Source: Candidatus Latescibacterota bacterium (GTDB taxonomy: Bacteria; Latescibacterota; UBA2968; UBA8231). Taken from it: a DNA stretch of 64,000 nucleotides. Location: positions 128,001 to 192,000 of the forward strand of contig CBDCSU010000006.1 of assembly GCA_965221775.1 (NCBI GenBank). Direction: 5' to 3'. Below, piece after piece: positions 1 through 64,000 of this stretch. The notes beneath the pieces are model-generated. The model saw only the letters and a list, made by a program, of their open reading frames with translations. It made no database searches and had not been told where the DNA came from. The position numbers were made by a program, and so were the translations under genes. How positions within the stretch are numbered: position 1 is the stretch's first letter; the number at the start of each line of letters is the position of its first letter.

Positions 1-51
1 GCCGCCGGGGTAGTCCTTGTAGTAGCGGACGGGGATGTAGAGGACGGCCAC
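1..51 (-). CDS. N-terminus of a gene running off the left edge (MAVLYIPVRYYKDYPGG...), product unknown
   Basis: GTG at 49-51 with a GGAGA RBS upstream on the minus strand; GC3-rich codons; truncated by the window edge. Confidence 0.5.
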   Translation of the reverse strand, partial: MAVLYIPVRYYKDYPGG

Positions 52-249
52 GGGTCGTCTCCGGGTCGGGTGAGGGCCGCCTACACTAGCGGCCCGCAGA
101 GCCGGCGGCAACACTCGTCCCCGCGGACCACCAGACCCGGACCGGTCCGGCTTGCCGCGCCGCACGGAGGGCCGTTACATGCCGACCGGCCCGTCGACCG
201 GCGGCCTCGGCGCCTGCTGCCGGCGCCTCCCTCAACCATCGCCCGGAGA

Positions 250-2685
250 ATGTCGATCGTGTCCCTGGTCATGAGTGACGAAGAGCTGCTCGACGCCCTC
301 GACCCGGAGTTCCCGGAGTTGGAGCCGATGCGCCAGGCCCGAACGGCCGGCGGCACGGCCGCGGCCAAGGCCGCGCTGGCGCGCTACATCCGCCGTCGCG
401 AAGGAGGCGGTGACGGTCCCGAGAGCGGACCCGGCGACAGGCCCGAGGCCGTCTCCGAACGGGGCGAGGCGCTGTGCCGCGACCTCGCCGGCCGCGACTG
501 GCTCACCGTGCCGCACCCGGAGGAGGTCCCCGAGCGCCTGCACAGCACCCAGGTCATGGGGCTCAACGACCACCACGACTTCGCCGCCCTGGCCCAGGAG
601 TACGGGTCGACCGGCAACCACCGCTACGCCCGCGAGTGCGTGGCCCGCATGGTCGAGTGGATCGAGGTCAACGGGCCGCTGCCGGACCGGCCTCCCACCG
701 GCCCCACCGGCGCCTTCTGGCGGACCATCTTCTACACCCTCCCCCGCACCGCCAACTGGACCCGCTGCCTGATGCTCCTGCGCCATTGTCCCGCCGTCAC
801 CGACGACGAGCTGATCACCCTTCTCAAGGCGGTCCTCCATCACCTCCGCTACGCCGCGAACAACCGGGTACCGGGCATGCCCAACATGATCGTCCACCTC
901 CACGAGCAGCTCATCGGCCTCGGGGAGCAGTGGCCGGAGTTCGCCGAGTCGAAAGGCTGGTCCCGCGCCGGCGTGGAAGGGCTCCGGGAGCTGCTGGACG
1001 ACTACTTCTACCCGGACGGCGCCTACATCGAGCTGTGCTACTTCGCCCACGAGAGCTTCACCCGCGTCCTGGAGCGCGGCGAGGCCGGCGAGATCGAGCT
1101 GCCGCCGGGGTTCCGCGAGAAGGTGGAGGGCATCTTCGACTTCCCCGCGTACATGGTGAAGCCCAACGGCAGCTATCCCTCGGTCAACGACAACTACTCC
1201 GCCCAGGACCCCGAGAAGCCGCCCGAGCGCCGCGGCGGCCTGATCGACCTCGGCGTGGAGATCACCGGCCGTGGGGACCTGCGCTACATCGCCTCCTTCG
1301 GCGCCGAGGGCGAGCCCCCGTCCCGGACCTCCCGCGCCTTCCCCTACGCCGGGTTCCACGTCATGCGCTCCGACTGGTCCGCCGAGGCCCGCTACCTCGT
1401 CTTCGACGGCGGCCGCAGCGCCGGCGGTCACAACCACGTGGACAAGCTCAGCTTCGAGCTCTACGCCTACGGCAACACCCTGGTCACCGACAGCGGCTGC
1501 GGCGGCCCCTGGGCCTCGGCCTGGCGCAGCGAGTACTTCGTCGGCCCCGCGGGACACAACACGATCATGGTCGACAGCCGCGGCCAGGTGGCCGGCCTCC
1601 CCCTCTTCGAGATCCCCTGCCTGCACGGGCGCACCGCCTGGCACGAGATCGCGCCGGAGCCGCTGCCCAACACCTGGGTAAGCGGCCGCCGCTTCGACTA
1701 CGCCGGCAGCCGCTACGAGGACGGGTACGCCGCCTACGGCTCGGAGCAGAGCCGCCGCCGCGGCTTCGCCTACGAGAGCAAGCGCGTCGACGGCGTGGAG
1801 CGGATGCAGCCCTGGACGCGGAGCCAGGGCGAAGACCTGCAGGTGCCGCCCCACAAGCGAGTGTTCGTCGATCACGAGCGCCGCATCCTCTTCGTCAAGC
1901 CCGACTACTGGATCCTCTCCGACCGGCTCCTCGGCAAGGGCCGCCACAAGGCCGAGTCCCTGTTCCACTTCCAGGCCTCGGCCACGGCCCGCGTCGAGCC
2001 GGAGGACGGCTCGGTGCGCACCGTGAACGGCCGCGCCGGCCTGGTGATCCTGCCCGCCCCGGGGCCAGAGCTGCAGGCGCGCATCGTCCAAGGCCAGGAG
2101 GATCCGCCCCAGGGATGGGTCCCCGCCGGCTGGGGCGAGCACCGTCCCTCCCCGGTCGCCATCTACTCGGCGGAGGAAGAGCTGCCGCTGGCCTGGGACG
2201 CGGTGCTCTATCCGCACCCCGGGGACAGCGCTCCGGCGCTGTCGGTGGAACGGCTGGAGGTGCACGAGGAAGGAGAGGCGGTGCCCACGTGGCAGGCGTC
2301 CGCGCTCTGCGTGCACGTCGACGGAGGACGGGACTACTGCTACGTCTCCCACGAGCGCCGCGCCCTGCGCACCGCCGGACCGCTGGTGAGCGACGCCGAG
2401 CTGGTGCTGGTTCGCTGCGGCGGCGACGGACGGCCCCGTGAGCTGGCGCTGATCAACGGCAGCTACGTCAAGCTGGAGGGCCGGCTGCTCGTGGCCGCGG
2501 AGGAGACCTTCCCGCGCCTGGAGCTGTTCTGGGAGGGGGATGCGCTCACGGTGGACGCGGGTCACCCGGTGGGGGCGGAGGTGTGGGCCGGCGGCGCCCG
2601 GCGGGTGATCATCGGCGAGGGGGAGGCGCGGGGGGTTCAGCCGGTGGATGATCGAGTCGCGATCTTCGAGGACTGGCTGGATTGA
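250..2685 (+). CDS. Heparinase II/III-like (polysaccharide lyase) family protein
   Basis: Motifs YFYPDGAYIEL, GFHVMRSDW, GHNHVDKLSFELYAYG and HNTIMVD are typical of Hepar_II_III. Start is probably ATG 250 or 271 rather than 70. Confidence 0.8.
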   Translation: MSIVSLVMSDEELLDALDPEFPELEPMRQARTAGGTAAAKAALARYIRRREGGGDGPESGPGDRPEAVSERGEALCRDLAGRDWLTVPHPEEVPERLHSTQVMGLNDHHDFAALAQEYGSTGNHRYARECVARMVEWIEVNGPLPDRPPTGPTGAFWRTIFYTLPRTANWTRCLMLLRHCPAVTDDELITLLKAVLHHLRYAANNRVPGMPNMIVHLHEQLIGLGEQWPEFAESKGWSRAGVEGLRELLDDYFYPDGAYIELCYFAHESFTRVLERGEAGEIELPPGFREKVEGIFDFPAYMVKPNGSYPSVNDNYSAQDPEKPPERRGGLIDLGVEITGRGDLRYIASFGAEGEPPSRTSRAFPYAGFHVMRSDWSAEARYLVFDGGRSAGGHNHVDKLSFELYAYGNTLVTDSGCGGPWASAWRSEYFVGPAGHNTIMVDSRGQVAGLPLFEIPCLHGRTAWHEIAPEPLPNTWVSGRRFDYAGSRYEDGYAAYGSEQSRRRGFAYESKRVDGVERMQPWTRSQGEDLQVPPHKRVFVDHERRILFVKPDYWILSDRLLGKGRHKAESLFHFQASATARVEPEDGSVRTVNGRAGLVILPAPGPELQARIVQGQEDPPQGWVPAGWGEHRPSPVAIYSAEEELPLAWDAVLYPHPGDSAPALSVERLEVHEEGEAVPTWQASALCVHVDGGRDYCYVSHERRALRTAGPLVSDAELVLVRCGGDGRPRELALINGSYVKLEGRLLVAAEETFPRLELFWEGDALTVDAGHPVGAEVWAGGARRVIIGEGEARGVQPVDDRVAIFEDWLD

Positions 2686-2775
2686 GCAAGGTTCAGCGGG
2701 CGCACCGCCGACCTCACCTTGCCCCTCAACTGCGGACCGCGGGGCTGTGCCGGGTTCGACCTTGGGACAGGTCCG

Positions 2776-3033
2776 TCAGAGCTTCAGCAGAATCAGCGTG
2801 CCCAGGGTGACCAGAGTCGTAAACTGGAAGCCCAGCAGCCAGTTGATGCGCTTTTCCAGGCTGTCGAAACGGGAGCCCGTATGGCTCTCCAAGCTGTCGA
2901 AACGGACGTTCGTCTGGCGTTCCATGCTGTCGAGGCGCGCGCCCAACTGCTGAAGGGTGCCGTTGATCTGCTCAACGGCCCCTTCCACGCGGGACAAGCG
3001 CTCCCCGTGGTCCCCGGCAGTAACTTCGGTCAT
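2776..3033 (-). CDS. Small coiled-coil protein with C-terminal membrane anchor (CCDC90/DUF1640-like)
   Basis: 11-residue repeats RLDSMERQTNV/RFDSLESHTGS/RFDSLEKRIN followed by hydrophobic WLLGFQFTTLVTLGTLILLKL. Confidence 0.65.
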   Translation of the reverse strand: MTEVTAGDHGERLSRVEGAVEQINGTLQQLGARLDSMERQTNVRFDSLESHTGSRFDSLEKRINWLLGFQFTTLVTLGTLILLKL

Positions 3034-3250
3034 CGTCTGCTTCCCTGAGTGAAGGCCCCGGTCCGGAGCGTTGCCCGGAATATAAGGGGTCGCTGCAGGC
3101 TGGGGAATCTCGGGCCTCCCCGCCGGCCCCTACTATGGCTTGCCTCCCACCACCGCCGCGCCCTGCGGGAGCGCCTGCTGAAGCGTCCACCGACGCTGCC
3201 CAGATCTACTTGCCGCCGTTGCGATATGCAGACTATGTCATATCGTAGAT

Positions 3251-3473
3251 GACACTATACGCCCGACATTGGACACCAATGTCGCCGTCGCGGGGCTGAG
3301 CAGCCCGGCCAGAGCTTCCGCCGGCCTGCTTGACCGAGCCCTGCGCCGCCAACTCGAGTTGGTCCTCTCGCTGCCTTGCCCTCGAGTACGAGGCCGTATG
3401 CCAGGACCCGGCCCAACGCATCATCTCGGGCCTGCTATCGCCCCAGCAGGCTCTGAGGAGAACATGGGAATGA
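3251..3473 (+). pseudogene. PIN-domain toxin remnant (frameshifted, internally deleted)
   Basis: LDTNVAVAGLSSPARASAGLL...ELVLS, then in a shifted frame ALEYEAVCQDP...LLSPQQALRRTWE*. These are the N- and C-terminal pieces of a PIN toxin with the middle missing. Confidence 0.65.
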
Positions 3474-3727
3474 GCAAAGGAAGCAGCACCTACCTCTTGC
3501 GGCTGCCCGCCTCCCTGAAGGCAGCGGTCGCGGAGATCAGCAAGAAAAACGGCACGAGCATGAATCAGTTCGTCACGACGGCCGTCGCCGAGAGGGTCTC
3601 TGCCATGAAAACGGCGGAGTTCTTCACCACGCGCGGGGGGGAGGCCGACATCGAGGCGGCACGCCGGCTGCTGCGCCGCGACGGGGGGCAGTCACCCGCA
3701 CCTGACGATGCCCTGGACCTGGCATGA
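3470..3727 (+). CDS. Ribbon-helix-helix antitoxin (HicB-like, PIN-associated)
   Basis: STYLLRLPASLKAAVAEISKKNGTSMNQFVTTAVAERVSA; ATG overlaps the stop of the PIN remnant. Confidence 0.75.
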   Translation: MSKGSSTYLLRLPASLKAAVAEISKKNGTSMNQFVTTAVAERVSAMKTAEFFTTRGGEADIEAARRLLRRDGGQSPAPDDALDLA

Positions 3728-3788
3728 TCCATCACGGTCAAGGCGCCACGGCTGATGTGCGCCTTGAATCGACCGAAAACGGGCCCTC

Positions 3789-3980
3789 ATGAGCATTGAG
3801 TACACGATCGTCATCGAGAGAGACGAGGACGATTGCTACCTTGGAAGTGTCCCCGTGCTCCCAGGCTGCCACACTCAGGGAAAGTCAATTGACGAGTTGC
3901 TCGAACGGATGCAGGAGGCGATTGCGCTCTGGCTCGAGGTCAACGGGGGTCGCCGCCCTCTTGCGCCGGGGCCCCCGTGA
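3789..3980 (+). CDS. hicB: HicB-family antitoxin (orphan, short)
   Basis: YTIVIERDEDDCYLGSVPVLPGCHTQGKSIDELLERMQEAIALWLE is the HicB core; no hicA seen. Confidence 0.8.
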   Translation: MSIEYTIVIERDEDDCYLGSVPVLPGCHTQGKSIDELLERMQEAIALWLEVNGGRRPLAPGPP

Positions 3981-4102
3981 TCTTCCATCAACGTCGGAGA
4001 GGCACGGTACCACTGTCCTGGTACTGTATTCAGCGACCCAGCCATCGGCCGTCTGGCCAGAATACTGACCCGCCTGTCCAAGAACCTAATGGGGTTTCTT
4101 CG

Positions 4103-4864
4103 ATGAGCTACAACTCCGCAATCGAATGGACCGACGCCACCTGGAATCCGGTAACCGGCTGCACCAAGATTACGCGCGGCTGTGACCACTGCTATGCCGA
4201 GCGCATAGCCGAGCGGTTCCGAGGTACACCGGGGCATCCCTTTGAGAATGGGTTCGATCTCACCCTGCGACCGGAGCGTCTGGCTCAACCCCTTTCCTGG
4301 AGACGGCCGCGCAGGGTCTTTGTCAACTCAATGAGCGACCTGTTTCACAAGAGGATCCCGGTTGAGTTCATAGACCGCGTATTCGACACCATGGAAGCCG
4401 CGGAAAAGCACATCTTCCAGGTGCTCACCAAGCGGAGCTCGCTGATGAAGAACTATCTCCAGCACAGGTATGGATCTGGGCAAGGGCCACGCCATATCTG
4501 GTGCGGGGTCTCCGTAGAAGATCACTTGGGGACAGCAAGAATCCGGCATCTCCAGAGGGCGCCGATTCCAGTTCGCTTTCTCTCGATAGAACCCCTTCTC
4601 GGTCCAGTGGGCGACATCGACCTCGAGGGAATATCCTGGGTCATCGTCGGCGGGGAGAGCGGTCCCAAGGCCCGCCCCATGGAGCTGCACTGGGTACTCG
4701 ACATCAAGAAGACCTGTGACCGGGCGGGAGTCGACTTCTTCTTCAAGCAATGGGGAGGACCGACCCCGAAAGCCGGAGGACGCCTGCTACAAGGAGTCGC
4801 ACATAACGCGATGCCCCTATTGACAGAGAGAGAGGAACCCCATGGATTTCAGGAGGCATCCTGA
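4103..4864 (+). CDS. DUF5131 (phage Gp37/Gp68-like, radical-SAM-related) protein
   Basis: SAIEWTDATWNPVTGCTKITRGCDHCYAE, FVNSMSDLFH, WVIVGGESG, FFFKQWGG. Confidence 0.92.
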   Translation: MSYNSAIEWTDATWNPVTGCTKITRGCDHCYAERIAERFRGTPGHPFENGFDLTLRPERLAQPLSWRRPRRVFVNSMSDLFHKRIPVEFIDRVFDTMEAAEKHIFQVLTKRSSLMKNYLQHRYGSGQGPRHIWCGVSVEDHLGTARIRHLQRAPIPVRFLSIEPLLGPVGDIDLEGISWVIVGGESGPKARPMELHWVLDIKKTCDRAGVDFFFKQWGGPTPKAGGRLLQGVAHNAMPLLTEREEPHGFQEAS

Positions 4865-4935
4865 CGAACCCCCGCCTCTACCCTGAGCCACACAGCAAGG
4901 CGAAACTGGACGTCCTGCGATGCTACCTTGGGTTT
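4842..4935 (+). pseudogene. Truncated N-terminus of three-Cys-motif partner protein TcmP
   Basis: MDFRRHPDEPPPLP, then after a frameshift EPHSKAKLDVLRCYL. This resembles the TcmP N-terminal motif, and TcmP is the usual neighbour of DUF5131. Confidence 0.6.
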
Positions 4936-5014
4936 GAGCTCTGCGGACCAAGTGACCCAATCGATCGATCCAGAGTTATGTGGCTGACAGACGTGCTCTC
5001 TAGGAAAGACTGTC

Positions 5015-5545
5015 ATGAGGAGTAGTCAAGGGTTCTTGCGAGAGGTATTGTGGCGACCCAGATCAGCAATATCGGGATTGATTGCTCTACTACTCTCCAT
5101 CTCGTCGTGGGCTGGCCTAGGCGCGAACTGGACGCCCCTCGAGAAAACACTTGTGCCGGTCTCCCTACTCCTAGCTGCCCTACTGGTGAGCGTTCTCTTC
5201 TCGTCCTACTCCCTCCTCAAGAAGTCTGACCGTCCACTCAGTGTGCGCAGGGTAACCGAGGGGAAGCACTACTACAAGGATCAACTGATGGTCATCTTGG
5301 AGGCCCGTGATACTGTCCTTGTTGGCGACATTCTGACCTTGTTTGTACGGGAAGGTGATACTGAGACACCGATCTGCCTTGTATCAGTCGAGGCCATGTC
5401 AAGCAAGGGCTTCCCCCAGAGCATAGTACTCCATGGACTCACTGATGAAACATCACAATATCTCCGTGATGAGAGCAGACTCGAACAACTGCAGGCAAAA
5501 CGTGGCATAACAAGGAGGGCACTGGAATGTCTGAAGACGCTATAG
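5015..5545 (+). CDS. Hypothetical membrane protein (two N-terminal TM helices plus a beta-rich soluble domain)
   Basis: 176-aa ORF in a visibly lower-GC patch; hydrophobic segments AISGLIALLLSISSWAGL and LVPVSLLLAALLVSVLF. Confidence 0.65.
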   Translation: MRSSQGFLREVLWRPRSAISGLIALLLSISSWAGLGANWTPLEKTLVPVSLLLAALLVSVLFSSYSLLKKSDRPLSVRRVTEGKHYYKDQLMVILEARDTVLVGDILTLFVREGDTETPICLVSVEAMSSKGFPQSIVLHGLTDETSQYLRDESRLEQLQAKRGITRRALECLKTL

Positions 5546-5898
5546 AACACGACGGCCTTGTCGCCCATGTCCTTGATGACAGAAGGCTTGTCATCAACAA
5601 GGGAGCGCAGGACAACATCACGATGGGCACCAGATTCGTGGTGTACACGGTAGGGGAGGAAATACACGATCCTCGGACAGGAGAAAGCCTTGGAATACTG
5701 GAAGAAATCAAGGGCAAAGGAGAGGTTGTTCATGTTCAGGATCGAATGTGTACCATTAAGACCTTCGAGTTCGACATGGTGATAGAACCAGTCCCTGAAT
5801 TTGCGGCGGTCTTTTCCTTGGTCAAGGAAAGGAAGCGAAAGGTCTATAGCGAATTCGTTGATCCCGAACCCGGAGACTATGTGCGAAGAATCCGTTAG
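5527..5898 (+). CDS. Hypothetical protein, FlgT C-terminal-like beta domain
   Basis: LVINKGAQDNITMGTRFVVYTVGEEIHDPRTGESLG pattern; overlaps the upstream gene; GGAGG RBS. Confidence 0.65.
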   Translation: MSEDAIEHDGLVAHVLDDRRLVINKGAQDNITMGTRFVVYTVGEEIHDPRTGESLGILEEIKGKGEVVHVQDRMCTIKTFEFDMVIEPVPEFAAVFSLVKERKRKVYSEFVDPEPGDYVRRIR

Positions 5899-5924
5899 AT
5901 GAGGATCGCGGAACGTGTCTGGGA

Positions 5925-6180
5925 GGCGGGTGTGATCCACACTTCGTTCGAGCGCGTGGGGCAGCCCTTGGACGAAGCGCTCGGGATGGCGTGTGTAGGC
6001 GTCCTCAATGACGCTCTCCCGCTCGGCCTGCAGGACACCGGCGCGCCCCGGTCCTGGTGTAGGGTCAGCTGCTCCGGCTCGATGGCCTGCTCGTGGCAGA
6101 CGGCCTGGATCAGGCGCCGGGCACGACCGGCGCTTTCCCGGGTGGCCACCGTCCAGGCGACGACGTAGCGCGAAATATCG
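5925..6180 (-). mobile_element. IS3-family transposase remnant
   Basis: DISRYVVAWTVA...LTLHQDRGAP (integrase core) is joined by a deletion to ERESVIEDAYTRHPERFVQGLP...EVWITP (C-terminus). Confidence 0.75.
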
Positions 6181-9100
6181 CCCCAATCCTCCGCGCCATC
6201 TCCGCAAAGTACAGCACCTCCTCCGGCGACAGGGGCCTCCCGAGGACATCGCGTTCCCGGTAGGACAACCACTTCTTGAGGACTTGGTAGCCGCCGAGCT
6301 TGTAGTCCCAGATGGCGGCGGGGACGTTGCGCCAGAAGGCGCGGTCGTTCAGGTAGACGTCCAGCGTCGTGGCGCCGAGGGTGGGGATGGCATCGCCGAG
6401 GGCGGCGCGTTCCTCTGGGGTGTATTCGCGTTCGACGATACGGCCTTGCCCCGGCATCACCGCGTCACCCGTTCCGAAGTGGCCCCACCCCGCTGTCAGG
6501 GCGAAATCGTCGCCGGTCATGTTGCGGCCGCCGGACGTGGCCGGTACGGCGATGGCGCTGATCTCTGGAAGCAACGTGCCTTGGGTAACGCCGGGCACCG
6601 GCGTGTCGGGATCGAGCAGGCGTGCGAGTTCCCGGCCGCGCGCCGCTGATTCAGCGAGGGTCTCTGCTGCGCCGTCAGCATCGCCATCGGGCCAGCCCGG
6701 GAGCGGGATGCGGGGCCATTCCATGCGGAGAGCCCCGGCGTTGGCCTCTCGGTAGGCGGGGTCGTGGAGGGTGGCGAGGACATGGTGGAAGAGATTTTCT
6801 ACGCTCGCGCCGATTCGGTGGAGATAGCGTTGGGCGGCACCGGACAAGTTGGGGCGGCGTTGTATTTCGTTGCCGCTGATTCCGAGGCCCCTGTCACGGA
6901 GGTAGGCAGGGAACATGTTAGCACCGCGCTCAATCAGATGATGTGAACCGATTCGTTTCGTAAAACAAGCTTGTGGTTCTTCTGCGTCCTTCCGCAGATG
7001 CTGCGCGGCTGACAGCCACATATTTCCATCGAACACATGCGGCCGGTAGTCAACGCGCTTCTCGTCAAGCAGTTTTGTTTCCGCTTCCCAATAGAGCCAG
7101 CGATTGTCAAATGGCCGGTAAGCAAGGCGTATAAAACCGGCGTTGACTGGACCTCCACGCGCAAGCAGTGCGTTCCGCCCAGAATCAGCGTCAAACCGCG
7201 CCGTGGATTTCATCGCACTTGGATAGCGCCGCGCTACCTGGTCATGGCTCAGTTCCGTATTGAAGTAATCAGCGACCCGAGTCTTGAGCCGATCTATGTC
7301 AACGTCGACGAGAAAAGCATCACGGTTGGTCAGAACTCCGTGAAATCGAACTGGGAACAGATCGGTCAAGGCCGGCCAGTCGAACCAGCCCTCGCTCACC
7401 GCCGTTTGCATGAACGGCTGGCCCAGCGGCAGCACCGGTGCAATATGCTTGTAGAGCACGTCCGGTTCCGTCTCCTCAGTCTCAATCAGTTCCTCGCGCT
7501 TGGCTTGTCCCCACAAATGTCGAAAGCCGACCTCTCCAGTTGGCACATGGTTGGCCTTGCGCACCAGCGTCGCAATCGCCGTCCCAACTTGAATGCCGAC
7601 CGGGTCGCCTTCCGTCGAAAAAATGCTCGGGTCGGGTGAGCCGTCGGGCGCCACCTTGCCGGTCTTGTATTTGTCGCCGTTCAAGCAGTCGATGCGGATC
7701 GCGTCGAATGCCTCGAGATAGCGCTCCCGCATCCCGGTGAAAGACAGCCCGTCGAGCCAGGAGTAGTTGGAGATGAAGCAGACCACACCCTGGCCCGTCC
7801 TCTCGGCGATGCGCCGTTCCGCCATGCGGAAGAACCGCACGTAGAGATCGTTCAACCCTCGTCCCTCGGGCCGGCGCACCCGCTTCGTCGTGCGGTAGGC
7901 CTCGGACAGCTCCCGCTCCTCCTCCACCGCCACGCCGGCGAAGCCGTTGTAGGGCGGATTGCCGAGGATCACCAGGATCGGGGTGTCCCGCTTCACGCGC
8001 TCGGCGCGGTCCCGTTCCTCCTCCAACTCCGGGAAGGGCAGGGGCTTGTCGGTCTTCGGCTCCCAGCCGGTGAGGGCGTTGGTGAGGAAGACACCGGCGC
8101 GTTCGTCTCCGTCCTCCGCCAGCGGCGCGTCGAGGTCCTGCAGGGTGAGGCCGACTTGCAGGTGGGCGACGACGAAGGGGGCGGGCATGATCTCGAAGCC
8201 GAAGACCCGTTCCAGGGCCGCCTGCTTCACCCGCGCGCCGGCGAGGGCGCCGAGGCCGCGGCCTTCGAGGTTGGCGGCGATGCGGCGCAGGACTTCGGCC
8301 AGATAGGCGCCGGTGCCGCAGCAGGGGTCGAGGACGTAGACGTTGTCGGCGGCCAGCCCGTCGGAGATCCCGAGGTCATCCCGCAACGCCCGGTCGACGC
8401 GGGCGACCATGTAGCGCACGACTTCAGACGGCGTGTACCAGACCCCGAGTTGCTTGCGCAGGCCGGGGTCGAAGGCTTCGAGGAAGGGCTCGTAGAAGTA
8501 GGGCACGGCCTCGCCCTCGTTGAAGCGGGAGAAGAAGGCCGGCCGGTCCACCCGGTCGAGGGCCGCCGCGGTCCAGTCCATCACCTCGACGAGGTCGAGG
8601 TGCCGCAGGCGGGCGGGGCCCGAGAGCTGATGGAAGAGCGCCCGCAGGACCGGGGCGCGCAGGTGCCAGACCGAGGTGCGCCAGTCGAAGCGGTCATCCT
8701 GCCTGGCTTGCCGCGCCCACAGCACCCAGGCAGAGAACAGGCCGTAGAACAGGGTCTGCACGAGGGTCGAGCGGAAGAAGGCCTCGCCGCGCTTGCCCTC
8801 GAAGCGAACCCCCAGGGCCTCCTCAAGGGCGGAGCGCACCGCCTTCAGCGGTTGTGCGTCGCCGGCGGCCTCGACTCGGGCCAGCCCGTCGCGGGCGTAC
8901 GAGGCCAACAGCCAGGCGAGGTCCCTCGGCTCGGACAGCGCGGCGCGGTGCGCCAGCGCCCGGCCCAGGTACTCGGCCAGGCCGGCGCCAATGTCGCGGG
9001 CGAAGGATTGTGGCGTCTCCAGGCGCTGCTCGAACTCCTCGGCGCTCTCCGCCAGCCGGAAGGCCTCGAGCTTGGTGGGAAGGCGCGCCGAGTCCTCCCC

Positions 9101-9496
9101 GACGAGCACGAAGTCGCGGGTGTTGGTCACCAGCACGAGGCCGTAGCGGTCCCAGTAGCGGCTGACCTGTCGGCTGTGCGCGGTCAGCCAAGCGTCGTCG
9201 TCCGCGGACTTCACCTCCACTACGCCGCGCTCGGGCCTCTGCCCCGGCCGGGGCTGCCCCTTCTGTACCTGCCGCGACGAGTAGAGCCCGAAGTCGGGGT
9301 GGCCCGCTCCCTGGTCGGCCAGCTCGCCGACGCAGAACACCTTGGGCTTGAGGGCGCCGCCGACGGCGTTGAGCAGGTTGGCCAGCGGCCCGTAGCTGGA
9401 GCGCTCCCCGGTGGCGCTGCCGGAGGCACGGATCCGGTGCAGGTCGGTCAGGTAATGCTCGACCGCCGCCGTCAGGCGGGCCGTCTTGGTGGCCAT
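6110..9496 (-). CDS. Single-chain restriction-modification enzyme (type IIG / type ISP-like: nuclease + N6-adenine MTase + target-recognition domain)
   Basis: N-terminal PD...VEVK nuclease motif, motif I DPCCGTG, motif IV GNPPY, LlaBIII-like C-terminus (WDYKLGGYQVLKKWLSYR). The last residues run into the IS3 remnant. Confidence 0.88.
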   Translation of the reverse strand: MATKTARLTAAVEHYLTDLHRIRASGSATGERSSYGPLANLLNAVGGALKPKVFCVGELADQGAGHPDFGLYSSRQVQKGQPRPGQRPERGVVEVKSADDDAWLTAHSRQVSRYWDRYGLVLVTNTRDFVLVGEDSARLPTKLEAFRLAESAEEFEQRLETPQSFARDIGAGLAEYLGRALAHRAALSEPRDLAWLLASYARDGLARVEAAGDAQPLKAVRSALEEALGVRFEGKRGEAFFRSTLVQTLFYGLFSAWVLWARQARQDDRFDWRTSVWHLRAPVLRALFHQLSGPARLRHLDLVEVMDWTAAALDRVDRPAFFSRFNEGEAVPYFYEPFLEAFDPGLRKQLGVWYTPSEVVRYMVARVDRALRDDLGISDGLAADNVYVLDPCCGTGAYLAEVLRRIAANLEGRGLGALAGARVKQAALERVFGFEIMPAPFVVAHLQVGLTLQDLDAPLAEDGDERAGVFLTNALTGWEPKTDKPLPFPELEEERDRAERVKRDTPILVILGNPPYNGFAGVAVEEERELSEAYRTTKRVRRPEGRGLNDLYVRFFRMAERRIAERTGQGVVCFISNYSWLDGLSFTGMRERYLEAFDAIRIDCLNGDKYKTGKVAPDGSPDPSIFSTEGDPVGIQVGTAIATLVRKANHVPTGEVGFRHLWGQAKREELIETEETEPDVLYKHIAPVLPLGQPFMQTAVSEGWFDWPALTDLFPVRFHGVLTNRDAFLVDVDIDRLKTRVADYFNTELSHDQVARRYPSAMKSTARFDADSGRNALLARGGPVNAGFIRLAYRPFDNRWLYWEAETKLLDEKRVDYRPHVFDGNMWLSAAQHLRKDAEEPQACFTKRIGSHHLIERGANMFPAYLRDRGLGISGNEIQRRPNLSGAAQRYLHRIGASVENLFHHVLATLHDPAYREANAGALRMEWPRIPLPGWPDGDADGAAETLAESAARGRELARLLDPDTPVPGVTQGTLLPEISAIAVPATSGGRNMTGDDFALTAGWGHFGTGDAVMPGQGRIVEREYTPEERAALGDAIPTLGATTLDVYLNDRAFWRNVPAAIWDYKLGGYQVLKKWLSYRERDVLGRPLSPEEVLYFAEMARRIGAIFRATSSPGRWPPGKAPVVPGA

Positions 9497-9787
9497 GATG
9501 GGGGTCTCTCAGAGTAGCCGCGGCCTGCTGCTCTTGCCAGCGGCAGCGGCACTGGCAGCGTCAACTCGCCTGATGGACTTCGGACTCAAGAACTGTACGG
9601 CGGGAAGGATAGAGGACGTTCACAAGATAATGGACGGCGTCCATAGTCGCGATGGCCATGTGGCGGCATCTTCCGCAGCCGTGCGCGAGCTCCAGATCCA
9701 GGGACGGCAGGATGGCCTGTGAGGGTTATATTCCTGAGCAGACGAAACAACCTGCCTGCCGAGAGTCCTCGGATCGCCGAACAGGAA

Positions 9788-10207
9788 ATGAACCCTCGCC
9801 AAGACCTGCACCAGTGCATCGCGAAGGTCCTCGAGCCTCGCTCTGAGGTCCTGGAGGCCTACCTGTTCGGCTCCCACGCCCAAGGCGTTGCGCAGCCCCA
9901 CAGCGACATCGACATCGCCGTGTACATTGACGAAAGCCGGGTCGAAGAGAGCGCCTTCGGATACCGGGCACATCTCACGACCGTGTTGATCGGCGGCCTT
10001 CACGACAACGACATCGATCTGCTGGTCCTCAACCACGCCCCCCCGGTTCTCTACTACCATGTGCTCCGCGACGGCATACGTGTCCTGTCCCGTGATCTCA
10101 TGGAGACGACGACCCGGGAGGGCTATGCGGTTTCCCGGTACTGCGACTTCGTTCCCCATCTGGCAAAGATGGACCTGCTGAGTTCACCCTCCGGCGGCGA
10201 ACAGTGA
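9788..10207 (+). CDS. mntA: MntA-type minimal nucleotidyltransferase antitoxin
   Basis: YLFGSHAQGVAQPHSDIDIAV (GSX10DXD); GTGA overlap with the DUF86 gene. Confidence 0.85.
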   Translation: MNPRQDLHQCIAKVLEPRSEVLEAYLFGSHAQGVAQPHSDIDIAVYIDESRVEESAFGYRAHLTTVLIGGLHDNDIDLLVLNHAPPVLYYHVLRDGIRVLSRDLMETTTREGYAVSRYCDFVPHLAKMDLLSSPSGGEQ

Positions 10208-10671
10208 CACCCGGACGGCCGAATCACTCTGCCGTGCGGCGCCACCTCACGGCATTGAGGTTCGCCGTCGGCAACTTGCGCCGGCACGCGGGTACAACGG
10301 CCACCCAGCTCCGGGATGACGCAGATCTTCGCTGGCTGATCGAGCGGGGACTTCAACTCTGTGCCCAGAACTCCCTCGACATAGCGACCCATCTGGTACA
10401 GTCGGATGGCCGCGATGCCGCAGACTACACGACGGCCATTGACCGCCTCGCGGAGATGGGCGTGTTGCCCGGTGAGTTTGCAGCGCGCTTCAGGGATGTA
10501 GCCGGGTTCCGCAACGTCCTGGTCCACGGATACCTCGATGTCGATCTCGACCTCGTTGGGCAAGTCCTCAGCCGGCACCTGAACGATTTCGAGATCTTCT
10601 CTCAGCACGTGGAAGGATGGCTTGCCCAGGCGGGGAGTGATCCCGAACCGAGCCCGCCCGCCCCCCCCTGA
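10204..10671 (+). CDS. hepT: HepT / DUF86 HEPN ribonuclease toxin
   Basis: FRNVLVHGY (RX4HXY), ERGLQL. Confidence 0.88.
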   Translation: MTPGRPNHSAVRRHLTALRFAVGNLRRHAGTTATQLRDDADLRWLIERGLQLCAQNSLDIATHLVQSDGRDAADYTTAIDRLAEMGVLPGEFAARFRDVAGFRNVLVHGYLDVDLDLVGQVLSRHLNDFEIFSQHVEGWLAQAGSDPEPSPPAPP

Positions 10672-10674
10672 CCC

Positions 10675-11478
10675 GTGCCGCTCCTCGGCAACATCGCCCT
10701 CGGCAAGTACGTCGCCGGCGACTCCCTCCTGCACCGGCTCGACCCGCGGACCAAGCTGGTCACGGTGACCGTCATGATGACCGTCGCCCTCGGCTCCCGC
10801 GGCCTGGCGCCGGTGGGCGCCTTCGGCCTCTTCGTCCTCCTCGCCGCGGGACTGTCGCGGCTGCCGCCGGCGCTGCTGGCGCGCAACCTGCGGTCCTTCC
10901 TGTGGCTGCTGGTGATCACCGCCCTGCTCCACGCCTTCAACACGCCGGGGCATCCGGTCTGGCGCGTGCCCTGGCTCGACCTTCTGGCGACGCGCGAGGG
11001 ACTGCAGTCGGCGGCCCTCTTCACCCTGCGGCTGGCGACCCTGGTCACCGCCGCGGCGCTGCTGACGCTGACCACCTCGCCCCTGGAGCTGACCGACGGC
11101 CTGGAGCGGCTGCTGCGGCCCCTGCGCCGGCTGCGGGTCCCGTCCCACGAGCTGGCCATGATGATCTCCATCGCCCTGCGCTTCATCCCGGTCCTGGCCG
11201 AGGAGGCCGAGCGCCTGCAGAAAGCGCAGATGGCCCGCGGCGCCGAGTTCAGCGGCGGCCCGGTGCGCCGCGCCCGCAAGCTCGTGCCGCTGCTGCTGCC
11301 GCTGTTCGTCTCCGCCTTCGCCCGCGCCGACCGCCTGGCGGTGGCCATGGAGGCCCGCGGCTACCGCGGCGAGGGCCGCACCAGCTACCGGCAACTGCGC
11401 CTGGGCCGGCTCGACGCCGCGGCGGCGCTGCTGTCGGCGGCAGTGGCCGCCGGCATCCTGTGGGTGGGCCGGCCGTGA
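10675..11478 (+). CDS. ecfT: ECF transporter transmembrane component T
   Basis: GDSLLHRLDPRTK, LRFIPVL, AQMARG and AMEARGY motifs. Confidence 0.92.
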   Translation: MPLLGNIALGKYVAGDSLLHRLDPRTKLVTVTVMMTVALGSRGLAPVGAFGLFVLLAAGLSRLPPALLARNLRSFLWLLVITALLHAFNTPGHPVWRVPWLDLLATREGLQSAALFTLRLATLVTAAALLTLTTSPLELTDGLERLLRPLRRLRVPSHELAMMISIALRFIPVLAEEAERLQKAQMARGAEFSGGPVRRARKLVPLLLPLFVSAFARADRLAVAMEARGYRGEGRTSYRQLRLGRLDAAAALLSAAVAAGILWVGRP

Positions 11479-12281
11479 GCCGCGCCCCCGCGAGTCCCCG
11501 GACCCTGCGCCTGGACCTGGAGTACGACGGCTCCGGCTTCGTGGGCTGGCAGGACCAGGCCGAGGGGCGCACCGTGCAGGGGACGCTGGTATCGGCGATG
11601 CGCGCCCTGCTGCAGGAGGAGGCCGCCCCGGTGGGCTCGGGACGCACCGACGCCGGCACCCACGCCCTCGGCCAGGTGGCTCATGCCCGCGTGCGGTCGT
11701 CCATGGAGGCGGACCGCATCCTCCGGGGGCTGAACGCCCTGCTGCCGGAGGACGTGGCCGTCCTCCGGGTCCTGGAGGTGCCCGCCGATTTCCACGCCCG
11801 CTACGGCGCCCTGGGCAAGCGCTACCGCTACCGCATCGACACGGCGCGCCACGCTCTCGGCCGGCACGCCGTGTGGACCCTGCCGCGGCAACTGGACCTG
11901 GAGCCCATGGCCGAGGCCGCGGCGGGTCTGAGAGGCGCCCTCGACTTCCGCGCCTTCTGCAAGGCCGACCCGCCGCCGGAGAGCTACAGCTGCCGGATCG
12001 ACGCCGCCGAGTGGCGCCGCCGCGGGCATCGGTGGAGCTTCGAGATCGAGGCGGACCGCTTCCTGCGGCACATGGTGCGGTCCCTCGTGGGGACCCTGGT
12101 GGAGGTGGGCCGGGGGCAGCGGAGCCCGCGGCGGTTCCTGGAGCTGCTCGAAGGCGCCGACCGCTCCGTCGCCGGCGCCACCGCCCCGGCGCGGGGCCTG
12201 TGCCTGCTGCGGGTGCGCTACCCCGAAGAGGTGGGCGGCGCCTCCGGGCCCGAACCCCTTGAGACGCCCGGCGCTCTTTAG
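11475..12281 (+). CDS. truA: tRNA pseudouridine(38-40) synthase
   Basis: LEYDGSGFVGWQ, GSGRTDAGTHALGQ, FLRHMVR; GTG at 11475 overlaps the ecfT stop. Confidence 0.95.
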   Translation: MSRAPASPRTLRLDLEYDGSGFVGWQDQAEGRTVQGTLVSAMRALLQEEAAPVGSGRTDAGTHALGQVAHARVRSSMEADRILRGLNALLPEDVAVLRVLEVPADFHARYGALGKRYRYRIDTARHALGRHAVWTLPRQLDLEPMAEAAAGLRGALDFRAFCKADPPPESYSCRIDAAEWRRRGHRWSFEIEADRFLRHMVRSLVGTLVEVGRGQRSPRRFLELLEGADRSVAGATAPARGLCLLRVRYPEEVGGASGPEPLETPGAL

Positions 12282-12299
12282 CAGGTTAGTCGAAGCCCC

Positions 12300-13409
12300 A
12301 TGAGAGCCTGGTCCCCGCTCATTCCGCTCCTGGTATCCCTGGTATCCGCCGGCGCCGCCGCCGAGGACCCGGTCACCGCCTCGCGCCGCAACGCCGTGGT
12401 CCGGGCCGTCGAACGGGTGCAGCCCTCCGTGGTCAGCGTCCGCGTCGTCCACCGGGAGCAGGTCCTGCGCAGGTACCGGGACCGCTTCGACTTGTTCATG
12501 GGTCTTCCCTTCGCCCCGCGCTACTACCAGAGCCATCGGGACCGGGTGCTGGAGGGATCCGGCTTCATCGTCGACGGCGAGGGCTTCGTCCTGACCAACG
12601 ACCACCTGCTGGGGCGCCGGGGCATCCGCAAGGTGGAGGTCTCGCTGCCCGACGGCCGGGTGTTCCAGGTCCGTTCGGGCAGCCGCGACGTGGCCCTGGA
12701 CCTGGCCGTCCTGAAGATCGAAGGCGCCGATCTGCCGGTTGCGCCTCTGGCCCGATCCGACCATCTTCTGGTCGGGGAATGGGCCATCGCCATCGGCAAC
12801 CCCTTCGACCTCGGTCCCACCGTGAGCATCGGCGTCATCAGCGCCGTCGACCGGGACTTCGAGGAGCCCCAGGGCGACTACTACTACCGCGACATGATCC
12901 AGACCGACGCAGCCATCAACCCGGGCAACAGCGGCGGCCCCCTGGTCAACGCCCTGGGCGAGGTCGTCGGCGTCAACAGCTTCATCTACACCGGCGGCGA
13001 GTACAGCCTCGGCTCCATCGGCATCGGTTTCGCCATCCCCATCGGCGACGCCCGCAGGTTCCTCGAAGAGATGCGCGTCCATGGCCAGGTTCGCCTGCCC
13101 TGGCACGGCATCGTCGACCTCCAGGACCTGACCCCGCGCTGGGCGAGCTACCTGGAACTGGACATCCGCGAGGGCGCCGTGGTCATGCGGGTCACTGCGG
13201 ACAGTCCCGCGTACGAGGCCGATCTGGCCCGCGGCGACGTGATCACCGGCATCAACGGCGAGGCCGTCCGTTCCACCAAAGAGGCCTGGAGCGTGCTCGG
13301 GGGACTGAGGGTCGACCAGACCTGCGCCCTCGACATCCTCCGCAGGAAGGAGCCCCGGACGATCGAGTTCACCATCCAGGAGCGTCCGAAGGGGACGAGA
13401 TGGAACTGA
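12300..13409 (+). CDS. HtrA/DegP-family serine protease with PDZ domain
   Basis: Signal peptide, GSGFI, LTNDH, DLAVLK, QTDAAINPGNSGGPL, one C-terminal PDZ. Confidence 0.92.
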   Translation: MRAWSPLIPLLVSLVSAGAAAEDPVTASRRNAVVRAVERVQPSVVSVRVVHREQVLRRYRDRFDLFMGLPFAPRYYQSHRDRVLEGSGFIVDGEGFVLTNDHLLGRRGIRKVEVSLPDGRVFQVRSGSRDVALDLAVLKIEGADLPVAPLARSDHLLVGEWAIAIGNPFDLGPTVSIGVISAVDRDFEEPQGDYYYRDMIQTDAAINPGNSGGPLVNALGEVVGVNSFIYTGGEYSLGSIGIGFAIPIGDARRFLEEMRVHGQVRLPWHGIVDLQDLTPRWASYLELDIREGAVVMRVTADSPAYEADLARGDVITGINGEAVRSTKEAWSVLGGLRVDQTCALDILRRKEPRTIEFTIQERPKGTRWN

Positions 13410-14045
13410 ATGGCCCGTGAGGGAGTCCCCTTCGTGGCCGCCGGCCTGTTGCTGTGCGCCGCCTGCTGGTACGCCCGCCAATGGAACCCCGCCCTCGGCT
13501 TCGGCGCGGCGGCCTTCGCCGCCGCCACGGCCTTCATGGCCTTCTTCTTCCGGGATCCCCGGCGGCAGGCGCCGGCGTTGCCGGGCGCCGTCGTCTCCGC
13601 CGCCGACGGCCGCGTCGTCTCCGTGGAGCGCCTCTCCCATGACGACTACCTCGGCGGCCCGGGCACGCGCATCAGCGTCTTCCTGTCGGTCTTCAACGTG
13701 CATGTGAACCGCGTCCCCCACGAGGGCGAGGTCGACTTCGTCGACCGGCGCTCCGGGCGCTACCGCGTGGCCTACGCGGAGCAGGCCTCGGAGGACAACG
13801 AGCAGAGCGTGATCGGCATCCGCTGCGGGGACCACCGGCTGGTGGTCAAGCAGATCGTCGGCATCCTGGCCCGCCGCATCGCCTGCTACCTGGCCCCCGG
13901 CCAGCAGGTGCGCCGGGGCGAGCGCTTCGGGCTGATCCGCTTCGGCTCGAGGGTCGACCTCATCCTTCCGGAGTCCGCCCGGATCGAGGTCTCGGTGGGC
14001 GACCGGGTACGGGGCGGCGAAACCGTCATGGGAGTCCTGGCGTGA
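13410..14045 (+). CDS. psd: Phosphatidylserine decarboxylase
   Basis: FFRDP, SVFNVHVNRVP, IRFGSRVD (GS cleavage site). Confidence 0.93.
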   Translation: MAREGVPFVAAGLLLCAACWYARQWNPALGFGAAAFAAATAFMAFFFRDPRRQAPALPGAVVSAADGRVVSVERLSHDDYLGGPGTRISVFLSVFNVHVNRVPHEGEVDFVDRRSGRYRVAYAEQASEDNEQSVIGIRCGDHRLVVKQIVGILARRIACYLAPGQQVRRGERFGLIRFGSRVDLILPESARIEVSVGDRVRGGETVMGVLA

Positions 14046-14755
14046 TCAACCGAGGCCTCATTCCCAACCTGTTCACCGTGGGCAACCTGCTCTGCGGCTT
14101 CCTGGCGCTGCGCTACATCGTCGAGGGGAACTACGTGCCCGCCGCCTGGCTGATCGTCCTGGCCAGCGCCCTCGACAACATGGACGGACGCCTGGCCCGC
14201 TACATGGGCCGCGACTCGCGGTTCGGCATCGAGTTCGACTCCCTCGCCGATGTCTGCACCTTCGGCGTCGTCCCCGCCTTCATGCTCTACCACGGACTCC
14301 TGCCCACCGGGTGGGGGGCGGTCCTGGCCTCGGTCTTCCTCGTCTGCGGCGCCCTGCGCCTGGCGCGTTTCAACGTCATGAGCCAGGACGGGGGCAAGGG
14401 AGAGTACTTCACGGGCATGCCGATCCCCGCCGCCGCCATCGTCCTGAGCCAGTACATCGTCTTCACCGGGCATTCCTGGGCCACGGCCCACGCCGCCCAC
14501 CTCGGCGTGCTGCTGACCTTTGCCCTGTCGATGCTGATGGTCAGCCGCGTCGAGTACGACTCCATGCCCAGCTTCCGGTCCGGCGGGCTCAGGGACCGCT
14601 GCAAGCAGGTCTTCCTCGTCGTCGCCGTGGCCCTCATCGTTCATCCGGCCACGTCGAAGGAGTTCTTCTTCCCCATCGCCCTGATCTACCTGCTCTCCGG
14701 GCTCTACCGCTGGGTCGCCGGCCTGTTCAGCGACGAGGTGACGCAGCACGCCTGA
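14042..14755 (+). CDS. pssA: CDP-diacylglycerol--serine O-phosphatidyltransferase
   Basis: PNLFT, DNMDGRLAR...FGIEFDSLAD, LRLARFN; follows psd. Confidence 0.92.
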   Translation: MINRGLIPNLFTVGNLLCGFLALRYIVEGNYVPAAWLIVLASALDNMDGRLARYMGRDSRFGIEFDSLADVCTFGVVPAFMLYHGLLPTGWGAVLASVFLVCGALRLARFNVMSQDGGKGEYFTGMPIPAAAIVLSQYIVFTGHSWATAHAAHLGVLLTFALSMLMVSRVEYDSMPSFRSGGLRDRCKQVFLVVAVALIVHPATSKEFFFPIALIYLLSGLYRWVAGLFSDEVTQHA

Positions 14756-14772
14756 GGGGATGAAGGCGGCCC

Positions 14773-15054
14773 ATGTTCAGGGACAAGCCGGTCGGTTACC
14801 TGGTCCTCATCCTGCTGGTGAGCGCCGTCAGCGGCAGCGTCATCGGCGAGTCGCTGCGCATCGTCCTGCGCTTCGTCGCCGGTGAGAGCAGCATCGTGGA
14901 GCGGGCCCTGCTGGACTTCTTCCGCTACGAGATCGGGCCCCACCGCCTGGACCTAATCATCCTCTCCTTCCAGTTCGAGCTGGGCCTGAGCTTCAACGTC
15001 ATCACCCTGCTCGGCATCTTCGCGGGCTGGTACTACTTCAAGTACTCGTACTGA
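14773..15054 (+). CDS. Small membrane protein, DUF4321-like
   Basis: GSVIGESL...[23 protein letters not shown]. Confidence 0.65.
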
Positions 15055-15073
15055 ACCTTCCGGAGGACCGACC

Positions 15074-15367
15074 ATGTTTCCGAGTCACTGGGAATTGCTC
15101 ATCATCTTCCTCGTGGTCCTGCTCCTCTTCGGGGCCAAGCGCATTCCGGAGATGGCCCGGGGCCTGGGCAAGGGAATCCGCGAGTTCCGGGGCGCCGTGA
15201 AGGACGTGCGCGACGAGGTGGAGACGGCGGGCCAGGAGGCGCCGCCCAACCGGATCGCCACCCCCGCCTCCGGCTCCGTGGCCCGCGAGGCCGGCGCCTC
15301 CCCGGCCGAGGCTTCCCCCTCCGACGACCCGGGCGCCCCCCCGGCGCGGGAAGAGGCCCGCAACTGA
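15074..15367 (+). CDS. tatA: Twin-arginine translocase subunit TatA/E
   Basis: [34 protein letters not shown]; GGAGG RBS. Confidence 0.95.
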
Positions 15368-16806
15368 GTCTCGCCGAGCTCACCGCCCACGAGGCGCTGC
15401 ACCGGCTCGAGGCCGGCGAGCTCACCTCCACCGAGCTGACGCGGCAGGTCCTCGACCGGGTCGAGGACCGCGACGCCGAGGTCAACGCCTTCATCAGCGT
15501 CGACGCCGACGGCGCCCTGCAGCGGGCCTCCGACGTCGACCGCCGGCGGCAGGCCGGCGAGCCCGTGGGCGCCCTCGCCGGGGTCCCCCTGGCCGTCAAG
15601 GACGTGCTCTGCGTCCGCGGCGGTCCCACCACCTGCGGCTCGGAGATCCTCCGCGGCTACGTGGCCCCCTACGACGCCACCGCCGTGGAGCGGGTGCGGC
15701 AGGCCGACGCCGTCCTCGTGGGCAAGACCAACATGGACGAGTTCTCCATGGGCTCCTCCACCGAGAGCTCCTGCTTCGGGCCGACGCGGAATCCCGTCGA
15801 TCCGCGGCGCGTGCCGGGCGGGTCGAGCGGCGGTTCGGCAGCCGCCGTGGCCGCCGACGAGACCGTCCTCGCCCTCGGCTCCGACACGGGGGGCTCGGTG
15901 CGCCAGCCGGCGGCTTACTGCGGCGTCGTCGGGCTCAAGCCGACGTACGGCCGCGTCTCCCGGTACGGACTGGTGGCCTACGCCTCCTCCCTCGACCAGA
16001 TCGGCCCGGTGACCAAGGACGTGGAGGACGCCGCCCTCCTGCTGACCGTCATCGCCGGCCGCGACCCGAGGGACGCGACCTCCGTGGACCGCGAGGTTCC
16101 CGACTACCGGGCGAAACTCGACGCGGGGGTCGAGGGTCTGAGGATCGGCTGGGCGAAGGAGTTCTACGGCCCCGGCCTCGACGCCGAGATCCGCGCCGCC
16201 GCCGAGGCCGCGGCGCGGCGGCTGGCCGGGGCGGGGGCCGAGATCGTCGACGTCTCGCTGTCGGTGGCGGGAGACCCGGACTACTGTGTCAGCTGCTACT
16301 ACGTGATCGCCATGGCCGAGGCCTCGGCCAACCTGTCGCGCTTCGACGGCGTGCGCTACGGGTTCCGCGCCGAGGCGCCGGACGACCTGCAGGACCTCTA
16401 CCGCCGGACCCGCAGCCGGGGCTTCGGCGCCGAGGTGCAGCGGCGGATCCTGATCGGCGCCTACGTCCTCAGCGCGGGGTACTACGACGCCTACTATCTC
16501 AAGGCGCAGAGGGTCCGCACCCTGATCCGGCGCGACTTCGAGAGCGCCTTCGACAGCTGCGACCTGCTGCTGTCGCCGGTGGCTCCCACCACCGCCTTCC
16601 CCCTCGGCGAGCAGCTGGAAGACCCGCTGCAGATGTACCTGAACGACATCTACACCACGTCTCTGAACCTGGCCGGCCTGCCCGGCATCTCGGTCCCCGC
16701 GGCCACCTCGGCCGAGGGGCTGCCCATCGGCGTGCAGCTGATGGCCCGCCCCTTCGAGGAGGCGACGCTGCTGCGGGGCGCCAGGGTCCTCGAGCAGGCC
16801 GCCTGA
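15364..16806 (+). CDS. gatA: Asp-tRNA(Asn)/Glu-tRNA(Gln) amidotransferase subunit A
   Basis: [45 protein letters not shown]. The conserved N-terminus extends back to CTG 15364. Confidence 0.95.
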
Positions 16807-16811
16807 CGACC

Positions 16812-17744
16812 ATGGAGTCCGCCATGTCCTCCACCGCCCTGCGCCTCGCCCTGGTGGCGGGGCTCCTCGCCGCCCCGGCGGCGGCGATCAACGAGAACGC
16901 CGGCACCGCCGGGTTCAGCTTCCTCAAGATCGGCGTCGGCGCGAGAGCCGCCGCCCTCGGGGGCGCCTTCACCGCCGTTCCCGGCGATCTCGAGTCGGCG
17001 GCCTGGAACCCGGCCGGCGTCTACGAGACAGGCGGCCGCTCGGCGGCGGTCTCCCTCACCCGCTACGTCATCGACACGCAGGCCGGGTTCCTCGCCGTGG
17101 GCCTGCCGGAGGGGCCGCGGATGTGGGCGCTGAGCGCCAACTACGTCACCTACGGCGAGATGGCGCACACCGACGAGGACGGCCAGGACCTGGGCACCTT
17201 CGCCGCCTTCGACATGGCCACCGCCGTGACCGCGGCGCAGAAGGTCTGGCAGGACCGCCTCACCCTCGGCGGCAGCGCCAAGTGGATCTACTCCGGCATC
17301 CACGACTACACCTCCGACGCCTGGGCCGTCGACCTCGGCTTTCTGATCCGCGGTCCGGTGGCGGGGATGACCTTCGGCGGCTCCATCTCCAACCTCGGGT
17401 CGGTGCGCAGCGGCTTCACCGAGGGCTACGAGGACGCCCTGCCCGTCCTCATGCGCGCCGGCGTCAGCCATCACCCCGCCCACTTCCCCATCCCCCTCAT
17501 GCTCTCCGTCGACTTCACCGTGCCCAACGACAACGACCCCTACGTCACCCTCGGGGCGGAGCTGCAGCTGGCGGGGGGCCTCTACCTGCGCCCCGGCTAC
17601 AGCCTCCGGCAGGAGGGCGAGGAGACCCTCGGGCTGTCCACGGGCGGCGGTGTCGAGATGAACAACCTGCGGGTCGACTACGCCTACTCCTCCCTGCCCG
17701 CCCTCGGCCGCATCCACCGTCTGAGCCTCAGGGGACGGATCTAG
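16812..17744 (+). CDS. PorV/PorQ-family outer membrane beta-barrel (type IX secretion-associated)
   Basis: AGTAGFSFLKIGVGARAAALGGAF...WNPAG and C-terminal DYAY...LGRIHRLSL. Confidence 0.8.
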   Translation: MESAMSSTALRLALVAGLLAAPAAAINENAGTAGFSFLKIGVGARAAALGGAFTAVPGDLESAAWNPAGVYETGGRSAAVSLTRYVIDTQAGFLAVGLPEGPRMWALSANYVTYGEMAHTDEDGQDLGTFAAFDMATAVTAAQKVWQDRLTLGGSAKWIYSGIHDYTSDAWAVDLGFLIRGPVAGMTFGGSISNLGSVRSGFTEGYEDALPVLMRAGVSHHPAHFPIPLMLSVDFTVPNDNDPYVTLGAELQLAGGLYLRPGYSLRQEGEETLGLSTGGGVEMNNLRVDYAYSSLPALGRIHRLSLRGRI

Positions 17745-17778
17745 GCGTCGAGAGCCTGGAGGCCCTCCGGGCGGCGGG

Positions 17779-18513
17779 TCAGGGGCCCTCCTCGGCGCGC
17801 CCCGTCATCGGCACGAAACGCACCGGCAGCAGGCGCTCGAGGGCGGTCTCCCCGCCCTCGTCGCGGGTGATGCGGATCAGCTCCTGGTAGCTCTCGCCCA
17901 CCGGCATGACCAGCCGGCCCCCCGGGGCCAGCTGCTCCACCAGCCGCGGCGGCACGTGGTCGGGCGCCGCCGTGACCATGATCCCGTCGAAGGGGGCGTG
18001 CTCCGGCCACCCGAAGTAGCCGTCCCCGGCGCGCACCCGAACGTTGTCGTACCCGAGGACGGAGAGCCGCTCCCCGGCCTGCTCGGCGAGGGCGGGAAGG
18101 ATCTCGATGCTGTAGACCTCGGCGGCGAGGTGGGAGAGGACCGCCGCCTGGTACCCGGAGCCGGTGCCGATCTCGAGGACGCGGTCGCCTTCCTCGACCT
18201 GGAGGGCCTGGGTCATGTAGGCGACGATGTAGGGCTGGGAGATCGTCTGCCGCAGACCGATGGGCAGCGGGTGGTCGGCATAGGCGCGGAAGCGCTCCGA
18301 CTCCGGGACGAAGAGGTGCCGGGGCACCCGCTCCATGACCGCGAGGACCGCCTCGTCGGTGATGTCGCGGGCCTGCAGCTGGGTGCGCACCATCTCCCGG
18401 CGCGGCCCCTCCCAGGCGTCGGCCGGGATTCCCGGCGCGCCCGGGTCGGGGCGGCACGAGAGCAGCGCCGCCGTCAGGATGCACGCCGAGGCGGAGACTC
18501 TCACGGCTCGCAC
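17779..18513 (-). CDS. pcm: Protein-L-isoaspartate O-methyltransferase
   Basis: VPRHLFV, QTISQPYIVA, VLEIGTGSGYQAA, VRFVPM; lipoprotein-like N-terminus. Confidence 0.95.
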   Translation of the reverse strand: MRAVRVSASACILTAALLSCRPDPGAPGIPADAWEGPRREMVRTQLQARDITDEAVLAVMERVPRHLFVPESERFRAYADHPLPIGLRQTISQPYIVAYMTQALQVEEGDRVLEIGTGSGYQAAVLSHLAAEVYSIEILPALAEQAGERLSVLGYDNVRVRAGDGYFGWPEHAPFDGIMVTAAPDHVPPRLVEQLAPGGRLVMPVGESYQELIRITRDEGGETALERLLPVRFVPMTGRAEEGP

Positions 18514-18522
18514 GGCGAACCC

Positions 18523-18972
18523 TCAGCTCTCGTAGGCCTCGCGGAAGGCCTTCAGCGTCTCCCGGAGGGCGGCCGGGTGGTCCAGGTCGATGGTCTGCTT
18601 GCTCTTCATGGCGTGGACGATCAGCTTGTGGAGCCGCGCGAGCTGATCGCGGTAGGCCTCGACCGCCGCCGCGTCGCCCTCGTCGGGCAGCTTGATGCGC
18701 TGGGCGAGGAAGTACTGGGCCACGCTCTCGCGGATGCGGTCGGCGTGGACCTCCTTGTTCATCACCCAGCGGGCGATCTGGTTGGCGTTGGCCCCCGGAT
18801 CGGCGGAGAGTTCCGCGATCTGCCGCATCGACTTCTCCACCGTGCGGATGTCCTCGTCGAGGGCGGCGAAGCGCAGGTCGTCTCCATAGATGCCGCAGGG
18901 GATCTCGCAATGGCCGTAGGCGCCGGCGGCGCCGATGAAGAGGGCCGCACACAGGATCGCTAGCCTGGACAT
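18523..18972 (-). CDS. sodN: Nickel superoxide dismutase
   Basis: Signal peptide followed by Ni-hook HCEIPCGIY; RWVMNKEVHA; YFLAQRIK; GAGGAG RBS. Confidence 0.9.
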   Translation of the reverse strand: MSRLAILCAALFIGAAGAYGHCEIPCGIYGDDLRFAALDEDIRTVEKSMRQIAELSADPGANANQIARWVMNKEVHADRIRESVAQYFLAQRIKLPDEGDAAAVEAYRDQLARLHKLIVHAMKSKQTIDLDHPAALRETLKAFREAYES

Positions 18973-19918
18973 GACACGTTCTCCTCTCTGGTGTCGGGGT
19001 TCCGCAATCTTACCCGCCCTCCTCCTGATCTGCAACCAGGGGTGCGGTCCCGCGGCGCAGACCGGCGCGTCCGCGAGCGAGGAGCTCTACGTCAGCCGGG
19101 TCCTGCTGCCTCCCGGCGTGTTCACCGGCGGCATCGAGGGGCCTGTCTGCGACGGCGCCGGCAACCTCTACGCCGTCAACTACGGCCGGTCCGGCACGAT
19201 CGGCAGGGTGACGCCCGGCGGCGAGGCGGGCCTCTTCCTGCAGCTGCCGCCGGGCAGCACCGGCAACGGCCTCCGCTTCGACCGCCGGGGGCGCCTGCTG
19301 GTGGCCGACTACACCGGCCACAACGTGCTCCGCGTCGACATGGCGACGCGCGCCGTCGAGGTCCTGGCCCACGAGCCGGCCTTCCACCAGCCCAACGACA
19401 TCGCCGTCACCGCGGCCGACGTGATCTACGCCAGCGATCCGGACTGGGGCGGGTCCACGGGCCGGGTGTGGCGCGTCGACCCGGACGGCGAGGTGACCCT
19501 GGTGCTGGCGGGCATGGGGACCACCAACGGCATCGAGGTCGGCCCCGGGGACCGGACCCTGTACGTGAACGAGTCGGTGCAGCGCAGCGTGTGGGCCTTC
19601 GACCTGGAGGAGGACGGCACCCTGGCCAACCGGCGCCTCCTCGTCGGCTTTGCCGACCACGGCCTCGACGGCATGCGCTGCGACGCGGCCGGGAACCTCT
19701 ACGTCACCCGCTACGGCAAGGGCACCGTCGCCAAGCTCTCGCCGGAGGGCGAGCTGCTGCGGGAGGTGGCGCTCACCGGGGAGAGGCCGAGCAATCTCGC
19801 CTTCGGCGGGCCCGACGGCAGGACCTGCTACGTCACCCTGCAGGACCGGGGCAACGTCGAGGTCTTCCGTGTCGAGGAGCCTGGCCGCGCCTGGGAGCTG
19901 GCCCGGCGGCGGCCATGA
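18971..19918 (+). CDS. SMP-30/gluconolactonase family protein
   Basis: IEGP, GNGL, QPND, TNGI and DGMRCD beta-propeller motifs; start codon uncertain. Confidence 0.88.
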   Translation: MTRSPLWCRGSAILPALLLICNQGCGPAAQTGASASEELYVSRVLLPPGVFTGGIEGPVCDGAGNLYAVNYGRSGTIGRVTPGGEAGLFLQLPPGSTGNGLRFDRRGRLLVADYTGHNVLRVDMATRAVEVLAHEPAFHQPNDIAVTAADVIYASDPDWGGSTGRVWRVDPDGEVTLVLAGMGTTNGIEVGPGDRTLYVNESVQRSVWAFDLEEDGTLANRRLLVGFADHGLDGMRCDAAGNLYVTRYGKGTVAKLSPEGELLREVALTGERPSNLAFGGPDGRTCYVTLQDRGNVEVFRVEEPGRAWELARRRP

Positions 19919-19991
19919 GAAAAGCCCGCTCCCAGGAAGCTGGAAGGGGCTCTTTGACCCGGCGGAGCGATGTCGGAGAGAAGGCGGAGGT

Positions 19992-20690
19992 TCAGTCGCG
20001 GGAGCCCTGCTCCAACTCGCTGATCTGGTCGCGGAGGCGGGCCGCCTCCTCGTAGGCCTCCTCGGCCACCAGGCGGTCGAGCTGCGCCTTGAGGCTGTCG
20101 AGCTCGGTGGGCTCCTCCACCGGGGCGGCCTCGGGGGCCGCGGCGGCGCCGCCGTCGAGGGCCTGCGAGGCCGGGGCCGGCTCTTCTTCCTCCTCCGGCT
20201 CCTCCCCCGGGGCCGCCGGCGCCGCGCCGGAGAGCTCTTCGAGCTCGTCGATGTTGAGCACGCTCAACTGCCGGCCCGCCTCTTCCATCACCTCGGGGCT
20301 CATGTAGATGGGGATGCCCATGAGGGTGGTCAGGATCATGCCGTCGCTCGGGCGGCAGTCGAGGTAGAACACCTCGTCCTGGGTCTGGATCAGCAGGTAG
20401 GCGTGGAAGGTCTCGTCCTTCAGGGTGTGGATCACCAGCTGGTGGACCTTGCCCTTGACCTTCTCCAGCAGGTTCTGCAGCAGGTTGTGGGTCAGGGGGC
20501 GGGGGAAGGAGACGTCCTGCATGGCCATCACCAGGTAGCGGCCCTCGGGACAGCCGATGGAGATGGGGACGAAGCGGCTCTCCTCACCCTTGAGCACGAC
20601 GATGAGGCTCTCGGGCGGCGTCACGTCGGGCACCGAGTAGATGCGCCAGATGCGAACGGGGATGAGGTGATCGTTCTTGGTTTTCTTCAT
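19992..20690 (-). CDS. Bifunctional nuclease (DUF151) with C-terminal UVR domain
   Basis: PISIG, PRPLTHNL, DCRPSD; EEAYEEAARLRDQI. Confidence 0.88.
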   Translation of the reverse strand: MKKTKNDHLIPVRIWRIYSVPDVTPPESLIVVLKGEESRFVPISIGCPEGRYLVMAMQDVSFPRPLTHNLLQNLLEKVKGKVHQLVIHTLKDETFHAYLLIQTQDEVFYLDCRPSDGMILTTLMGIPIYMSPEVMEEAGRQLSVLNIDELEELSGAAPAAPGEEPEEEEEPAPASQALDGGAAAAPEAAPVEEPTELDSLKAQLDRLVAEEAYEEAARLRDQISELEQGSRD

Positions 20691-20773
20691 CGGAAGGAGC
20701 GCGGCGTCACCGCCGCGACGGCACCAAATATACCCGCTCGATAGGCAGAATCAAGCACGACGAGGACCGCCGA

Positions 20774-21490
20774 TCACATCAGTCCACGCTCCTTGAGACT
20801 GAGGAAATCGCTTTCGCTGAGGATGATGTGATCGAGGATGTCGATGCCCATGATGCCCCCGGCCTCGACCATTCGCCGGGTGAGCTCGACGTCCTCCTTG
20901 CTCGGCGTCACGTCGCCCGATGGATGGTTGTGGGCGAGGATGATGCTCGCCGCCGCCCGGGTCACCGCCACCTGGAAGACCTCGCGGGGATGGACGATCG
21001 ACGCCGACAGGGAGCCTATGGAGATCAGCTCCTTGTGGACCACCTGGTTGCGGGCGTTGAGATAGAGACAGAGGAAGTGCTCGCGCCGCTGGTCCTTCAG
21101 CTCGGTGAGCAGCGGCAGGGTGTCGGCCGGGCAGGAGACGATGGGCTGCACCCCCAGCCCCTTGTGCAGGCCCCGCCGGGCCAGCTCGAAGCCGGCCACC
21201 AGGACCCCCGCCTTGACCCGGCCGATGCCCTTGAGCCGGCACAGCTGTCCGGCCTCCATGGCGACGAGCTCCTCGACGCCGTGGCGGTCGCAGATGGTGC
21301 GCGCCACCTCGAGCACGTTCTGGCCCCGGTAGCCGGTGCCGAGGACCACCGCCAGCAGCTCGTGGTCGCGCAGGCCCTCCGGCCCGAAGCGGTTGAGGCG
21401 CTCCCGCGGCAGGTCCTCGGGATGCCCGGCGTCCCCGTCGCCGCCGTCGCCGGGCGCCCGGCCCGGATCGTTCGCGTACAGCTCTGACAT
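20774..21490 (-). CDS. radC: RadC / JAB-domain protein
   Basis: PRERL...LRDHELLA, VHPREVF, AHNHPSGDVTPSKED, DHII. Confidence 0.92.
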   Translation of the reverse strand: MSELYANDPGRAPGDGGDGDAGHPEDLPRERLNRFGPEGLRDHELLAVVLGTGYRGQNVLEVARTICDRHGVEELVAMEAGQLCRLKGIGRVKAGVLVAGFELARRGLHKGLGVQPIVSCPADTLPLLTELKDQRREHFLCLYLNARNQVVHKELISIGSLSASIVHPREVFQVAVTRAAASIILAHNHPSGDVTPSKEDVELTRRMVEAGGIMGIDILDHIILSESDFLSLKERGLM

Positions 21491-21661
21491 CGGTCCCCCC
21501 CTGGGCGCATGAGTACGTGCACGGTAGCACACGGCCGTGTGTGCCGAGGCACACGCCGGAGGGCGGCTTCCCCCTGTTCCGGCCTGCCCCGAGCCACACT
21601 GCATGCACAGGGCGTGCCACCGCCGGCCGGAGCCACGGGGGCGGGCCTATATTCCCTCCCC

Positions 21662-24319
21662 ATGACCTTCCCGCCCTCTCTCTCGCGCCGGCTCGGGGGG
21701 CCCTGGCCGCGGGCCGTCCTGTCGGGCGTCCTGCTGGCCCTCGCCTTCCCTTGTCACCCGGAGAACGCGGCCTCCCTCGCCTACGGTCCGGCCTGGGCCT
21801 GGATCGCCCTGGCGCCGCTGCTTCACCTCCTCGCCGGGAAGCCGCGCCCGGCCGAGGCCTTCCGGCTGGGGTGGACGGCGGGCTTCGTCTTCTACCTCCT
21901 GAGTCTCTACTGGGTCGCCCACACCCGGGGCGGCGGTCCGGCCGTGGTCGGGGGCACCGGGCTGATGGCCGTCTACCTGGCCGTCTTCACGGGGCTCTTC
22001 GCCATGGGGCAGGCGAGCCTGTGCCGCCGCCATGGCCCCCGGGCGCTGCTCGCCGCACCGGTCCTGTGGACGGCGATGGAATACCTGCAGTCGGTGGGCG
22101 AGCTCGGCTTCCCCTGGCTGCTGCTCGGCCACAGCCAGGCCCCGTGGCCCGCCGTCGTCCAGTACGCCGAGCACACCGGCGTCTTCGGCGTCTCCTTCGC
22201 CGCGGCCCTGGCGGGGGCCCTGCTGGCCCTGGCCCTGTCCTCCGGGGGCCGGGACCGCTCGCGCGCCGTGATCGCCGCCGCCGCCGTGCCCGCCCTGGCC
22301 GCCCTGCACGGGGTCTTCGTCCTCGGCCCCGCCGACGGGACGGGCCTGCGGGTCGCCGTCGTGCAGAACAACCTCGGCCTGGAGAAGTGGCGGCCGGGGG
22401 GGCTCGAGGCCAGCTTCGCCTCCCTCGACTCCCTCAGCCGCCGGGCCGAGGCGCCCGGGCTGATCGTCTGGCCGGAGACGGCCCTGCCCTGCAACCTCGA
22501 CCGCCGCGCCGACTGCCGCCGGCGGATGCACGACCTGGCCGCCGCCCTCGAGGCGCCGATCCTCACCGGCGCCCCCGGCACCGAGCCGGCCACCGGCGAG
22601 CCCCTCAACGCCGCCTTCCTGTTCTCCCCCGGGCGGGAGGAGGTGCCGGCGTACGCCAAGATGCACCTGGTGCCTTTCGGGGAGCGCACGCCCCTGCGCG
22701 ACCGCCTGCCGCTGGTGCGCAACATCGACTGGTCGGCGCTGACGGGAGACCTGGCGCCGGCGGAGTTCGCCCGCGGGCGCAGCCGCACCCTGTTCACCGC
22801 GGGACCGGACTCGTCGCGCTTCGCCCTCCTCATCTGCTTCGAGTCGGTCTTCCCCGACTTCGTGCGCCAGTCGGTGCGGGAGGGCGCCGACTTCCTCGTC
22901 AACATCACCAACGACTCGTGGTTCGGGCCCACCGCCGGGCCCTATCAGCACGCCGAGCTGGCCGTTCTGCGGGCCGTGGAGAACCGCGTCGCCATCGCCC
23001 GCTGCGCCACCAGCGGCGTCTCCCTCTTCATCGACCGCTACGGGCGCACGCGCCAGCGCACGGAGCTCGGCACCGTGGACGTGCGCACCGAGGTCGTGGG
23101 CACCCGGCGCTCGCCGACGGTGTACACCCGGTTCGGCGACTGGTTCGCCGTGACGAACCTGCTCCTCGCCGCTGTGCTCGTGGCCGGGGCCTGGTGGACC
23201 GGCCGTCGGCCCGGGAGTGCAGGCGCCGGGAGAGATCCCGCCGGGCCGGCGGCGGAGGGGGGGCCCGGCGAGCCGGCGGAAGCACCGCTCGGGACGCCAG
23301 GGGGCGAGGGAGGAACGGTGGCGCCAGGGGAACCCGGGAGCCCGGTGGCGGCCGCGGCCGTTGCACCCGAAGTGGCGGAGGGCCTTGGCGAGGCCGGTCC
23401 CGGTCCGGCGGGGGAGGCGAAGGAAGCGCCGGACCGGCGCCCCGGCGAGGGGGAGATGCCCTTCCTCGATCATCTGGAGGAGCTGCGCTGGCGCATCCTC
23501 AAGGCCCTGGCAGCCGTGCTCGCCGGCACCTGCCTCTGCTTCCTCTTCGTGGAGCCCCTCCTCGGCCTGCTCGTGCAGCCCTACGAGGAGGCCGTCCTCA
23601 GCCTGAAGGAACAGGGCTCGCCGGGGGTGGTGGAGGCGATCCGGGGGTGGCTGACGGAGCTGCGCGGCGTCGAGGTGGAAGAGCCGCCCATCGAGACCGC
23701 CACCGAGCCCGCCGTGCCGTACGGAAGCCAGCTGCAGTCGCTGCGGGTGATGACCTGGTTCTTCGTCTACCTCCAGGTCTCCCTCCTCGGCGGGTTCCTC
23801 CTCGCCCTGCCCGTGGTGTTCTACCAGTTCTGGCGGTTCGTGGCCCCCGGCCTGCTGGACACGGAGAGACGCCTCTTCGTGCCCCTGATGACGATGAGCG
23901 TCGGCTGCTTCGCCGCCGGCGCCGCCGTGGCCCACAGCATCGTGCTGCCCATCGGCCTGAGGTTCTTCCTGAGCCTGGAGCCCAAGGACATGACCTCCCA
24001 GTGGGCGGTGGACGAGTACATCGGCTTCGTGCTGCGCCTCCTCTTCGGCTTCGGCCTCGTCTTCGAGATGCCCGTGGTCAGCCTCTTCCTCGCCCGCCTC
24101 GGGCTGATCACGGCCGACACCCTTCGCCGCGTGCGGCGCTACGCGGTGGTGGGCGTCTTCCTGGTGGCCGCCGTCTTCACCCCGCCCGATCCGCTCTCGC
24201 AGCTGATGATGGCCCTGCCCCTGATGGTCCTCTACGAGATCAGCATCTGGGTGGCGCACCTGGCCGGCCGCAGGGCGGAGGATCCCCCGGACGAGGAGGA
24301 GCCCGGCTCCGACAGCTAG
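21662..24319 (+). CDS. lnt-tatC: Apolipoprotein N-acyltransferase (Lnt) fused in frame to TatC
   Basis: Lnt triad WPET / KMHLVPFGE / ICFES plus NDSWFG and RAVEN; Pro/Gly/Ala/Glu linker; TatC MPFLDHLEELR, FVAPGL, FEMP, TPPDPLSQ, LYEISI. Confidence 0.88.
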   Translation: MTFPPSLSRRLGGPWPRAVLSGVLLALAFPCHPENAASLAYGPAWAWIALAPLLHLLAGKPRPAEAFRLGWTAGFVFYLLSLYWVAHTRGGGPAVVGGTGLMAVYLAVFTGLFAMGQASLCRRHGPRALLAAPVLWTAMEYLQSVGELGFPWLLLGHSQAPWPAVVQYAEHTGVFGVSFAAALAGALLALALSSGGRDRSRAVIAAAAVPALAALHGVFVLGPADGTGLRVAVVQNNLGLEKWRPGGLEASFASLDSLSRRAEAPGLIVWPETALPCNLDRRADCRRRMHDLAAALEAPILTGAPGTEPATGEPLNAAFLFSPGREEVPAYAKMHLVPFGERTPLRDRLPLVRNIDWSALTGDLAPAEFARGRSRTLFTAGPDSSRFALLICFESVFPDFVRQSVREGADFLVNITNDSWFGPTAGPYQHAELAVLRAVENRVAIARCATSGVSLFIDRYGRTRQRTELGTVDVRTEVVGTRRSPTVYTRFGDWFAVTNLLLAAVLVAGAWWTGRRPGSAGAGRDPAGPAAEGGPGEPAEAPLGTPGGEGGTVAPGEPGSPVAAAAVAPEVAEGLGEAGPGPAGEAKEAPDRRPGEGEMPFLDHLEELRWRILKALAAVLAGTCLCFLFVEPLLGLLVQPYEEAVLSLKEQGSPGVVEAIRGWLTELRGVEVEEPPIETATEPAVPYGSQLQSLRVMTWFFVYLQVSLLGGFLLALPVVFYQFWRFVAPGLLDTERRLFVPLMTMSVGCFAAGAAVAHSIVLPIGLRFFLSLEPKDMTSQWAVDEYIGFVLRLLFGFGLVFEMPVVSLFLARLGLITADTLRRVRRYAVVGVFLVAAVFTPPDPLSQLMMALPLMVLYEISIWVAHLAGRRAEDPPDEEEPGSDS

Positions 24320-25474
24320 TGCTCTGTTAAAGAGTGGGCATTGAGTTTTGGACCTTCACCAGCTTCGCATCCGCCTTGTTGCGACGTCTCCAAGCGAGGT
24401 ATTCCTGCATTCGCTGGCCTACGTCCCGATGGTCCTCCGGGTCGCTGTTCTTGATGACGAAGTAGTGGGCGGCCGTCAGATGGCATTCGAGCCGATTCAT
24501 CCAGGAGGCGTTGGTGGCGGTGAAGACGAGGTCGACCTGATGCCGTTGACACCATTGCCGGATCGGTTCGGTCGTGTGCGTCGACAGATTGTCGAGGACG
24601 AGGTAGATCCGTCGGGTTTGGTCGTAGCGGCGCCGGATGGCTTTGAGGAAGGTGAGCACCTCCGAGGCGTGCTTCTTGCGCTTGTGATGCATCCACAACT
24701 CGTCCTCGTGGACGTTGTAGGCGCCGAAGAAGTAGCTGACCCCGGCGTGCCGATGGTAGGTGGCCCGATGGCGCACCGGGCGCTTCTGCGGCGCCCACGA
24801 GGAGCCGGCATGGGGCTTGATCTGCACCGGCCCCATCTCGTCGAAGCAGACTACGACCGAGTCCTTCGGCGCCCGCCGGTAGAGTCGGTCGATTCGTTTT
24901 TTTTAGCGGCGAAGTCCGGATCCTTCGACTCCTTCCAGGTACGAGTCCGCTGGTAGGTGACCTTATGCCGGTCCAGGACCTTGGCGATGGTCACGTGCGA
25001 GACCTTGGGGATCATCTGCCGCCCCACCAGATGGTCCGTCAGCTTGCGCAGCGACCACTGGTTGAAGGGTTGGCCGAAGGCCCGAGGCGGCATGGTGGCG
25101 ATTTCCACGACCACGGACTCGTCTTCCGGGGTCAGCGCCGGGGGGCGTCCCGGATGGGCCCGCGTGCGAAGCGACGCCAGCCCTTCCTCGTTGTATTGAC
25201 GCAGCAGCTGGCGCACGTACTCCTCGTGCAGATGCAGCGTCGTCGACAGCTCCTGCACGCGCATCCCCTGGGCGCTGAAGGAGATCAACTGCCCTCGCCG
25301 CATCTGCACGGCATTGCGAGGCCGCTTCAGCCACCGGCTCAGTTCCTTGGATTCCGCGGCGTTCGGGGCTCGAGCATGGAGACACATGGCGGACCCTCCC
25401 AGGCAAAATGGCCATAGGTCCCCATGATACAACGACTTACGGAAAAGTACAAGCCCCAATCCTTAACGGAGCAC
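24319..25474 (-). mobile_element. IS630-family insertion sequence, apparently intact
   Basis: Terminal inverted repeats GTGCTCTGTTAAAGAGTGGG and GTGCTCCGTTAAGGATTGGG (17/20); TA duplication at 24317-18 and 25475-76. Confidence 0.92.
24327..25387 (-). CDS. IS630 transposase (orfA + orfB joined by a -1 frameshift at A8, 24897-24904)
   Basis: HTH region with WSLRKL and TWKESKDPDF; the -1 frame gives KKKRIDRLY...CFDEMGP...VLDNLSTH...SWMNRLE (DDE). Confidence 0.9.
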
Positions 25475-25626
25475 TAGCCTGCGAGGAGCCTCCGCTCCGG
25501 GGCCAGCCCGGCGCTGGGCTTGCGGGCGGAAGGCCCGTCCACCGCCGAGGGGGTTCCTGTCTCGACGCCCCCAGCGAGGCGCCCGTATATTCCCGCCTTC
25601 CTTCCCGACCCCAAGGAGAGCCCCAC

Positions 25627-26424
25627 ATGGCCAAGGAAACGACGCGCATCGGCCTGATCGGCTACGGTCAGATCGGCTCCGCCGTGCGCGGCATGATCGA
25701 CGCCGACGCCGGCAACGGCATGGAGATCGTCTTCATCCACGACCAGGACCCCTCGCTGCTGCAGGACCTGCCCGAGGGCCTGGCCCTGGAGGACCTGTCG
25801 CGCTTCGAGGAGCGCGGCCCCGACCTGGTGGTGGAGATGGCCCACCCGGCGGTGACCCGGGAGTGGGGGACGAGGATCCTGGAGAAGACGGACTACATGT
25901 TCATCTCGGTGACGGCCCTGGCCGACCGCGAGCTCGAGACGTCCATCGAGGAGGCCACCGCCAAACACGGCACGCGCGCCTTCGTGCCCCACGGCGGCGT
26001 GGTGGGCATGGACGCGCTCCTGGAGAACCGCGACGTGTGGGAGAGCGTCGACGTGATCATGAAGAAGCCGCCGAAGAACGTGGACTGCGCCGCCGTCGGC
26101 CTCGACCCCGACAGCATCACCGAGGAGACCTGCCTCTACGACGGCCCCACGCGCGGCATCTGCCCCAAGTTCCCCCGCAACGTCAACACCCACGCCGCCA
26201 TCGCCTACGCCGGCATCGGCTTCGACCGCACCCACTCGGTGCTGCTGGTCAACCCCGAGTGGGACACGGCCATCGTCGCCATCGAGGCCCGCGGCCCCGG
26301 GCTGGAGCTGAACGTGGAGCGCACCGAGGGGATCACCGGCGTCACCGGCGCCAGCACCCCGGCCTCGATCTACAACACGGTGCAGATGATCGGCTCCACC
26401 GGCCCGGGCATCCACCTGAGATAG
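25627..26424 (+). CDS. L-aspartate dehydrogenase-like oxidoreductase (DUF108 domain)
   Basis: IGLIGYGQIG, VVEMAHP, MKKPP, FPRNVN. Confidence 0.8.
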   Translation: MAKETTRIGLIGYGQIGSAVRGMIDADAGNGMEIVFIHDQDPSLLQDLPEGLALEDLSRFEERGPDLVVEMAHPAVTREWGTRILEKTDYMFISVTALADRELETSIEEATAKHGTRAFVPHGGVVGMDALLENRDVWESVDVIMKKPPKNVDCAAVGLDPDSITEETCLYDGPTRGICPKFPRNVNTHAAIAYAGIGFDRTHSVLLVNPEWDTAIVAIEARGPGLELNVERTEGITGVTGASTPASIYNTVQMIGSTGPGIHLR

Positions 26425-26431
26425 CGGCCCG

Positions 26432-27616
26432 GTGAAACCGTACGCCGCGGCCCCGGCGGGGATCCCCCGCTCCGGCATCCGCGAGATCATGGACCTGGCC
26501 TGGGCGACGCCGGGCGTGATCCACCTGGAGGTGGGCCAGCCCGACTTCGACACGCCGCCCCACGTCGTCGAGGCCGCCTGCCGCGCCGCCCGCGAGGGCC
26601 ACACGCGGTACGTGCCCAACGCCGGGATCGACCCCCTGCGCGCCGCCGCCGCCCGCTGCGTGGAGGGCCGCACGGGCGTTCCCACCACGCCGGAGCACAT
26701 CCTCGTCACCCAGGGCGCCGTCCTCGGCGTCGCCACCGCCTTCCTCTCCCTCCTCGAGCCCGGCGACGAGGTGCTGCTGCCCGACCCGGGGTGGCCGAAC
26801 TACGCCATGGCCGTGCCCCTCTTCCACGGCCGCAACGTGTTCTACGAGCTGCGGCCGGAGCGCCGCTTCCTGCCCGACCCGGAGCATGTGGAGTCGCTCA
26901 TCACGCCGCGCACCAAGCTGCTGCTGCTGTGCAGCCCGTCGAACCCCACGGGGCAGGTCCACGGCGGCGAGCTCACGGCGGAGCTGATGGAGGTCGCCCG
27001 CCGCCACGACCTGTGGGTGCTCTCCGACGAGATCTACTCGGAGATCGTCTTCGACGGGGCCGGTCACGTGAGCTGCGCCAGCCACGACCCGGACGGACGG
27101 GTGATCCTCGTCACCGGCATGTCGAAGAGCTACGCCATGACCGGCTTCCGCGTCGGCTTCACGCGGGCGCGGCCCGACTACGTGGAGATGGCCAGCAAGC
27201 TCCAGGAGCCCCTCGTCTCGTGCGGCGTCGCCTTCGCCCAGATGGCCGCGGTGGAGGCCCTGGAGGGGCCCCAGGACTGCGTGCAGGAGATGCGCGGCGC
27301 CTACCAGCGGAGGCGCGACCTGGCCCTGCGGGTGCTGCGCGACCACGGCCTCTACCGCTACACCCCGGGAGGCGCCTTCTACCTCCTCGTGGACATCTCC
27401 GACTCGGGCATGGCTTCGCGGGACTTCTGCCTGGAGCTGATCGAGCGCCACAAGGTGGCCGCCGCCCCGGGCAGCACCTTCGGCCGGGTGTCCGCCGACC
27501 ACGTGCGCATCTCCATCGCCTCGCCGGAGGAGAACATCCGCGAGGGGTTGACGCGCATCTGCCGCATGGTCCACGAGAAGGCCGGCCGCTCCGCCCCGGC
27601 GGCGGCCGGCGGATGA
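26432..27616 (+). CDS. PLP-dependent aminotransferase class I/II
   Basis: GQPDFDTP, SPSNPTG, SDEIY, SKSYAMTGFRVG. Confidence 0.93.
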   Translation: MKPYAAAPAGIPRSGIREIMDLAWATPGVIHLEVGQPDFDTPPHVVEAACRAAREGHTRYVPNAGIDPLRAAAARCVEGRTGVPTTPEHILVTQGAVLGVATAFLSLLEPGDEVLLPDPGWPNYAMAVPLFHGRNVFYELRPERRFLPDPEHVESLITPRTKLLLLCSPSNPTGQVHGGELTAELMEVARRHDLWVLSDEIYSEIVFDGAGHVSCASHDPDGRVILVTGMSKSYAMTGFRVGFTRARPDYVEMASKLQEPLVSCGVAFAQMAAVEALEGPQDCVQEMRGAYQRRRDLALRVLRDHGLYRYTPGGAFYLLVDISDSGMASRDFCLELIERHKVAAAPGSTFGRVSADHVRISIASPEENIREGLTRICRMVHEKAGRSAPAAAGG

Positions 27617-27626
27617 CGGTTCCCGC

Positions 27627-28718
27627 CTACAGGTAGCGCTCCAGGTCCGGGTCGCCGCCGAGGCGGTCGACGATCTCGCGTACCCGCTGGGCCTGGTCCC
27701 TCCGGCAGACGAGGAGGGCGTCCTCGGTGTCGACGACGACGAGGTCCTCCACCCCCACCAGGGCGATCAGCTTCTCCGCCGCGCCGCGGACGATGAGGTT
27801 GCGCCCGTCGATGGCCAGGACCCGGCCGCTGAGCAGGTGGCCCGCCCCGTCGGCCTCGAGCACGTCCGCCACGGCCGCCCAGCTGCCCACGTCCCCCCAG
27901 TTGAGGTCGCCCTCCAGGGCGGCCACGTGCGCCGCCGGCTCGATGATGGCGTGGTCCACGGCGATGGACGGCATGGCCGGGTACTCGCGCTCCACCGCCG
28001 CCTGCCAGCCGACGGATGGTCCCGGGGCGGCGGCCTCGATGATCGGCTGCAGGCGCTCGTGGATCTCCGGGGCGTGGAGCGCGAACAGGTCGAGGACGGT
28101 GCGCGCCTTCCAGACGAACATGTTGGTGTTCCACAAGTAGCGGCCGCTCTGCGTGTACTCGCGGGCGCGCTCCAGGCCGGGCTTCTCGGTAAACTCGGTC
28201 ACCCGCCAGACCGTCTCCTCCCCCACCCGGCACAGCTCCTCCCCCTTGCCGACGTACCCGAAGCCGGTCTCCGGCCGCGTGGGCCGCACGCCGAGGAGGT
28301 AGAGGTACTCCGGGTGTTCGCCCGCGGCGCTCACCGCCGCCGACAGCAGGCGCCGGAACTTGCCCGGGCGGCCGATGTAGTGGTCGGAGCCGAGGCTGGC
28401 CACCGTGCACCCCGGCCAGCGCGCCTCCAGCAGGGCGCACTCGAGGGCCACCGCCGGCCCCGTGTTGCGCAGGGCGGGCTCGACGATGAGGTGGTCCTCG
28501 GGCAGGGCGGGCAACTGCTCGCGCACCAGCCCCACATGGTCCGGGCCGGTGGAGACGAAGACGTCTGCGGGTCCCGCCATGCGCGCGATGCGCGAGTACG
28601 TCTCCTGCAGCATCGTCGACTCGCCGGCCAGGGCCTGGAACTGCTTCGGCCGTTTCTTGCGGCTGCAGGGCCAGAGGCGGGTGCCGACGCCGCCGGCGCG
28701 GATGACGAACTTCAGCAT
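27627..28718 (-). CDS. manC: Mannose-1-phosphate guanylyltransferase
   Basis: AGGVGTRLWP...PKQF, EPALRNTGPA, PETGFGY, FTEKP, WGDVGSW; start MLKFVIRAGG. Confidence 0.88.
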   Translation of the reverse strand: MLKFVIRAGGVGTRLWPCSRKKRPKQFQALAGESTMLQETYSRIARMAGPADVFVSTGPDHVGLVREQLPALPEDHLIVEPALRNTGPAVALECALLEARWPGCTVASLGSDHYIGRPGKFRRLLSAAVSAAGEHPEYLYLLGVRPTRPETGFGYVGKGEELCRVGEETVWRVTEFTEKPGLERAREYTQSGRYLWNTNMFVWKARTVLDLFALHAPEIHERLQPIIEAAAPGPSVGWQAAVEREYPAMPSIAVDHAIIEPAAHVAALEGDLNWGDVGSWAAVADVLEADGAGHLLSGRVLAIDGRNLIVRGAAEKLIALVGVEDLVVVDTEDALLVCRRDQAQRVREIVDRLGGDPDLERYL

Positions 28719-29677
28719 ACGGGCTCGGCCACCAAGTATTGAAGGGAGGGATCCTGCGGCTGCACCGCGACCCGGCGGTCCGCCGACACCAAGGCCGAGT
28801 CTCCCGCCGCCAGGGACACATCCCCGAGGCGCGCCTCTCCGGCGACGACGGTGACGGCGGCGAAGACCTCCGAGCCCAGGAGCCGCGGTCCCCCGCCGAA
28901 CAGGGTCAGCCGGAAGGAGTCGGCCTCCACCAGGACCTCGCCGTCGGGGCCGGGCGGGGGCGCCGGCCGCGGCTCGGGGGCGTGCGCCTCGAAGTCGATC
29001 ACCTCCATCGCCCGCTCCAGGTGCAGCTCGCGGGGCCTGCCGTCGAGGCCGGGGCGCCCGTAGTCGTGGAGCCGGAAGGTGAGGTCGCTGGCCTGCTGCA
29101 CCTCGTAGACCATCACGCCCCCGCACAGGGCGTGGACGGTGCCCGCCGGCAGCAGCACCACGTCGGCGTCCTCCACCGGCCGGTAGCGGACGGCCTCCTC
29201 GGCGCGGCCGGCGGCCAGGGCCCGCTCCAGGCCTGGGCGGTCGACGCCCTCCTGCAGCCCGAGGACGATCCGCGCCCCCCCGGAGTCCAGCACGTACCAG
29301 GCCTCGGTCTTGCCGAGGGCGCCCAGTCCCTCGCGGCGGGCGTACCCGTCGTCCGGGTGGACCTGGATCGACAAGTCATCGGCGGCGTCGACGAGCTTGA
29401 TCAGCAGGGGGAACTGGTCGCCGTAGCGCGCGCGCACCGGGGCGCCCACGAGGGCCTGTCCGAACTCCTCGGCCAGCCTTGCAAGGCCGCGCCCGGCCAG
29501 CGGCCCCGAGCGCACGACGCTCTCCGCCCCCGGCAGCGCCGAAACCTCGAAGGACTCCCCCACCGGGACGTCCGGCGGCAGGTCCTTGCCGAAGCGCTCG
29601 CCGAGGCGGCGGCCGCCCCACACGGTGCGGCGCAGGTGCGGCTCGAGGGGCAGGATGTCGGGAAGGGATCGGGGCAC
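28712..29677 (-). CDS. manA: Mannose-6-phosphate isomerase class I
   Basis: VWGGRRL, FPLLIKLVDA, LSIQVHP, KTEAWYVL, EVQQASD. Confidence 0.9.
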   Translation of the reverse strand: MPRSLPDILPLEPHLRRTVWGGRRLGERFGKDLPPDVPVGESFEVSALPGAESVVRSGPLAGRGLARLAEEFGQALVGAPVRARYGDQFPLLIKLVDAADDLSIQVHPDDGYARREGLGALGKTEAWYVLDSGGARIVLGLQEGVDRPGLERALAAGRAEEAVRYRPVEDADVVLLPAGTVHALCGGVMVYEVQQASDLTFRLHDYGRPGLDGRPRELHLERAMEVIDFEAHAPEPRPAPPPGPDGEVLVEADSFRLTLFGGGPRLLGSEVFAAVTVVAGEARLGDVSLAAGDSALVSADRRVAVQPQDPSLQYLVAEPVC

Positions 29678-29793
29678 GGGTTCGCTCGCCGGAGAAACTA
29701 CGCCGGCCCTCTCGCGGTGGACAGCAGACTCCGGGGCGGGCTATGCTAAGCGGCTCCATCCACCACGACGCCCCAACCTCCGGAGAGATTCCC

Positions 29794-30735
29794 ATGGTCG
29801 ATTCCCCCCACCCCCTGATCAACCCCTACGCCCTGTCCGACGACGACGGCTACACCTGGGTCAAGGGCAACCTCCACAGCCACACCACCAACTCCGACGG
29901 CCGCGTCGGCCCGCAGGAGCGCCTCGACGGCTACGTGGGCGAGGGCTACGACTTCCTCTGCCTCTCCGACCACCACAAGATCACGCGCACCGACTCGGTC
30001 GACGCCCCCGACGACTTCGTCCTCATCCAGGGCGCCGAGCTGCACCCGGCCAACCCCTTCGGCGGCCAGGTCCACCACTTCCTCTGCCTGAACATCCACG
30101 AGGACATGGACTCGAGGGCGATGCCGCCCCAGCACGTGATCGACGCCTGCAACGAGCAGGGCGGCCAGGTCTGGCTCGCCCACCCCTACTGGAGCTCGGT
30201 GAACATCCTGCGCGACACCCTGCCCCTGAGCGGCTTCGCCGGCATCGAGGTCTTCAACAGCACCTGCCGCCGCCACGGCCGCGGCGAGTCCGGCCCCCAC
30301 TGGGACGACTGGATGGCCCAGGAGGAGCGCCTCTACCCGTGCCTGGGCAACGACGACTCCCACCAGGCCCAGGAGGCCCGCCACGACACCTACCTCGGAT
30401 GGACCATGGCCCGCGTCCGCGAGCGCACCCCGGCGGCCGTGCTCCAGGCCCTGGCCAGCGGCGCCACCTACGCCTCCACCGGCCCCGAGATCCACGCCAT
30501 CGAGCTGCGCCGTGTGAGCGAGGACGAAGTGGAGGCTCGGGTGCGTTGCTCGGAGGCGCGACGGGTGACCGCGGTGCACGACGTGGTCGGCAAGGAGTAC
30601 CACGAGCACGGGGAGATCTTCGAGGAGGCGGTCTGGGCTCTGCGGCCCAAGGCCCGCTGGGTGCGTTTCGAGGTGATGGGGCCGGAGGGGGAGAAGGCCT
30701 GGTCGAATCCGTTCGATCTGGGGGCGGTGGTGTAG
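29794..30735 (+). CDS. PHP-domain metallohydrolase (CehA/McbA-like)
   Basis: KGNLHSHTTNSDG, LSDH, AHPYW, GIEVFN, GNDDSH, AWSNP. Confidence 0.85.
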   Translation: MVDSPHPLINPYALSDDDGYTWVKGNLHSHTTNSDGRVGPQERLDGYVGEGYDFLCLSDHHKITRTDSVDAPDDFVLIQGAELHPANPFGGQVHHFLCLNIHEDMDSRAMPPQHVIDACNEQGGQVWLAHPYWSSVNILRDTLPLSGFAGIEVFNSTCRRHGRGESGPHWDDWMAQEERLYPCLGNDDSHQAQEARHDTYLGWTMARVRERTPAAVLQALASGATYASTGPEIHAIELRRVSEDEVEARVRCSEARRVTAVHDVVGKEYHEHGEIFEEAVWALRPKARWVRFEVMGPEGEKAWSNPFDLGAVV

Positions 30736-30775
30736 GACGAATGGCAGCCAGGACCAGGAGAGCCGTGATGCCGCG

Positions 30776-31888
30776 ATGACAAGGCTCCTTCTCTTTTCCG
30801 ACCTCCACCTGGACAGCGCATTCGCCTGGATGGCGGGCGACCAGGACGCCTCGAGGGCCCGGCGCCAAGCCCTCCGGGTCACGCTGAATCGCATTGTCAA
30901 CAAGGCCATAGAACTGAGAGTGGACGCCCTGCTTTGTGGCGGCGACCTCTACGAGCACGACCGCTTCACGCCGAACACTGCGGATTTCCTCAAGTCGGAG
31001 TTCGAGCGGCTCCAGCCTGTCCAGGTCTACATCGCCCCTGGAAACCATGACTGGTACGGCCCTCGGAGCCTCTATCGCAGTGTTGAGTGGAGCGACAACG
31101 TCCATGTGTTCACCGAGAGTCACCTGCGGCCTGTCGAGATCGATGACGGGCTGACCCTCTGGGGGGCAGCCCACACAAGCCCGGCCAACACGCCCGGTTT
31201 TCTCGACAACTTCAGGGTAGACCCTGGAGGAGTGAACCTCGCCCTCTTCCATGGCTCGGAGCGGGGCTGGTTTACCGAACAGGGCAAGGGCAAGGCCCTT
31301 CACGCGCCATTCGATGCCGAGCAGATCGCGCGGGCTGGCATCGATCATGCCTTCCTCGGACACTTTCACCATCCCAAAGACGACCCACACTTCACCTACC
31401 CGGGCAACCCTGCCCCACTCAGCTTCGGCGAAGACGGCGAGCGCGGAATAGTCCTGGCCAGCGTCCACGGCGATGCCAGGATTCGACCCGAACGCTTCAG
31501 GGTGCCAGGCACCGAGGCCCACGACATCGATGTGGACATCAGCGGCTGCGCCAACCAGCAGGACATTCGCGGACGCGTCGAGGAGAGCATCAAGGGCCTT
31601 GCGGGAGTCGTGCGCGTTACCCTGAGAGGCGAGCTGGAGCCGAACGCAGATGTCCAAGTCCGCGACCTCCAGTCCCTCTCATTCAGCCCCGATCTTCTTG
31701 CCTGTCAGTTCCGAATCGGGGACATCCATCACGGCTATGATTTCGAGGTCCTCAAGAACGAACCAACGGTCAGCGGCAAGTTCGTCACCAACGTCATGGC
31801 GGCGGATATGCCAGAGGCGGAAGAGCGCAAAGTCCTGATCACTGGCTTGCGCGCTTTGGACGGACGGGAAGACTTGGAAGTCCTCTGA
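30776..31888 (+). CDS. Mre11/SbcD-like metallophosphoesterase nuclease (YhaO-like)
   Basis: SDLHLD, GGDLYE, PGNHD, LGHFH, YPGNP. Confidence 0.9.
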   Translation: MTRLLLFSDLHLDSAFAWMAGDQDASRARRQALRVTLNRIVNKAIELRVDALLCGGDLYEHDRFTPNTADFLKSEFERLQPVQVYIAPGNHDWYGPRSLYRSVEWSDNVHVFTESHLRPVEIDDGLTLWGAAHTSPANTPGFLDNFRVDPGGVNLALFHGSERGWFTEQGKGKALHAPFDAEQIARAGIDHAFLGHFHHPKDDPHFTYPGNPAPLSFGEDGERGIVLASVHGDARIRPERFRVPGTEAHDIDVDISGCANQQDIRGRVEESIKGLAGVVRVTLRGELEPNADVQVRDLQSLSFSPDLLACQFRIGDIHHGYDFEVLKNEPTVSGKFVTNVMAADMPEAEERKVLITGLRALDGREDLEVL

Positions 31889-34800
31889 TGCGGTTCGATT
31901 CCATCACCGCCCACACCTTTGGGCCTCTCGTCGATCAGACCCTGGACCTTGCCCCTGGCTTGACGATCGTCTACGGGCCGAACGAGTCCGGCAAGTCGAG
32001 TTGGCACGCCGCCCTCTACGCTGCCCTCTGTGGCATGCGGCGTGGACGCGGCAGGGCCATGAAAGAAGACGGAGCCTTCAAGAAGCATCATCGCCCTTGG
32101 GACGGCGACGCCTGGGAGGTCTCCGCCATCATCACTCTTGACGACGGGCGCGTGATGGAACTGCGGCAGGACCTGGAAAGCAAGACCGGTACGGCTCGCG
32201 CTACGGTTACAGGTCACGACTATACGAGCGAAATCATCAATGATGGCGCGCCCGACGGCGCCGTCTGGCTCGGCCTCGACCGCCGATCCTTCCTGAGCAC
32301 CGCCTGCGTCAAGCAGGCCGACATTCAAGCAATCATGAACGACGCCGATGCGCTCCAGGTACACATGCAGCGCGCGGCAGCCAGCGCCGGCAGAGACGCT
32401 ACCGCAGCGGCGGCACTCGCTGCGATTGAAGAGTTCCACCGCGACAACGTCGGCTCGAACCGAAGCAACAGCACCAAGCCGCTCAGAACCGCGACCGTCC
32501 GCCTGAAGGACGCACGAGATCGTCTCCAAGAGGCCAGGATTGCCCACGAGAACTACGTAGCCCGACAGGTCGGGTTGGAAGCACTTGAAGTCAAAGCGGC
32601 CCAGGCTGAGTGCAAGCGGCGGATTGTCGAGGCCGCGGCTGCTAAAAAGGATGCCGATGAGGCGCAAGGAAACCTCGACCGAACCCGGGAGTTGATGGCC
32701 AAGCATCCCCACGACCCGGCACCCGGACATTCGCGGCAAGCCAAGCTGGCCCAGCAGGCCAAGCTGGCCCTCCAACTCCGGGACAACCAGCTCGAACCTG
32801 TCGACCTGAATGGCCCCACCGCCGAGGAACTCCACCGGCAACTGAACGACCTGCCGGCCCCACCAGAAGGAGACACGGAACCGCATGCCACTGTTGTGAA
32901 GGCAAGGGACGACCTCAGCAACGCCGAGGCAAGCCGGACAGACCATCATGCTCGTAGACCACCGGATCCACAGCCAGTGCACACCGGTGGATTGGACTTG
33001 GATGATATCCGCGCCCTCATTGCGGATCTCAGCTGGGAAGAACCCCAAGTGGACCCGAGTCTGCAGGGGCGTAGCGATCTGACTGGACCCACCGCCGAGG
33101 AACTCCGCCAGCAACTGAACGACCTGCCGGCCCCACCAGAAGGAGACACGGAACCGCATGCCACTGTTGTGAAGGCAAGGGACGACCTCAGCAACGCCGA
33201 GGCAAGCCGGACAGACCATCGTGCTCGTAGACCACCGGATCCACAGCAAGTGCACACCGGTGAATTGGACTTGGAGGATATCCGCGTCCTCATTGCGGAT
33301 CTCAGCTTGGAAGAGCCCCAAGTGGACCCGGGTCTGCAAGGGCGGATCGACCGAGCGCAGGCGAGGGTGAACGATTTCAAGAAACAGAAAGCACGCAAGC
33401 GATCAGGTCCCTTCGCTTGGCTGTTCCGGCTCATTGCCGCGATCTTGGCCCTCTTCAAGGGCAAACGAACAGAGGACGACAGTGCCGGGCTGCGAGCCGA
33501 GAAGGAACTGGCGGAGGCCAAGGATGCGCTGGGCGAAGAGCGCTACAGAATCGATGAAACCCGCCGGCGTAAAGCGGATGCTGCGGCCAAGGCAGCCGAC
33601 AACGGCCTGCCAGACGATCCCGAGGAACTACGCGCTCTGGTTGAACAAGCAGAAGAAGCATCCCGAGCCGAACGTGACCTCCGCAACTGGAGCGGTCAGG
33701 AAGGCTCCCTGCGCGAGAGAGTTGAACAGGCGAAGCAAGCCCTTGAGGACTCCCTCTGCGCAAGGGGAGTTGCTGACCTTCACCCGGTCAACGACGCTCT
33801 GGACGCTTACGAAGTCGCCTGCAAACGGCGAGCCGAGCAGCTTCGAGAGGCGTCTCGGCGTCAAGATCTGGAACGGGCGCTTGCCTCCAGATTGGAAGCA
33901 GAGACTGCAGCCAGGCAGGCGGCGCTGGGTGAAGAACGCTTGAGGATCGAACGCCAGCGCAAGAAGGATGCTGCGGCCAAGGCAGCCGACAACGGCCTGC
34001 CAGACGATCCCGAGGAGCTACGCGCCGTGGCTAGGCAAGCAGAAGAAGCATCCCGGGCTCAACGTGACCTCCGCAATTGGAGCGACCAAGAAGGCTCCCT
34101 GCGCGAAAAAGCTGAACAGGCGGAGCAAGCCCTGGTGGACGCCTTGGGCTCAAGAGGAGTTACTGACCTTCACCCTGCCGCCGATGCTCTGGCCACTTAC
34201 GAAGCCGCTTGCGCCAAGCGCACCGAGCAGTATCGAGAAGCGTCTCGGCGTCCAGATCTGGAGCAGGCACTCAAGGCGCGGAAGGGTGAAGAAGCTGCCG
34301 CAGCCGAGGCCGAAAGACAGCGCAGTGAAGCCGCCGATGCTCTTCGGCAAGCCGGTGAGGCGCTCGGAATCCACCACGAAGATGACGAGAGGATGGCCAT
34401 ATGCCTCCTCGACTGGGTCCAGAGCTACGAGGCCACGGCTCCAGACCGTCAGGTGGCAACCGAGGAGTGGAGCAAGCTGCGGAACTTGCTCGGTGAATTC
34501 GGCATTGAAGGCTTGGAGACGGCTGCAGAGGAAAGGCGCAGCGACGCCGAAGCAGCGGCCCAGGGCCTGGACCGGAGCGCGATCAGCTCTGTGGTTCTTG
34601 AACCCGACCCAGGGGCACAACTACAGAGACTTCGGGTACTCGAATCAGAGTGTAATCAGGCGCTGAATACCGGAAAGGGCGAGAGAAGGGAAGCTGCCCG
34701 CAACCTTCCGAGTGTGGCAGAGGCCGAGGAGGAACTCGAACGTGCCAGGGTGGAGCGCGAGAGGGTTACCAATCTGGACGACATCCTGTCCAAGACTCAG

Positions 34801-35268
34801 CAACTCCTCGAACAGGCCGAGGTAGAAGCTCACCGGGACATCGCACCACACCTTGTCAAGGCTCTGACGCCATGGATCAGGAGAGTCACAGGGGGCCGGT
34901 ACTCCACGGTAATGGTCGATCCTCAGGGCCTGATGGTCCGGGTCTCCAGTGACGGGGGCGAGTTACGGGATGCGCCCCTGCTCTCCCACGGCACGAGCGA
35001 GCAGATTTACCTGCTTCTGCGGTTGGCGATGGCCTGCCTGCTTACCAGAGCATCCGGTGAGACTTGCCCACTGCTGTTGGACGACGTAACAGTGCACTGC
35101 GACTCGGAAAGGCAGATTGCCATTCTCAACCTCTTGCAGGAGATCAGCACCGAACGGCAGATCATCCTGTTCAGCCAAGAGCCCGAAACACTGTCCTGGG
35201 CAGAGCGCCATCTCCAGAGAGACACAGAACGTCTCATCGAACTGGATTCCGGTGCAATAGGGGTGTGA
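31888..35268 (+). CDS. Rad50/SbcC-like coiled-coil ATPase (YhaN-like) with internal duplications
   Basis: Walker A GPNESGKS, signature LSHG, Walker B LLLDD; coupled to the upstream nuclease. Confidence 0.85.
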   Translation: MRFDSITAHTFGPLVDQTLDLAPGLTIVYGPNESGKSSWHAALYAALCGMRRGRGRAMKEDGAFKKHHRPWDGDAWEVSAIITLDDGRVMELRQDLESKTGTARATVTGHDYTSEIINDGAPDGAVWLGLDRRSFLSTACVKQADIQAIMNDADALQVHMQRAAASAGRDATAAAALAAIEEFHRDNVGSNRSNSTKPLRTATVRLKDARDRLQEARIAHENYVARQVGLEALEVKAAQAECKRRIVEAAAAKKDADEAQGNLDRTRELMAKHPHDPAPGHSRQAKLAQQAKLALQLRDNQLEPVDLNGPTAEELHRQLNDLPAPPEGDTEPHATVVKARDDLSNAEASRTDHHARRPPDPQPVHTGGLDLDDIRALIADLSWEEPQVDPSLQGRSDLTGPTAEELRQQLNDLPAPPEGDTEPHATVVKARDDLSNAEASRTDHRARRPPDPQQVHTGELDLEDIRVLIADLSLEEPQVDPGLQGRIDRAQARVNDFKKQKARKRSGPFAWLFRLIAAILALFKGKRTEDDSAGLRAEKELAEAKDALGEERYRIDETRRRKADAAAKAADNGLPDDPEELRALVEQAEEASRAERDLRNWSGQEGSLRERVEQAKQALEDSLCARGVADLHPVNDALDAYEVACKRRAEQLREASRRQDLERALASRLEAETAARQAALGEERLRIERQRKKDAAAKAADNGLPDDPEELRAVARQAEEASRAQRDLRNWSDQEGSLREKAEQAEQALVDALGSRGVTDLHPAADALATYEAACAKRTEQYREASRRPDLEQALKARKGEEAAAAEAERQRSEAADALRQAGEALGIHHEDDERMAICLLDWVQSYEATAPDRQVATEEWSKLRNLLGEFGIEGLETAAEERRSDAEAAAQGLDRSAISSVVLEPDPGAQLQRLRVLESECNQALNTGKGERREAARNLPSVAEAEEELERARVERERVTNLDDILSKTQQLLEQAEVEAHRDIAPHLVKALTPWIRRVTGGRYSTVMVDPQGLMVRVSSDGGELRDAPLLSHGTSEQIYLLLRLAMACLLTRASGETCPLLLDDVTVHCDSERQIAILNLLQEISTERQIILFSQEPETLSWAERHLQRDTERLIELDSGAIGV
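32803..33343 (+). repeat. Two tandem 273-bp (91-aa) near-identical repeats
   Basis: GPTAEEL...LPAPPEGDTEPHATVVKARDDLSNAEASRTDH units start at 32803 and 33076. Confidence 0.92.
33526..34271 (+). repeat. Two tandem ~390-bp (~130-aa) repeats
   Basis: DAAAKAADNGLPDDPEELRA...DLRNWS...EASRR occurs twice, 390 bp apart. Confidence 0.9.
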
Positions 35269-35327
35269 CCTGACGGAGACTCCGGCTCGGACTCGCTCTT
35301 TCCGTCGCCACGCTGCGCTCCCGACCG

Positions 35328-35440
35328 CTACCGCGGCAGCGAGTACGACGGTTCATTGGCAAACCGCTCCATCTCCAGATCGAGGCGGATGCCACCCCAA
35401 GCGCAGGCCCGAGGGTGGGCTGCCGATCCTTCACCTCCAC
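35328..35440 (-). pseudogene. Diverged 3'-end remnant of the 35548-37443 gene
   Basis: VEVKDRQ...IRLDLEMERFANEPSYSLPR* versus VEVKDRQ...VRLDLGMERFAKEPSYSLPW*. Confidence 0.85.
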
Positions 35441-35530
35441 AGGAATCCGCATGTCCCGCACGATGGGCTTACCGCCGAATACCACGTGACGGGCTGTTAT
35501 GCGGTTCAGTAGTTCATCCCTGGTCGTCAT
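35435..35530 (-). pseudogene. DUF433 antitoxin-like N-terminal fragment
   Basis: MTTRDELLNRITARHVVFGGKPIVRDMRIPVE, then truncated. Confidence 0.75.
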
Positions 35531-35547
35531 ACCTGCACGATTGCTCC

Positions 35548-37443
35548 TTACCACGGCAGTGAGTACGAGGGCTCCTTGGCGAACCGCTCCATCCCCAAAT
35601 CCAGGCGGACTCCCGCGCCCGGCGCGAGCCCGACCGTGAACTGCCGGTCCTTCACCTCCACCCTCCGGTCCTCCAACTGCCCCCGCACCACCTCCCGGAA
35701 CTGCGCCTCGTGCGTCTGGCCGGCCGCGGCCTCCTCGGCGCTCAAAGGACGGCGCTGCTGCCAGGAGGCAGTCGTGAACCAGTGCTCGCCGAAGACGCCG
35801 GCCTGCACCCGCATCTCCCGCGCCTCGGTGGCGCTGAGGTTCACCAGCTGCACCACGACTCGGTCCTCCTCCAGGACCTCCACCAGGGCAGCCACGTCGC
35901 GCGGCAGTCCGGGGCGCCGGCGCTGGCAGTCGAAGTAGCGCAGCCGCGCCATCTGCAACCCGCCGTTGTAGAGGTATAGCGGCCCTCCCATGGTCAGCTG
36001 CAGCAGCCCCTCCACGGTGACGGGGTTGCGCACCTGGAGGTACCAATCCCCGTAGGTCGCGGGGTCCTGGCGGTCGTCGCGCATGAAGGCCAGCCGCTGG
36101 TGCACCTGGGCGAGGTTGTGGCGCAGCATGTCGCAGGGGAACCCGGGATACTCCCCCCGCAGCCAGGAGAACCAGGCGGCCTCGTGGCCGGCGCCGTGCT
36201 TGGAGCCGTGGGAGCGGATGCGGCGCCAGTCCTTCGACTCGTGGTTGCGCTGCCGCACCAGCCGCTCCGCGTCGGCGGCGCTCATCGTCATCTGCCAGAT
36301 GTGCGTCATCGGCGCCGGGTGCATAGGCGCGTACCCGTCCCATCCCTTGTCGTGGTAGTGATGGGGGGGGTACAGGGTGGAGCCGCGCTCCTCCCCCTTC
36401 TCCATGAGCAGATCGATCTGCGAGCGCGGGAACTCCATGTACCCGGGGTCGCGGCACATGAGGGCCGCGTTCTCGGCGGCGGCGGTCACGGCGTCGGCCA
36501 TCAGGTGCCAGCCGTGGGGCCAGGTCCAGCCGTAGTAGCCGCCCCACCACTTGCCGTCGATGTACTCGCCGATCTCGCCCGACAGGCCGACGTTGTCGGG
36601 AATTACGCCGCCGTTCTGCCGGGTGCGCTCCATCCAGCTCTCGGTGTACTCCACCACCCAGTCGCGGTACTTCGCCTCGCCCCCGAAGAGGTAGGCGTTG
36701 GTGACCAGCGTGGTGGCGCCGAGGTTGGTGGCCACGTCGCCGCGGCCCATGCGCTCGACGAGGGCGCGCCCCATCAACTCCTCCATGCCCGGCTTCTGCA
36801 GGTCTTCCACCGAGTCGATACCGGGAAGGTCGTGGAAGGGCAGGGGCCACGGCTTCCACTGGTCGTAGCGGTAGACGGTGTAGTGCTTGTCGAAGTTGCG
36901 GAAGGCTGGCCCCATCGATCCGTTGTGGGCGCACTTGATGAGCTTCTTTTCCGGATCGTAGTTGAGCGCCTCGGGGTCCTCGTTGAGGTAAAAGCCGGCG
37001 TAACGTCTCGCCCTCTCGGCGTTGCGCTCGTTCCCCGGGTCGGCGAGGCAGAGGTTGTAGAAGAAGGCGTAGCCCTCCCCCTGGTGCATCCAGTCGTACC
37101 CCTGCTCGTACTCCTTGACCACCATCGGGTGACCGTGCCCGGTGTCGTAGCGGCTGAACTGCCGGGTGATCCCCTCCCAGGCGAGATGGGAGTATTCCAG
37201 CAGGTGGTCCCCCCCTCCCATCAGGTAGAAGAGCGGCCAGTTGTGGAAGCTCTCGTAGGCGTCGTCGAGACCGTCGATGCCGGTGAAGTCCTCCCGCGTC
37301 GGCCACATGACCGAGCCGTCGCCGTGGACGTAGCGCTCCATCACGGGGGCGACGGAGTCGTCCATCAGGTCGATGAGGCTGCGCTCGAGCAGGGCCCATT
37401 CCGGCGGCTCGACAAAGGGGACGTTCGCTTCGATCCGGGTCAT
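35548..37443 (-). CDS. Conserved hypothetical protein (631 aa, Trp/Tyr/Gly-rich; possibly a glycoside hydrolase/lyase-like alpha barrel)
   Basis: Strong GC3 bias; DDAYESFHNWP, YDWMHQGEG, WWGGYYGWTWPHG; function not assignable from sequence alone. Confidence 0.7.
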   Translation of the reverse strand: MTRIEANVPFVEPPEWALLERSLIDLMDDSVAPVMERYVHGDGSVMWPTREDFTGIDGLDDAYESFHNWPLFYLMGGGDHLLEYSHLAWEGITRQFSRYDTGHGHPMVVKEYEQGYDWMHQGEGYAFFYNLCLADPGNERNAERARRYAGFYLNEDPEALNYDPEKKLIKCAHNGSMGPAFRNFDKHYTVYRYDQWKPWPLPFHDLPGIDSVEDLQKPGMEELMGRALVERMGRGDVATNLGATTLVTNAYLFGGEAKYRDWVVEYTESWMERTRQNGGVIPDNVGLSGEIGEYIDGKWWGGYYGWTWPHGWHLMADAVTAAAENAALMCRDPGYMEFPRSQIDLLMEKGEERGSTLYPPHHYHDKGWDGYAPMHPAPMTHIWQMTMSAADAERLVRQRNHESKDWRRIRSHGSKHGAGHEAAWFSWLRGEYPGFPCDMLRHNLAQVHQRLAFMRDDRQDPATYGDWYLQVRNPVTVEGLLQLTMGGPLYLYNGGLQMARLRYFDCQRRRPGLPRDVAALVEVLEEDRVVVQLVNLSATEAREMRVQAGVFGEHWFTTASWQQRRPLSAEEAAAGQTHEAQFREVVRGQLEDRRVEVKDRQFTVGLAPGAGVRLDLGMERFAKEPSYSLPW

Positions 37444-38723
37444 GGTTCCTGGGCTACCTCTTCATGGCGCGCGGCGTAGATCGTGAGCCGGGTCGCTTCA
37501 CCGATCTGCTCCAGCTCGGGGCGGCGCCCGGACAGGCGCAGGCTGTCCCTGACCAGATTCAGGAATCCCTCCCCTCTCGCTTCCATGTAGCTGCGGCCGG
37601 TGAGGGCGCTCTTGTAGTCGCGCATGAATCCCGCCAGAAGCTGATTCCTGCGGACGGGCTGACAGCCCGCGTACAGGTTCTCGATGGTCAGCGTGTTGTA
37701 GAGGGCGCCCGGATTCTGGAACTCGATCCGGTCGGGGAACATGCGGATGATGATCTGCGACCCCTTGATCTCGTAGTCCCGGTGGACGACGGCGTTCACC
37801 ACCGCCTCCTGGAGAGCCGTCTCCACGTAGCTCGGATAGTCCATGCGGCCCTCTCCATCTTTCCGGGACAGGGTCGGAACCAGGGGAGACAGCCGGATAT
37901 ACGACAAGGCCTGGGCGATCTGCTCCGGCACGGGACCGACGATCCGCTTGGTATCAATGGTATTGCCGTCGGGATCCTCGTGCGCATAGGCGGCCAGATC
38001 GATGCAGGCGCCGTTCATGTGCCGCTCGGGCTCTTCGGCAAAGAGCAACAGGCCGAGGTGCGTCGGCGTCACACCCGAATCCAGCTCGACGGCGAGTTTG
38101 TGGGCCACGAGGGTGGAGCCCCGATCCTCGGGCCAGGACCAGTCCGGGAAGCGGTCGCGGAAATATCTCTCCAGGCGGACCTCGCTGAGATCGTTCAGAT
38201 CGCTGCCCAGGACCGGCCGCTCCTCTATGGGATCGGCCAGGCGACGAGCACTCAACAGGCGTGCCAGCCGTTCCGCAGGGATGGATTGCCGGTGGCTGCC
38301 CAATCGTTGAAGAAAGCGCCCGTCGCTGGTCTGGTGTACATCGAACCTGGACATGGGGACTTCGACTATGAGGCAGAGCTTCGGTGCGTCGCCTTCTCCG
38401 GGCAGGTACTCCCAAGTCAACGCCGGGACGATCATCGGCTTGCAGTTGTTCAGCGCCACATTGATGACGAACTGCTCCAGGAGATCACGCTTTTCGGGGT
38501 CGATCCCGACGGGCACTCGATCGCTGTCGCGAACGCCCATCACGACCTCGCCCCCCTTCGTGTTGGCCATGCTGACGAATACCTCGGCGAGCCGGGACGC
38601 GGCGCGTCCTTCTTCCCTGGCAAAGGAGACCCTGTCCCCCCGGAACACGATCTCCTTCAGTTCGAGCTGGGTGTCCTCCCCCGCCCGGATGGAGCTCATG
38701 CGTTCCTCTCTGTCAATCCTCAT
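37440..38723 (-). CDS. AlbA_2/Schlafen-domain protein with RecG-C/HATPase_c_4 domain
   Basis: GEDTQLELKE, SMANTKGG, GVRD; EAVVNAVVHRDY, IEFQNPG, RRNQLL, EARGEG. Confidence 0.85.
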   Translation of the reverse strand: MRIDREERMSSIRAGEDTQLELKEIVFRGDRVSFAREEGRAASRLAEVFVSMANTKGGEVVMGVRDSDRVPVGIDPEKRDLLEQFVINVALNNCKPMIVPALTWEYLPGEGDAPKLCLIVEVPMSRFDVHQTSDGRFLQRLGSHRQSIPAERLARLLSARRLADPIEERPVLGSDLNDLSEVRLERYFRDRFPDWSWPEDRGSTLVAHKLAVELDSGVTPTHLGLLLFAEEPERHMNGACIDLAAYAHEDPDGNTIDTKRIVGPVPEQIAQALSYIRLSPLVPTLSRKDGEGRMDYPSYVETALQEAVVNAVVHRDYEIKGSQIIIRMFPDRIEFQNPGALYNTLTIENLYAGCQPVRRNQLLAGFMRDYKSALTGRSYMEARGEGFLNLVRDSLRLSGRRPELEQIGEATRLTIYAARHEEVAQEP

Positions 38724-39059
38724 CGTCGCCTCGCTCCGTTGCCCGGCTGCCTCTGCGAGCGTCTGGAGGGACTCCACCTTCCGGCGGCTGGCACATGCAT
38801 GGAAATATAGGAGATGGCCGCCTCGGAACATGTCAGGGTAGGTCGAAGCCGGGTACGCGGACGGCTGATCGAGGGCCTTGAGGCGGCGGCGGTCACCGCC
38901 GCCACGCCGCCGTCGAGGGGCGGGTCGAGTCCTGCGGGGGCACTGTTCCTGGTGGCTGAACGGGAAGGGAGGCAAGTTCCGCTGCTCCGCCCCTCCTACC
39001 GGATGAGGGCCAGCTTGCCGACGCGCACCAAGCCGTGACCCGCTGGCTGGCGGGTGTTG

Positions 39060-39320
39060 TGAATGTTCAGCGTCACCGGCGCGGGCGGTGCGTTCCGGCT
39101 CACCGTGTCCCTGCCCGCCGCGGCATGGGAACCGGAGTCCCCGCCGGTCAACAACGCGCCGGCCTTTGCCGACGGGACGGCGCGAACCGCAGCCTGGCCG
39201 AGAACAGCGCCGGCGGCCTCAACGTCGGCACGCCCGTTAGCGCTGACGACCCGGACGGCGACGCGCTGACCTACTCCCTGTCGGGCGCGGACGCCGGTTC
39301 CTTTGACATTGACATCATCG
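39060..39320 (+). pseudogene. Cadherin-domain surface protein fragment
   Basis: NNAPAFADG, then after a frameshift RSLAENSAGGLNVGTPVSADDPDGDALTYSLSGADAGSFDID. Confidence 0.7.
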
Positions 39321-39492
39321 CCGGCATCCAGCAGCCGTTAGCCGACCCAGGCGGCCTCGCCGCCGGGCATCGAACTCCTCGAAGGAGCGCCGTAGGGGAC
39401 TGAACGGTTACCTCAGCGTACCATGCAGCGCGCCTGGGCACCTCAGTCCTCCTGAGATTGCAGTCCTAATCCTGATTCCGGCGTGTGTCCGC

Positions 39493-42400
39493 TCACCGCA
39501 GCAGGGTCAGCTTGCGCGTCTGCACGGCCTCGGGCGTCACAAGCCGGTACACGTAGATTCCGCTGGCCAGCGGTCGACCCTGGTCGTCGCGACCGTCCCA
39601 GCGCAGGCTGTGGAGGCCCGCCTTCACCGGACCCTCCTGCAGCACGGCGACCTGCTGACCCGTCAGGGCGAACATCTCAAGACGCGCCGGTCCGGACTGC
39701 AGCTGGAACCAGGAGATTACGGTCCCGCTGTTGAAGGGATTTGGCGCGTTCTGTGCCAACTGTGGACCCTCCGGCAGGCCGATCAGCTCCCGGGCCATCG
39801 CCACCAGCTTGGCCCGCGCCGGTTGCCCGAAGTGTTCGGCGAAGAGGAAGAAGTCCGCGAAGTCCACCGTGCCGCTGGCGTCCAGGTCGAACCGGGGGTC
39901 GCTGCTCCCGAAGGCCTCGCTGAAGAGGAAGAAGTCGGAGAAACCGATCTCCCCGTCGCCGTCGAAGTCGGCGGTTGCCCTGGCCGTCGCGGTGAAGGTC
40001 ACGGATTCGTCGAGGCCAGAGACAGTTGCCTCGACTGTGTGAGTCCCCGGCTGGCTTCCGAGTGTCAGCCAACTGGCGACGACGCCGTTCGCATCGGTCG
40101 TGCTGGTGGCAGGAGACATCGTCCCACTGCCGGCGGTGACGACGAAGGTGACGGCCGCCCCTGGTAGTCCCTCCCCATTCTGATCTTTCACTTGAACCAT
40201 GAAGGGATACTCCAACGTGGCGTTGGGCAACCCGTGCTGGTCAAGGCCGGTGAGTATTTCCAGAGTCCGGGCGTACGGTTTCAAGAACTGCACATCCCAT
40301 AGCACGACCGTGCCGTCATCCGACCCGGAAGCGAGCGTTGTCCCATCTGGGGAGAAGGCAACCGTCTGGACCCAACCCACATGCCCTCCCGCCAGAGTGG
40401 CGAGCCATGACTTCCTCTCCACATCCCACAGAATGACTGTTTGATCGTCAGATCCGGAAGCGAGGACGGTGCCATCCGGGGAAAACCGGACCGAGCGGAC
40501 TACGTCATTGTGTCGCCCCCCCAAGGTGGCGGAATGGGTGCCCGCTGCAAGGTCCCACAGCCTGACCGACCCTTGCCAGGAGTACGCCGAGGCCAGAGTT
40601 GCACCATCAGGTGAGAAGGCCACGGAGTAGACTCCATTCCCATGCCCCTCCAGGTTGGCGGTATTGGTGCCCGTGGCTGCATCCCATTGCTTCACAGTGC
40701 CCTCATCCACCGTCGCTGTAGCGATGGCTGCCCCATCTGGTGAAAAGGCCACGGAGCCGGCCCAATGGCCATGGCCCTCCAGGGTGGCGACATTCGTGCC
40801 CGTGGCTACTTCCAGCAGGTCTATGGTACCATCGTGCCTCTCCATTGCGAAGGTTCCCCCGTCGGGCGACACTGCCATGACCGCACTTTCGCCGGACAGG
40901 GTAGAGGAGTTTTCGCGTGTTGCCACGTCCCACATCTTCACCGTGCCCCATGTCCCGGAAACCAGTGTCGTCCCACCGGGCAGAAACCGCAGGAAGTAGA
41001 TGCTGGTCCTGTGCGCGTTCAGGATGGCGGCATGCCTTCCTGTCGCCGGCTCCCACAGGTTGATCGCGTCGCGATAGCCGCCCAAGCTTCCTCCGCCCCC
41101 GGAAGCCAGTTTGGTCCCGTCGGGGGAAAAGGCCACGGTAGCGACGTTGTCCGTGTGCCCGGAGATAGTGGCGGCGCTCTCCGTCGCCAGGTCCCACACC
41201 TTGACCGTATTGTCCCACCTCGACACCGAAGCCAGAGTGGTGCCGTCCTGCGAGAACGCCAGGGAGGAAATCGGACCTGTATGTGCCTCCAGAACAGCGG
41301 TCTCATTGCCCGTCGCCAGATCCCACACCTTGATGATGTCAGCCCAGCCACCGGTAGCGAGCAGCCCCCCGACGGGAGAAGAGGCCAGGACGTCCCCCGC
41401 CGGATCGAGGGTGGCGGTTTCGGTGCCTGTCGCAACGTCCCACAGCTTCACCGTGTTCCCCCCTGAATGGGAAGCCAGGGTTGCGCCATCGGATGAGAAC
41501 GCTACGGACTTGATCCCACCCCCAAGATCCACCAGAGTGGCGGTTCGGGTACCCGTCTCCACGTCCCAGAGTCCGAGCGCGCCGTTGCCTGTACCGGAGG
41601 CGAGCATCGTTCCATCGGGCGAGAACGCCACCGCCTGGATTCCATCCGAGCCCCCTTCCTCTTCCAGGCTGGTCTTGAGCTGACCGGTAGCCACGTCCCA
41701 CAGCCTGACCGTCCCATTCCACAGCCCGCAAGCAAGGATCTTCCCATCGGGCGAGAATACCGCTTCAGAAGCAGTATGTCCCCCGAAGGCAGCGATGACC
41801 TCTCCTGTCGCGATGTTCCACAGCTTGGTCTCTGGTCTCCGATCGTCCGGAGTGGAAGCGAGCAGGCTCCCATCGGGGGAAAAGGTCACCGATCCGAACC
41901 TGTTCTCAGCAGTGGGGAACAAGGCGAGGGGACGGAACGTCGCCACTTCGTACAGCCAGATACCGATGGTGCTCACCAAGGCCAGGCTCTGACCGTCTGG
42001 AGAAAAGACGGCCGCCCTTTCACCTACACTGACGCGTCCCTTTCCCAGGCGCATGATGGCATTCTCGGGCAGGTGCCAGGTCCGGTAATCGCCCTCCCTG
42101 GGGGCGATGGTTCCGACACCCAGTGCATCGAAGGTCACCGGCCCGAGCCCGGAGAGGGAGACTTCAACGGTGTTGATGCCTGGCGTGGGACCGAGCGTGA
42201 GGGTCATCTCGGCCCGGCCATGGACATCGGTGGTTGAGGTCCCCCCATCAGAGCGACCGCCCAGTCTGCCTTCACCTGCGGTGACGACAAAGGTGACCAC
42301 AGCACCCGGCAATGGGAGACCGTACTGATCCCTTACCTCTACCACGTACGGATCTGCCAGGGCTGTACCGGGCGCGGCCTGCTGGTCATCGCCCGATATC

Positions 42401-44430
42401 TTCTCCAGACCGAACGGCCGGGCACTCGTCCATTCGGATGTATCCCACAACTGGATGCTGTGATTCGCCGATCCGGTAGCCAGCGTTGTCCCGTCAGGCG
42501 AGAAAGCGGCGGAGTAGATCGCGTATCCGTCCTCTCGCAGGCTTGGGCGGCTATACGTGCCCGTCACCACGTCCCACAGCCTCACCGTGCCATCCCATGA
42601 CGCGGAAGCCAAGATCGCCCCGCCGGGGGAAAAGGCAACCGCAGCGGCCCTGTGCCTCCTTAGAGTAGCGGTGTCAGAGCCCGAGGCCGGGTCCCAGAAC
42701 CTGATCGTTCCGTCACCGGACCCGGAAGCCAGAATGGCCCCTCTTGGCGAAAAGGCCACTGAAGAGACTCTGTCCGTATGCCCTTCAAGAGTGGCGGTAT
42801 TCGTCTCCGTGGCCACGTCCCACAGTTTCACGGTGCCGTCCCATGATCCCGAAACCAGCTCGGCTCCGTCGGGCGAAAAGGCCACCGACGAGACTCTGTC
42901 CGCATGCCCTTCAAGAGTGGCGGTATTCGTCTCCGCCGCCGCGTCCCACAGTTTCACGGTGCCGTCCCATGATCCCGAAACCAGCTCGGCTCCGTCGGGC
43001 GAAAAGGCCACTGAAGAGACTCTGTCCGCATGCCCTTCAAGAGTGGCGGTATTCGTCTCCGCCGCCGCGTCCCACAGTTTCACGGTGCCGTCCCATGATC
43101 CCGAAACCAGCTCGGCTCCGTCGGGCGAAAAGGCCACCGACGAGACTCCGTCCGCATGCCCTTCAAGAGTGGCGGTATTCGTCTCCGTGGCCACGTCCCA
43201 CAGTCTTATCGTGCCGTCCCCCGACCCGGAAGCGAGCAGGGCTCCGCTTGGGGCAAAGGCCACCGAGTAGACCTCCCCCCCATGTGCTTCGAGGGAACCG
43301 ACATACTGGGAAGAAACCACCATGAGGGTGAAACGGGTTGTGCTCACGTCACCATGGATATCGACGACCCGCACCTGCAAGGGATGCTCAAAATAGAAAC
43401 GGAGATTGTGGCTGAAATCGAATTCGACGACGGCTTCCGTCTCACCGTCCAATACACGACAGTCCCGCACTTCATGCAATCCAGAGGCGGGGCCTTGCAG
43501 CAATCCCCTTGTCGTATTGAAGAGCAGCGCCTGATGGAGTCCATCCGAATCGCTGATCTTCAGGCGGATGGAAGCGCTCTTCGATGATCCCAGCTGGAAG
43601 ATCAAGGACGAAAGAAGCTCGATCGTCGGCGGCGATCCCGATTCAACGGGAATATCGGGGTCGAAGTAGGGACTGACAGCCAGGAACTCCGCATGGCAGG
43701 AAGACAATCGATCCCGTGAGAACCCATACGACAGGATGTACGCGTTGTTCCTGAAATCGTGCCAAGTCAGTCCGAAGGCGTGTGCCAGCTCATGGGCGGC
43801 CGTCTTGAGATCGAATTCCTCCGGGACGATGACCAGCCCCCCGTTCTTTCCGTAGGAGTCAGCCACGCCTGCCACGCCTGCCGTCGTCTGACCTTGAACG
43901 GTGTTATTGATGCTACTGTGGCCATTGTCGATGACGACGAAGTAGATGTTTTTCCTGATATCAAACGTCCCATCGATCTCGGCAAATACGGTACTGGCCG
44001 TATCCTCGAAATAGTAGCTCTCGGCGTGTTGACCATCTAGGCGGTGAACCAGCGGCTCATCTTCGGAATCGGTTTCAATACGGAAGGTCTTGGGTCCGTG
44101 CCCGTGCGCCTCCATCTGCTCGCCGTACCAGGTCTGGATGTGGAGAATCTCCTCCTTCATCTTCTGAACCATCTCTTCGCGATACGGTCGGTCATTCGGC
44201 AGAAAGTAGATCATCCGCACCGTGCGAGGCTCGCCTACCTGCAGGTCTGCCAGCCGCTTGGCCGCAGGGCGGGGCCGATCGAAATCCCACTGCTCGACAT
44301 CGAGAAGCAGGCAGGAATGCGCACTATCGGCCAGCGAGGGCGAAGCATGGACGACCGCCAGCGGGGAGGGGAGGAAGCCCATCAGAGCGAAGAAGGCGGA
44401 ATGAAGAATGGGGAGTCTCATCAGAGTCAC
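39493..44430 (-). CDS. Secreted multidomain protein: zinc metallopeptidase + WD40 propellers + Ig-like domains + EF-hand/dockerin-like + T9SS/FlgD-type C-terminal domain
   Basis: Signal peptide; HELAHAFGLTWH; many VAFSPDG..LASGS.DGTV.LWD repeats; GDDQQ...PYVVEVRD; DFDGDGEIGFSDF; QNAPNPFN...WDGRDDQGRPLASGIYVYRL...RKLTLLR. Confidence 0.88.
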   Translation of the reverse strand: MTLMRLPILHSAFFALMGFLPSPLAVVHASPSLADSAHSCLLLDVEQWDFDRPRPAAKRLADLQVGEPRTVRMIYFLPNDRPYREEMVQKMKEEILHIQTWYGEQMEAHGHGPKTFRIETDSEDEPLVHRLDGQHAESYYFEDTASTVFAEIDGTFDIRKNIYFVVIDNGHSSINNTVQGQTTAGVAGVADSYGKNGGLVIVPEEFDLKTAAHELAHAFGLTWHDFRNNAYILSYGFSRDRLSSCHAEFLAVSPYFDPDIPVESGSPPTIELLSSLIFQLGSSKSASIRLKISDSDGLHQALLFNTTRGLLQGPASGLHEVRDCRVLDGETEAVVEFDFSHNLRFYFEHPLQVRVVDIHGDVSTTRFTLMVVSSQYVGSLEAHGGEVYSVAFAPSGALLASGSGDGTIRLWDVATETNTATLEGHADGVSSVAFSPDGAELVSGSWDGTVKLWDAAAETNTATLEGHADRVSSVAFSPDGAELVSGSWDGTVKLWDAAAETNTATLEGHADRVSSVAFSPDGAELVSGSWDGTVKLWDVATETNTATLEGHTDRVSSVAFSPRGAILASGSGDGTIRFWDPASGSDTATLRRHRAAAVAFSPGGAILASASWDGTVRLWDVVTGTYSRPSLREDGYAIYSAAFSPDGTTLATGSANHSIQLWDTSEWTSARPFGLEKISGDDQQAAPGTALADPYVVEVRDQYGLPLPGAVVTFVVTAGEGRLGGRSDGGTSTTDVHGRAEMTLTLGPTPGINTVEVSLSGLGPVTFDALGVGTIAPREGDYRTWHLPENAIMRLGKGRVSVGERAAVFSPDGQSLALVSTIGIWLYEVATFRPLALFPTAENRFGSVTFSPDGSLLASTPDDRRPETKLWNIATGEVIAAFGGHTASEAVFSPDGKILACGLWNGTVRLWDVATGQLKTSLEEEGGSDGIQAVAFSPDGTMLASGTGNGALGLWDVETGTRTATLVDLGGGIKSVAFSSDGATLASHSGGNTVKLWDVATGTETATLDPAGDVLASSPVGGLLATGGWADIIKVWDLATGNETAVLEAHTGPISSLAFSQDGTTLASVSRWDNTVKVWDLATESAATISGHTDNVATVAFSPDGTKLASGGGGSLGGYRDAINLWEPATGRHAAILNAHRTSIYFLRFLPGGTTLVSGTWGTVKMWDVATRENSSTLSGESAVMAVSPDGGTFAMERHDGTIDLLEVATGTNVATLEGHGHWAGSVAFSPDGAAIATATVDEGTVKQWDAATGTNTANLEGHGNGVYSVAFSPDGATLASAYSWQGSVRLWDLAAGTHSATLGGRHNDVVRSVRFSPDGTVLASGSDDQTVILWDVERKSWLATLAGGHVGWVQTVAFSPDGTTLASGSDDGTVVLWDVQFLKPYARTLEILTGLDQHGLPNATLEYPFMVQVKDQNGEGLPGAAVTFVVTAGSGTMSPATSTTDANGVVASWLTLGSQPGTHTVEATVSGLDESVTFTATARATADFDGDGEIGFSDFFLFSEAFGSSDPRFDLDASGTVDFADFFLFAEHFGQPARAKLVAMARELIGLPEGPQLAQNAPNPFNSGTVISWFQLQSGPARLEMFALTGQQVAVLQEGPVKAGLHSLRWDGRDDQGRPLASGIYVYRLVTPEAVQTRKLTLLR
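42749..43252 (-). repeat. Four near-identical 126-bp WD40-encoding tandem repeats
   Basis: Units start at 42749, 42875, 43001 and 43127. Confidence 0.93.
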
Positions 44431-44544
44431 CCTTTACGGATCGTGCGCTCGGACCGTCTGGGGGCGGAAGGGTAAGGCAGATGCACGCCCGCCTCAACGC
44501 ACGCGGTACCTGTCACATGCTCCTCTGGCCGTCGACCGAGGCCT

Positions 44545-44730
44545 CAGGGCACCGACTCTCCCATGTCGCCCGATTCCGGGCCACGCCCACCAGCCACCTC
44601 CCGTCCCCACCAGATCGCGTACCCCCGCCGGCAGCACCAGCAACGCCAGCAGGGTGGCCGTCGCCAGCCTTCCCACCATGGGCGGCTTCCCCTCCTCCCA
44701 TCAGGACGTTCGCTTCGATCCGGGTCATGG
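44545..44730 (-). pseudogene. Chimeric remnant: 5' pieces of the 631-aa gene plus the 3' end of a second cusA allele
   Basis: 44704-44730 is identical to 37419-37445; 44688-44705 matches 37208-37225; about 44625-44683 matches cusA about 47446-47504. Confidence 0.85.
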
Positions 44731-44731
44731 C

Positions 44732-47002
44732 TCAGAGCCTGATCCGCTTCAGTCTCAATGAGTTCACAATCACGCTGACGGAGCTTACGGCCATCGCTCC
44801 CGCCGCCAGTATGGGGTTGAGAAATCCGAACTCCCCGAGTACCGGGCGAAGCGCCTCCGGTACTCCCTGGGCCGCGAAAACGGGATACAGGACCCCTGCC
44901 GCAACGGGAATCAGCGCGACGTTGTAGGCAAACGCCCAGAACAGGTTCTGCCGGATGGTTCTCATCGTCGCCCTGCTGACGGAGATCGCACGGGCCACGC
45001 CCATGACGTCCCCATGGATGAGGGTTATGTCCGCCGCCTCCATGGCGATGTCGGTTCCCGTGGCTACCGCGATGCCCACGTCCGCCCGCGCCAGGGCCGG
45101 CGCATCGTTCATGCCGTCTCCGACCATGGCCACCACCGTCCCGTCCTCTTGCAGGGCCGCAATGTGGTCGGCCTTGTCCGCCGGCAGCACCTCGGCGATG
45201 ACCTTCTCCATGCCGAGGGAGCGGGCCACCGCCTCGGCCGTCCGTCGACTGTCTCCGGTCAGCATGAGCACGTCAACCCCCTGGCCCCTCAGCGAGGCCA
45301 GGGCGTCCTCGATCCCCTCCTTGACCGTATCGGAGACGGCGACCACGCCCATGACCTCGCCGTCGACGGCCACGTAGGAGACCGTCTTCGCCGAGCGTGC
45401 CAGCTCCTGGCCGGTCTCCACGAGGCTGTTCATGGGGACCCCGGCCTCCTCGTGGAGTCGGAGGCTTCCCACCGCGATGTGGCGGTCGTCCACTTCACCC
45501 ACGATGCCCATTCCCGGCACCGCCCTGGATGTGCGCACCGGGGCTTCCACGGGAAGACCCCGCTCCTGCGCCGCGGCGGCGATCGCCCTCCCCACGGGAT
45601 GCTCGGAGGCGCGTTCGAGTCGGCCCGCCAGGGTCAGGAGCTCGTTCTCGGTGAGTCCACCCGCGACGATGTCGGTCACCTTCGGAACGCCCGTGGTCAG
45701 CGTGCCCGTCTTGTCCAGCACCACGACCTCGGTCTCATGGGCCCGCTCCAGGGTCTCGGCGCTGCGAATCAGCACCCCCGACTCCGCGGCCCGGCCCGTG
45801 CCCACCATGATCGCCGTCGGCGTGGCCAGTCCCATGGCGCAGGGGCAGGCGATGATCAGCACGGCGACGGCCGCTGCCATGGCGTAGACATGGGACGGAG
45901 CAGGCCCGACGGAAAGCCAGAGGAGGAAGACGACCGCTGCCACGGCGATGACGGCGGGGACGAACCAACTCGATACAACGTCCGCCAGTCTCTGTACGGG
46001 CGCCCGCGATCCCTGTGCTTCTTCCACCAGCCGGACGATCCGCGCCAGCAGGGTGTCCGCGCCGACTCCCACCGCTTCGAGGGTCAGGCTCCCCGTCGTG
46101 TTGATCGTCGCTCCGTAGACCTCGTCGTTCTCCCCCTTGCGCACCGGCATGCTCTCGCCCGTCAGCAAGGACTCGTCGACCCAGGAAGCGCCGGCCGCCA
46201 CCCTGCCATCCACCGGAATGCGCTCTCCGGGGAGAACCCGGACCTGCTCGCCGACCCCGACATCTTCGATCGGAACCTCCACTTCACTGCCGCCGCGTAT
46301 GACCCTGGCCCGCTCGGGGCGCAGGCGCAGGAGGGCCTTGATCGCTTCGGACGCCCGGCCCTTGGCCCGGGCTTCCAGGTATCGGCCGAGAAGCACAAGG
46401 CCGATGATCGCGGTCGAGGTCTCGAAGAAGGTCGCGGCTTCGTAGTGGGCGAAAGCCGAAGCATGGGGAAAGAGGGTGACAGCGGCGCTGTACGCGTAGG
46501 CCACGGTCGTACCGACCGTGATGAGCGTGTTCATGTTGCTCGTGCCTCGCCGCAGGGCCTTCCACGCCCCGACGTAGAACCCTCTCCCGGCCCAGAACTG
46601 CACGGGGGTGGCGAGGATGAGCAGCAGGATGTCCAGGCGGACGGGCAGAGCTGCGAGCAGGGACGGCACCTTGGGCAGCAACATGACGACCGCCGCAGCC
46701 CCGAGGCTGAAAGCCATCTCTCCGCGAATCCCGGCGGTCTGTCCCCGGTTCACCGAAGCGTCCTCACCTGTACCCACCTCCAGCACCGAGTACCCCTCGT
46801 CCTCGACGGCGGATCGGAGGTCCTCGATGCCGGCCAGCTCCGCCCTGTAGCGAACGGTGGCCCGCTCGGTCGCCAGGTTCACGGCCGCGGATTCCACTCC
46901 CTCGACGCCGCGCAGCGCTGCCTCGACATGGCCGACGCACGCGGCGCAGCTCATGCCGCCGACGTTCAGGGTGATGGTCGTGGGGTCGCCGGTCGGAGTC
47001 AT
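44732..47002 (-). CDS. copA: Copper-translocating P1B-type ATPase
   Basis: [36 protein letters not shown] and MAVSS. Confidence 0.93.
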
Positions 47003-47019
47003 CGGCAGTCAGACCTCTC

Positions 47020-47361
47020 TCATTGGAAGTACTTCGCCATGATCAGCTCCTTGATCTCCTCGATGTCCTTTCCCTCGTGGTGCCACTTGAAGGCGTCACG
47101 GCCCTCTTCGTTGCACTGCCGTCAGGTGGGGGGACAGCCTCCCTCGTAGCACCAGGAAAGGCTCTGGTTGCAGCAGGCGCACGGCACCTGGCTCACGACC
47201 TCCGGGATCTCCCTCAGCAAGGTCTGGTAGAGGGCGAGTCCGTCCGGAGGCAGGGGAGGCGGCTGGCCTTGCCCCTGCAGGAGGTAGCTGCCGACGGCCA
47301 GCACAGCAACGACCGCCGCCGTGACGATGGCGGCTTTCCCTTTGGTCATCACGCGTTTCAT
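47020..47361 (-). CDS. Probable selenoprotein, PCYCGC-like membrane-anchored Cys-rich protein (113 aa, Sec80)
   Basis: ATGA-coupled to cusA; VPCACC...WC...GCPPT-UGA-RQCNEEGRDAFKWHHEGKDIEEIKELIMAKYFQ*. The read-through fills the gap exactly to the copA RBS. Confidence 0.75.
47080..47121 (-). promoter_or_regulatory. Candidate bacterial SECIS hairpin
   Basis: Upper stem GAGGGC/GCCUUC with loop CGUGAC, 21 nt after the UGA; lower stem GUGC/GCAC. Confidence 0.55.
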
Positions 47362-50300
47362 GGGGCTGTCTCCTTCTCGGGGCTGTGTGTATCCGTTGTC
47401 GGTTCCGTGCCACTGTCCATCTGCCGCCCGCGCCACAACGCGTAGACCGCCGGCAGCACCAGCAGCGCCAGAAGGGTGGCCGTCGCCAGCCCTCCCACCA
47501 TGGGCGCCGCGATCCGCTTCATCACCTGCGACCCGGTGCCGGTGGCCCACATGATCGGCAGCAACCCGCCCACCGTCGAACCCACGGTCATGAAGATCGG
47601 CCGCACGCGCCGGGAGGCGCCTTCGACGATGGCGGCAACAAGATCCGCCCGGTCCCGGAGCCGGCCCTCCTCGCGGCGGCTTTCGAGCGCCTGGTCGAGA
47701 TATGTCAGCATCACCACCCCCAACTCGGCGCTGACACCCGCGAGGGCGATGAACCCGACGCCCACGGCGACGCTCATGTTGTAGTCCAGGATGTAGATGA
47801 GCCAGATCCCGCCGACCAGCGCGAAGGGCAGCGTGAGCATCACCATCAGACTTTCGGCGACGCTGCGGAAGTGGAGGAAGAGGAGCAGGAAGATGATGGC
47901 CAGGGTCACCGGGACGACGAGGCTCAGCCGCTCCTTGGCCCTCTCCATGTATTCGTACTGGCCGCTCCAGATCAGGCTGTATCCCTGGGGCAGGTCGATC
48001 TCCTCCGCCACGATCTGGCGGGCGCCCTCGACGTAGGTGCCCACGTCGACGTCGCGGATGTCGACGTAGACCCAGGCGTTGAGGCGGGCGTTCTCGCTCT
48101 TGATGCCGGGCGGCCCCTTGCGGATGCGCAGGTCGGCGACCTGCCCGATGGGGATCTGCGCCCCGGTGGGCGTGGCCACCAGGACCCGCCGCAGGGCGGG
48201 CAGGTTGTCGCGCAGCTCGCGCCCGTAGCGCAGGTTCACCGGGTAGCGCTCGCGGCCCTCCACGGTGTGGGTGATGTTCATTCCGCCCATGGCCGACAGG
48301 ATCACCTCCTGCACGTCCCCCACGGTCAGGCCGTAGCGCCCCGCCTCCTCGCGGTCGATCTCGAAGTCGACGTAGTTGCCGCCGGCGACCCGCTCGGCGT
48401 AGACGCTGGCCGTGCCCGGGATCTCGCGCACCACCTGCTCGATCCGCCGGCCCACCTCCTCGAGGGTTTTCAGATCGTCGCCGGCCACCTTGATCCCCAC
48501 GGGGGTCTTGATGCCGGTGGAGAGCATGTCGATGCGCGTCTTGATCGGCATCGTCCAGGAGTTGGTCAGCCCCGGGAAGCGTACGGCGCGGTCCAGCTCC
48601 TCCACCAGCCTCTCCGGGGTGATGCCCGGCCGCCATTCGTCCTGGGGCCGCAGGGTGATGGTGGTCTCGATCATCGACAGCGGCGCCGGGTCGGTGGCGG
48701 TCTCGGCGCGGCCGATCTTGCCGAAGACGTTCTCCACCTCCGGGAAGGTGCGGATGATGCGGTCGGTCTGCTGCAGCAGCTCCCGCGCCTTGGTCACGGA
48801 CACCCCCGGCAGGGTGGTCGGCATGTAGAGCAGGTCCCCCTCGTACAGGGGCGGCATGAACTCCGAGCCGATCTGCTCCAGGGGAAAGAGTTGCTGCAGG
48901 CGTGACAGCGCAGTGTGCGCCAGGCTCCCGGGCCGGTCGGCGAAGCGCTCCACCACCACGCTGCGGAAGGGGAAGACGGAGACGAACATCACCGCGGCGG
49001 CGGCGGCCAGGGTCGCCGCCTTGTGGCGCAGCAGCCAGTCGAGGACCGGCACGTATCCTCGCGTCAGGCCGCGGTTGAGCGGATTACGGTCGGCGTCCAC
49101 CACCCGGCCCCGCAGGCAGAAGCCGATGAGCACCGGCACCACCGTGATCGACAGGATGGCGGCGGCGGCCATGGCGTAGGTCTTGGTGTAGGCCAGGGGC
49201 TTGAAGAGCCGCCCTTCCTGCGCCTCCAGGGTGAAGACGGGCAGGAAGGAGAGGGTGACGATCAGCAGCGAGTAGAACAGCGCCGGCCCCACCTCCTTGG
49301 AGGCGGCGGCGATGCTGGCCCAGTGGTCCTTGCGCCCCCGGTCCCGCGCCAGGTGGCGGTGGGCGTTCTCGATCTGCACGATGCCGGCGTCGACCATGGC
49401 GCCCACGGCGATGGCGATCCCCCCGAGGGACATGATGTTGGCGTTGATCCCCTGGCCCCACATGACGATGAAGGAGACGAGGATGCCCAGGGGCAGGGTG
49501 AAGACGGCGGCGAAGGCGCTGCGGAAGTGGAGCAGGAAGAGGCCGCAGACGGCGGCCACCACGAGGCACTCCTCCACCAGCTTCTCGCGCAGGTGGCCCA
49601 CGGCGCGGCGGATGAGGCCGGAGCGGTCGTAGGCGGTCTCCACCACCACCCCTTCCGGCAGCCCGTCCTGCAACTCGGCGAGCCTCGCCTTGACGGCGTC
49701 GATCACGGCGAGGGCGTTCTCGCCGTAGCGCATGACCACGATGCCGCCGGCCACCTCGCCCTCGCCGTTCCACTCCGCCAGGCCGCGGCGCAGCTCCGGC
49801 CCCACCTGCACGGTGGCGATGTCCCGCACCCGCACCGGGGTCCCGGAGCGGCCGGCGCTCACGGGCACGCTGCGGATGTCCTCGAGGGACTGGATGTAGC
49901 CGAGGCCGCGCACCATGAACTCGGTCTCGGCCAGCTCGATGAGACGGCCGCCGACGTCGTTGTTGCTGCGCTGGATGGCGCGTTTCACCTGCTGCAGCGA
50001 GATCCCGTAGGCCAGCAGCTTGTTGGGATCGACGGTCACCTGGTACTGCTTGACGAAGCCGCCGACGCTGGCCACCTCGGCGACGCCGGGCACGCTGGTC
50101 AGCTCGTAGCGCAGGTACCAGTCCTGGATCGAGCGCAGCTCGGCGAGGTCGCGGCGGCCGCTGGTGTCGACGAGGGCGTACTCGTAGACCCAGCCGACGC
50201 CGGTGGCGTCGGGACCGAGCCGCGGCTGCACCCCCTCGGGCAGGCGGTCGCCGGCGAAGCTCAGGTACTCGAGGACGCGGCTGCGCGCCCAGTACATGTC

Positions 50301-50603
50301 GGTGCCGTCCTCGAAGATGACGTAGACGAAGGAGAGGCCGAAGAAGGAGTACCCGCGAACCGCCTTGGCGTAGGGCACGGCGAGCATCGCCGTGCTCAGC
50401 GGAAACGTCACCTGGTCCTCCACCACCTGGGGCGCCTGCCCCGGGTACTCGGTGAGGACGATCACCTGCACGTCCGACAGGTCGGGGATCGCGTCGAGGG
50501 GGGTCCTGGACATGGCGAGGAAGCCGGCGCCGGCGGCCAGCAGGGTCACCAGCACGGTGAGCAGCTTGTTGCCGACGCAGGCCTCGATGATGCGGCCGAT
50601 CAT
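47358..50603 (-). CDS. cusA: CusA/CzcA heavy-metal RND efflux permease
   Basis: LDAIPDLSDVQVI, YWARSRVLEYL, GSEFMPPLYEGDLLYMP, WTMPIKTRIDML, MKRIAAPMVGG. Confidence 0.95.
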   Translation of the reverse strand: MIGRIIEACVGNKLLTVLVTLLAAGAGFLAMSRTPLDAIPDLSDVQVIVLTEYPGQAPQVVEDQVTFPLSTAMLAVPYAKAVRGYSFFGLSFVYVIFEDGTDMYWARSRVLEYLSFAGDRLPEGVQPRLGPDATGVGWVYEYALVDTSGRRDLAELRSIQDWYLRYELTSVPGVAEVASVGGFVKQYQVTVDPNKLLAYGISLQQVKRAIQRSNNDVGGRLIELAETEFMVRGLGYIQSLEDIRSVPVSAGRSGTPVRVRDIATVQVGPELRRGLAEWNGEGEVAGGIVVMRYGENALAVIDAVKARLAELQDGLPEGVVVETAYDRSGLIRRAVGHLREKLVEECLVVAAVCGLFLLHFRSAFAAVFTLPLGILVSFIVMWGQGINANIMSLGGIAIAVGAMVDAGIVQIENAHRHLARDRGRKDHWASIAAASKEVGPALFYSLLIVTLSFLPVFTLEAQEGRLFKPLAYTKTYAMAAAAILSITVVPVLIGFCLRGRVVDADRNPLNRGLTRGYVPVLDWLLRHKAATLAAAAAVMFVSVFPFRSVVVERFADRPGSLAHTALSRLQQLFPLEQIGSEFMPPLYEGDLLYMPTTLPGVSVTKARELLQQTDRIIRTFPEVENVFGKIGRAETATDPAPLSMIETTITLRPQDEWRPGITPERLVEELDRAVRFPGLTNSWTMPIKTRIDMLSTGIKTPVGIKVAGDDLKTLEEVGRRIEQVVREIPGTASVYAERVAGGNYVDFEIDREEAGRYGLTVGDVQEVILSAMGGMNITHTVEGRERYPVNLRYGRELRDNLPALRRVLVATPTGAQIPIGQVADLRIRKGPPGIKSENARLNAWVYVDIRDVDVGTYVEGARQIVAEEIDLPQGYSLIWSGQYEYMERAKERLSLVVPVTLAIIFLLLFLHFRSVAESLMVMLTLPFALVGGIWLIYILDYNMSVAVGVGFIALAGVSAELGVVMLTYLDQALESRREEGRLRDRADLVAAIVEGASRRVRPIFMTVGSTVGGLLPIMWATGTGSQVMKRIAAPMVGGLATATLLALLVLPAVYALWRGRQMDSGTEPTTDTHSPEKETAP

Positions 50604-50604
50604 C

Positions 50605-51975
50605 TCAGGTGCCCTCCCCCAGGGAGCTGACCGCCGCCTTCAGGTTGCTCTCCGAATCGATGAGGAACTGCGCCGAGGTGACGATCCGCTCCCCCTCGCG
50701 CAGGCCCTCGAGGACCTCGTAGAGACCTTCCGCCTCGGCGCCGACGCGGATCTCCCGCGGCTGGAAGCGGCCCTCCCCGAGGCTGACCACGGCCAGGCGG
50801 CGGGGCCCCGAGTGGATCACCGCCTGCACCGGCACCGTGAGGACGCTGTCCGCCGGCAGCGGCGACTGGATGGTGACGTTGGCGTACATCTCCGGCTTCA
50901 GCTCCAGCTCCGGGTTGGCGAAGGTCATGCGCACCTTCACGGTGCGCGTCTCCGGCTCGAGGAAGGGGTAGACGTAGGTCACCTTCCCGGTGAAGCTCTG
51001 GCCCGGCAGGTAGGACAACTCGACCTCGGCCTCCTGGCCCTCCCGCACCCACGGCAGCTCGTACTCGTAGATGTCGGCGTAGACCCACACCCGCGACAAC
51101 TCGGCGATGCGGTAGAGGTGCTGCCCCGGGCCGATGTGCTGGCCGTCGTAGACCGCCTTGTGGACCACCGTGCCCTGCTGGGGCGAGTCCACGGTCATGG
51201 TGCGCCGCACCTCGCCCGTCTGCCGCAGCTCCTCGATCTGGCGGTCGCTGATGTCCCAGTAGCGCAGCCGCTGCAGCGCCGCCGACAGCAGGTCCCGCGC
51301 CCCGGCCGCGGCCTCGCCCCCGGCGCCGGCCCGCAGCCGCTCGCTGTAGTCGACGGCGGTGAGGTACTCCTCCTGGGCGGCCACCAGCTCCGGGCTGTAT
51401 ATCTGCAGCAGGGGCTCCCCCTTCTCCACCATCTGCCCCGTGTAGTCGACGAAGAGCTTCTCCACCCAGCCGGCGATCTTGGTGTTGACGTCGGTCATGC
51501 GGGTCTCGTCGTAGTCGACGCGGCCCACGGTGCGCACCGTGCGGTGCAGCGTGCGCCGCTCCACCGGCGCCGTCCGGACGCCGATGTTCTGCACCGTCGC
51601 CGGGTCGATGGTCACGGTACCCTCGGCCTGCAGCTCGTCCTCGTAGACCGGCACCAGGTCCATGCCCATGGGCGACTTCCCCGGCTCGTGGGAGGTGTAC
51701 GACGGGTCCATCGGCGCCCGCCAGTAGGCGATGGCGCGCTCACCGTCCGATGCGCTGTCCCCGGCCGGCTTGTCGGGCACCAGGTCCATGCCGCAGACCG
51801 GACAGCTCCCCGGCCCCTCGGAGACGACGGTGGGGTGCATGGGACAGCGGTGGACCTCTGCCTCTTCCTCGTGGGCGTGCATCGCTGCCCCGCCGGCGCC
51901 TCCCAGCCAGAGGCCGAGGGCGGTGCCGGCAGCCAGCGACAGGATCACGGCGATCGCGTATTTCCACATGGTCAT
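50605..51975 (-). CDS. cusB: CusB-type RND periplasmic adaptor with heavy-metal-binding domains
   Basis: CPMHP...CPVCGMDL, YWRAPMDP...PGKSPMGMDL, YSPELVAAQEEY, FLIDSES. Confidence 0.92.
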   Translation of the reverse strand: MTMWKYAIAVILSLAAGTALGLWLGGAGGAAMHAHEEEAEVHRCPMHPTVVSEGPGSCPVCGMDLVPDKPAGDSASDGERAIAYWRAPMDPSYTSHEPGKSPMGMDLVPVYEDELQAEGTVTIDPATVQNIGVRTAPVERRTLHRTVRTVGRVDYDETRMTDVNTKIAGWVEKLFVDYTGQMVEKGEPLLQIYSPELVAAQEEYLTAVDYSERLRAGAGGEAAAGARDLLSAALQRLRYWDISDRQIEELRQTGEVRRTMTVDSPQQGTVVHKAVYDGQHIGPGQHLYRIAELSRVWVYADIYEYELPWVREGQEAEVELSYLPGQSFTGKVTYVYPFLEPETRTVKVRMTFANPELELKPEMYANVTIQSPLPADSVLTVPVQAVIHSGPRRLAVVSLGEGRFQPREIRVGAEAEGLYEVLEGLREGERIVTSAQFLIDSESNLKAAVSSLGEGT

Positions 51976-51984
51976 CCTCCGCGC

Positions 51985-53247
51985 TCAGAAGAGCCGCCGG
52001 CCGACGACGGACTCCAGGTGGGCCAGGCTCTTCTCGTACTGCGTCAAGTGGCGGTGGTAGTCGATCTCGAAGTCGAGCAGCGTCATCTGGTTGTCCAGCA
52101 GGGTGAGGAAGTCGACCTCGTCCACCTGGTAGCCGGCGACCGCCGCGGCCAGGGACTGGTCGGCCTGGGGGATGATGACGTCCCGGAAGAGGGCCATCTC
52201 CTGCAGGTGGGTCCGGGCGTCGACGTGCAACTCCTCGATCCGCAGGGCCAGCTCGCGGACCTGGGCCTCGATGCGGGCCTCGGCCTCGCGGACCCTCGCC
52301 CTCGCCTCGGCGACCTTGGAGTCCTGCTTGCGCCCCTGGTGGACGGGCAGGGTCAGCATCACCCCGACGGAGAAGAAGTCGCTCCCCGAGACGGGATCGT
52401 TCTCGAAGCCGCGCTGGCGCCAGCCGGCGTTCACCAAGAAGTCGGGACGGCGGTCGAGGACGGCCAGCTCCTCGGCGGCGCGCCAGCGCTCACGGCCTTC
52501 GTGCAGTCCCTTCAGCAGCGGCCGTTCATCGAGGGCCAGGTCCAGCAGCTGCACCGCCTCGAAGTCGAGGGGCGTCTGCTCCCGCGCCGGGGTGGGGCCC
52601 ACCGGTTCCCGGGGGTCCCGGTCCAGCAGGGTGTTGAGCCGCGCCGCCGTGCGCCGGCGCTCCCCCTCCATGTGCAGCAGCCGCCGCCGCAGGCCGGACA
52701 GCGACACCTGGGCCTTGAGCACGTCCTGCTGCGGCACTCGCCCCACGGAGTACTTCGTCTGCGCGATGCGCACGAAGTCCCGCAGCAGGGCCCGGTTGTT
52801 CTCGGTGATGGCGATCGAGCGGTCGAGGAGGTCCAGGTCGAAGTAGGCCTGCTTCACCAGGTTGACGACGGTCCCCTCGCGCTCCTGCCGGGCGGCCTCG
52901 GCGGCGGCGGCGGCGTGGCTGGCGGCGCGCTCCCGGGCGGCGCGCTTGCCCGGGTACGGCAGCTTCTGGGAGAGCGTGACCTGGCGGCCGCTCATGGGCG
53001 AGCCGTCGATGTCGAGGGGGCGGAAGGGGACGTTGCTCAGCTCCACCTTCAGCCCCGGGTCCGGCAGGGCCCCGGCCGCCGGGACCCCGGCCTGGGCCGC
53101 GGCGGCGCTGTGCTTCAGCACCTGCAGCGACAGGTTGGAGGTGAGGGCCTCCTCGATGAGGAGGTCGAGGTCGAGGTCGGGTGTTTCCGCGGCGGCTGCG
53201 GCGGCGGCCAGGGTCATGACCGCGGCGCAGGTGATTCTCCGGTGCAT
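51985..53247 (-). CDS. TolC/CusC-family outer membrane efflux protein
   Basis: GALPDP, SQKLPYPGK, VKQAYFDL, DVLKAQV, DFLTLLD. Confidence 0.9.
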   Translation of the reverse strand: MHRRITCAAVMTLAAAAAAAETPDLDLDLLIEEALTSNLSLQVLKHSAAAAQAGVPAAGALPDPGLKVELSNVPFRPLDIDGSPMSGRQVTLSQKLPYPGKRAARERAASHAAAAAEAARQEREGTVVNLVKQAYFDLDLLDRSIAITENNRALLRDFVRIAQTKYSVGRVPQQDVLKAQVSLSGLRRRLLHMEGERRRTAARLNTLLDRDPREPVGPTPAREQTPLDFEAVQLLDLALDERPLLKGLHEGRERWRAAEELAVLDRRPDFLVNAGWRQRGFENDPVSGSDFFSVGVMLTLPVHQGRKQDSKVAEARARVREAEARIEAQVRELALRIEELHVDARTHLQEMALFRDVIIPQADQSLAAAVAGYQVDEVDFLTLLDNQMTLLDFEIDYHRHLTQYEKSLAHLESVVGRRLF

Positions 53248-53368
53248 TCTCCTTCTCCTGTGGTCCGGGGCGCGGCGAGACCCCGGTATGGGGACGCCGG
53301 CCGGTACGCGGCACGCACGGGCGCGCTGCCCGGCCCTGGGGGGCCGGACCGTCCCGCGCGGAGAAGGA

Positions 53369-53749
53369 TCAGATCAGGTAGATGCCGTGGAGGGCGTAGA
53401 GGGGGAGCCTTGCGGCCCCGGGCGGAGTCCGCGGTTCAAGAGGCTTGAGGTCCGCGGCGCCGAGGGCCCGGCCGGTCGTGCCCGCCAGGGGAATGGCGGG
53501 GAACCCGTGGCCGGAAGGAAGGACCTGGTCGGCGGCCTCGGGGGAAGGAGACGAGTCACCGGCGCAGGCCAGGGCCGGGCAGCAGGAGCAGTCGGCCCCG
53601 AGCTGCGGCGCATCGGCCGCCGGGGGCGCGTGGCACCCGGGGGCCGCCGCCGCCAGCGCGCAGGGGGCGCAGTCCGCCGAAGCGGCGACGCTGCTGGCCG
53701 GCAGCGCGGCGACGAGCACTGCCAGCGCGATGATTCGGGCGATTCTCAT
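53369..53749 (-). CDS. Cys-rich exported small protein upstream of the efflux operon (DUF2946/CruR-like candidate)
   Basis: Signal peptide, CAPC, CH, CSCC..C, and C-terminal PRTPP...LPLYALHGIYLI. Confidence 0.55.
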   Translation of the reverse strand: MRIARIIALAVLVAALPASSVAASADCAPCALAAAAPGCHAPPAADAPQLGADCSCCPALACAGDSSPSPEAADQVLPSGHGFPAIPLAGTTGRALGAADLKPLEPRTPPGAARLPLYALHGIYLI

Positions 53750-53864
53750 CTCGACTCCGGTCATGGCCAATATGCCCGGACCGCCGACGTTCCGCAACCG
53801 GGGCGGTTCCTGCGGAGGCGGGGCTCGGATGGGAGTTATGCGGACGACTGTCCCGGCCACAACG

Positions 53865-54707
53865 CTACGTCGGACACTCGAACAGCTCTATCGGCCCGGG
53901 GTGGACCCGCGCGATGGTGAAGCGGGAGCCCGGCATCGCCCCGGTGTAGGCCGCCCCGGTGTCGATCATCCACAGATTGGCCATCCTCACCGCCCGCTCG
54001 CCGCGCGCATGCCCGCAGATGACGCAGGCCACCCGCCCCTCGACCGGAGGCGCCGCTTCCGCGGCCCCGCCCTGGACGTAGCGCTCCATGCGGCGGCGGG
54101 ACCAGATGGCGTGGTAGCTGTCCTGGCGGCTCCCCTCCCGCAGGGCCGAGAGGAACTCCTCCCAGGTGCGGTCCTCCGGCACGTCCGCATGGACGATGCC
54201 GACGGGCCCGATCTCGCAGTCCACCTCCGCGGCGAAGGGCAGGGCGGAGAAAGCCCGCACCCAGGCCTCCCGCCCCGGCGCCGGAACCGATTCCCACCAG
54301 CCTCCGCCGTTGTAGTCCCACAAACCGTGCTCCTCGCCCCGCTCCCCCGCGGGATCGGCCGCCGCGTCGAGCAGGAACTGATCGTGGTTGCCGCGGATGG
54401 CGTGGAACCAGTCGCGCCCGGTCAGCCATTGGAGAGCGGCCTCCGACTCCGGACCGCGGTCGATCAGGTCTCCTACCGAGAACAGCCGGTCCCCGCCGGG
54501 GTCGAAGGAGAGCTCGTCGAGGAAGCGCTCGAGGGCGGAGTACATCCCGTGGATGTCGCCGACGACGAAGTCCCGGCCCCGCTCGTTGCGCGCGAAGCTC
54601 CTGACGGCGCCGTCGCCTCCCAGGGCCTCGGACACGAAGGTCGGGCGGTACTGAAGGATCTCGGCTTCCCAGATCGGCCGGCTCGACCGCCTGCTTTCGC
54701 TTTCCAC
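53865..54707 (-). CDS. Metallophosphoesterase (PrpA/NinI-like Ser/Thr phosphatase family)
   Basis: GDIHG, GDLIDRG, RGNH, NGG.W, HAD, GH, IDTGA. Confidence 0.88.
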   Translation of the reverse strand: MESESRRSSRPIWEAEILQYRPTFVSEALGGDGAVRSFARNERGRDFVVGDIHGMYSALERFLDELSFDPGGDRLFSVGDLIDRGPESEAALQWLTGRDWFHAIRGNHDQFLLDAAADPAGERGEEHGLWDYNGGGWWESVPAPGREAWVRAFSALPFAAEVDCEIGPVGIVHADVPEDRTWEEFLSALREGSRQDSYHAIWSRRRMERYVQGGAAEAAPPVEGRVACVICGHARGERAVRMANLWMIDTGAAYTGAMPGSRFTIARVHPGPIELFECPT

Positions 54708-54729
54708 GTTGGAATCCTCGGCCTGAGCC

Positions 54730-55420
54730 TCAGTCCGGGTATGTGGCGGTTGCGCCGACGAGATCCAACACCACCTCCAGCGGGGCGTGATCGCTGAGCC
54801 CGCCCCCGGCGATCGTGCCCATCTTCGCGGTCCAGTACTTCGCGTACCGCACGTGGAGATCAGAGCTCGCGAAGACGTGGTCGATCCGCGTGCCCGCAAC
54901 GAAGCTGCACCCGGCTTCATCGTGGCCATGCAATTCGAGGTATACATCCCGCATTCCGAACTTCCTCAGCCCAAGAGGATCGTCCGATTCATCCCCGTGG
55001 AGGTCGCCGGCCAGGATGGTCGGATGCCGGCCCCTTCGCATGGCCGAGTGAATCACTTCCTTCCGGTCAGGAAGCTCTCCACAGAGGCACGCCGTGTGCA
55101 GCCTGACTCGTCCGGCGAGCAGCAACGACAGCGACGCATGCGTCTTCGGCCATCGCGACTCCGTGTCGAGCGCTCCGTCGGCATGGGCGAGCCTCTCGAC
55201 GGGTGCCTTCGATGCGATGAGCACGCCGCTGTTGCCGGAAATCGGCTGCGTTACGGGGCTCATGACGTGAGGCAGGCCGACCTTCGGAAGCTTCTCCTTC
55301 CAACTCTCGAGGGATCGTGGGGTGACCTCCTGCAACAACCTCCGGCCTGCGCTCTCGCAGAAACTCGGCCTGCGACCGTGTATCGGTGCGGTTCTGCGTG
55401 TTCCACGTGATGATGCGCAT
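54730..55420 (-). pseudogene. Endonuclease/exonuclease/phosphatase-family gene, frameshifted near 55335
   Basis: MRIITWN...RPEVV is in one frame; LQEV...AGDLH...RIDHVF...SDHAPL is in another. Confidence 0.78.
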
Positions 55421-55598
55421 GACCTGAACCTACGAGCCGGCCAGCACCTCCGCGAACCTCGCGGAGGAACGCTGGCCCGGACACCCTTGCACCGATGCAT
55501 GGCGCCTGATACTCTCCATCGCTTCGACGACCTCTACCGCGGCGACTCCTCGCACGCGGGACGCGCGAGCTGAGGCTCGCGAAGAGAAGGAGATCTTC

Positions 55599-56399
55599 AT
55601 GCAGAACTGCGGCACGATCCTCATCGTCATCGACGGCTGCCGCCCCGACGGCATCCAGCAGGCGGATACGCCGGCCATCGACAGCCTGATGGCACGGGGG
55701 GCCCACGCTCTCGACGCGCAGAGCGTCGTCCCCTCCTCCACCCTGCCGTGTCACACCTCGATGTTCCGCGGCGTGACGCCGTCGCGGCACGGCATCACCA
55801 CCAACACCTGGGTCCCCATGGTGCGCCCCGTGCCGAGCATCGCCGAGGCCGCCCACGCCAGGGACCTGAAGACGGCCTTCGTCTACAACTGGGAGCAGCT
55901 CCGGGACCTGGCGGGGCCGGGTTCCCTCGACTTCTCCTACTACAGGGCCAACCTCGACGAACCGGAGGGCGACCTGACGATTGCGAGAGTTGCGGCGGAA
56001 CACGTGGTGACCGAGGAGCCGGACTTCTGCTTCGTCTACCTGGGGATCGTGGACATCGCGGGACACCGGCACGGGTGGATGTCGGCGGAGTACATCGAGC
56101 AGATCGGTGCCGCCGACCGGGCGATCGGGATCCTGCTGGAAGAACTGGAGAAGGCCGGTCTCCTGGACCGCTACTTCATCCTCGTCCAGAGCGACCACGG
56201 CGGACACGGGCAGAGCCACGGGACGGACATGCCCGAGGACCTGACGATCCCGTGGATCGCGGCGGGAGCGAAGGTCCGCAAGACCGGCGAGATCGAGCAG
56301 CCGGTGCGCATCATCGACACCGCGCCAACCCTCGCCCACGTTCTGGATCTGCCATTGCCGGAAGACTGGGAAGGTCGGCCGGTTCTGGAGATCTTCTGA
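55599..56399 (+). CDS. Alkaline phosphatase superfamily / nucleotide pyrophosphatase-like protein
   Basis: IDGCRPD, STLPCHTSMFRG, DIAGHRHGW, SDHGG. Confidence 0.88.
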   Translation: MQNCGTILIVIDGCRPDGIQQADTPAIDSLMARGAHALDAQSVVPSSTLPCHTSMFRGVTPSRHGITTNTWVPMVRPVPSIAEAAHARDLKTAFVYNWEQLRDLAGPGSLDFSYYRANLDEPEGDLTIARVAAEHVVTEEPDFCFVYLGIVDIAGHRHGWMSAEYIEQIGAADRAIGILLEELEKAGLLDRYFILVQSDHGGHGQSHGTDMPEDLTIPWIAAGAKVRKTGEIEQPVRIIDTAPTLAHVLDLPLPEDWEGRPVLEIF

Positions 56400-56466
56400 A
56401 AATGGGAGCGCTTCTGTTGTATTCCCGCGCATCCCCGCCACGTCGATCGATCCGGAGGATTCCGCC

Positions 56467-57459
56467 ATGCGCCTGATCATTCTGATTCTCGCCACGACAC
56501 AGCTGGCCGCCGCCGACGCGCCGGACTGGCGGCGGCCGGTGGCCACCTATTCCATCGTCGCCCGCGACTCCGTCAGCGGTCAGCTCGGCGTGGCGGTGCA
56601 GTCCCACTGGTTCTCGGTGGGTCCCATCGTTCCGTGGGCCCGTCCCGGTGTCGGCGCCGTGGCCACCCAGTCCCTCGTCGACCCGGCCTACGGTCCCCTC
56701 GGCCTCGAGCTGATGGCCATGGGCAAGACGGCCCGGGAGGCGCTCACCGCCCTGCTGGCGGCAGATGCCGACGCCGCGGTGCGGCAAGTGGCGATGGTCG
56801 ATGCCCAAGGGACCGTGGCCGTTCACACGGGTGAGCGCGCCATTGCCGCCGCCGGCCACCAGGCCGGGGCCCAGTACAGCGTTCAGGCGAACCTGATGGA
56901 CCGGGACAGCGTCTGGCCGGCCATGGCGAAGGCCTACGAGAGTGCCGAGGGCGATCTGGCCGAGCGGCTGCTCGCGGCCCTGGAAGTGGCCGAGGCCGAG
57001 GGGGGCGACCTGCGCGGCCGCCAGTCGGCGGCGATCCTGGTGGTCTCCGCCGAGGATACCGGCCGGCCGTGGGTCGACCGCGTCTTCGACCTGCGCGTGG
57101 AGGATCATCCCGAGCCGGTGGAAGAGCTGCGACGGCTGGTGCGCCTGGCGCGCGCCTACCACAAGCTCAACGAGGGTGACGAATGGGTGACCGCGGGAGA
57201 GATGGAGGCGGCCATGGATGCGTACCGCGCCGCCACCGAACTGGTGCCCGATGAGGCAACCGGCGGCGAGGCTCCGTTCTGGGTGGGTGTGACCCTGGCC
57301 GGCGAGGGGTGCGAGGAGGAGGCCGTGCCCTACCTGCGACGGGCGCAGGCCCAGAACGACCGCTGGGTCGACCTGCTGCGGCGTCTGCCCGCCTCCGGGC
57401 TGATGCCGGCGGATGATGAACTCCTGGATCGTCTGGCGGCCGCCATGGTCGGCGGGTGA
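56467..57459 (+). CDS. DUF1028 (Ntn-hydrolase-like) protein with TPR-like tail
   Basis: TYSIVARD...GVAVQS, GAVATQ, GGDLRGRQSAA, DLRVEDH. Confidence 0.88.
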   Translation: MRLIILILATTQLAAADAPDWRRPVATYSIVARDSVSGQLGVAVQSHWFSVGPIVPWARPGVGAVATQSLVDPAYGPLGLELMAMGKTAREALTALLAADADAAVRQVAMVDAQGTVAVHTGERAIAAAGHQAGAQYSVQANLMDRDSVWPAMAKAYESAEGDLAERLLAALEVAEAEGGDLRGRQSAAILVVSAEDTGRPWVDRVFDLRVEDHPEPVEELRRLVRLARAYHKLNEGDEWVTAGEMEAAMDAYRAATELVPDEATGGEAPFWVGVTLAGEGCEEEAVPYLRRAQAQNDRWVDLLRRLPASGLMPADDELLDRLAAAMVGG

Positions 57460-58772
57460 CAGCGGAGATGATGGAGATGAACGTCACGACGACCGTGGAC
57501 CGGGAGGACCGTCCGCTCCTGGCCGCCCAGATCGCCCGTCACGCCCTCGACCGGGTCCCCCTGTCGATCATCTTCGACGACTCCACGGTCCTGGTGAACC
57601 TCAACTACTTCTTCCTCCGCGACCGCACGACGGCCCGCACCATGGCGGAGGACCGCAACCGGCGCTGGGAGGACCTGCCCGTGGTCCATCCCACCTCCTT
57701 CACCCGCGAGTTCGCCGAGTGGTGCCTGGCCAGCGGCGTGCGCGGCAAGTTCTCGGTGGTGCCCTGCCCGGCCGCTCTGGGCCGCATCGACGAGGGGCTC
57801 CCCCTCTTCAGCCGGGCCCAGCAGGAGGAGTGGCTGGCCATGTGCCGCGAGGTCATCGTCCCCGCCTTCGACATCACCCCGGAGATGCTGACCCACACCT
57901 TCGTCGTCGATCCGAAGACCCTGCAGCCTCTCCCCTCCGGGATCTGGGAGCAGTACGACTGGGCGGCCCTGCCCGAAGACCAGGAGGAGCTGGTCACCGA
58001 GTACATCGCCCGGGCCTGCCGAATCCTGGACGCCGTGGGCCTGACGCCCCAGGGGGTGACCTCACCCGGCGGTTTCGGCGGCCGCACCCTGCCGTTCTAC
58101 GCCCGCTGCGCCGGCGAGGCCGTCCGCCAGGTCACGGGCAACCCGGTGCCGTACTTCTTCCAGCGGGTCTCCTCGGAGGCCGCGGTCGACATCCCGGTGT
58201 GGTACCCCGACCGTCAGACCGGCCGGGCCACGGGCGAGATCATCGCCTCCACCGGCGACTGGACCGGCAGCTGGACCGGGTACGGCGAGGTCGACGCCGA
58301 CAAGTACATCACCCCCGACCTGGAAGGCGGCCGTCTGCCGGCCCTCATCGACGCCGGCGAGCCGGCGGTGCTCATCAGCCACTGGCAGGGGTTCTACGGG
58401 ATGCACGACGAGGACCGCCGCGGCTACCGGGCCTTTCAGCAGGTGGTGGGCCGCCTCGCCGAGCGCGACCCCCGGGGAGAGCGCACCGAGTGGCGCACCT
58501 GCAGCCAGATCACCACCTACGCCTGCGCCCGGGAGATGGCCGAGGTCTCGGTCGAGGGGAAGACCGTCCGCCTCGACCTGCCGGTGCGGACCCCGGACCT
58601 GACCCTGCGTCTGACAGGTGGAGAGGTGCGGGCGGTCCGCGTCGACCGCCGCCCCCTGGCGCGGGCCCCGAATCGCGCCGCCTTTCGGAGCGGGACCTTC
58701 CTGGCGGAGGACGGAGCGGTCCTGGCCGCCTTCGACCCGGCTCAGCGCCGGGTGCAGGTGGAAGTCGATTAG
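57456..58772 (+). CDS. Conserved hypothetical protein (possibly NodB/deacetylase-like fold)
   Basis: Long GC3-biased ORF; FDD, GKFSVVPCP, EMLTH, SPGGFG, SHW. Confidence 0.65.
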   Translation: MTAEMMEMNVTTTVDREDRPLLAAQIARHALDRVPLSIIFDDSTVLVNLNYFFLRDRTTARTMAEDRNRRWEDLPVVHPTSFTREFAEWCLASGVRGKFSVVPCPAALGRIDEGLPLFSRAQQEEWLAMCREVIVPAFDITPEMLTHTFVVDPKTLQPLPSGIWEQYDWAALPEDQEELVTEYIARACRILDAVGLTPQGVTSPGGFGGRTLPFYARCAGEAVRQVTGNPVPYFFQRVSSEAAVDIPVWYPDRQTGRATGEIIASTGDWTGSWTGYGEVDADKYITPDLEGGRLPALIDAGEPAVLISHWQGFYGMHDEDRRGYRAFQQVVGRLAERDPRGERTEWRTCSQITTYACAREMAEVSVEGKTVRLDLPVRTPDLTLRLTGGEVRAVRVDRRPLARAPNRAAFRSGTFLAEDGAVLAAFDPAQRRVQVEVD

Positions 58773-58838
58773 CCGATCAGCGGCCGGGGCTCGCGCCCTC
58801 GTGCAGGATCGCCCGCGAGCAGCGGCCGCCCGCGGCCG

Positions 58839-58972
58839 GCCACGCCCCGTGCCAGGTCGCCCCGGTGCGGCGGTTACGCCCGCGGCTCCTCCCGCCCTGA
58901 GCGGGCATCGGCCTGCCACGCCCCGTACCAGGTCCCCCGCCGTAGCGCCCGTGCACCCGCGGCTCCTCCCGC
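58839..58972. repeat. Two-copy ~76-bp degenerate direct repeat between convergent genes
   Basis: GCCACGCCCCGT(G/A)CCAGGTC at 58839 and 58915; CCCGCGGCTCCTCCCGC at 58879 and 58956. Confidence 0.7.
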
Positions 58973-59012
58973 GGGCCGGTGCGCGCCCGCTCGCCGCGGC
59001 CGATGACCCCGG

Positions 59013-60170
59013 CTATGCCGCCGCTTCCATCAGGATCCGCGCCACCTCCGGCCGGGTGAACTCCATGGGCGGCACCTGTCCGGCGGCCAGCATGTCGCGC
59101 ACCTGCGTACCGCTGAGGATCACCCGGTCCTCCGGCCCGTGGGGGCAGGTCTTCATGGAGGCCATGCCCTCGCAGCGCTTGCAGTAGAAGGAGTGGTCGA
59201 AGTACAGGGGCGTGATGCCGAGATCCTCCGGCGGCACGCTGCGCAGCAGGTCCTGCGCCTCGTAGGTGCCGTAGTACGACCCGACGCCGGCGTGGTCGCG
59301 CCCGACGATGAAGTGGGTGCAGCCGTAGTTCTTGCGGAGGAGGGCGTGGAAGATCGCCTCCTTCGGGCCGGCGTAGCGCATCGCCGCGGGCAGCACCGAG
59401 AGGTGCACGTGGCCGGCGGGGTAGTAGCCCTCCAGCAGCGCCTCGTAGCAGCGCATGCGCACGTCGGCGGGGATGTCGTCGGGCTTGGTCTCGCCCACGA
59501 GGGGATGCAGCAGCAGCCCGTCGACGATCTCCAGGGCCGCCTTCTGGATGTACTCGTGGGCCCGGTGCACGGGGTTGCGCGTCTGGAACCCGACGATGGT
59601 GCGCCAGTCCCGCTCGGCGAAGGCGGCGCGGGTCTCGGCCGGGTCCTGCCGGTAGGGCCGCAGCACCTCCTCCAGCTCCTCGCGCTCGACGACGGTGACC
59701 GCGCCCCCCACGAGCAGGTCGTGCTGCCGGTAGACGGAGGCGACGCCGGGGTGGTCCTCGTCATCCGTCCCGAAGACGTTCCGCGCCTCGGCCTGCTTGT
59801 CGTACGGGTAGACCTCGTCGACCTCGATGATTCCCACGAGCCGTCCCGCGGCGTCGTGCAGGGCGGCCTCGCGGCCGACGCCGAGGGCGGCGGCGGCCTC
59901 CGGCGGCGCGGACAGGGTGATGGGCAGGCTCCAGAGGGTGCCGTCGGCGAGGCGCATCTCGCCCACGGTGCGCTCGTAGTCGGCGCGGTCCATGAAGCCG
60001 GTGAGGGGGCTCATGGCGCCGACGGCGATGAGGTCGAGGTCGGCGGACTCGCGGAGAGAGAGGGTGAGGCGGGGCAGGCCGCCGGCGCGGGCGCGGATCT
60101 CGCGCGCCTGCGCGGGTGAGGCCAGCCGCTGGACCAACTCGCCGCCGTGGGGTGCGATGGGGATCGTCAT
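59013..60170 (-). CDS. sat: Sulfate adenylyltransferase
   Basis: [36 protein letters not shown]. Confidence 0.96.
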
Positions 60171-60742
60171 CGGGCCGCGGCCTCCGCCGGCTGTTTCGCC
60201 GTGCCCGAGGGGATGAAGCCCCGCATCTCCAGGGCGGCCACCACCTTGGCGAGACTCTCCTCGACGCTCTCCGCCTCCGTGTCGAGGAAGACGTCGGGGT
60301 TCAGCGGCTCCTCGTACGGGTCGGAGACGCCGGTGAAGTTGGGGATCTCGCCCTTCAGGGCCTTCTCGTAGAGTCCCTTCACGTCGCGCCGCACCAGCTC
60401 GTCGAGGGAGGCGTGGACGTGGACCTCGATGAAGCGGCCGATCTCGCCGCGGACCTCGTCGCGCACCTCGCGGTACGGCGAGATGGCCGAGACGATGCTG
60501 ACGACGCCGTTGCGGGTCAGCAGATGGCTGACGAACCCGATGCGGCGGATGTTGGTGTCGCGGTCCTCCTTGCTGAATCCGAGTCCCTTGCTGAGGTTCG
60601 TGCGCACCACGTCGCCGTCGAGCAGCTCGGACTTGACGCCGCGCTCCCGCAGCAACGCCAGCAGCCGCTCCGCGATCGTGCTCTTGCCCGCGCCGGACAG
60701 CCCGGTGAACCAGACGGTCACACCTTTGTGATCGATGGTCAC
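60167..60742 (-). CDS. cysC: Adenylyl-sulfate kinase
   Basis: [32 protein letters not shown]. Confidence 0.96.
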
Positions 60743-60745
60743 GCT

Positions 60746-61537
60746 TCATCTCCTTCCGAGAGTAGTGTGTCGTGATGGGGCCGCGTCTGCCTCGCCCCGG
60801 TTGCCGGTCGTTGAGACGACTTCGGCCGTCACGGGGTCGATATGGATGCCGCACTCCACCTTGTCCCCGCCCGACCAACGGCCCGCCCGCGGATCCTCAC
60901 CGGGCCTGACGGCGCGCGTGCAGTGGGTGCAGCCGATGCTGGGGTATCCGCGGTCGTGGAGGTCGTTGTAGGGCACGTCGTTCTCGCGGACGTAGTTCCA
61001 GACGTCATCCTCGGTCCACGCCGCCAGGGGGTTGATCTTGACGAGGTCGAATCTCGTGTCCCAGGCGGCGATGGCAACGTCGCGGCGGGTCTCGCCCTGG
61101 TCGCGGCGCAGGCCGGTGATCCATGCTCTCCGGCCTTCCAGGGCGCGCTCATTCGGGGCGACCTTGCGGATCTGGCAGCAGAGGTCGGGGTCGTCCTTCC
61201 ACAGCTCCGGCCCGTGCAGGACGGCCTGCTGCCCGGCGGACAGATCCGGCCTGAAGGCCAGGGGAAGGAACCCGTAGCGGCGCGCGGCTTCGTCCTTGAG
61301 GGCGTGGGTCTCCGTGAACAGGAAGCCGGTATCCACGTAGAAGACCGGCACGGACCGGTCGCTCTTCATGGCCATGTCGAGCAGGACCATGCCGGAGACG
61401 CCGCCGAAGCTGCAGGCGAGGGCGATCTCCGGCTGGAAGTTGTCGAGGGCCCAGGCCATGATCTGGCGGGGGTGAGCGGTCTCGAGCCCCGCGCTGACCT
61501 GGGCCAGCCTCTCCCCGGTCCATTCTTCTGTTTCCAT
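60746..61537 (-). CDS. cysH: (Phospho)adenylyl-sulfate reductase
   Basis: SFG, DTG, CC..RKV, GYPSIGCTHCT, RAGRW, ECGIH (Fe-S type). Confidence 0.93.
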   Translation of the reverse strand: METEEWTGERLAQVSAGLETAHPRQIMAWALDNFQPEIALACSFGGVSGMVLLDMAMKSDRSVPVFYVDTGFLFTETHALKDEAARRYGFLPLAFRPDLSAGQQAVLHGPELWKDDPDLCCQIRKVAPNERALEGRRAWITGLRRDQGETRRDVAIAAWDTRFDLVKINPLAAWTEDDVWNYVRENDVPYNDLHDRGYPSIGCTHCTRAVRPGEDPRAGRWSGGDKVECGIHIDPVTAEVVSTTGNRGEADAAPSRHTTLGRR

Positions 61538-61569
61538 GACTCCTCCGTCTCTTCTTCGTCACTCTGAAC

Positions 61570-61606
61570 AAAAAAACCGCCCCGATGACTGGCTCATCGG
61601 GGCGGT
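61570..61606 (-). terminator. Intrinsic terminator (attenuator) in the cysH leader
   Basis: 13-bp stem ACCGCCCCGATGA/TCATCGGGGCGGT, 5-nt loop, U-tract on the minus strand, about 30 nt before the cysH ATG. Confidence 0.88.
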
Positions 61607-61665
61607 GGATGCGCCTTCCTGCGTGCAGGGATTGGCGCTGCCGTGTTGGCGAGGCCGGCTTGCGT

Positions 61666-61779
61666 CTAAGGCACGGCCTCCCGCCCCGGGGTGGGCTCGC
61701 AACAACAACAGCAGCAGGTCCCCGCCATGCGGGTCCCCCGCGCCGACGCCGATCGGCCATGTGCGCGGGTCTTGATCAT
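61666..61779 (-). CDS. Poly-cysteine leader peptide (MIKTRAHGRSASARGTRMAGTCCCCCCEPTPGREAVP)
   Basis: Six consecutive Cys codons (TGC TGC TGT TGT TGT TGC) at 61699-61716; ATG at 61779 or 61728; TAG at 61666. Confidence 0.82.
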   Translation of the reverse strand: MIKTRAHGRSASARGTRMAGTCCCCCCEPTPGREAVP

Positions 61780-62051
61780 TTCCTCGTCACTTCCTCGAAT
61801 CCTGGTGGAGCGCCACCGCCGACGCGGCGACCAAAGCCCGACGAATCTACGGGGTCTCTACCTCCCCGGCAACAGCCCCGGAACGGGCCGAAGCGGGGAC
61901 GTCCGGCTCGCCCGGCCGGGGGTGAGTCGCGCGGATGGCCGGCAGGTCCCGGCGGCGGCCGGGGAGCAGCCTCTCCTGATTGACACGCCGTCGGCGGGCC
62001 GTTTCTTCAGCCCTCCGCCGGAGACAAGCCTCGAGCAGAAAGGACGACCCC

Positions 62052-63032
62052 ATGCACATCGCCCTGGCCCTGGAACCCGACGCCACCGCCGTTTCCACCT
62101 TCGGCGCCCAGTGCGGCGTCGAGCACGCCGTGGGCACCTTCGACCTGACGCCGCTGGCGGACAAGCCGGTCGACGACGACGCCCAGCCCTTCAGCCGCGT
62201 CTCCCTGGCGCGCCGCAGGTCGCAGTACGAGAGCAACGGCTATCACCTGGCCGTGATCGAGAGCCGCCCCCCCATGGAGAGCATCAAGCTCGGGCGGGAC
62301 GGGCGCGACGAGGAGATCGCCGTCTGCTGCGAGCTCATCCGCAACATGGGGGCCGCCGGCATCCCGGTGTGGTGCCCGGCGTGGATGCCCGTCCACATGG
62401 TGATCCGCACCTCGCGCCAGCTGCCGTCGCGGGGAGGCTCCAGGGTGACGGGATTCGACCTGGAGGAGTTCAACCGCACCCACGAGGCCGGCGTCCACGG
62501 CGAGATCACCGAGGCCGATCAGTGGGAGAACCTGAGATACTTCCTCGAGCGCGTCGTGCCCGTGGCCGAGGAGGCCGGCGTCAAGCTGGCCATGCATCCC
62601 GACGACCCGCCCCTGTCGCCGATCCAGGGCGTGGCCCGCATCATCAGCAGCGTCGACAACTACCAGCGCATGGTCGACCTCGTGCCCAGCCCGGCCAACG
62701 GCATCGGCCTCTGCCAGGGCAACTTCGGCCTCATGACCGACGACCTGCCCGGCGTCATCCGCCACTTCGGCGGGCAGGAGAAGATCCACTTCGTCCACTT
62801 CCGCGACATCCGCGGCACGCCGGAGAAGTTCCAGGAGGCCTTCCACGACGACGGCCAGCACGACATGGCCGCCTGTGTCCGAGCCTACAAGGACGTCGGC
62901 TACGGCGGCGTGGCACGCCCCGACCACTTCCCGCAGCTGACCTACGAGGACTTCGAGGACACGCACTCCATGGAGCGCCTCTACGCCATCGGCTACATGC
63001 GGGGCCTCATCGAGGCGGTCTACAGCGAGTGA
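62052..63032 (+). CDS. uxuA: Mannonate dehydratase family protein
   Basis: IKLGRDGRDEEI, WENLRYFLERVVPVAEEAGVKLAMHPDDPP, FVHFRD, RPDH. Confidence 0.88.
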   Translation: MHIALALEPDATAVSTFGAQCGVEHAVGTFDLTPLADKPVDDDAQPFSRVSLARRRSQYESNGYHLAVIESRPPMESIKLGRDGRDEEIAVCCELIRNMGAAGIPVWCPAWMPVHMVIRTSRQLPSRGGSRVTGFDLEEFNRTHEAGVHGEITEADQWENLRYFLERVVPVAEEAGVKLAMHPDDPPLSPIQGVARIISSVDNYQRMVDLVPSPANGIGLCQGNFGLMTDDLPGVIRHFGGQEKIHFVHFRDIRGTPEKFQEAFHDDGQHDMAACVRAYKDVGYGGVARPDHFPQLTYEDFEDTHSMERLYAIGYMRGLIEAVYSE

Positions 63033-63769
63033 GCCCCCGCCCCTCGCCGCCGGTCTCCGTGGCCCGCGGCCTCGGCCGGTCCGCGGGACGGCTGCGGTTC
63101 TCGGCCCCCGTGGCGCACGTGTACAACCCCCTGGTCTACGCCTTCGAGGCTCACAAGGCCTACCTGGAGCGCTACTGCCGGCCCACGGCCGAGACCCTGC
63201 TGGTGGGCATGAACCCCGGCCCCTGGGGCATGGTGCAGACCGGCGTCCCCTTCGGCGAGGTCGGCCTGGTCCGCGACTGGCTGGGCATCGGCGGCGGCGT
63301 GCGCCGGCCGCGGTCGCAGCACCCGCGGCGCCCGGTGGAGGGCTTCGACTGCCGCCGCAGCGAGGTCAGCGGCCGGCGCCTGTGGGGGTGGGCCCGGGAC
63401 CGCTTCGGCACCCCGGACCGCTTCTTCGACCGGTTCTTCGTGTGGAACTACTGCCCTCTCGCCTTCCTCGAGGAGAGCGGCCGCAACCGCACGCCCGACA
63501 AGCTCCCGGCGGAAGAGCGCGCCCCTCTGTTCGACACCTGCGACCGGGCGCTGCTGCGGATCGTGGATCACCTCGAGCCGGCCCGCGTCCTCGGCGTCGG
63601 CCGCTTCGGGCGCGACCGGGCCCGCGCCGCCCTCGACGGCGGCGGCTTCGTCATCGGCGAGATCCTGCACCCGAGCCCGGCGAGTCCCGCGGCCAACCGC
63701 GGCTGGGCGGGACAGGTGGAGGCCCAACTCGCCGCCCTCGGCATCGACCTGGGACCTGGAACGGATTGA
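63029..63769 (+). CDS. SMUG1-like uracil-DNA glycosylase
   Basis: VYNPLVYA, GMNPGPWGMVQTGVPFGE, SEVSGRRLW, NYCP, HPSP. Confidence 0.9.
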   Translation: MSPRPSPPVSVARGLGRSAGRLRFSAPVAHVYNPLVYAFEAHKAYLERYCRPTAETLLVGMNPGPWGMVQTGVPFGEVGLVRDWLGIGGGVRRPRSQHPRRPVEGFDCRRSEVSGRRLWGWARDRFGTPDRFFDRFFVWNYCPLAFLEESGRNRTPDKLPAEERAPLFDTCDRALLRIVDHLEPARVLGVGRFGRDRARAALDGGGFVIGEILHPSPASPAANRGWAGQVEAQLAALGIDLGPGTD

Positions 63770-63843
63770 GGCTGGACGGTGGACAACGCGACGCGGGGTA
63801 GTGTCCGCGGATCCCTTCTACTCCCTTCCCCAAGGAGGCCCCC

Positions 63844-64000
63844 ATGCAGATCGGCATCATCTCCGACACCCACGACAACTGGCCCACCCTGGACCGGGTC
63901 TGCCGCTTCATGGCCGACCGCGGCATCGGCACGTTGATCCACTGCGGCGACGTCTGCGCTCCGCTGACCCTCGGCCACCTGCTGGAGCAGTACGAGGGGC
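63844..64000 (+). CDS. YfcE-family metallophosphoesterase (partial)
   Basis: MQIGIISDTHDN...IHCGD; AAGGAGG RBS; runs off the window. Confidence 0.85.
   Translation, partial: MQIGIISDTHDNWPTLDRVCRFMADRGIGTLIHCGDVCAPLTLGHLLEQYEG

Follow-up and report, generated by a model that had tools for sequence, protein, structure and literature searches.

A candidate selenoprotein gene of the PCYCGC/CYCXC superfamily between cusA and copA in a Latescibacterota bacterium

A minus-strand gene at 47361..47020 of the window (the whole 64,000-nucleotide stretch of Candidatus Latescibacterota DNA that was analysed) almost certainly encodes a selenoprotein of 113 residues, and its product is very likely a selenocysteine (Sec)-containing member of the PCYCGC/CYCXC superfamily. 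All the elements that an earlier note on this DNA had described, namely a small gene coupled to cusA, an in-frame TGA, a 33-codon extension and the motif U-R-Q-C, were found in the sequence (Table 1). The start ATG at 47361 shares an ATGA overlap with the cusA stop, and translation through the TGA gives the motif U80-R-Q-C83. The tail that follows, RQCNEEGRDAFKWHHEGKDIEEIKELIMAKYFQ, runs for 33 codons to a TGA stop at 47022-47020, which lies 17 nt from the copA ATG at 47002; the sequence GAGAGG is found 11 nt upstream of that ATG.

The N-terminal hydrophobic segment has an equivalent in all homologues, and we read it as a probable signal anchor or signal peptide, with a topology predicted from the positive-inside rule. 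Within the domain that follows, the conserved positions in our alignment (A2) are C61, C63, C64, C71, C76, U80 and C83. The AlphaFold2 model of this domain is helical (pLDDT 97.4) and places U at domain position 44, with a helix at positions 45-59 directly after it.

Table 1 Features of the candidate selenoprotein gene and its operon (coordinates are those of the window)
Feature	Coordinates	Strand	Basis
Selenoprotein gene	47020..47361	-	113 residues and terminal TGA; full length with in-frame TGA kept in related genomes
UGA codon 80, predicted selenocysteine	47122..47124	-	First residue of U-R-Q-C; TGA invariant in 12/12 distinct Sec-form sequences
N-terminal hydrophobic segment, residues about 10-28, AAIVTAAVVAVLAVGSYLL	47278..47334	-	Translation; basic N-terminus precedes
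Cys/Sec-rich helical domain, residues 37-113	47023..47253	-	Alignment A2; AlphaFold2; NF041379 match to residues 49-111
SECIS-like hairpin	47080..47116	-	RNAalifold consensus; pairing, compensatory changes, frozen synonymous sites
copA-like P1B-type ATPase, N-terminal HMA domain	44732..47002	-	PF00122, PF00702, PF00403 (E1-E2 ATPase and HMA)
cusA-like RND permease, directly upstream, ATGA overlap	47358..50603	-	ACR_tran PF00873, 749.7 bits
cusB-like membrane fusion protein, heavy-metal-binding domains	50605..51975	-	HlyD_D23 and HMBD; PF16576, PF19335
cusC-like outer membrane factor	51985..53247	-	OEP, PF02321

Conservation and probable decoding of the in-frame UGA

Among the 61 genomes searched, nine, including the source genome (G000), gave a full-length match with a single in-frame TGA in the same column, and four genomes of the same genus carried an uninterrupted form with Cys at the UGA column. 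Combining this search with a phylum scan and a contig scan gave 12 distinct Sec-form and four Cys-form sequences. The Sec-form sequences were assembled independently and have diverged to 58-99% protein identity, and all 12 keep both the TGA and the tail. Matches in G031, G060 and G008, together with a second place in G002 (E 9.5e-4 to 9e-3), were dropped, their translations lacking the cysteine framework. Median dN/dS was 0.139 for the tail (18 of 45 pairs computable) and 0.166 for the head upstream of the UGA (23 of 45 pairs); judging by these ratios, the tail is under purifying selection. In all aligned relatives of the PF13798 type the UGA position is occupied by Cys, and 51 of the 106 cluster representatives are full-length Cys forms. 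Expectation was borne out on both points: the UGA and the tail are conserved in relatives, and the Cys homologues align at position 80.

The source genome also has the means to decode the codon. It encodes SelA (489 bits), SelB (wing domain found) and a tRNA-Sec (selC; 75 bits, anticodon tca), whose genes are adjacent on contig C6, and SelD (353 bits), which itself contains Sec, with one in-frame TGA. All four components on which the proposal of a selenoprotein depended were thus found. All 10 genomes checked for SelA have it, namely five with a Sec form, four with a Cys form and one in which no homologue was found. We considered loss of the Sec machinery as the cause of the Cys forms and rejected it, since Cys-form genomes retain SelA.

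These observations bear on the reading of the TGA as a true stop, in which case the product would have 79 residues and the 33 downstream codons would be an untranslated spacer before copA. Consistent with a true stop, public gene calls end right before the UGA in 14 of 16 fetched homologues and in 23 of the 106 representatives, and the source genome uses TGA for normal termination as well, at the end of both cusA and the selenoprotein gene itself. However, the tail is in frame and conserved, at a dN/dS of about 0.14, in all 12 distinct Sec-form sequences; the Cys forms run uninterrupted through the UGA position; the family's invariant CxxC has its second Cys in the tail, as well as the conserved C-terminal helix of the family; and the genome has the full Sec machinery. 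We regard a true stop as very improbable.

It is harder still to credit a recent nonsense mutation, an error of assembly, or an altered code in which TGA specifies Trp or Gly, and we give these practically no weight. One database entry (P0003) does have W at the UGA position, and a partial entry (P0052) has G; the W is most readily explained by gene calling with a table in which TGA=W. However, the identical TGA occurs in 12 diverged sequences, and their independent assembly excludes an assembly error. An altered code is opposed by neighbouring genes that terminate at TGA, by the tRNA-Sec with anticodon tca, and by the homologous residue, which is Cys rather than Trp.

A SECIS-like hairpin lies just 3' of the UGA. 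Its lower stem pairs 47116-47110 with 47086-47080, and its upper stem pairs GAGGGC (47106-47101) with GCCUUC (47094-47089) around the apical loop CGUGAC (47100-47095). The stem and loop sequences given in the earlier note were exact, and the 21 nt that it had placed between the UGA and the hairpin is the distance to the apical loop, the first stem base being at 15 nt. The criteria for bacterial SECIS elements are a UGA-to-loop spacing of 16-37 nt and a G at the first or second position of the loop. Here the spacing to the loop is 21 nt and a G is present in the apical loop; the hairpin is conserved, and its spacing is typical of bacterial SECIS elements. A search of Rfam gave no relevant match, only four chance matches with E values of 1.4 or more.

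The hairpin belongs to the minimum-free-energy fold but is unremarkable when folded alone (z = -0.64; 45 of 200 shuffles fold as well or better), so that its significance comes from the comparison of related sequences and not from the single-sequence fold. Pairing was kept in 95.8% of 144 cells, as opposed to 32-49% with the partner slid, for a structure that was itself derived from these same sequences. Two pairs of the hairpin show compensatory changes. The upper stem never covaries, consisting of five invariant pairs and one A-U/G-U pair; hence its support comes from frozen synonymous sites rather than from compensatory change. Among 30 degenerate codons with an invariant amino acid (17 upstream of the UGA and 13 downstream), only four are without synonymous variation, TGC at +3, GGC at +7, GCC at +10 and TTC at +11, and all four are inside the hairpin.

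At the level of sequence comparison, this body of evidence is a signature of Sec decoding. We propose that the SelA/SelB/tRNA-Sec/SelD system of this genome would insert selenocysteine at UGA80, directed by the coding-sequence hairpin at 47116-47080.

Family membership

The only NCBIfam match of the protein was to NF041379 ("CYCXC family (seleno)protein / OS_HP4"), with 38.9 bits and an E value of 6.5e-10 over residues 49-111 and profile positions 21-89. The curated cut-off of this equivalog model is 90 bits, a score reached in none of the 168 genomes of the phylum. Scored directly against PF13798, the protein gave 11.7 bits (E 0.25), matching in the tail only and missing the gathering cut-off of 25 bits. 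Among the hits of a profile built from alignment A2, however, are P0037, P0063, P0065 and P0068, all of which score above the PF13798 cut-off. Six invariant Cys columns align with these proteins (C61, C63, C64, C71, U80 and C83), as does the G..I helical tail, and U80 falls on the first Cys of their invariant CxxC. Alignment thus confirms the resemblance that had been suggested earlier to PCYCGC proteins, in which a helical tail comes after a late CxxC. The domain has six conserved Cys and the Sec arranged as CxCC...C....C...UxxC, and is small and all-helical, with an N-terminal anchor or signal peptide. By this alignment, the proteins are a divergent clade of the PCYCGC/CYCXC (OS_HP4) superfamily, with a predicted Sec in place of the first Cys of its invariant CxxC.

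The earlier note had called the gene a hidden selenoprotein. This is correct for the annotation; it does not hold for the literature, since two reviews, one of them from 2026 (PMC13188914), already list CYCXC/OS_HP4 (NF041379) as a UxxC selenoprotein family. With scores so far below the NF041379 cut-off, the genes of this clade are called as 'hypothetical proteins' of 71-127 residues, cut short by the UGA. With a model made for the subfamily, these truncated gene calls would be recovered.

Copper genes nearby and possible functions

The setting between cusA and copA was as originally described, with Pfam domains identifying the neighbours (Table 1). A consensus scan from cusA to copA found no promoter-like sites and no terminator-like sites on the coding strand, which agrees with a single transcript. 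CusF (PF11604) was not found in the source genome, which is 96.8% complete.

Homologues of cus genes or copA lie within 4 kb of 12 of the 16 related loci (nine of 12 Sec forms and three of four Cys forms). Near the other four there is no copper gene, and the neighbours are a rhamnosidase-like protein, a cyclase, a histidine kinase and PhyH. Coupling of copA expression to selenium supply, which had also been suggested, would need the gene to be followed directly by copA; this order occurs only in the source genome and in three close relatives of it, at loci L016-L018 (the same as L051, L052 and L062), and is missing from the other Sec-form loci. PCYCGC proteins also occur in copper islands in all five Burkholderiaceae plasmid regions inspected, regions that are related to one another and not independent, with an RND pump, a copper-binding protein, DsbD, CueR and a multicopper oxidase around them. 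These islands hold both a CusF-like and a PCYCGC protein, and hence the two are not simple alternatives.

With the predicted topology the domain would face the periplasm, and the protein would work alongside CusCBA and CopA to detoxify copper or silver. A metal-binding or redox partner of CusCBA/CopA is suggested by the genes around it and by the logic of the motif, and we consider a copper-related role likely. The protein would most likely bind Cu(I) through thiolate/selenolate groups, as a buffer or for hand-off, in the niche filled elsewhere by CusF; we give this role, as against redox chemistry, a little under an even chance. There is precedent for Sec in heavy-metal resistance, where it may be a metal ligand: the 2026 review (PMC13188914) lists Sec-containing CopZ-like 2Fe-2S, MerP/MerT-like, SO_0444 Cu/Zn efflux and E1-E2 ATPase proteins.

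Alternatively, the same selenoprotein could be an extracytoplasmic selenol/thiol-disulfide oxidoreductase that acts in copper stress, with the UxxC as its redox centre and no carriage of copper. Such an enzyme might repair wrong disulfides induced by copper, maintain the cysteines of partner proteins in the reduced state, or reduce Cu(II) so that it can be exported as Cu(I). A CxxC directly before a helix is typical of redox CxxC proteins, and in the AlphaFold2 model the Sec of the UxxC stands immediately before a helix. Foldseek found no match in the PDB at an E value of 0.001 or better, and the only structural matches of any note were periplasmic domains of CcmH, a thiol-disulfide oxidoreductase, namely 2hl7 (E 0.75, TM 0.58) and 2kw0 (E 2.0). 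This weak match to a predicted structure points to redox chemistry over metal binding. Moreover, DsbD is encoded in all five PCYCGC plasmid regions, one of which also encodes TlpA reductases and SCO, and most UxxC selenoproteins are oxidoreductases, according to PMC2398784. On the other hand, the CcmH match is not significant, the seven conserved Cys/Sec positions exceed the needs of a redox pair, and a gene joined so tightly to cusA, through the ATGA overlap, suggests a partner made in stoichiometric amounts with the pump. Nor is there a DsbD-type partner beside the gene: the sole PF02683 match in the source genome sits on another contig. These objections leave room for a redox role, which we consider rather unlikely.

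More broadly, and with considerable doubt, we suggest that the whole PCYCGC/CYCXC superfamily could be an extracytoplasmic copper-handling module, either a Cu(I) buffer or hand-off protein or a copper-stress selenol/thiol reductase, and that in this lineage the Sec clade described here would replace CusF in cusCBA-copA operons. If so, selenium supply would be a determinant of copper and silver tolerance. In the main texts of the openly available full-text literature we found no link between the family and copper, only table listings and one lipoproteome note; the connection of this known selenoprotein family to copper had not been pointed out before. In two bacterial groups that are only distantly related, the family recurs beside Cus pumps, CopA, CueR, a multicopper oxidase and DsbD, which provides a testable hypothesis, and the natural Sec and Cys versions within one genus offer a clean comparison of what selenium contributes to an extracytoplasmic metal or redox site.

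Comparison with known systems

The protein resembles the NF041379 family: both are small, with an N-terminal hydrophobic segment and a single Sec in a UxxC, which the two reviews list for the family. However, every Sec form of this clade has P-C-A-C-C (CxCC) in place of CYCxC, an extra conserved Cys occurs in CPPT before the Sec, and the clade sits in cus/copA operons. Equivalence of the Sec columns was drawn from Cys relatives, the comparison including no bona fide Sec-form member of NF041379. The PCYCGC proteins of PF13798 differ in being Cys forms without Sec, in being longer (about 120-190 aa) with an inserted loop, and in being lipoproteins, whereas the protein described here is predicted to be signal-anchored. 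PMC13068155 likewise describes PCYCGC proteins as extracytoplasmic, with a lipoprotein annotation.

CcmH (2hl7, 2kw0), although only a weak match, is the top one in Foldseek and likewise has a small helical domain with a CxxC, anchored to the membrane and periplasmic; identity to it is 14%, at the E value and TM score given above, and the gene here has no heme-lyase or cytochrome c maturation context. CusF (PF11604), which serves CusCFBA as its chaperone for Cu(I)/Ag(I) in the periplasm, is a beta-barrel with Met, His and Trp ligands. Like CusF, the candidate selenoprotein is small, is predicted to be extracytoplasmic and has its gene within a cusCBA-type operon, but the likeness is in the proposed working only: the two have no sequence or fold relationship, and the protein here is helical and rich in Cys/Sec. 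The Sec-containing metal proteins listed in PMC13188914 belong to unrelated families, and none of them partners CusCBA.

The read-through gene and its relatives

The gene under study lies between genes for an RND permease and a P1B-type ATPase, in a neighbourhood that Pfam assigns as cusC-like (OEP), cusB-like (HlyD_D23 and HMBD), cusA-like (ACR_tran) and copA-like (E1-E2 ATPase and HMA). Read through the TGA, it encodes 113 residues. A basic N-terminus leads into 19 hydrophobic residues, and a Pro-rich linker connects these to a domain whose cysteines stand at positions 61, 63, 64, 71, 76 and 83; the TGA is residue 80, in a U-R-Q-C motif. An earlier note had claimed, from the sequence alone, a hidden UxxC selenoprotein in a copper-efflux operon, and the features it described (TGA, 33-codon tail, U-R-Q-C, hairpin and neighbours) are all present in the window. 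The hairpin region folds no better than its shuffles (z = -0.64). The significance of these features must come from comparison with relatives. Two other ORFs adjoin the operon. Directly downstream of copA, a 1645-residue ORF (window 39493-44430, minus strand), of a size unusual for a bacterium, is dense in WD40/beta-propeller repeats (545.8 bits, at least 10 repeats). Just upstream of cusC, a 163-residue ORF (53369-53860, minus strand) is without a Pfam match and may belong to the operon as a regulator or accessory protein.

Coordinates of the candidate selenoprotein gene, its hairpin and the Sec machinery of G000, the genome holding the window
Feature	Position	Strand	Remarks
Gene start, ATG	47361	-	overlaps TGA stop of upstream RND permease gene as ATGA
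In-frame TGA	47124-47122	-	codon 80
Terminal stop, TGA	47022-47020	-	reached 33 codons past in-frame TGA if read through
P1B-type ATPase gene start, ATG	47002	-	17 nt downstream of selenoprotein-gene stop
Hairpin GAGGGC/CGUGAC/GCCUUC	47106-47089	-	apical loop begins 21 nt past UGA
Upper stem	47106-47101 with 47094-47089		six pairs (RNAalifold)
Lower stem	47116-47110 with 47086-47080		six pairs (RNAalifold)
selA	contig C6 of G000		489 bits
selB	contig C6 of G000		assigned on C-terminal wing domain
tRNA-Sec	contig C6 of G000		75 bits; ARAGORN: tRNA-SeC, anticodon tca
selD homologue	contig C5:959676-960599 of G000 (locus L033)		outside window; 353 bits; one in-frame TGA

The read-through product, used as query against G000 and related genomes (61 in all), matched in 16 at E ≤0.01. 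Nine genomes, G000 included, matched over nearly the full length with one TGA in the same position (63-99% identity), and four genomes of the same genus gave an uninterrupted match (37-43% identity); the remaining weak rows, whose translations lack the cysteine framework, were dropped. When all 168 genomes of the phylum in the collection were scanned with NF041379 (CYCXC, also OS_HP4), 16 matched, all of one family-level group, 12 with one TGA and four with none. A pattern scan of genome contigs likewise gave 16 loci, 12 with the TGA (Sec forms) and four with Cys at that column (Cys forms). All Sec forms share the consensus CP(P/x)(T/S/L)-U-x-x-C-N-(E/N/D/Q)-E-G-R-(D/A)-A-F, and all Cys forms CP(V/L)(S/N)-C-G-P-C-N-(E/Q)-Q-G-K. 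Submitters label the genomes of these loci (L051-L066) as Latescibacterota, Gemmatimonadaceae, Ignavibacteria or Planctomycetota despite their single family-level group, which suggests that the taxonomic labelling of these MAGs is inconsistent.

Within one genus, Cys forms occur in G001, G003, G005 and G009 (L024-L027) and Sec forms in G000, G002, G004 and G007 (L015-L018), with no genome among these eight seen to have both. The two forms are only 37-43% identical, and look like long-diverged alternative alleles or paralogues, not recent Sec/Cys swaps. SelA was found in all ten genomes checked, Cys-form and Sec-form alike; therefore, the choice between Cys and Sec is not set by the machinery. 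G000 (5.36 Mb, 96.8% complete) has a full set of Sec machinery, in which selA, selB and tRNA-Sec adjoin one another. The selD frame, too, contains a single TGA, from which the Sec system appears to be in use; this organism's SelD is probably a selenoprotein as well.

A set of 5.8 billion proteins held 29 near homologues, of which we fetched 16: 14 end exactly ahead of the UGA, one reads W and continues, and one is cut earlier. Where a source name is given, which is seldom, it is 'hypothetical protein'. A profile of A2, an alignment of 16 related Sec and Cys forms, retrieved 106 proteins at E ≤0.001 from 1.84 billion representatives. Of these, 23 end exactly ahead of the Sec position, and a further 51 are, by our classification, full-length Cys forms. 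Most of the remaining 32 are Cys forms that do not fit the pattern used to classify them; also among the 32 are a tail-only ORF (P0066), a partial protein with Gly (P0052) and a small number of long, unrelated proteins. P0052 (56 aa) is close to the Sec forms and reads CPFT-G-RECNDEGRDAF around the Sec position; its Gly may come from a GGA codon, a sequencing variant or a faulty gene call.

Selection on the tail and on the hairpin

We computed Nei-Gojobori dN/dS over ten diverged Sec-form sequences (45 pairs, those not computable being saturated). The median was 0.139 for the 32 codons past the UGA (18/45 pairs computable) and 0.166 for the 43 codons ahead of it (23/45), indicating that selection treats the post-UGA tail as coding sequence.

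The hairpin belongs to the minimum-free-energy fold of the single sequence, and RNAalifold gave an identical structure from nine, then twelve distinct sequences. Standard pairs fill 95.8% of 144 cells, compared with 32-49% after shifting the 3′ partner by one to three columns, the structure itself having been derived from the sequences on which it was tested. The apical loop is CGUGAY in 10 of the 12 sequences, CGGGAU in one and CGUGCU in one. Compensatory changes occur at two lower-stem pairs (G-C to A-U and C-G to U-A, three sequences each); the upper stem is invariant save for A-U/G-U, and so uninformative by covariation. A more telling test, independent of how the structure was derived, was of synonymous variation in 30 codon columns with an invariant amino acid and a degenerate codon. 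All 17 columns upstream of the UGA vary, as do 9 of the 13 downstream: AAY at +4, GAR at +6 (either variant pairs with U), CGT/CGG at +8 (11 to 1), and codons +17, +23, +27, +30, +31 and +32. The four that never vary (TGC +3, GGC +7, GCC +10 and TTC +11) all lie within the stems; selection at the RNA level would be expected to freeze synonymous sites in the hairpin only, as seen here. The UGA-to-loop spacing and the loop G fit the rules for bacterial SECIS elements; Rfam has no family matching the hairpin.

The earlier note's selenoprotein reading is supported at these points. The SECIS-like hairpin 3′ of the UGA has a consensus structure and frozen synonymous sites across relatives, homologues keep TGA and tail in Sec forms and have Cys at position 80 in Cys forms, and selA, selB, selC and selD are all present in G000. 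We conclude that 47361..47020 is well supported, by comparative sequence evidence, as a real selenoprotein gene missed by current annotation.

Copper context and proposed function

The order cusA, selenoprotein gene, copA is found in G000 and three close relatives; other Sec-form loci have cusA upstream, in some cases separated by a DUF3347 gene, and in one locus cusCBA lies downstream. The intervening DUF3347 (PF11827) genes lie at L056:3110-3724 and L059:3164-3739. Homologues of cus or copA occur within the 4-kb flanks of 12 of 16 loci (9/12 Sec forms and 3/4 Cys forms), and those of the other four contain none. A further suggestion, that read-through couples copA expression to selenium supply, is not supported: the gene order that it requires occurs in a few close relatives only, and copA has its own candidate site, a Shine-Dalgarno-like GAGAGG.

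P0065, a Cys-form PF13798 (PCYCGC) protein, matches 28 plasmid records, all from Burkholderiaceae. In all five plasmid regions opened, which are related to each other, the PCYCGC gene lies within a copper island encoding an RND permease, a 'copper-binding protein', DsbD, CueR, a multicopper oxidase, HiPIP and a P-II-like protein, joined in one region by TlpA reductases and SCO. In these islands (L067-L071), a small 'P-II family nitrogen regulator' gene regularly follows the PCYCGC gene, often accompanied by DUF2933, multicopper oxidase and HiPIP genes, a grouping suggestive of a conserved module.

Judging by the protein's N-terminal segment and by relatives annotated as lipoproteins, the domain lies outside the cytoplasm. 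We favour a copper-related extracytoplasmic role because of this predicted localisation, the cus/copA neighbourhood, the plasmid copper islands and the lack of a detectable CusF in G000 (96.8% complete). Most likely, the protein would buffer Cu(I) through thiolate/selenolate ligands or hand it off to the Cus pump. A serious rival is a selenol/thiol-disulfide oxidoreductase acting in the copper-stress response, for which DsbD and TlpA in the plasmid islands speak, as does the predicted structure. AlphaFold2, run on A2 for the 77-residue domain alone, gave five helices (pLDDT 97.4, pTM 0.86), with the Sec position immediately ahead of the fourth, placing UxxC at a helix start. Foldseek against the PDB found no significant match; its top rows, both non-significant, are periplasmic domains of CcmH (E 0.75, TM 0.58; E 2.0), a hint of a CcmH-like fold.

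Relation to the known CYCXC family

The CYCXC/OS_HP4 family is tabulated, with a UxxC motif, in PMC13188914 and PMC9312934, the former, a 2026 review, tying it to PF13798. The 'OS_HP' names originate in the Olavius symbiont study (PMC1976440), whose relevant passages list OS_HP1-3 and not OS_HP4. The kind of protein is thus already known, because the superfamily is already listed among prokaryotic selenoproteins; what is new is a divergent clade, its predicted SECIS and its consistent copper-efflux context. The latter offers the family's first testable functional hypothesis, and a full-text search, supplements not covered, found no copper link for PCYCGC/CYCXC in print.

The tail matches PF13798 below the Pfam threshold (11.7 bits, E 0.25), and the sole NCBIfam match is NF041379, 'OS_HP4_CYCXC, CYCXC family (seleno)protein' (E 6.5e-10, 38.9 bits; equivalog cut-off 90). 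Ten of the 106 profile-retrieved proteins were scanned: four pass the PF13798 cut-off, and all ten match NF041379 below its cut-off (maximum 73.5 bits). In a joint alignment, six Cys columns are invariant (61, 63, 64, 71, 80 and 83), and the Sec column is the first Cys of an invariant CxxC. These alignments indicate that the gene belongs to a divergent clade within an established superfamily, its Sec standing where known Sec forms reportedly have it. The clade has CxCC, whereas the known family has CYCxC, and carries an extra conserved Cys (C76).

What the first reader, a model, noticed from the sequence alone, without database searches (positions are those of the whole stretch)
61570..61779. 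Classical cysteine attenuator: Cys6 leader peptide + antiterminator + terminator upstream of cysH-cysC-sat
Seen: an unannotated minus-strand sORF has six consecutive Cys codons and is followed by a 13-bp intrinsic terminator about 30 nt before cysH. The leader mRNA segment CGGGGCGG (61681-61688), 3' of the Cys run, is complementary to the terminator 5' arm CCGCCCCG. A nested hairpin GAGGCCG/CGGCCTC (61651-61680) covers the leader stop codon. Established: this is the trp/his-type attenuation layout, and poly-Cys leader ORFs are known in mycobacteria. Inference: ribosome stalling under Cys-tRNA limitation frees the antiterminator and induces sulfate assimilation. I do not know of a terminator-based Cys attenuator described for this operon in such a lineage.
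Basis: partly seen in the sequence, partly recalled or inferred. Interest (0 to 1): 0.88.

Follow-up and report, generated by a model that had tools for sequence, protein, structure and literature searches.

The report
Cysteine-sensing attenuator before sulfate assimilation genes
A tiny upstream gene with six cysteine codons in a row, followed by a transcription stop signal that can be disarmed, most likely lets this marine bacterium switch on its sulfate-assimilation genes only when cysteine runs short; the mechanism is textbook, but this use of it seems undescribed.

Summary
On the minus strand lie a predicted promoter, a 37-codon sORF with six consecutive Cys codons, a hairpin holding its stop codon, a 13-bp terminator with seven T, then cysH-cysC-sat. 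It is the only run of six or more Cys codons in the 5.36 Mb genome.

The layout recurs before the close cysH orthologues of four congeners and before more distant orthologues on metagenome contigs. In one contig group most of the sequence differs, yet the Cys run, the stop codon inside a hairpin, the terminator and the complementarity between the post-Cys segment and the terminator's 5' arm remain.

RNA-library contigs cover just the leader, starting 7 nt after the predicted -10 box (a weak hint).

My reading is a classical ribosome-mediated, Cys-tRNA-sensing transcription attenuator (about 0.75). It matches no Rfam family. My literature searches found only translational poly-Cys attenuators in mycobacteria and a predicted cysS attenuator in Rhodobacterales. 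It is a new member of a known kind. No experiment exists.

The parts
61867..61872 (-). Predicted -35 box TTGCCG
   Evidence: TTGCCG-N17-TAGATT scores 8 of 12. The same arrangement stands in G004 and G007, and better sigma-70-like promoters stand directly before the sORF in G002, G006, L039, L044, L045 and L062 (9 of 10 leaders score 8 or more of 12; L059 scores 5). The stricter scan listed no promoter.
61844..61849 (-). Predicted -10 box TAGATT
   Evidence: Relatives carry TAGTTT, TAGAAT, TAGTAT, TATAGT or TATTTT at the matching place.
61837..61837 (-). Possible transcription start
   Evidence: It lies 7 nt after the -10 box. The RNA-library contig of run X16 covers 61611-61837 with no differences; run X17 covers 61611-61822. 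Contigs cannot prove an RNA end, so this is a weak hint.
61666..61779 (-). Leader sORF, 37 codons plus stop. An in-frame alternative start at 61728 has GGGGG 6 nt upstream and would give a 20-codon peptide
   Evidence: An ATG-started ORF in the same frame as the Cys run, ending inside the P2 hairpin, is present in 10 of 10 homologous leaders.
61699..61716 (-). Six consecutive Cys codons (proposed stall site; segment 1)
   Evidence: unique in the genome. Relatives carry C6, C7, CCRC, CSCCC, CSC, CxC6 and C3xC6.
61681..61688 (-). Segment A, CGGGGCGG: 5' strand of the antiterminator
   Evidence: Complementary to 61605-61598. It pairs with that segment in the fold of the nascent RNA. Duplex -25.7 kcal/mol against -13.8 +/- 2.7 in 1000 shuffles.
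61651..61680 (-). P2 hairpin GAGGCCG/CGGCCUC with the leader stop codon (61668-61666) in its loop
   Evidence: all pairs kept in 5 of 5 close relatives. Group II has a different hairpin that also encloses the stop codon.
61637..61648 (-). Segment 2, CAACACGGCAGC: pairs with the Cys-codon run (1:2-like helix)
   Evidence: 12 pairs with compensatory changes in G002.: -28.8 kcal/mol, 0 of 1000 shuffles reach it; significant in G000, G004, G007 and G002 only.
61611..61638 (-). P3 hairpin GCGCC...CCUG/CAGG...GGCGC
   Evidence: Missing in G002.
61570..61606 (-). Intrinsic terminator: 5' arm 61606-61594 (contains segment B, CCGCCCCG, 61605-61598), loop 61593-61589, 3' arm 61588-61576, seven T at 61576-61570 (the first T pairs with A61606)
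   Evidence: The hairpin alone folds at -27.1 kcal/mol. Present in all 10 leaders, with compensatory changes in the stem.
61540..61546 (-). cysH Shine-Dalgarno sequence GGAGGAG
60746..61537 (-). cysH (APS/PAPS reductase)
   Evidence: PF01507, 1.6e-49.
60167..60742 (-). cysC (APS kinase)
   Evidence: PF01583, 1.2e-59.
59013..60170 (-). sat (ATP sulfurylase); its start overlaps the cysC stop as ATGA

Best explanation
This is a ribosome-mediated transcription attenuator that senses charged tRNA-Cys and controls cysH-cysC-sat.

Transcription starts near 61837. The leader sORF is translated while RNA polymerase moves on.

When Cys-tRNA is plentiful, the ribosome runs through the six Cys codons to the stop codon, which lies inside hairpin P2. 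There it melts P2 and covers part of segment A (CGGGGCGG). The terminator's 5' arm therefore stays free, the 13-bp terminator forms, and transcription ends at the T tract, 32 nt before cysH.

When Cys-tRNA is scarce, the ribosome stalls on the Cys codons. This keeps the helix between the Cys codons and 61648-61637 open and leaves A free. A then pairs with B (CCGCCCCG, in the terminator's 5' arm), closing a junction with P2 and P3. The terminator cannot form in time, and the polymerase reads into the operon.

Shown here: the elements, their conservation and their complementarities. Inferred: translation of the sORF, the stalling, the kinetic competition, and the role of the 1:2-like helix in forcing termination on untranslated RNA.
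For: Anatomy.

Uniqueness: this is the only run of six or more TGY codons in the genome, and it lies about 160 nt before the sulfate-assimilation operon.

Conservation is tied to the gene. 5 of 30 cysH loci from 41 related genomes carry a Cys-rich sORF plus a T run, and they are exactly the 5 with close cysH orthologues (74-100% identity). Among 25 metagenome loci with CysH at 47-71% identity, L044, L045, L059 and L062 carry MSS..C(I/M)CCCCCC..* sORFs plus a terminator, and L039 carries a ..TCSCYMTVPGREAAR* sORF plus a terminator.

Changes preserve or add Cys codons. G007 has an in-frame extra TGC. L062 has TGC where L044 has GGC and CGC.

The stop codon lies inside the hairpin that follows A in the folds I inspected.

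The antiterminator logic is kept where the sequence differs: CGGGGCGG/CCGCCCCG in the window, GGGGCGGG/CCCGCCCC in G006, and CCGCCGGG+GGUGG with CCACC..CCCGGCGG in L044, L045 and L059.

Nascent-RNA folds for the window: the mean probability that the terminator's 5' arm is paired upstream is 0.67-0.76 with a ribosome on the Cys codons and 0.34 with it on the stop codon. For L039 the figures are 0.78 and 0.14.

A:B duplex against 1000 dinucleotide shuffles: a fraction of 0.001 or less reach it in G000, G004 and G007, and 0.008 in L039.

1:2-like helix: -28.8 kcal/mol, 0 of 1000 shuffles reach it, with compensatory pairs in G002.

Sigma-70-like promoters stand directly before the sORF in 9 of 10 leaders.

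RNA-library contigs of two runs of one study cover 61611-61837 and 61611-61822 with no differences.

There is no room for a promoter between the terminator and cysH.
Against: No experiment exists: neither translation of the sORF nor any response to cysteine is shown.

A:B complementarity does not beat dinucleotide shuffles in 6 of 10 leaders (fraction reaching it 0.06-0.25 in G002, G006, L044, L045, L059 and L062). G+C-rich segments pair easily by chance.

The terminator state is 11-29 kcal/mol more stable than the antiterminator state in group I in every ribosome state. Antitermination would therefore have to be kinetic. By my recollection this is also true of the E. coli trp leader.

The equilibrium fold of the untranslated nascent RNA also shows A:B (0.74). 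Termination on untranslated RNA thus depends on the 1:2-like helix forming first. That helix could in principle coexist with A:B as a pseudoknot, and it is significant only in 4 of 10 leaders.

In group II, a ribosome on the stop codon does not cover A in my model (0.48-0.67).

The first ATG has a poorly spaced Shine-Dalgarno sequence.

L039 has only two Cys codons in its cluster and G002 only three.

The RNA contigs come from one study, cannot give the strand, and could include DNA.
Confidence: 0.75

Rival explanations
1. Translational attenuation of the mycobacterial type. The poly-Cys run would pair with the cysH ribosome-binding site, stalling would free that site, and the terminator would be incidental.
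For: Poly-Cys sORFs work this way in Mycobacterium smegmatis (bioRxiv 10.1101/834739, passages read). RNAduplex finds a -16.5 kcal/mol pairing between the Cys run and the region before cysH.
Against: That pairing is reached by 12.8% of 1000 shuffles and is mostly G-U-rich. A strong terminator with seven T, conserved in all 10 leaders, lies between the sORF and cysH. The Cys run has a far better partner at 61648-61637.
Confidence: 0.04
2. The sORF encodes a working Cys-rich small peptide, for example for metal or redox chemistry. It would be made from its own short mRNA that ends at the terminator, and read-through into cysH would be constitutive leakage.
For: RNA-library contigs cover only the leader. 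The C-terminal part C-x-P-x-x-x-G-x-E is similar across groups.
Against: The N-terminal halves are unrelated between G000, G002, G006 and group II. The conserved C-terminal codons coincide with RNA segments A and P2. The number of Cys varies from 2 to 9. The element is found only before cysH orthologues. cysH has no promoter space of its own.
Confidence: 0.06
3. A ligand- or protein-binding leader RNA (riboswitch-like) controls the terminator, and the ORF and Cys codons are by-products of the RNA sequence.
For: P2 and the GGGCGGGAGGCC block are invariant in five congeners. The leader folds better than shuffles.
Against: No Rfam family matches. In group II most of the RNA sequence differs while the reading frame, the start codon, the Cys run and the stop position are kept. 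Changes add Cys codons in frame.
Confidence: 0.08
4. Chance: an off-frame CTG/TGC repeat in G+C-rich intergenic DNA that happens to lie next to an ordinary terminator of some upstream transcript.
For: Runs of four or five TGY codons are common in this 70% G+C genome.
Against: It is the only run of six or more in the genome. Half of its codons are the rare TGT. It recurs before orthologous genes in diverged sequences. The upstream neighbour is divergently transcribed, so the terminator ends no other gene.
Confidence: 0.02

Closest known systems
Classical leader-peptide attenuators of amino-acid operons (E. coli trp, Salmonella his, and leu, thr, ilv, pheA); described from my own knowledge and from the introduction of 10.1101/834739
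   Same: A promoter-proximal sORF with clustered codons for the pathway's end product, an intrinsic terminator before the first structural gene, an alternative antiterminator that uses the terminator's 5' arm, a helix that includes the regulatory codons, and a stop codon placed so that a terminating ribosome blocks the antiterminator.
   Different: The amino acid is cysteine and the operon is sulfate assimilation. The lineage is Gemmatimonadaceae-like sponge and marine bacteria. The antiterminator closes a junction around two hairpins rather than being a simple 2:3 hairpin. The 1:2-like helix and the antiterminator share no nucleotides; they exclude each other only by nesting. There is no sequence match to the Rfam leader families.
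Polycysteine leaderless sORF attenuators of mycobacteria (Canestrari et al., bioRxiv 10.1101/834739; passages read). The earlier prediction of Cys leader peptides without terminators in Actinobacteria is Seliverstov et al. 2005 (PMC1262725; passages read)
   Same: A poly-Cys sORF upstream of cysteine or sulfur metabolism genes. Ribosome stalling on Cys codons relieves repression.
   Different: [quoted passage not shown] Here there is a conserved intrinsic terminator, no significant pairing with the Shine-Dalgarno region, and a predicted 5' UTR of about 58 nt.
uORFC-8-2 motif upstream of cysS in Rhodobacterales (Brewer et al. 2021, PMC8632094; passage read)
   Same: A predicted ribosome-mediated attenuator with Cys codons inside a stem and a U-tract terminator.
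   Different: It has two tandem Cys codons, regulates the tRNA synthetase gene rather than a biosynthetic operon, and is found in alphaproteobacteria. I found no sequence relation. Its supplements, which I could not open, may list further uORF candidates.

Membership tests
Classical ribosome-mediated transcription attenuator (trp/his type) | Short leader ORF with clustered codons for the regulating amino acid | tested here: met
   Six consecutive Cys codons in a 37-codon ORF. It is the only such run in the genome. Cys clusters are present in all 10 homologous leaders.
Classical ribosome-mediated transcription attenuator (trp/his type) | Intrinsic terminator between the leader ORF and the first structural gene | tested here: met
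   A 13-bp stem followed by seven T, ending 32 nt before the cysH ATG. A terminator hairpin plus a T run is present in all 10 leaders.
Classical ribosome-mediated transcription attenuator (trp/his type) | Alternative antiterminator pairing that uses the terminator's 5' arm | tested here: met
   A:B forms in the folds of the nascent RNA. It beats shuffles in 4 of 10 leaders. The complementarity is kept with different sequences in G006 and in L044, L045 and L059. All of this is in silico.
Classical ribosome-mediated transcription attenuator (trp/his type) | Geometry: a ribosome stalled on the regulatory codons leaves the antiterminator free, and a ribosome at the stop codon blocks it | tested here: inconclusive
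   Met for the window (0.67-0.76 against 0.34) and for L039 (0.78 against 0.14). Weak or absent in G002, L044, L045 and L062. The footprint limits are assumed.
Classical ribosome-mediated transcription attenuator (trp/his type) | Helix that includes the regulatory codons (1:2 type) | tested here: met
   In the window it is -28.8 kcal/mol and 0 of 1000 shuffles reach it. Compensatory pairs occur in G002. It is not significant in G006, L039 or group II.
Classical ribosome-mediated transcription attenuator (trp/his type) | The leader ORF is first on the operon transcript and is translated | tested here: inconclusive
   A predicted promoter stands directly upstream in 9 of 10 leaders. The RNA-library contig starts 7 nt after the -10 box. 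Translation was not testable.
Classical ribosome-mediated transcription attenuator (trp/his type) | Read-through rises when charged tRNA for that amino acid is scarce | not testable with these tools
   This needs reporter or Term-seq experiments.
Mycobacterial polycysteine leaderless sORF translational attenuators | Leaderless mRNA (transcription starts at the sORF start codon) | tested here: not met
   The predicted -10 box ends 64 nt before the ATG in the window. Only G002 comes close, at 9 nt.
Mycobacterial polycysteine leaderless sORF translational attenuators | The Cys tract pairs with the Shine-Dalgarno region of the next gene, and no terminator is involved | tested here: not met
   The pairing is -16.5 kcal/mol and 12.8% of 1000 shuffles reach it. 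A conserved terminator is present.
uORFC-8-2 motif (cysS, Rhodobacterales) | Located upstream of cysS, with two tandem Cys codons at about codons 14-15 | tested here: not met
   The downstream gene is cysH, and there are six Cys codons at codons 22-27.
Rfam leader families (His_leader, Trp_leader, Leu_leader, Thr_leader and others) | Match to a curated covariance model | tested here: not met
   No relevant match at E up to 10 in the window's 61000-62400. None at gathering score in 20 related loci.

The most novel reading that the evidence does not exclude
This would be a new, uncatalogued family of cysteine-sensing leader-peptide attenuators that end transcription at an intrinsic terminator. 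It would be the first such attenuator for a cysteine or sulfate-assimilation operon and the first leader-peptide attenuator noted in Gemmatimonadota. It appears to travel with a cysH(-cysC-sat) cassette that is patchily distributed: 5 of 10 genomes of one genus, none of 158 other genomes of the phylum, and contigs of much lower G+C. That pattern suggests horizontal spread of a gene cassette together with its own amino-acid sensor.
Probability: 0.55. Interest if true: 0.6.

Novelty: new member of a known kind. Interest (0 to 1): 0.55.

Why it matters
Cysteine was long the amino acid without a described classical attenuator. In the literature I could search, the known poly-Cys sORFs of mycobacteria act on translation, and the only terminator-type prediction concerns cysS. 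A terminator-type Cys sensor before cysH-cysC-sat would extend the textbook mechanism to sulfur assimilation and to a little-studied phylum of sponge and marine bacteria. It would give a compact part of about 270 nt that reports Cys-tRNA charging. It would also show a regulatory leader moving together with its operon. The interest is moderate, because the mechanism itself is textbook.

Tried and rejected

**Rfam.** Nothing relevant in the window or in 20 related loci.

**Exact motif scan of genome contigs.** There were 8 hits. Four are the congeners' leaders. The other four lie in or after unrelated genes (L031, L034, L035, L036) and were dismissed.

**Covariance model R1 over 151 genomes of the phylum.**
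- There were 4 strong matches: G000, G004, G006 and G007. G002 does not appear among the genomes listed for this search.
- There were 11 weak matches (E 5e-4 to 0.01).
- I inspected 6 of the 11 (L070-L075). All are ordinary gene-end terminators.
- The 'CRCC' in L072 is the C-terminus of an open frame of more than 500 codons.
- The other 5 weak matches were not inspected.

**Cys-rich criterion on metagenome loci.** It flagged 8 of 25 loci.
- L049 was dropped: the frame runs to 8 nt before cysH and there is no terminator.
- L058 was dropped: the locus has no upstream DNA, so the hits lie elsewhere.
- L041 and L042 carry a ..NCSCCTF.. sORF followed by a strong hairpin with a weak T tract, and cysH lies about 190 nt further on. 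I kept them only as a possible third variant.
- L039 was missed by the criterion and was found by eye.

**Other tests.**
- The region upstream of sulfite reductase in the same genome has no Cys-rich sORF.
- Pairing of the Cys run with the cysH Shine-Dalgarno region is not better than shuffles.
- Pairing of the Cys run with upstream or downstream segments in group II is not better than shuffles.
- Formal covariation counts for A:B across the two groups were not made, because MAFFT puts the groups one to three columns out of register there.

**RNA coverage.** No contig of the four RNA runs covers 61546-61592, and none bridges the terminator into cysH. Both leader contigs stop at 61611, about 5 nt before the terminator stem, but they come from one study.

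**Taxonomy of the group II contigs.** It was not determined. Their CysH type was not found among 168 sampled genomes of the phylum.

**Supplements.** Supplements of papers were closed. Those of PMC8632094 may list further uORF motifs.
Full report
**Observation.**
- The sORF 61779..61666 encodes MIKTRAHGRSASARGTRMAGTCCCCCCEPTPGREAVP*. Its six Cys codons lie at 61716-61699.
- CGGGGCGG (segment A) is at 61688-61681.
- The hairpin GAGGCCG/CGGCCTC (P2, 61680-61651) holds the stop codon TAG (61668-61666) in its loop.
- A 13-bp terminator (61606-61576, 9 G-C pairs) is followed by seven T (3 terminator-like sites in 61000-62400 against 0.4 expected from 50 shuffles). Its 5' arm contains CCGCCCCG (segment B, 61605-61598).
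- The cysH ATG at 61537 lies 32 nt after the T tract and has the Shine-Dalgarno sequence GGAGGAG.
- The operon is cysH (PF01507, 1.6e-49), cysC (PF01583, 1.2e-59; starts 3 nt after the cysH stop) and sat (PUA_2 + ATP-sulfurylase; its ATG overlaps the cysC stop).

**Is it more than chance?**
- In the whole assembly (5.36 Mb, 69.8% G+C) runs of four or five TGY codons are common in all frames. This is the only run of six or more.
- Three of its six codons are TGT, which makes up 9.3% of Cys codons (525 of 5627) in 795 long ORFs. There is one tRNA-Cys(GCA) gene.
- The 225-nt leader folds at -114 kcal/mol (z = -3.39; 0 of 200 shuffles fold as well).

**Relatives.**
- A search of 41 related genomes with the CysH protein found close orthologues (74-92% identity) in only four genomes of the same genus. 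The remaining matches are 32-47% identical.
- Of the 30 loci fetched, the five with the close cysH type are exactly the five with a Cys-rich sORF plus a T run upstream.
- Their Cys clusters are C6 (G000, G004), C7 (G007, an in-frame extra TGC), CCRC (G002) and CSCCC (G006).
- The block GGGCGGGAGGCCG-N13-AGCCGGCCTC is identical in all five. The stop codon lies in the P2 loop in all five.
- An exact scan for that block over one genome per species found 8 places. Four are these congeners. Their record titles name Gemmatimonadaceae twice and 'Candidatus Latescibacterota' twice. The other four are unrelated.
- In 168 sampled genomes of the phylum, this CysH type (E <= 1e-70) occurs only in the 5 genomes of this genus.
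- A covariance model of the leader found no convincing further copy in 151 genomes. It gave 4 strong matches and 11 weak ones. I inspected 6 of the weak ones, and all are ordinary terminators.

**Metagenome relatives.** A scan with the CysH alignment returned 25 loci at 47-71% identity.
- L039 (71% identity, locus G+C 0.62) has MNTFANTHSPSVAAVARRAAVTCSCYMTVPGREAAR*. It shares the GGGGCGGGAGGCC block, has a P2 with the stop codon in its loop, and has a 9-bp terminator with seven T.
- L044, L045, L059 and L062 (best-segment identity 51-60%, G+C 0.52-0.54; 'group II') have MSSISLQ..GRC(I/M)CCCCCC(T/M)P..AGVEVL..*. In L062 the cluster is PCCCICCCCCC. A terminator follows.
- MAFFT aligns the two groups in register from the Cys run to the terminator, so they look homologous, yet most of the RNA sequence differs.
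- The following are kept: the ATG-started frame, the Cys run followed by x-Pro, a hairpin enclosing the stop codon, the terminator (with a compensatory C-G to U-A pair), and a segment just after the Cys run that is complementary to the terminator's 5' arm. In L044, L045 and L059, CCGCCGGG and GGUGG pair with CCCGGCGG and CCACC. This forms one long hairpin together with P2.
- In L059 a C-to-U change in B keeps pairing with G in both alternative helices.
- L062 is the weakest case.
- L041 and L042 (..NCSCCTF..) are a doubtful third form.
- The other loci have no such leader. In some, cysH follows another gene directly.

**Promoter and RNA.**
- A sigma-70-like promoter stands directly before the sORF in 9 of 10 leaders. 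Examples are TTGACA-N17-TATAGT in L039 and TTGACA-N18-TAGAAT in L044. The window has the weaker TTGCCG-N17-TAGATT (61872-61844). The stricter scan found none.
- The stretch occurs in sponge and marine metagenome runs.
- In two metatranscriptome runs of one study, contigs with no differences cover 61611-61837 and 61611-61822. The first begins exactly 7 nt after the predicted -10 box.
- Contigs show neither strand nor true ends, and DNA may be present in such libraries. I count this as a weak hint that the leader is transcribed from that promoter.

**Structure and mechanism.**
- Without the terminator's 3' arm, the window's leader folds with A paired to B, closing a junction around P2 and P3 (-54.9 kcal/mol, 3 of 200 shuffles fold as well).
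- I modelled ribosome footprints as 15 nt upstream to 14 nt downstream of the A-site codon. The mean probability that the terminator's 5' arm is paired upstream is then 0.76, 0.67 and 0.67 with the ribosome on the first, middle and last Cys codon, and 0.34 with it on the stop codon. For L039 the figures are 0.78 and 0.14. G006 gives 0.62 and 0.56 with the ribosome on the middle and last Cys codon, 0.09 on the first, and 0.25 on the stop codon. G002 gives 0.67-0.71 and 0.44. Group II shows little or no difference.
- The A:B duplex beats 1000 dinucleotide shuffles in G000, G004, G007 and L039, but not in the other six leaders.
- The terminator state is always the more stable one, by 11-29 kcal/mol in group I and 3-10 kcal/mol in group II. 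It gains a further 2-6 kcal/mol (about 8 in G004) when the ribosome sits on the stop codon in 9 of 10 leaders. Control would therefore be kinetic, as in the classical cases.
It appears in the full-length minimum-energy fold and in the consensus fold of the five congeners, with compensatory changes in G002. In the window it is -28.8 kcal/mol and 0 of 1000 shuffles reach it.
- This helix encloses A. It is the natural counterpart of the trp 1:2 helix: if it forms first on untranslated RNA, it would keep A from B and force termination, and a ribosome on the Cys codons would prevent it.
- It is significant only in G000, G004, G007 and G002. It could in principle coexist with A:B as a pseudoknot. 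The equilibrium fold of the nascent RNA prefers A:B. This step of the model is therefore the least secure.

**Rivals.**
- Mycobacterial-type sequestration of the Shine-Dalgarno sequence is not supported (12.8% of shuffles reach the pairing) and would not explain the conserved terminator.
- A working Cys-rich peptide is unlikely. The N-terminal halves are unrelated between lineages, the Cys number varies from 2 to 9, and the conserved codons coincide with RNA segments.
- A riboswitch-like RNA is unlikely. The frame, the start, the Cys run and the stop position survive where the RNA sequence does not, and no Rfam model matches.

**Literature.**
- Canestrari et al. (bioRxiv 10.1101/834739; passages read) state that uORF-mediated attenuation for cysteine had not been described. 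They show that the mycobacterial poly-Cys sORFs act on translation, not on termination.
- Seliverstov et al. 2005 (PMC1262725; passages read) predicted Cys leader peptides 'without obvious terminators' in Actinobacteria.
- Brewer et al. 2021 (PMC8632094; passage read) predicted a terminator-type attenuator with two Cys codons before cysS in Rhodobacterales.
- Eckartt et al. 2026 (PMC13236596; passages read) mention regulatory cysteine codons only under translation attenuation.
- Searches for leader peptide, cysteine, terminator, sulfate and attenuator terms, and for Gemmatimonadetes with leader peptide and attenuation, gave no description of this element. Subscription journals and supplements were not searchable.

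**Verdict.** The element most likely works as a classical Cys-tRNA-sensing transcription attenuator (confidence about 0.75). The detailed roles of A:B and the 1:2-like helix are less certain. It is a new member of a known kind: a new amino acid and operon combination, a new lineage, and a leader family that no catalogue holds. Interest is moderate.

Noticed in passing
window 60746-61537 (cysH) and 60167-60742 (cysC): CysH carries a Cys-Cys pair, a GC(T/V)HC motif and a C-terminal KVECG(I/L)H. From memory, these mark the iron-sulfur APS-reductase type, yet the operon also encodes an APS kinase. Which sulfonucleotide the enzyme uses is open.
   Followed up: no
L050, L051, L052, L061 (about 100-280 nt before cysH): cysH orthologues at 61-62% identity have a different leader. 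It has a TTGACA-N17-TATGAT promoter, about 130 nt of RNA and a strong terminator-like hairpin with T runs. It has no Cys-rich sORF, and L050 and L051, the two of the four that were scanned, match no Rfam family. This may be another, unknown regulatory leader for the same gene.
   Followed up: partly
G000 and relatives: This cysH type is patchy. It occurs in 5 of 10 genomes of the genus and in none of 158 other sampled genomes of the phylum at E <= 1e-70, and its relatives with the same leader sit on contigs of much lower G+C. This suggests horizontal transfer of the cassette together with its leader.
   Followed up: partly
L032, L033, L037, L038: Genomes that the genome tool places in one genus carry different phylum labels in their public titles: Gemmatimonadaceae twice and 'Candidatus Latescibacterota' twice.
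   Followed up: no
window 61699-61716: Half of the leader's Cys codons are TGT, against 9.3% genome-wide. The TGT codons supply the U's that pair with CAACA in the 1:2-like helix, and they may also be read more slowly.
   Followed up: partly
L004 (G002), sORF start: In G002 the predicted -10 box ends only 9 nt before the sORF ATG. That leader may be leaderless or nearly so, as in the mycobacterial poly-Cys sORFs.
   Followed up: no
window 61300-62000: Fifteen runs hold at least half of the stretch's sampled words. Nine of them are sponge metagenomes, one is a marine metagenome and five carry coded organism names. The organism is probably sponge-associated.
   Followed up: no
G000:C4:605459-607795: The sulfite reductase gene (NIR_SIR) stands alone on another contig. 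It has its own TTGACA-N17-TATCTT promoter-like site and no Cys leader. Only the activation and reduction steps appear to be under the attenuator.
   Followed up: partly
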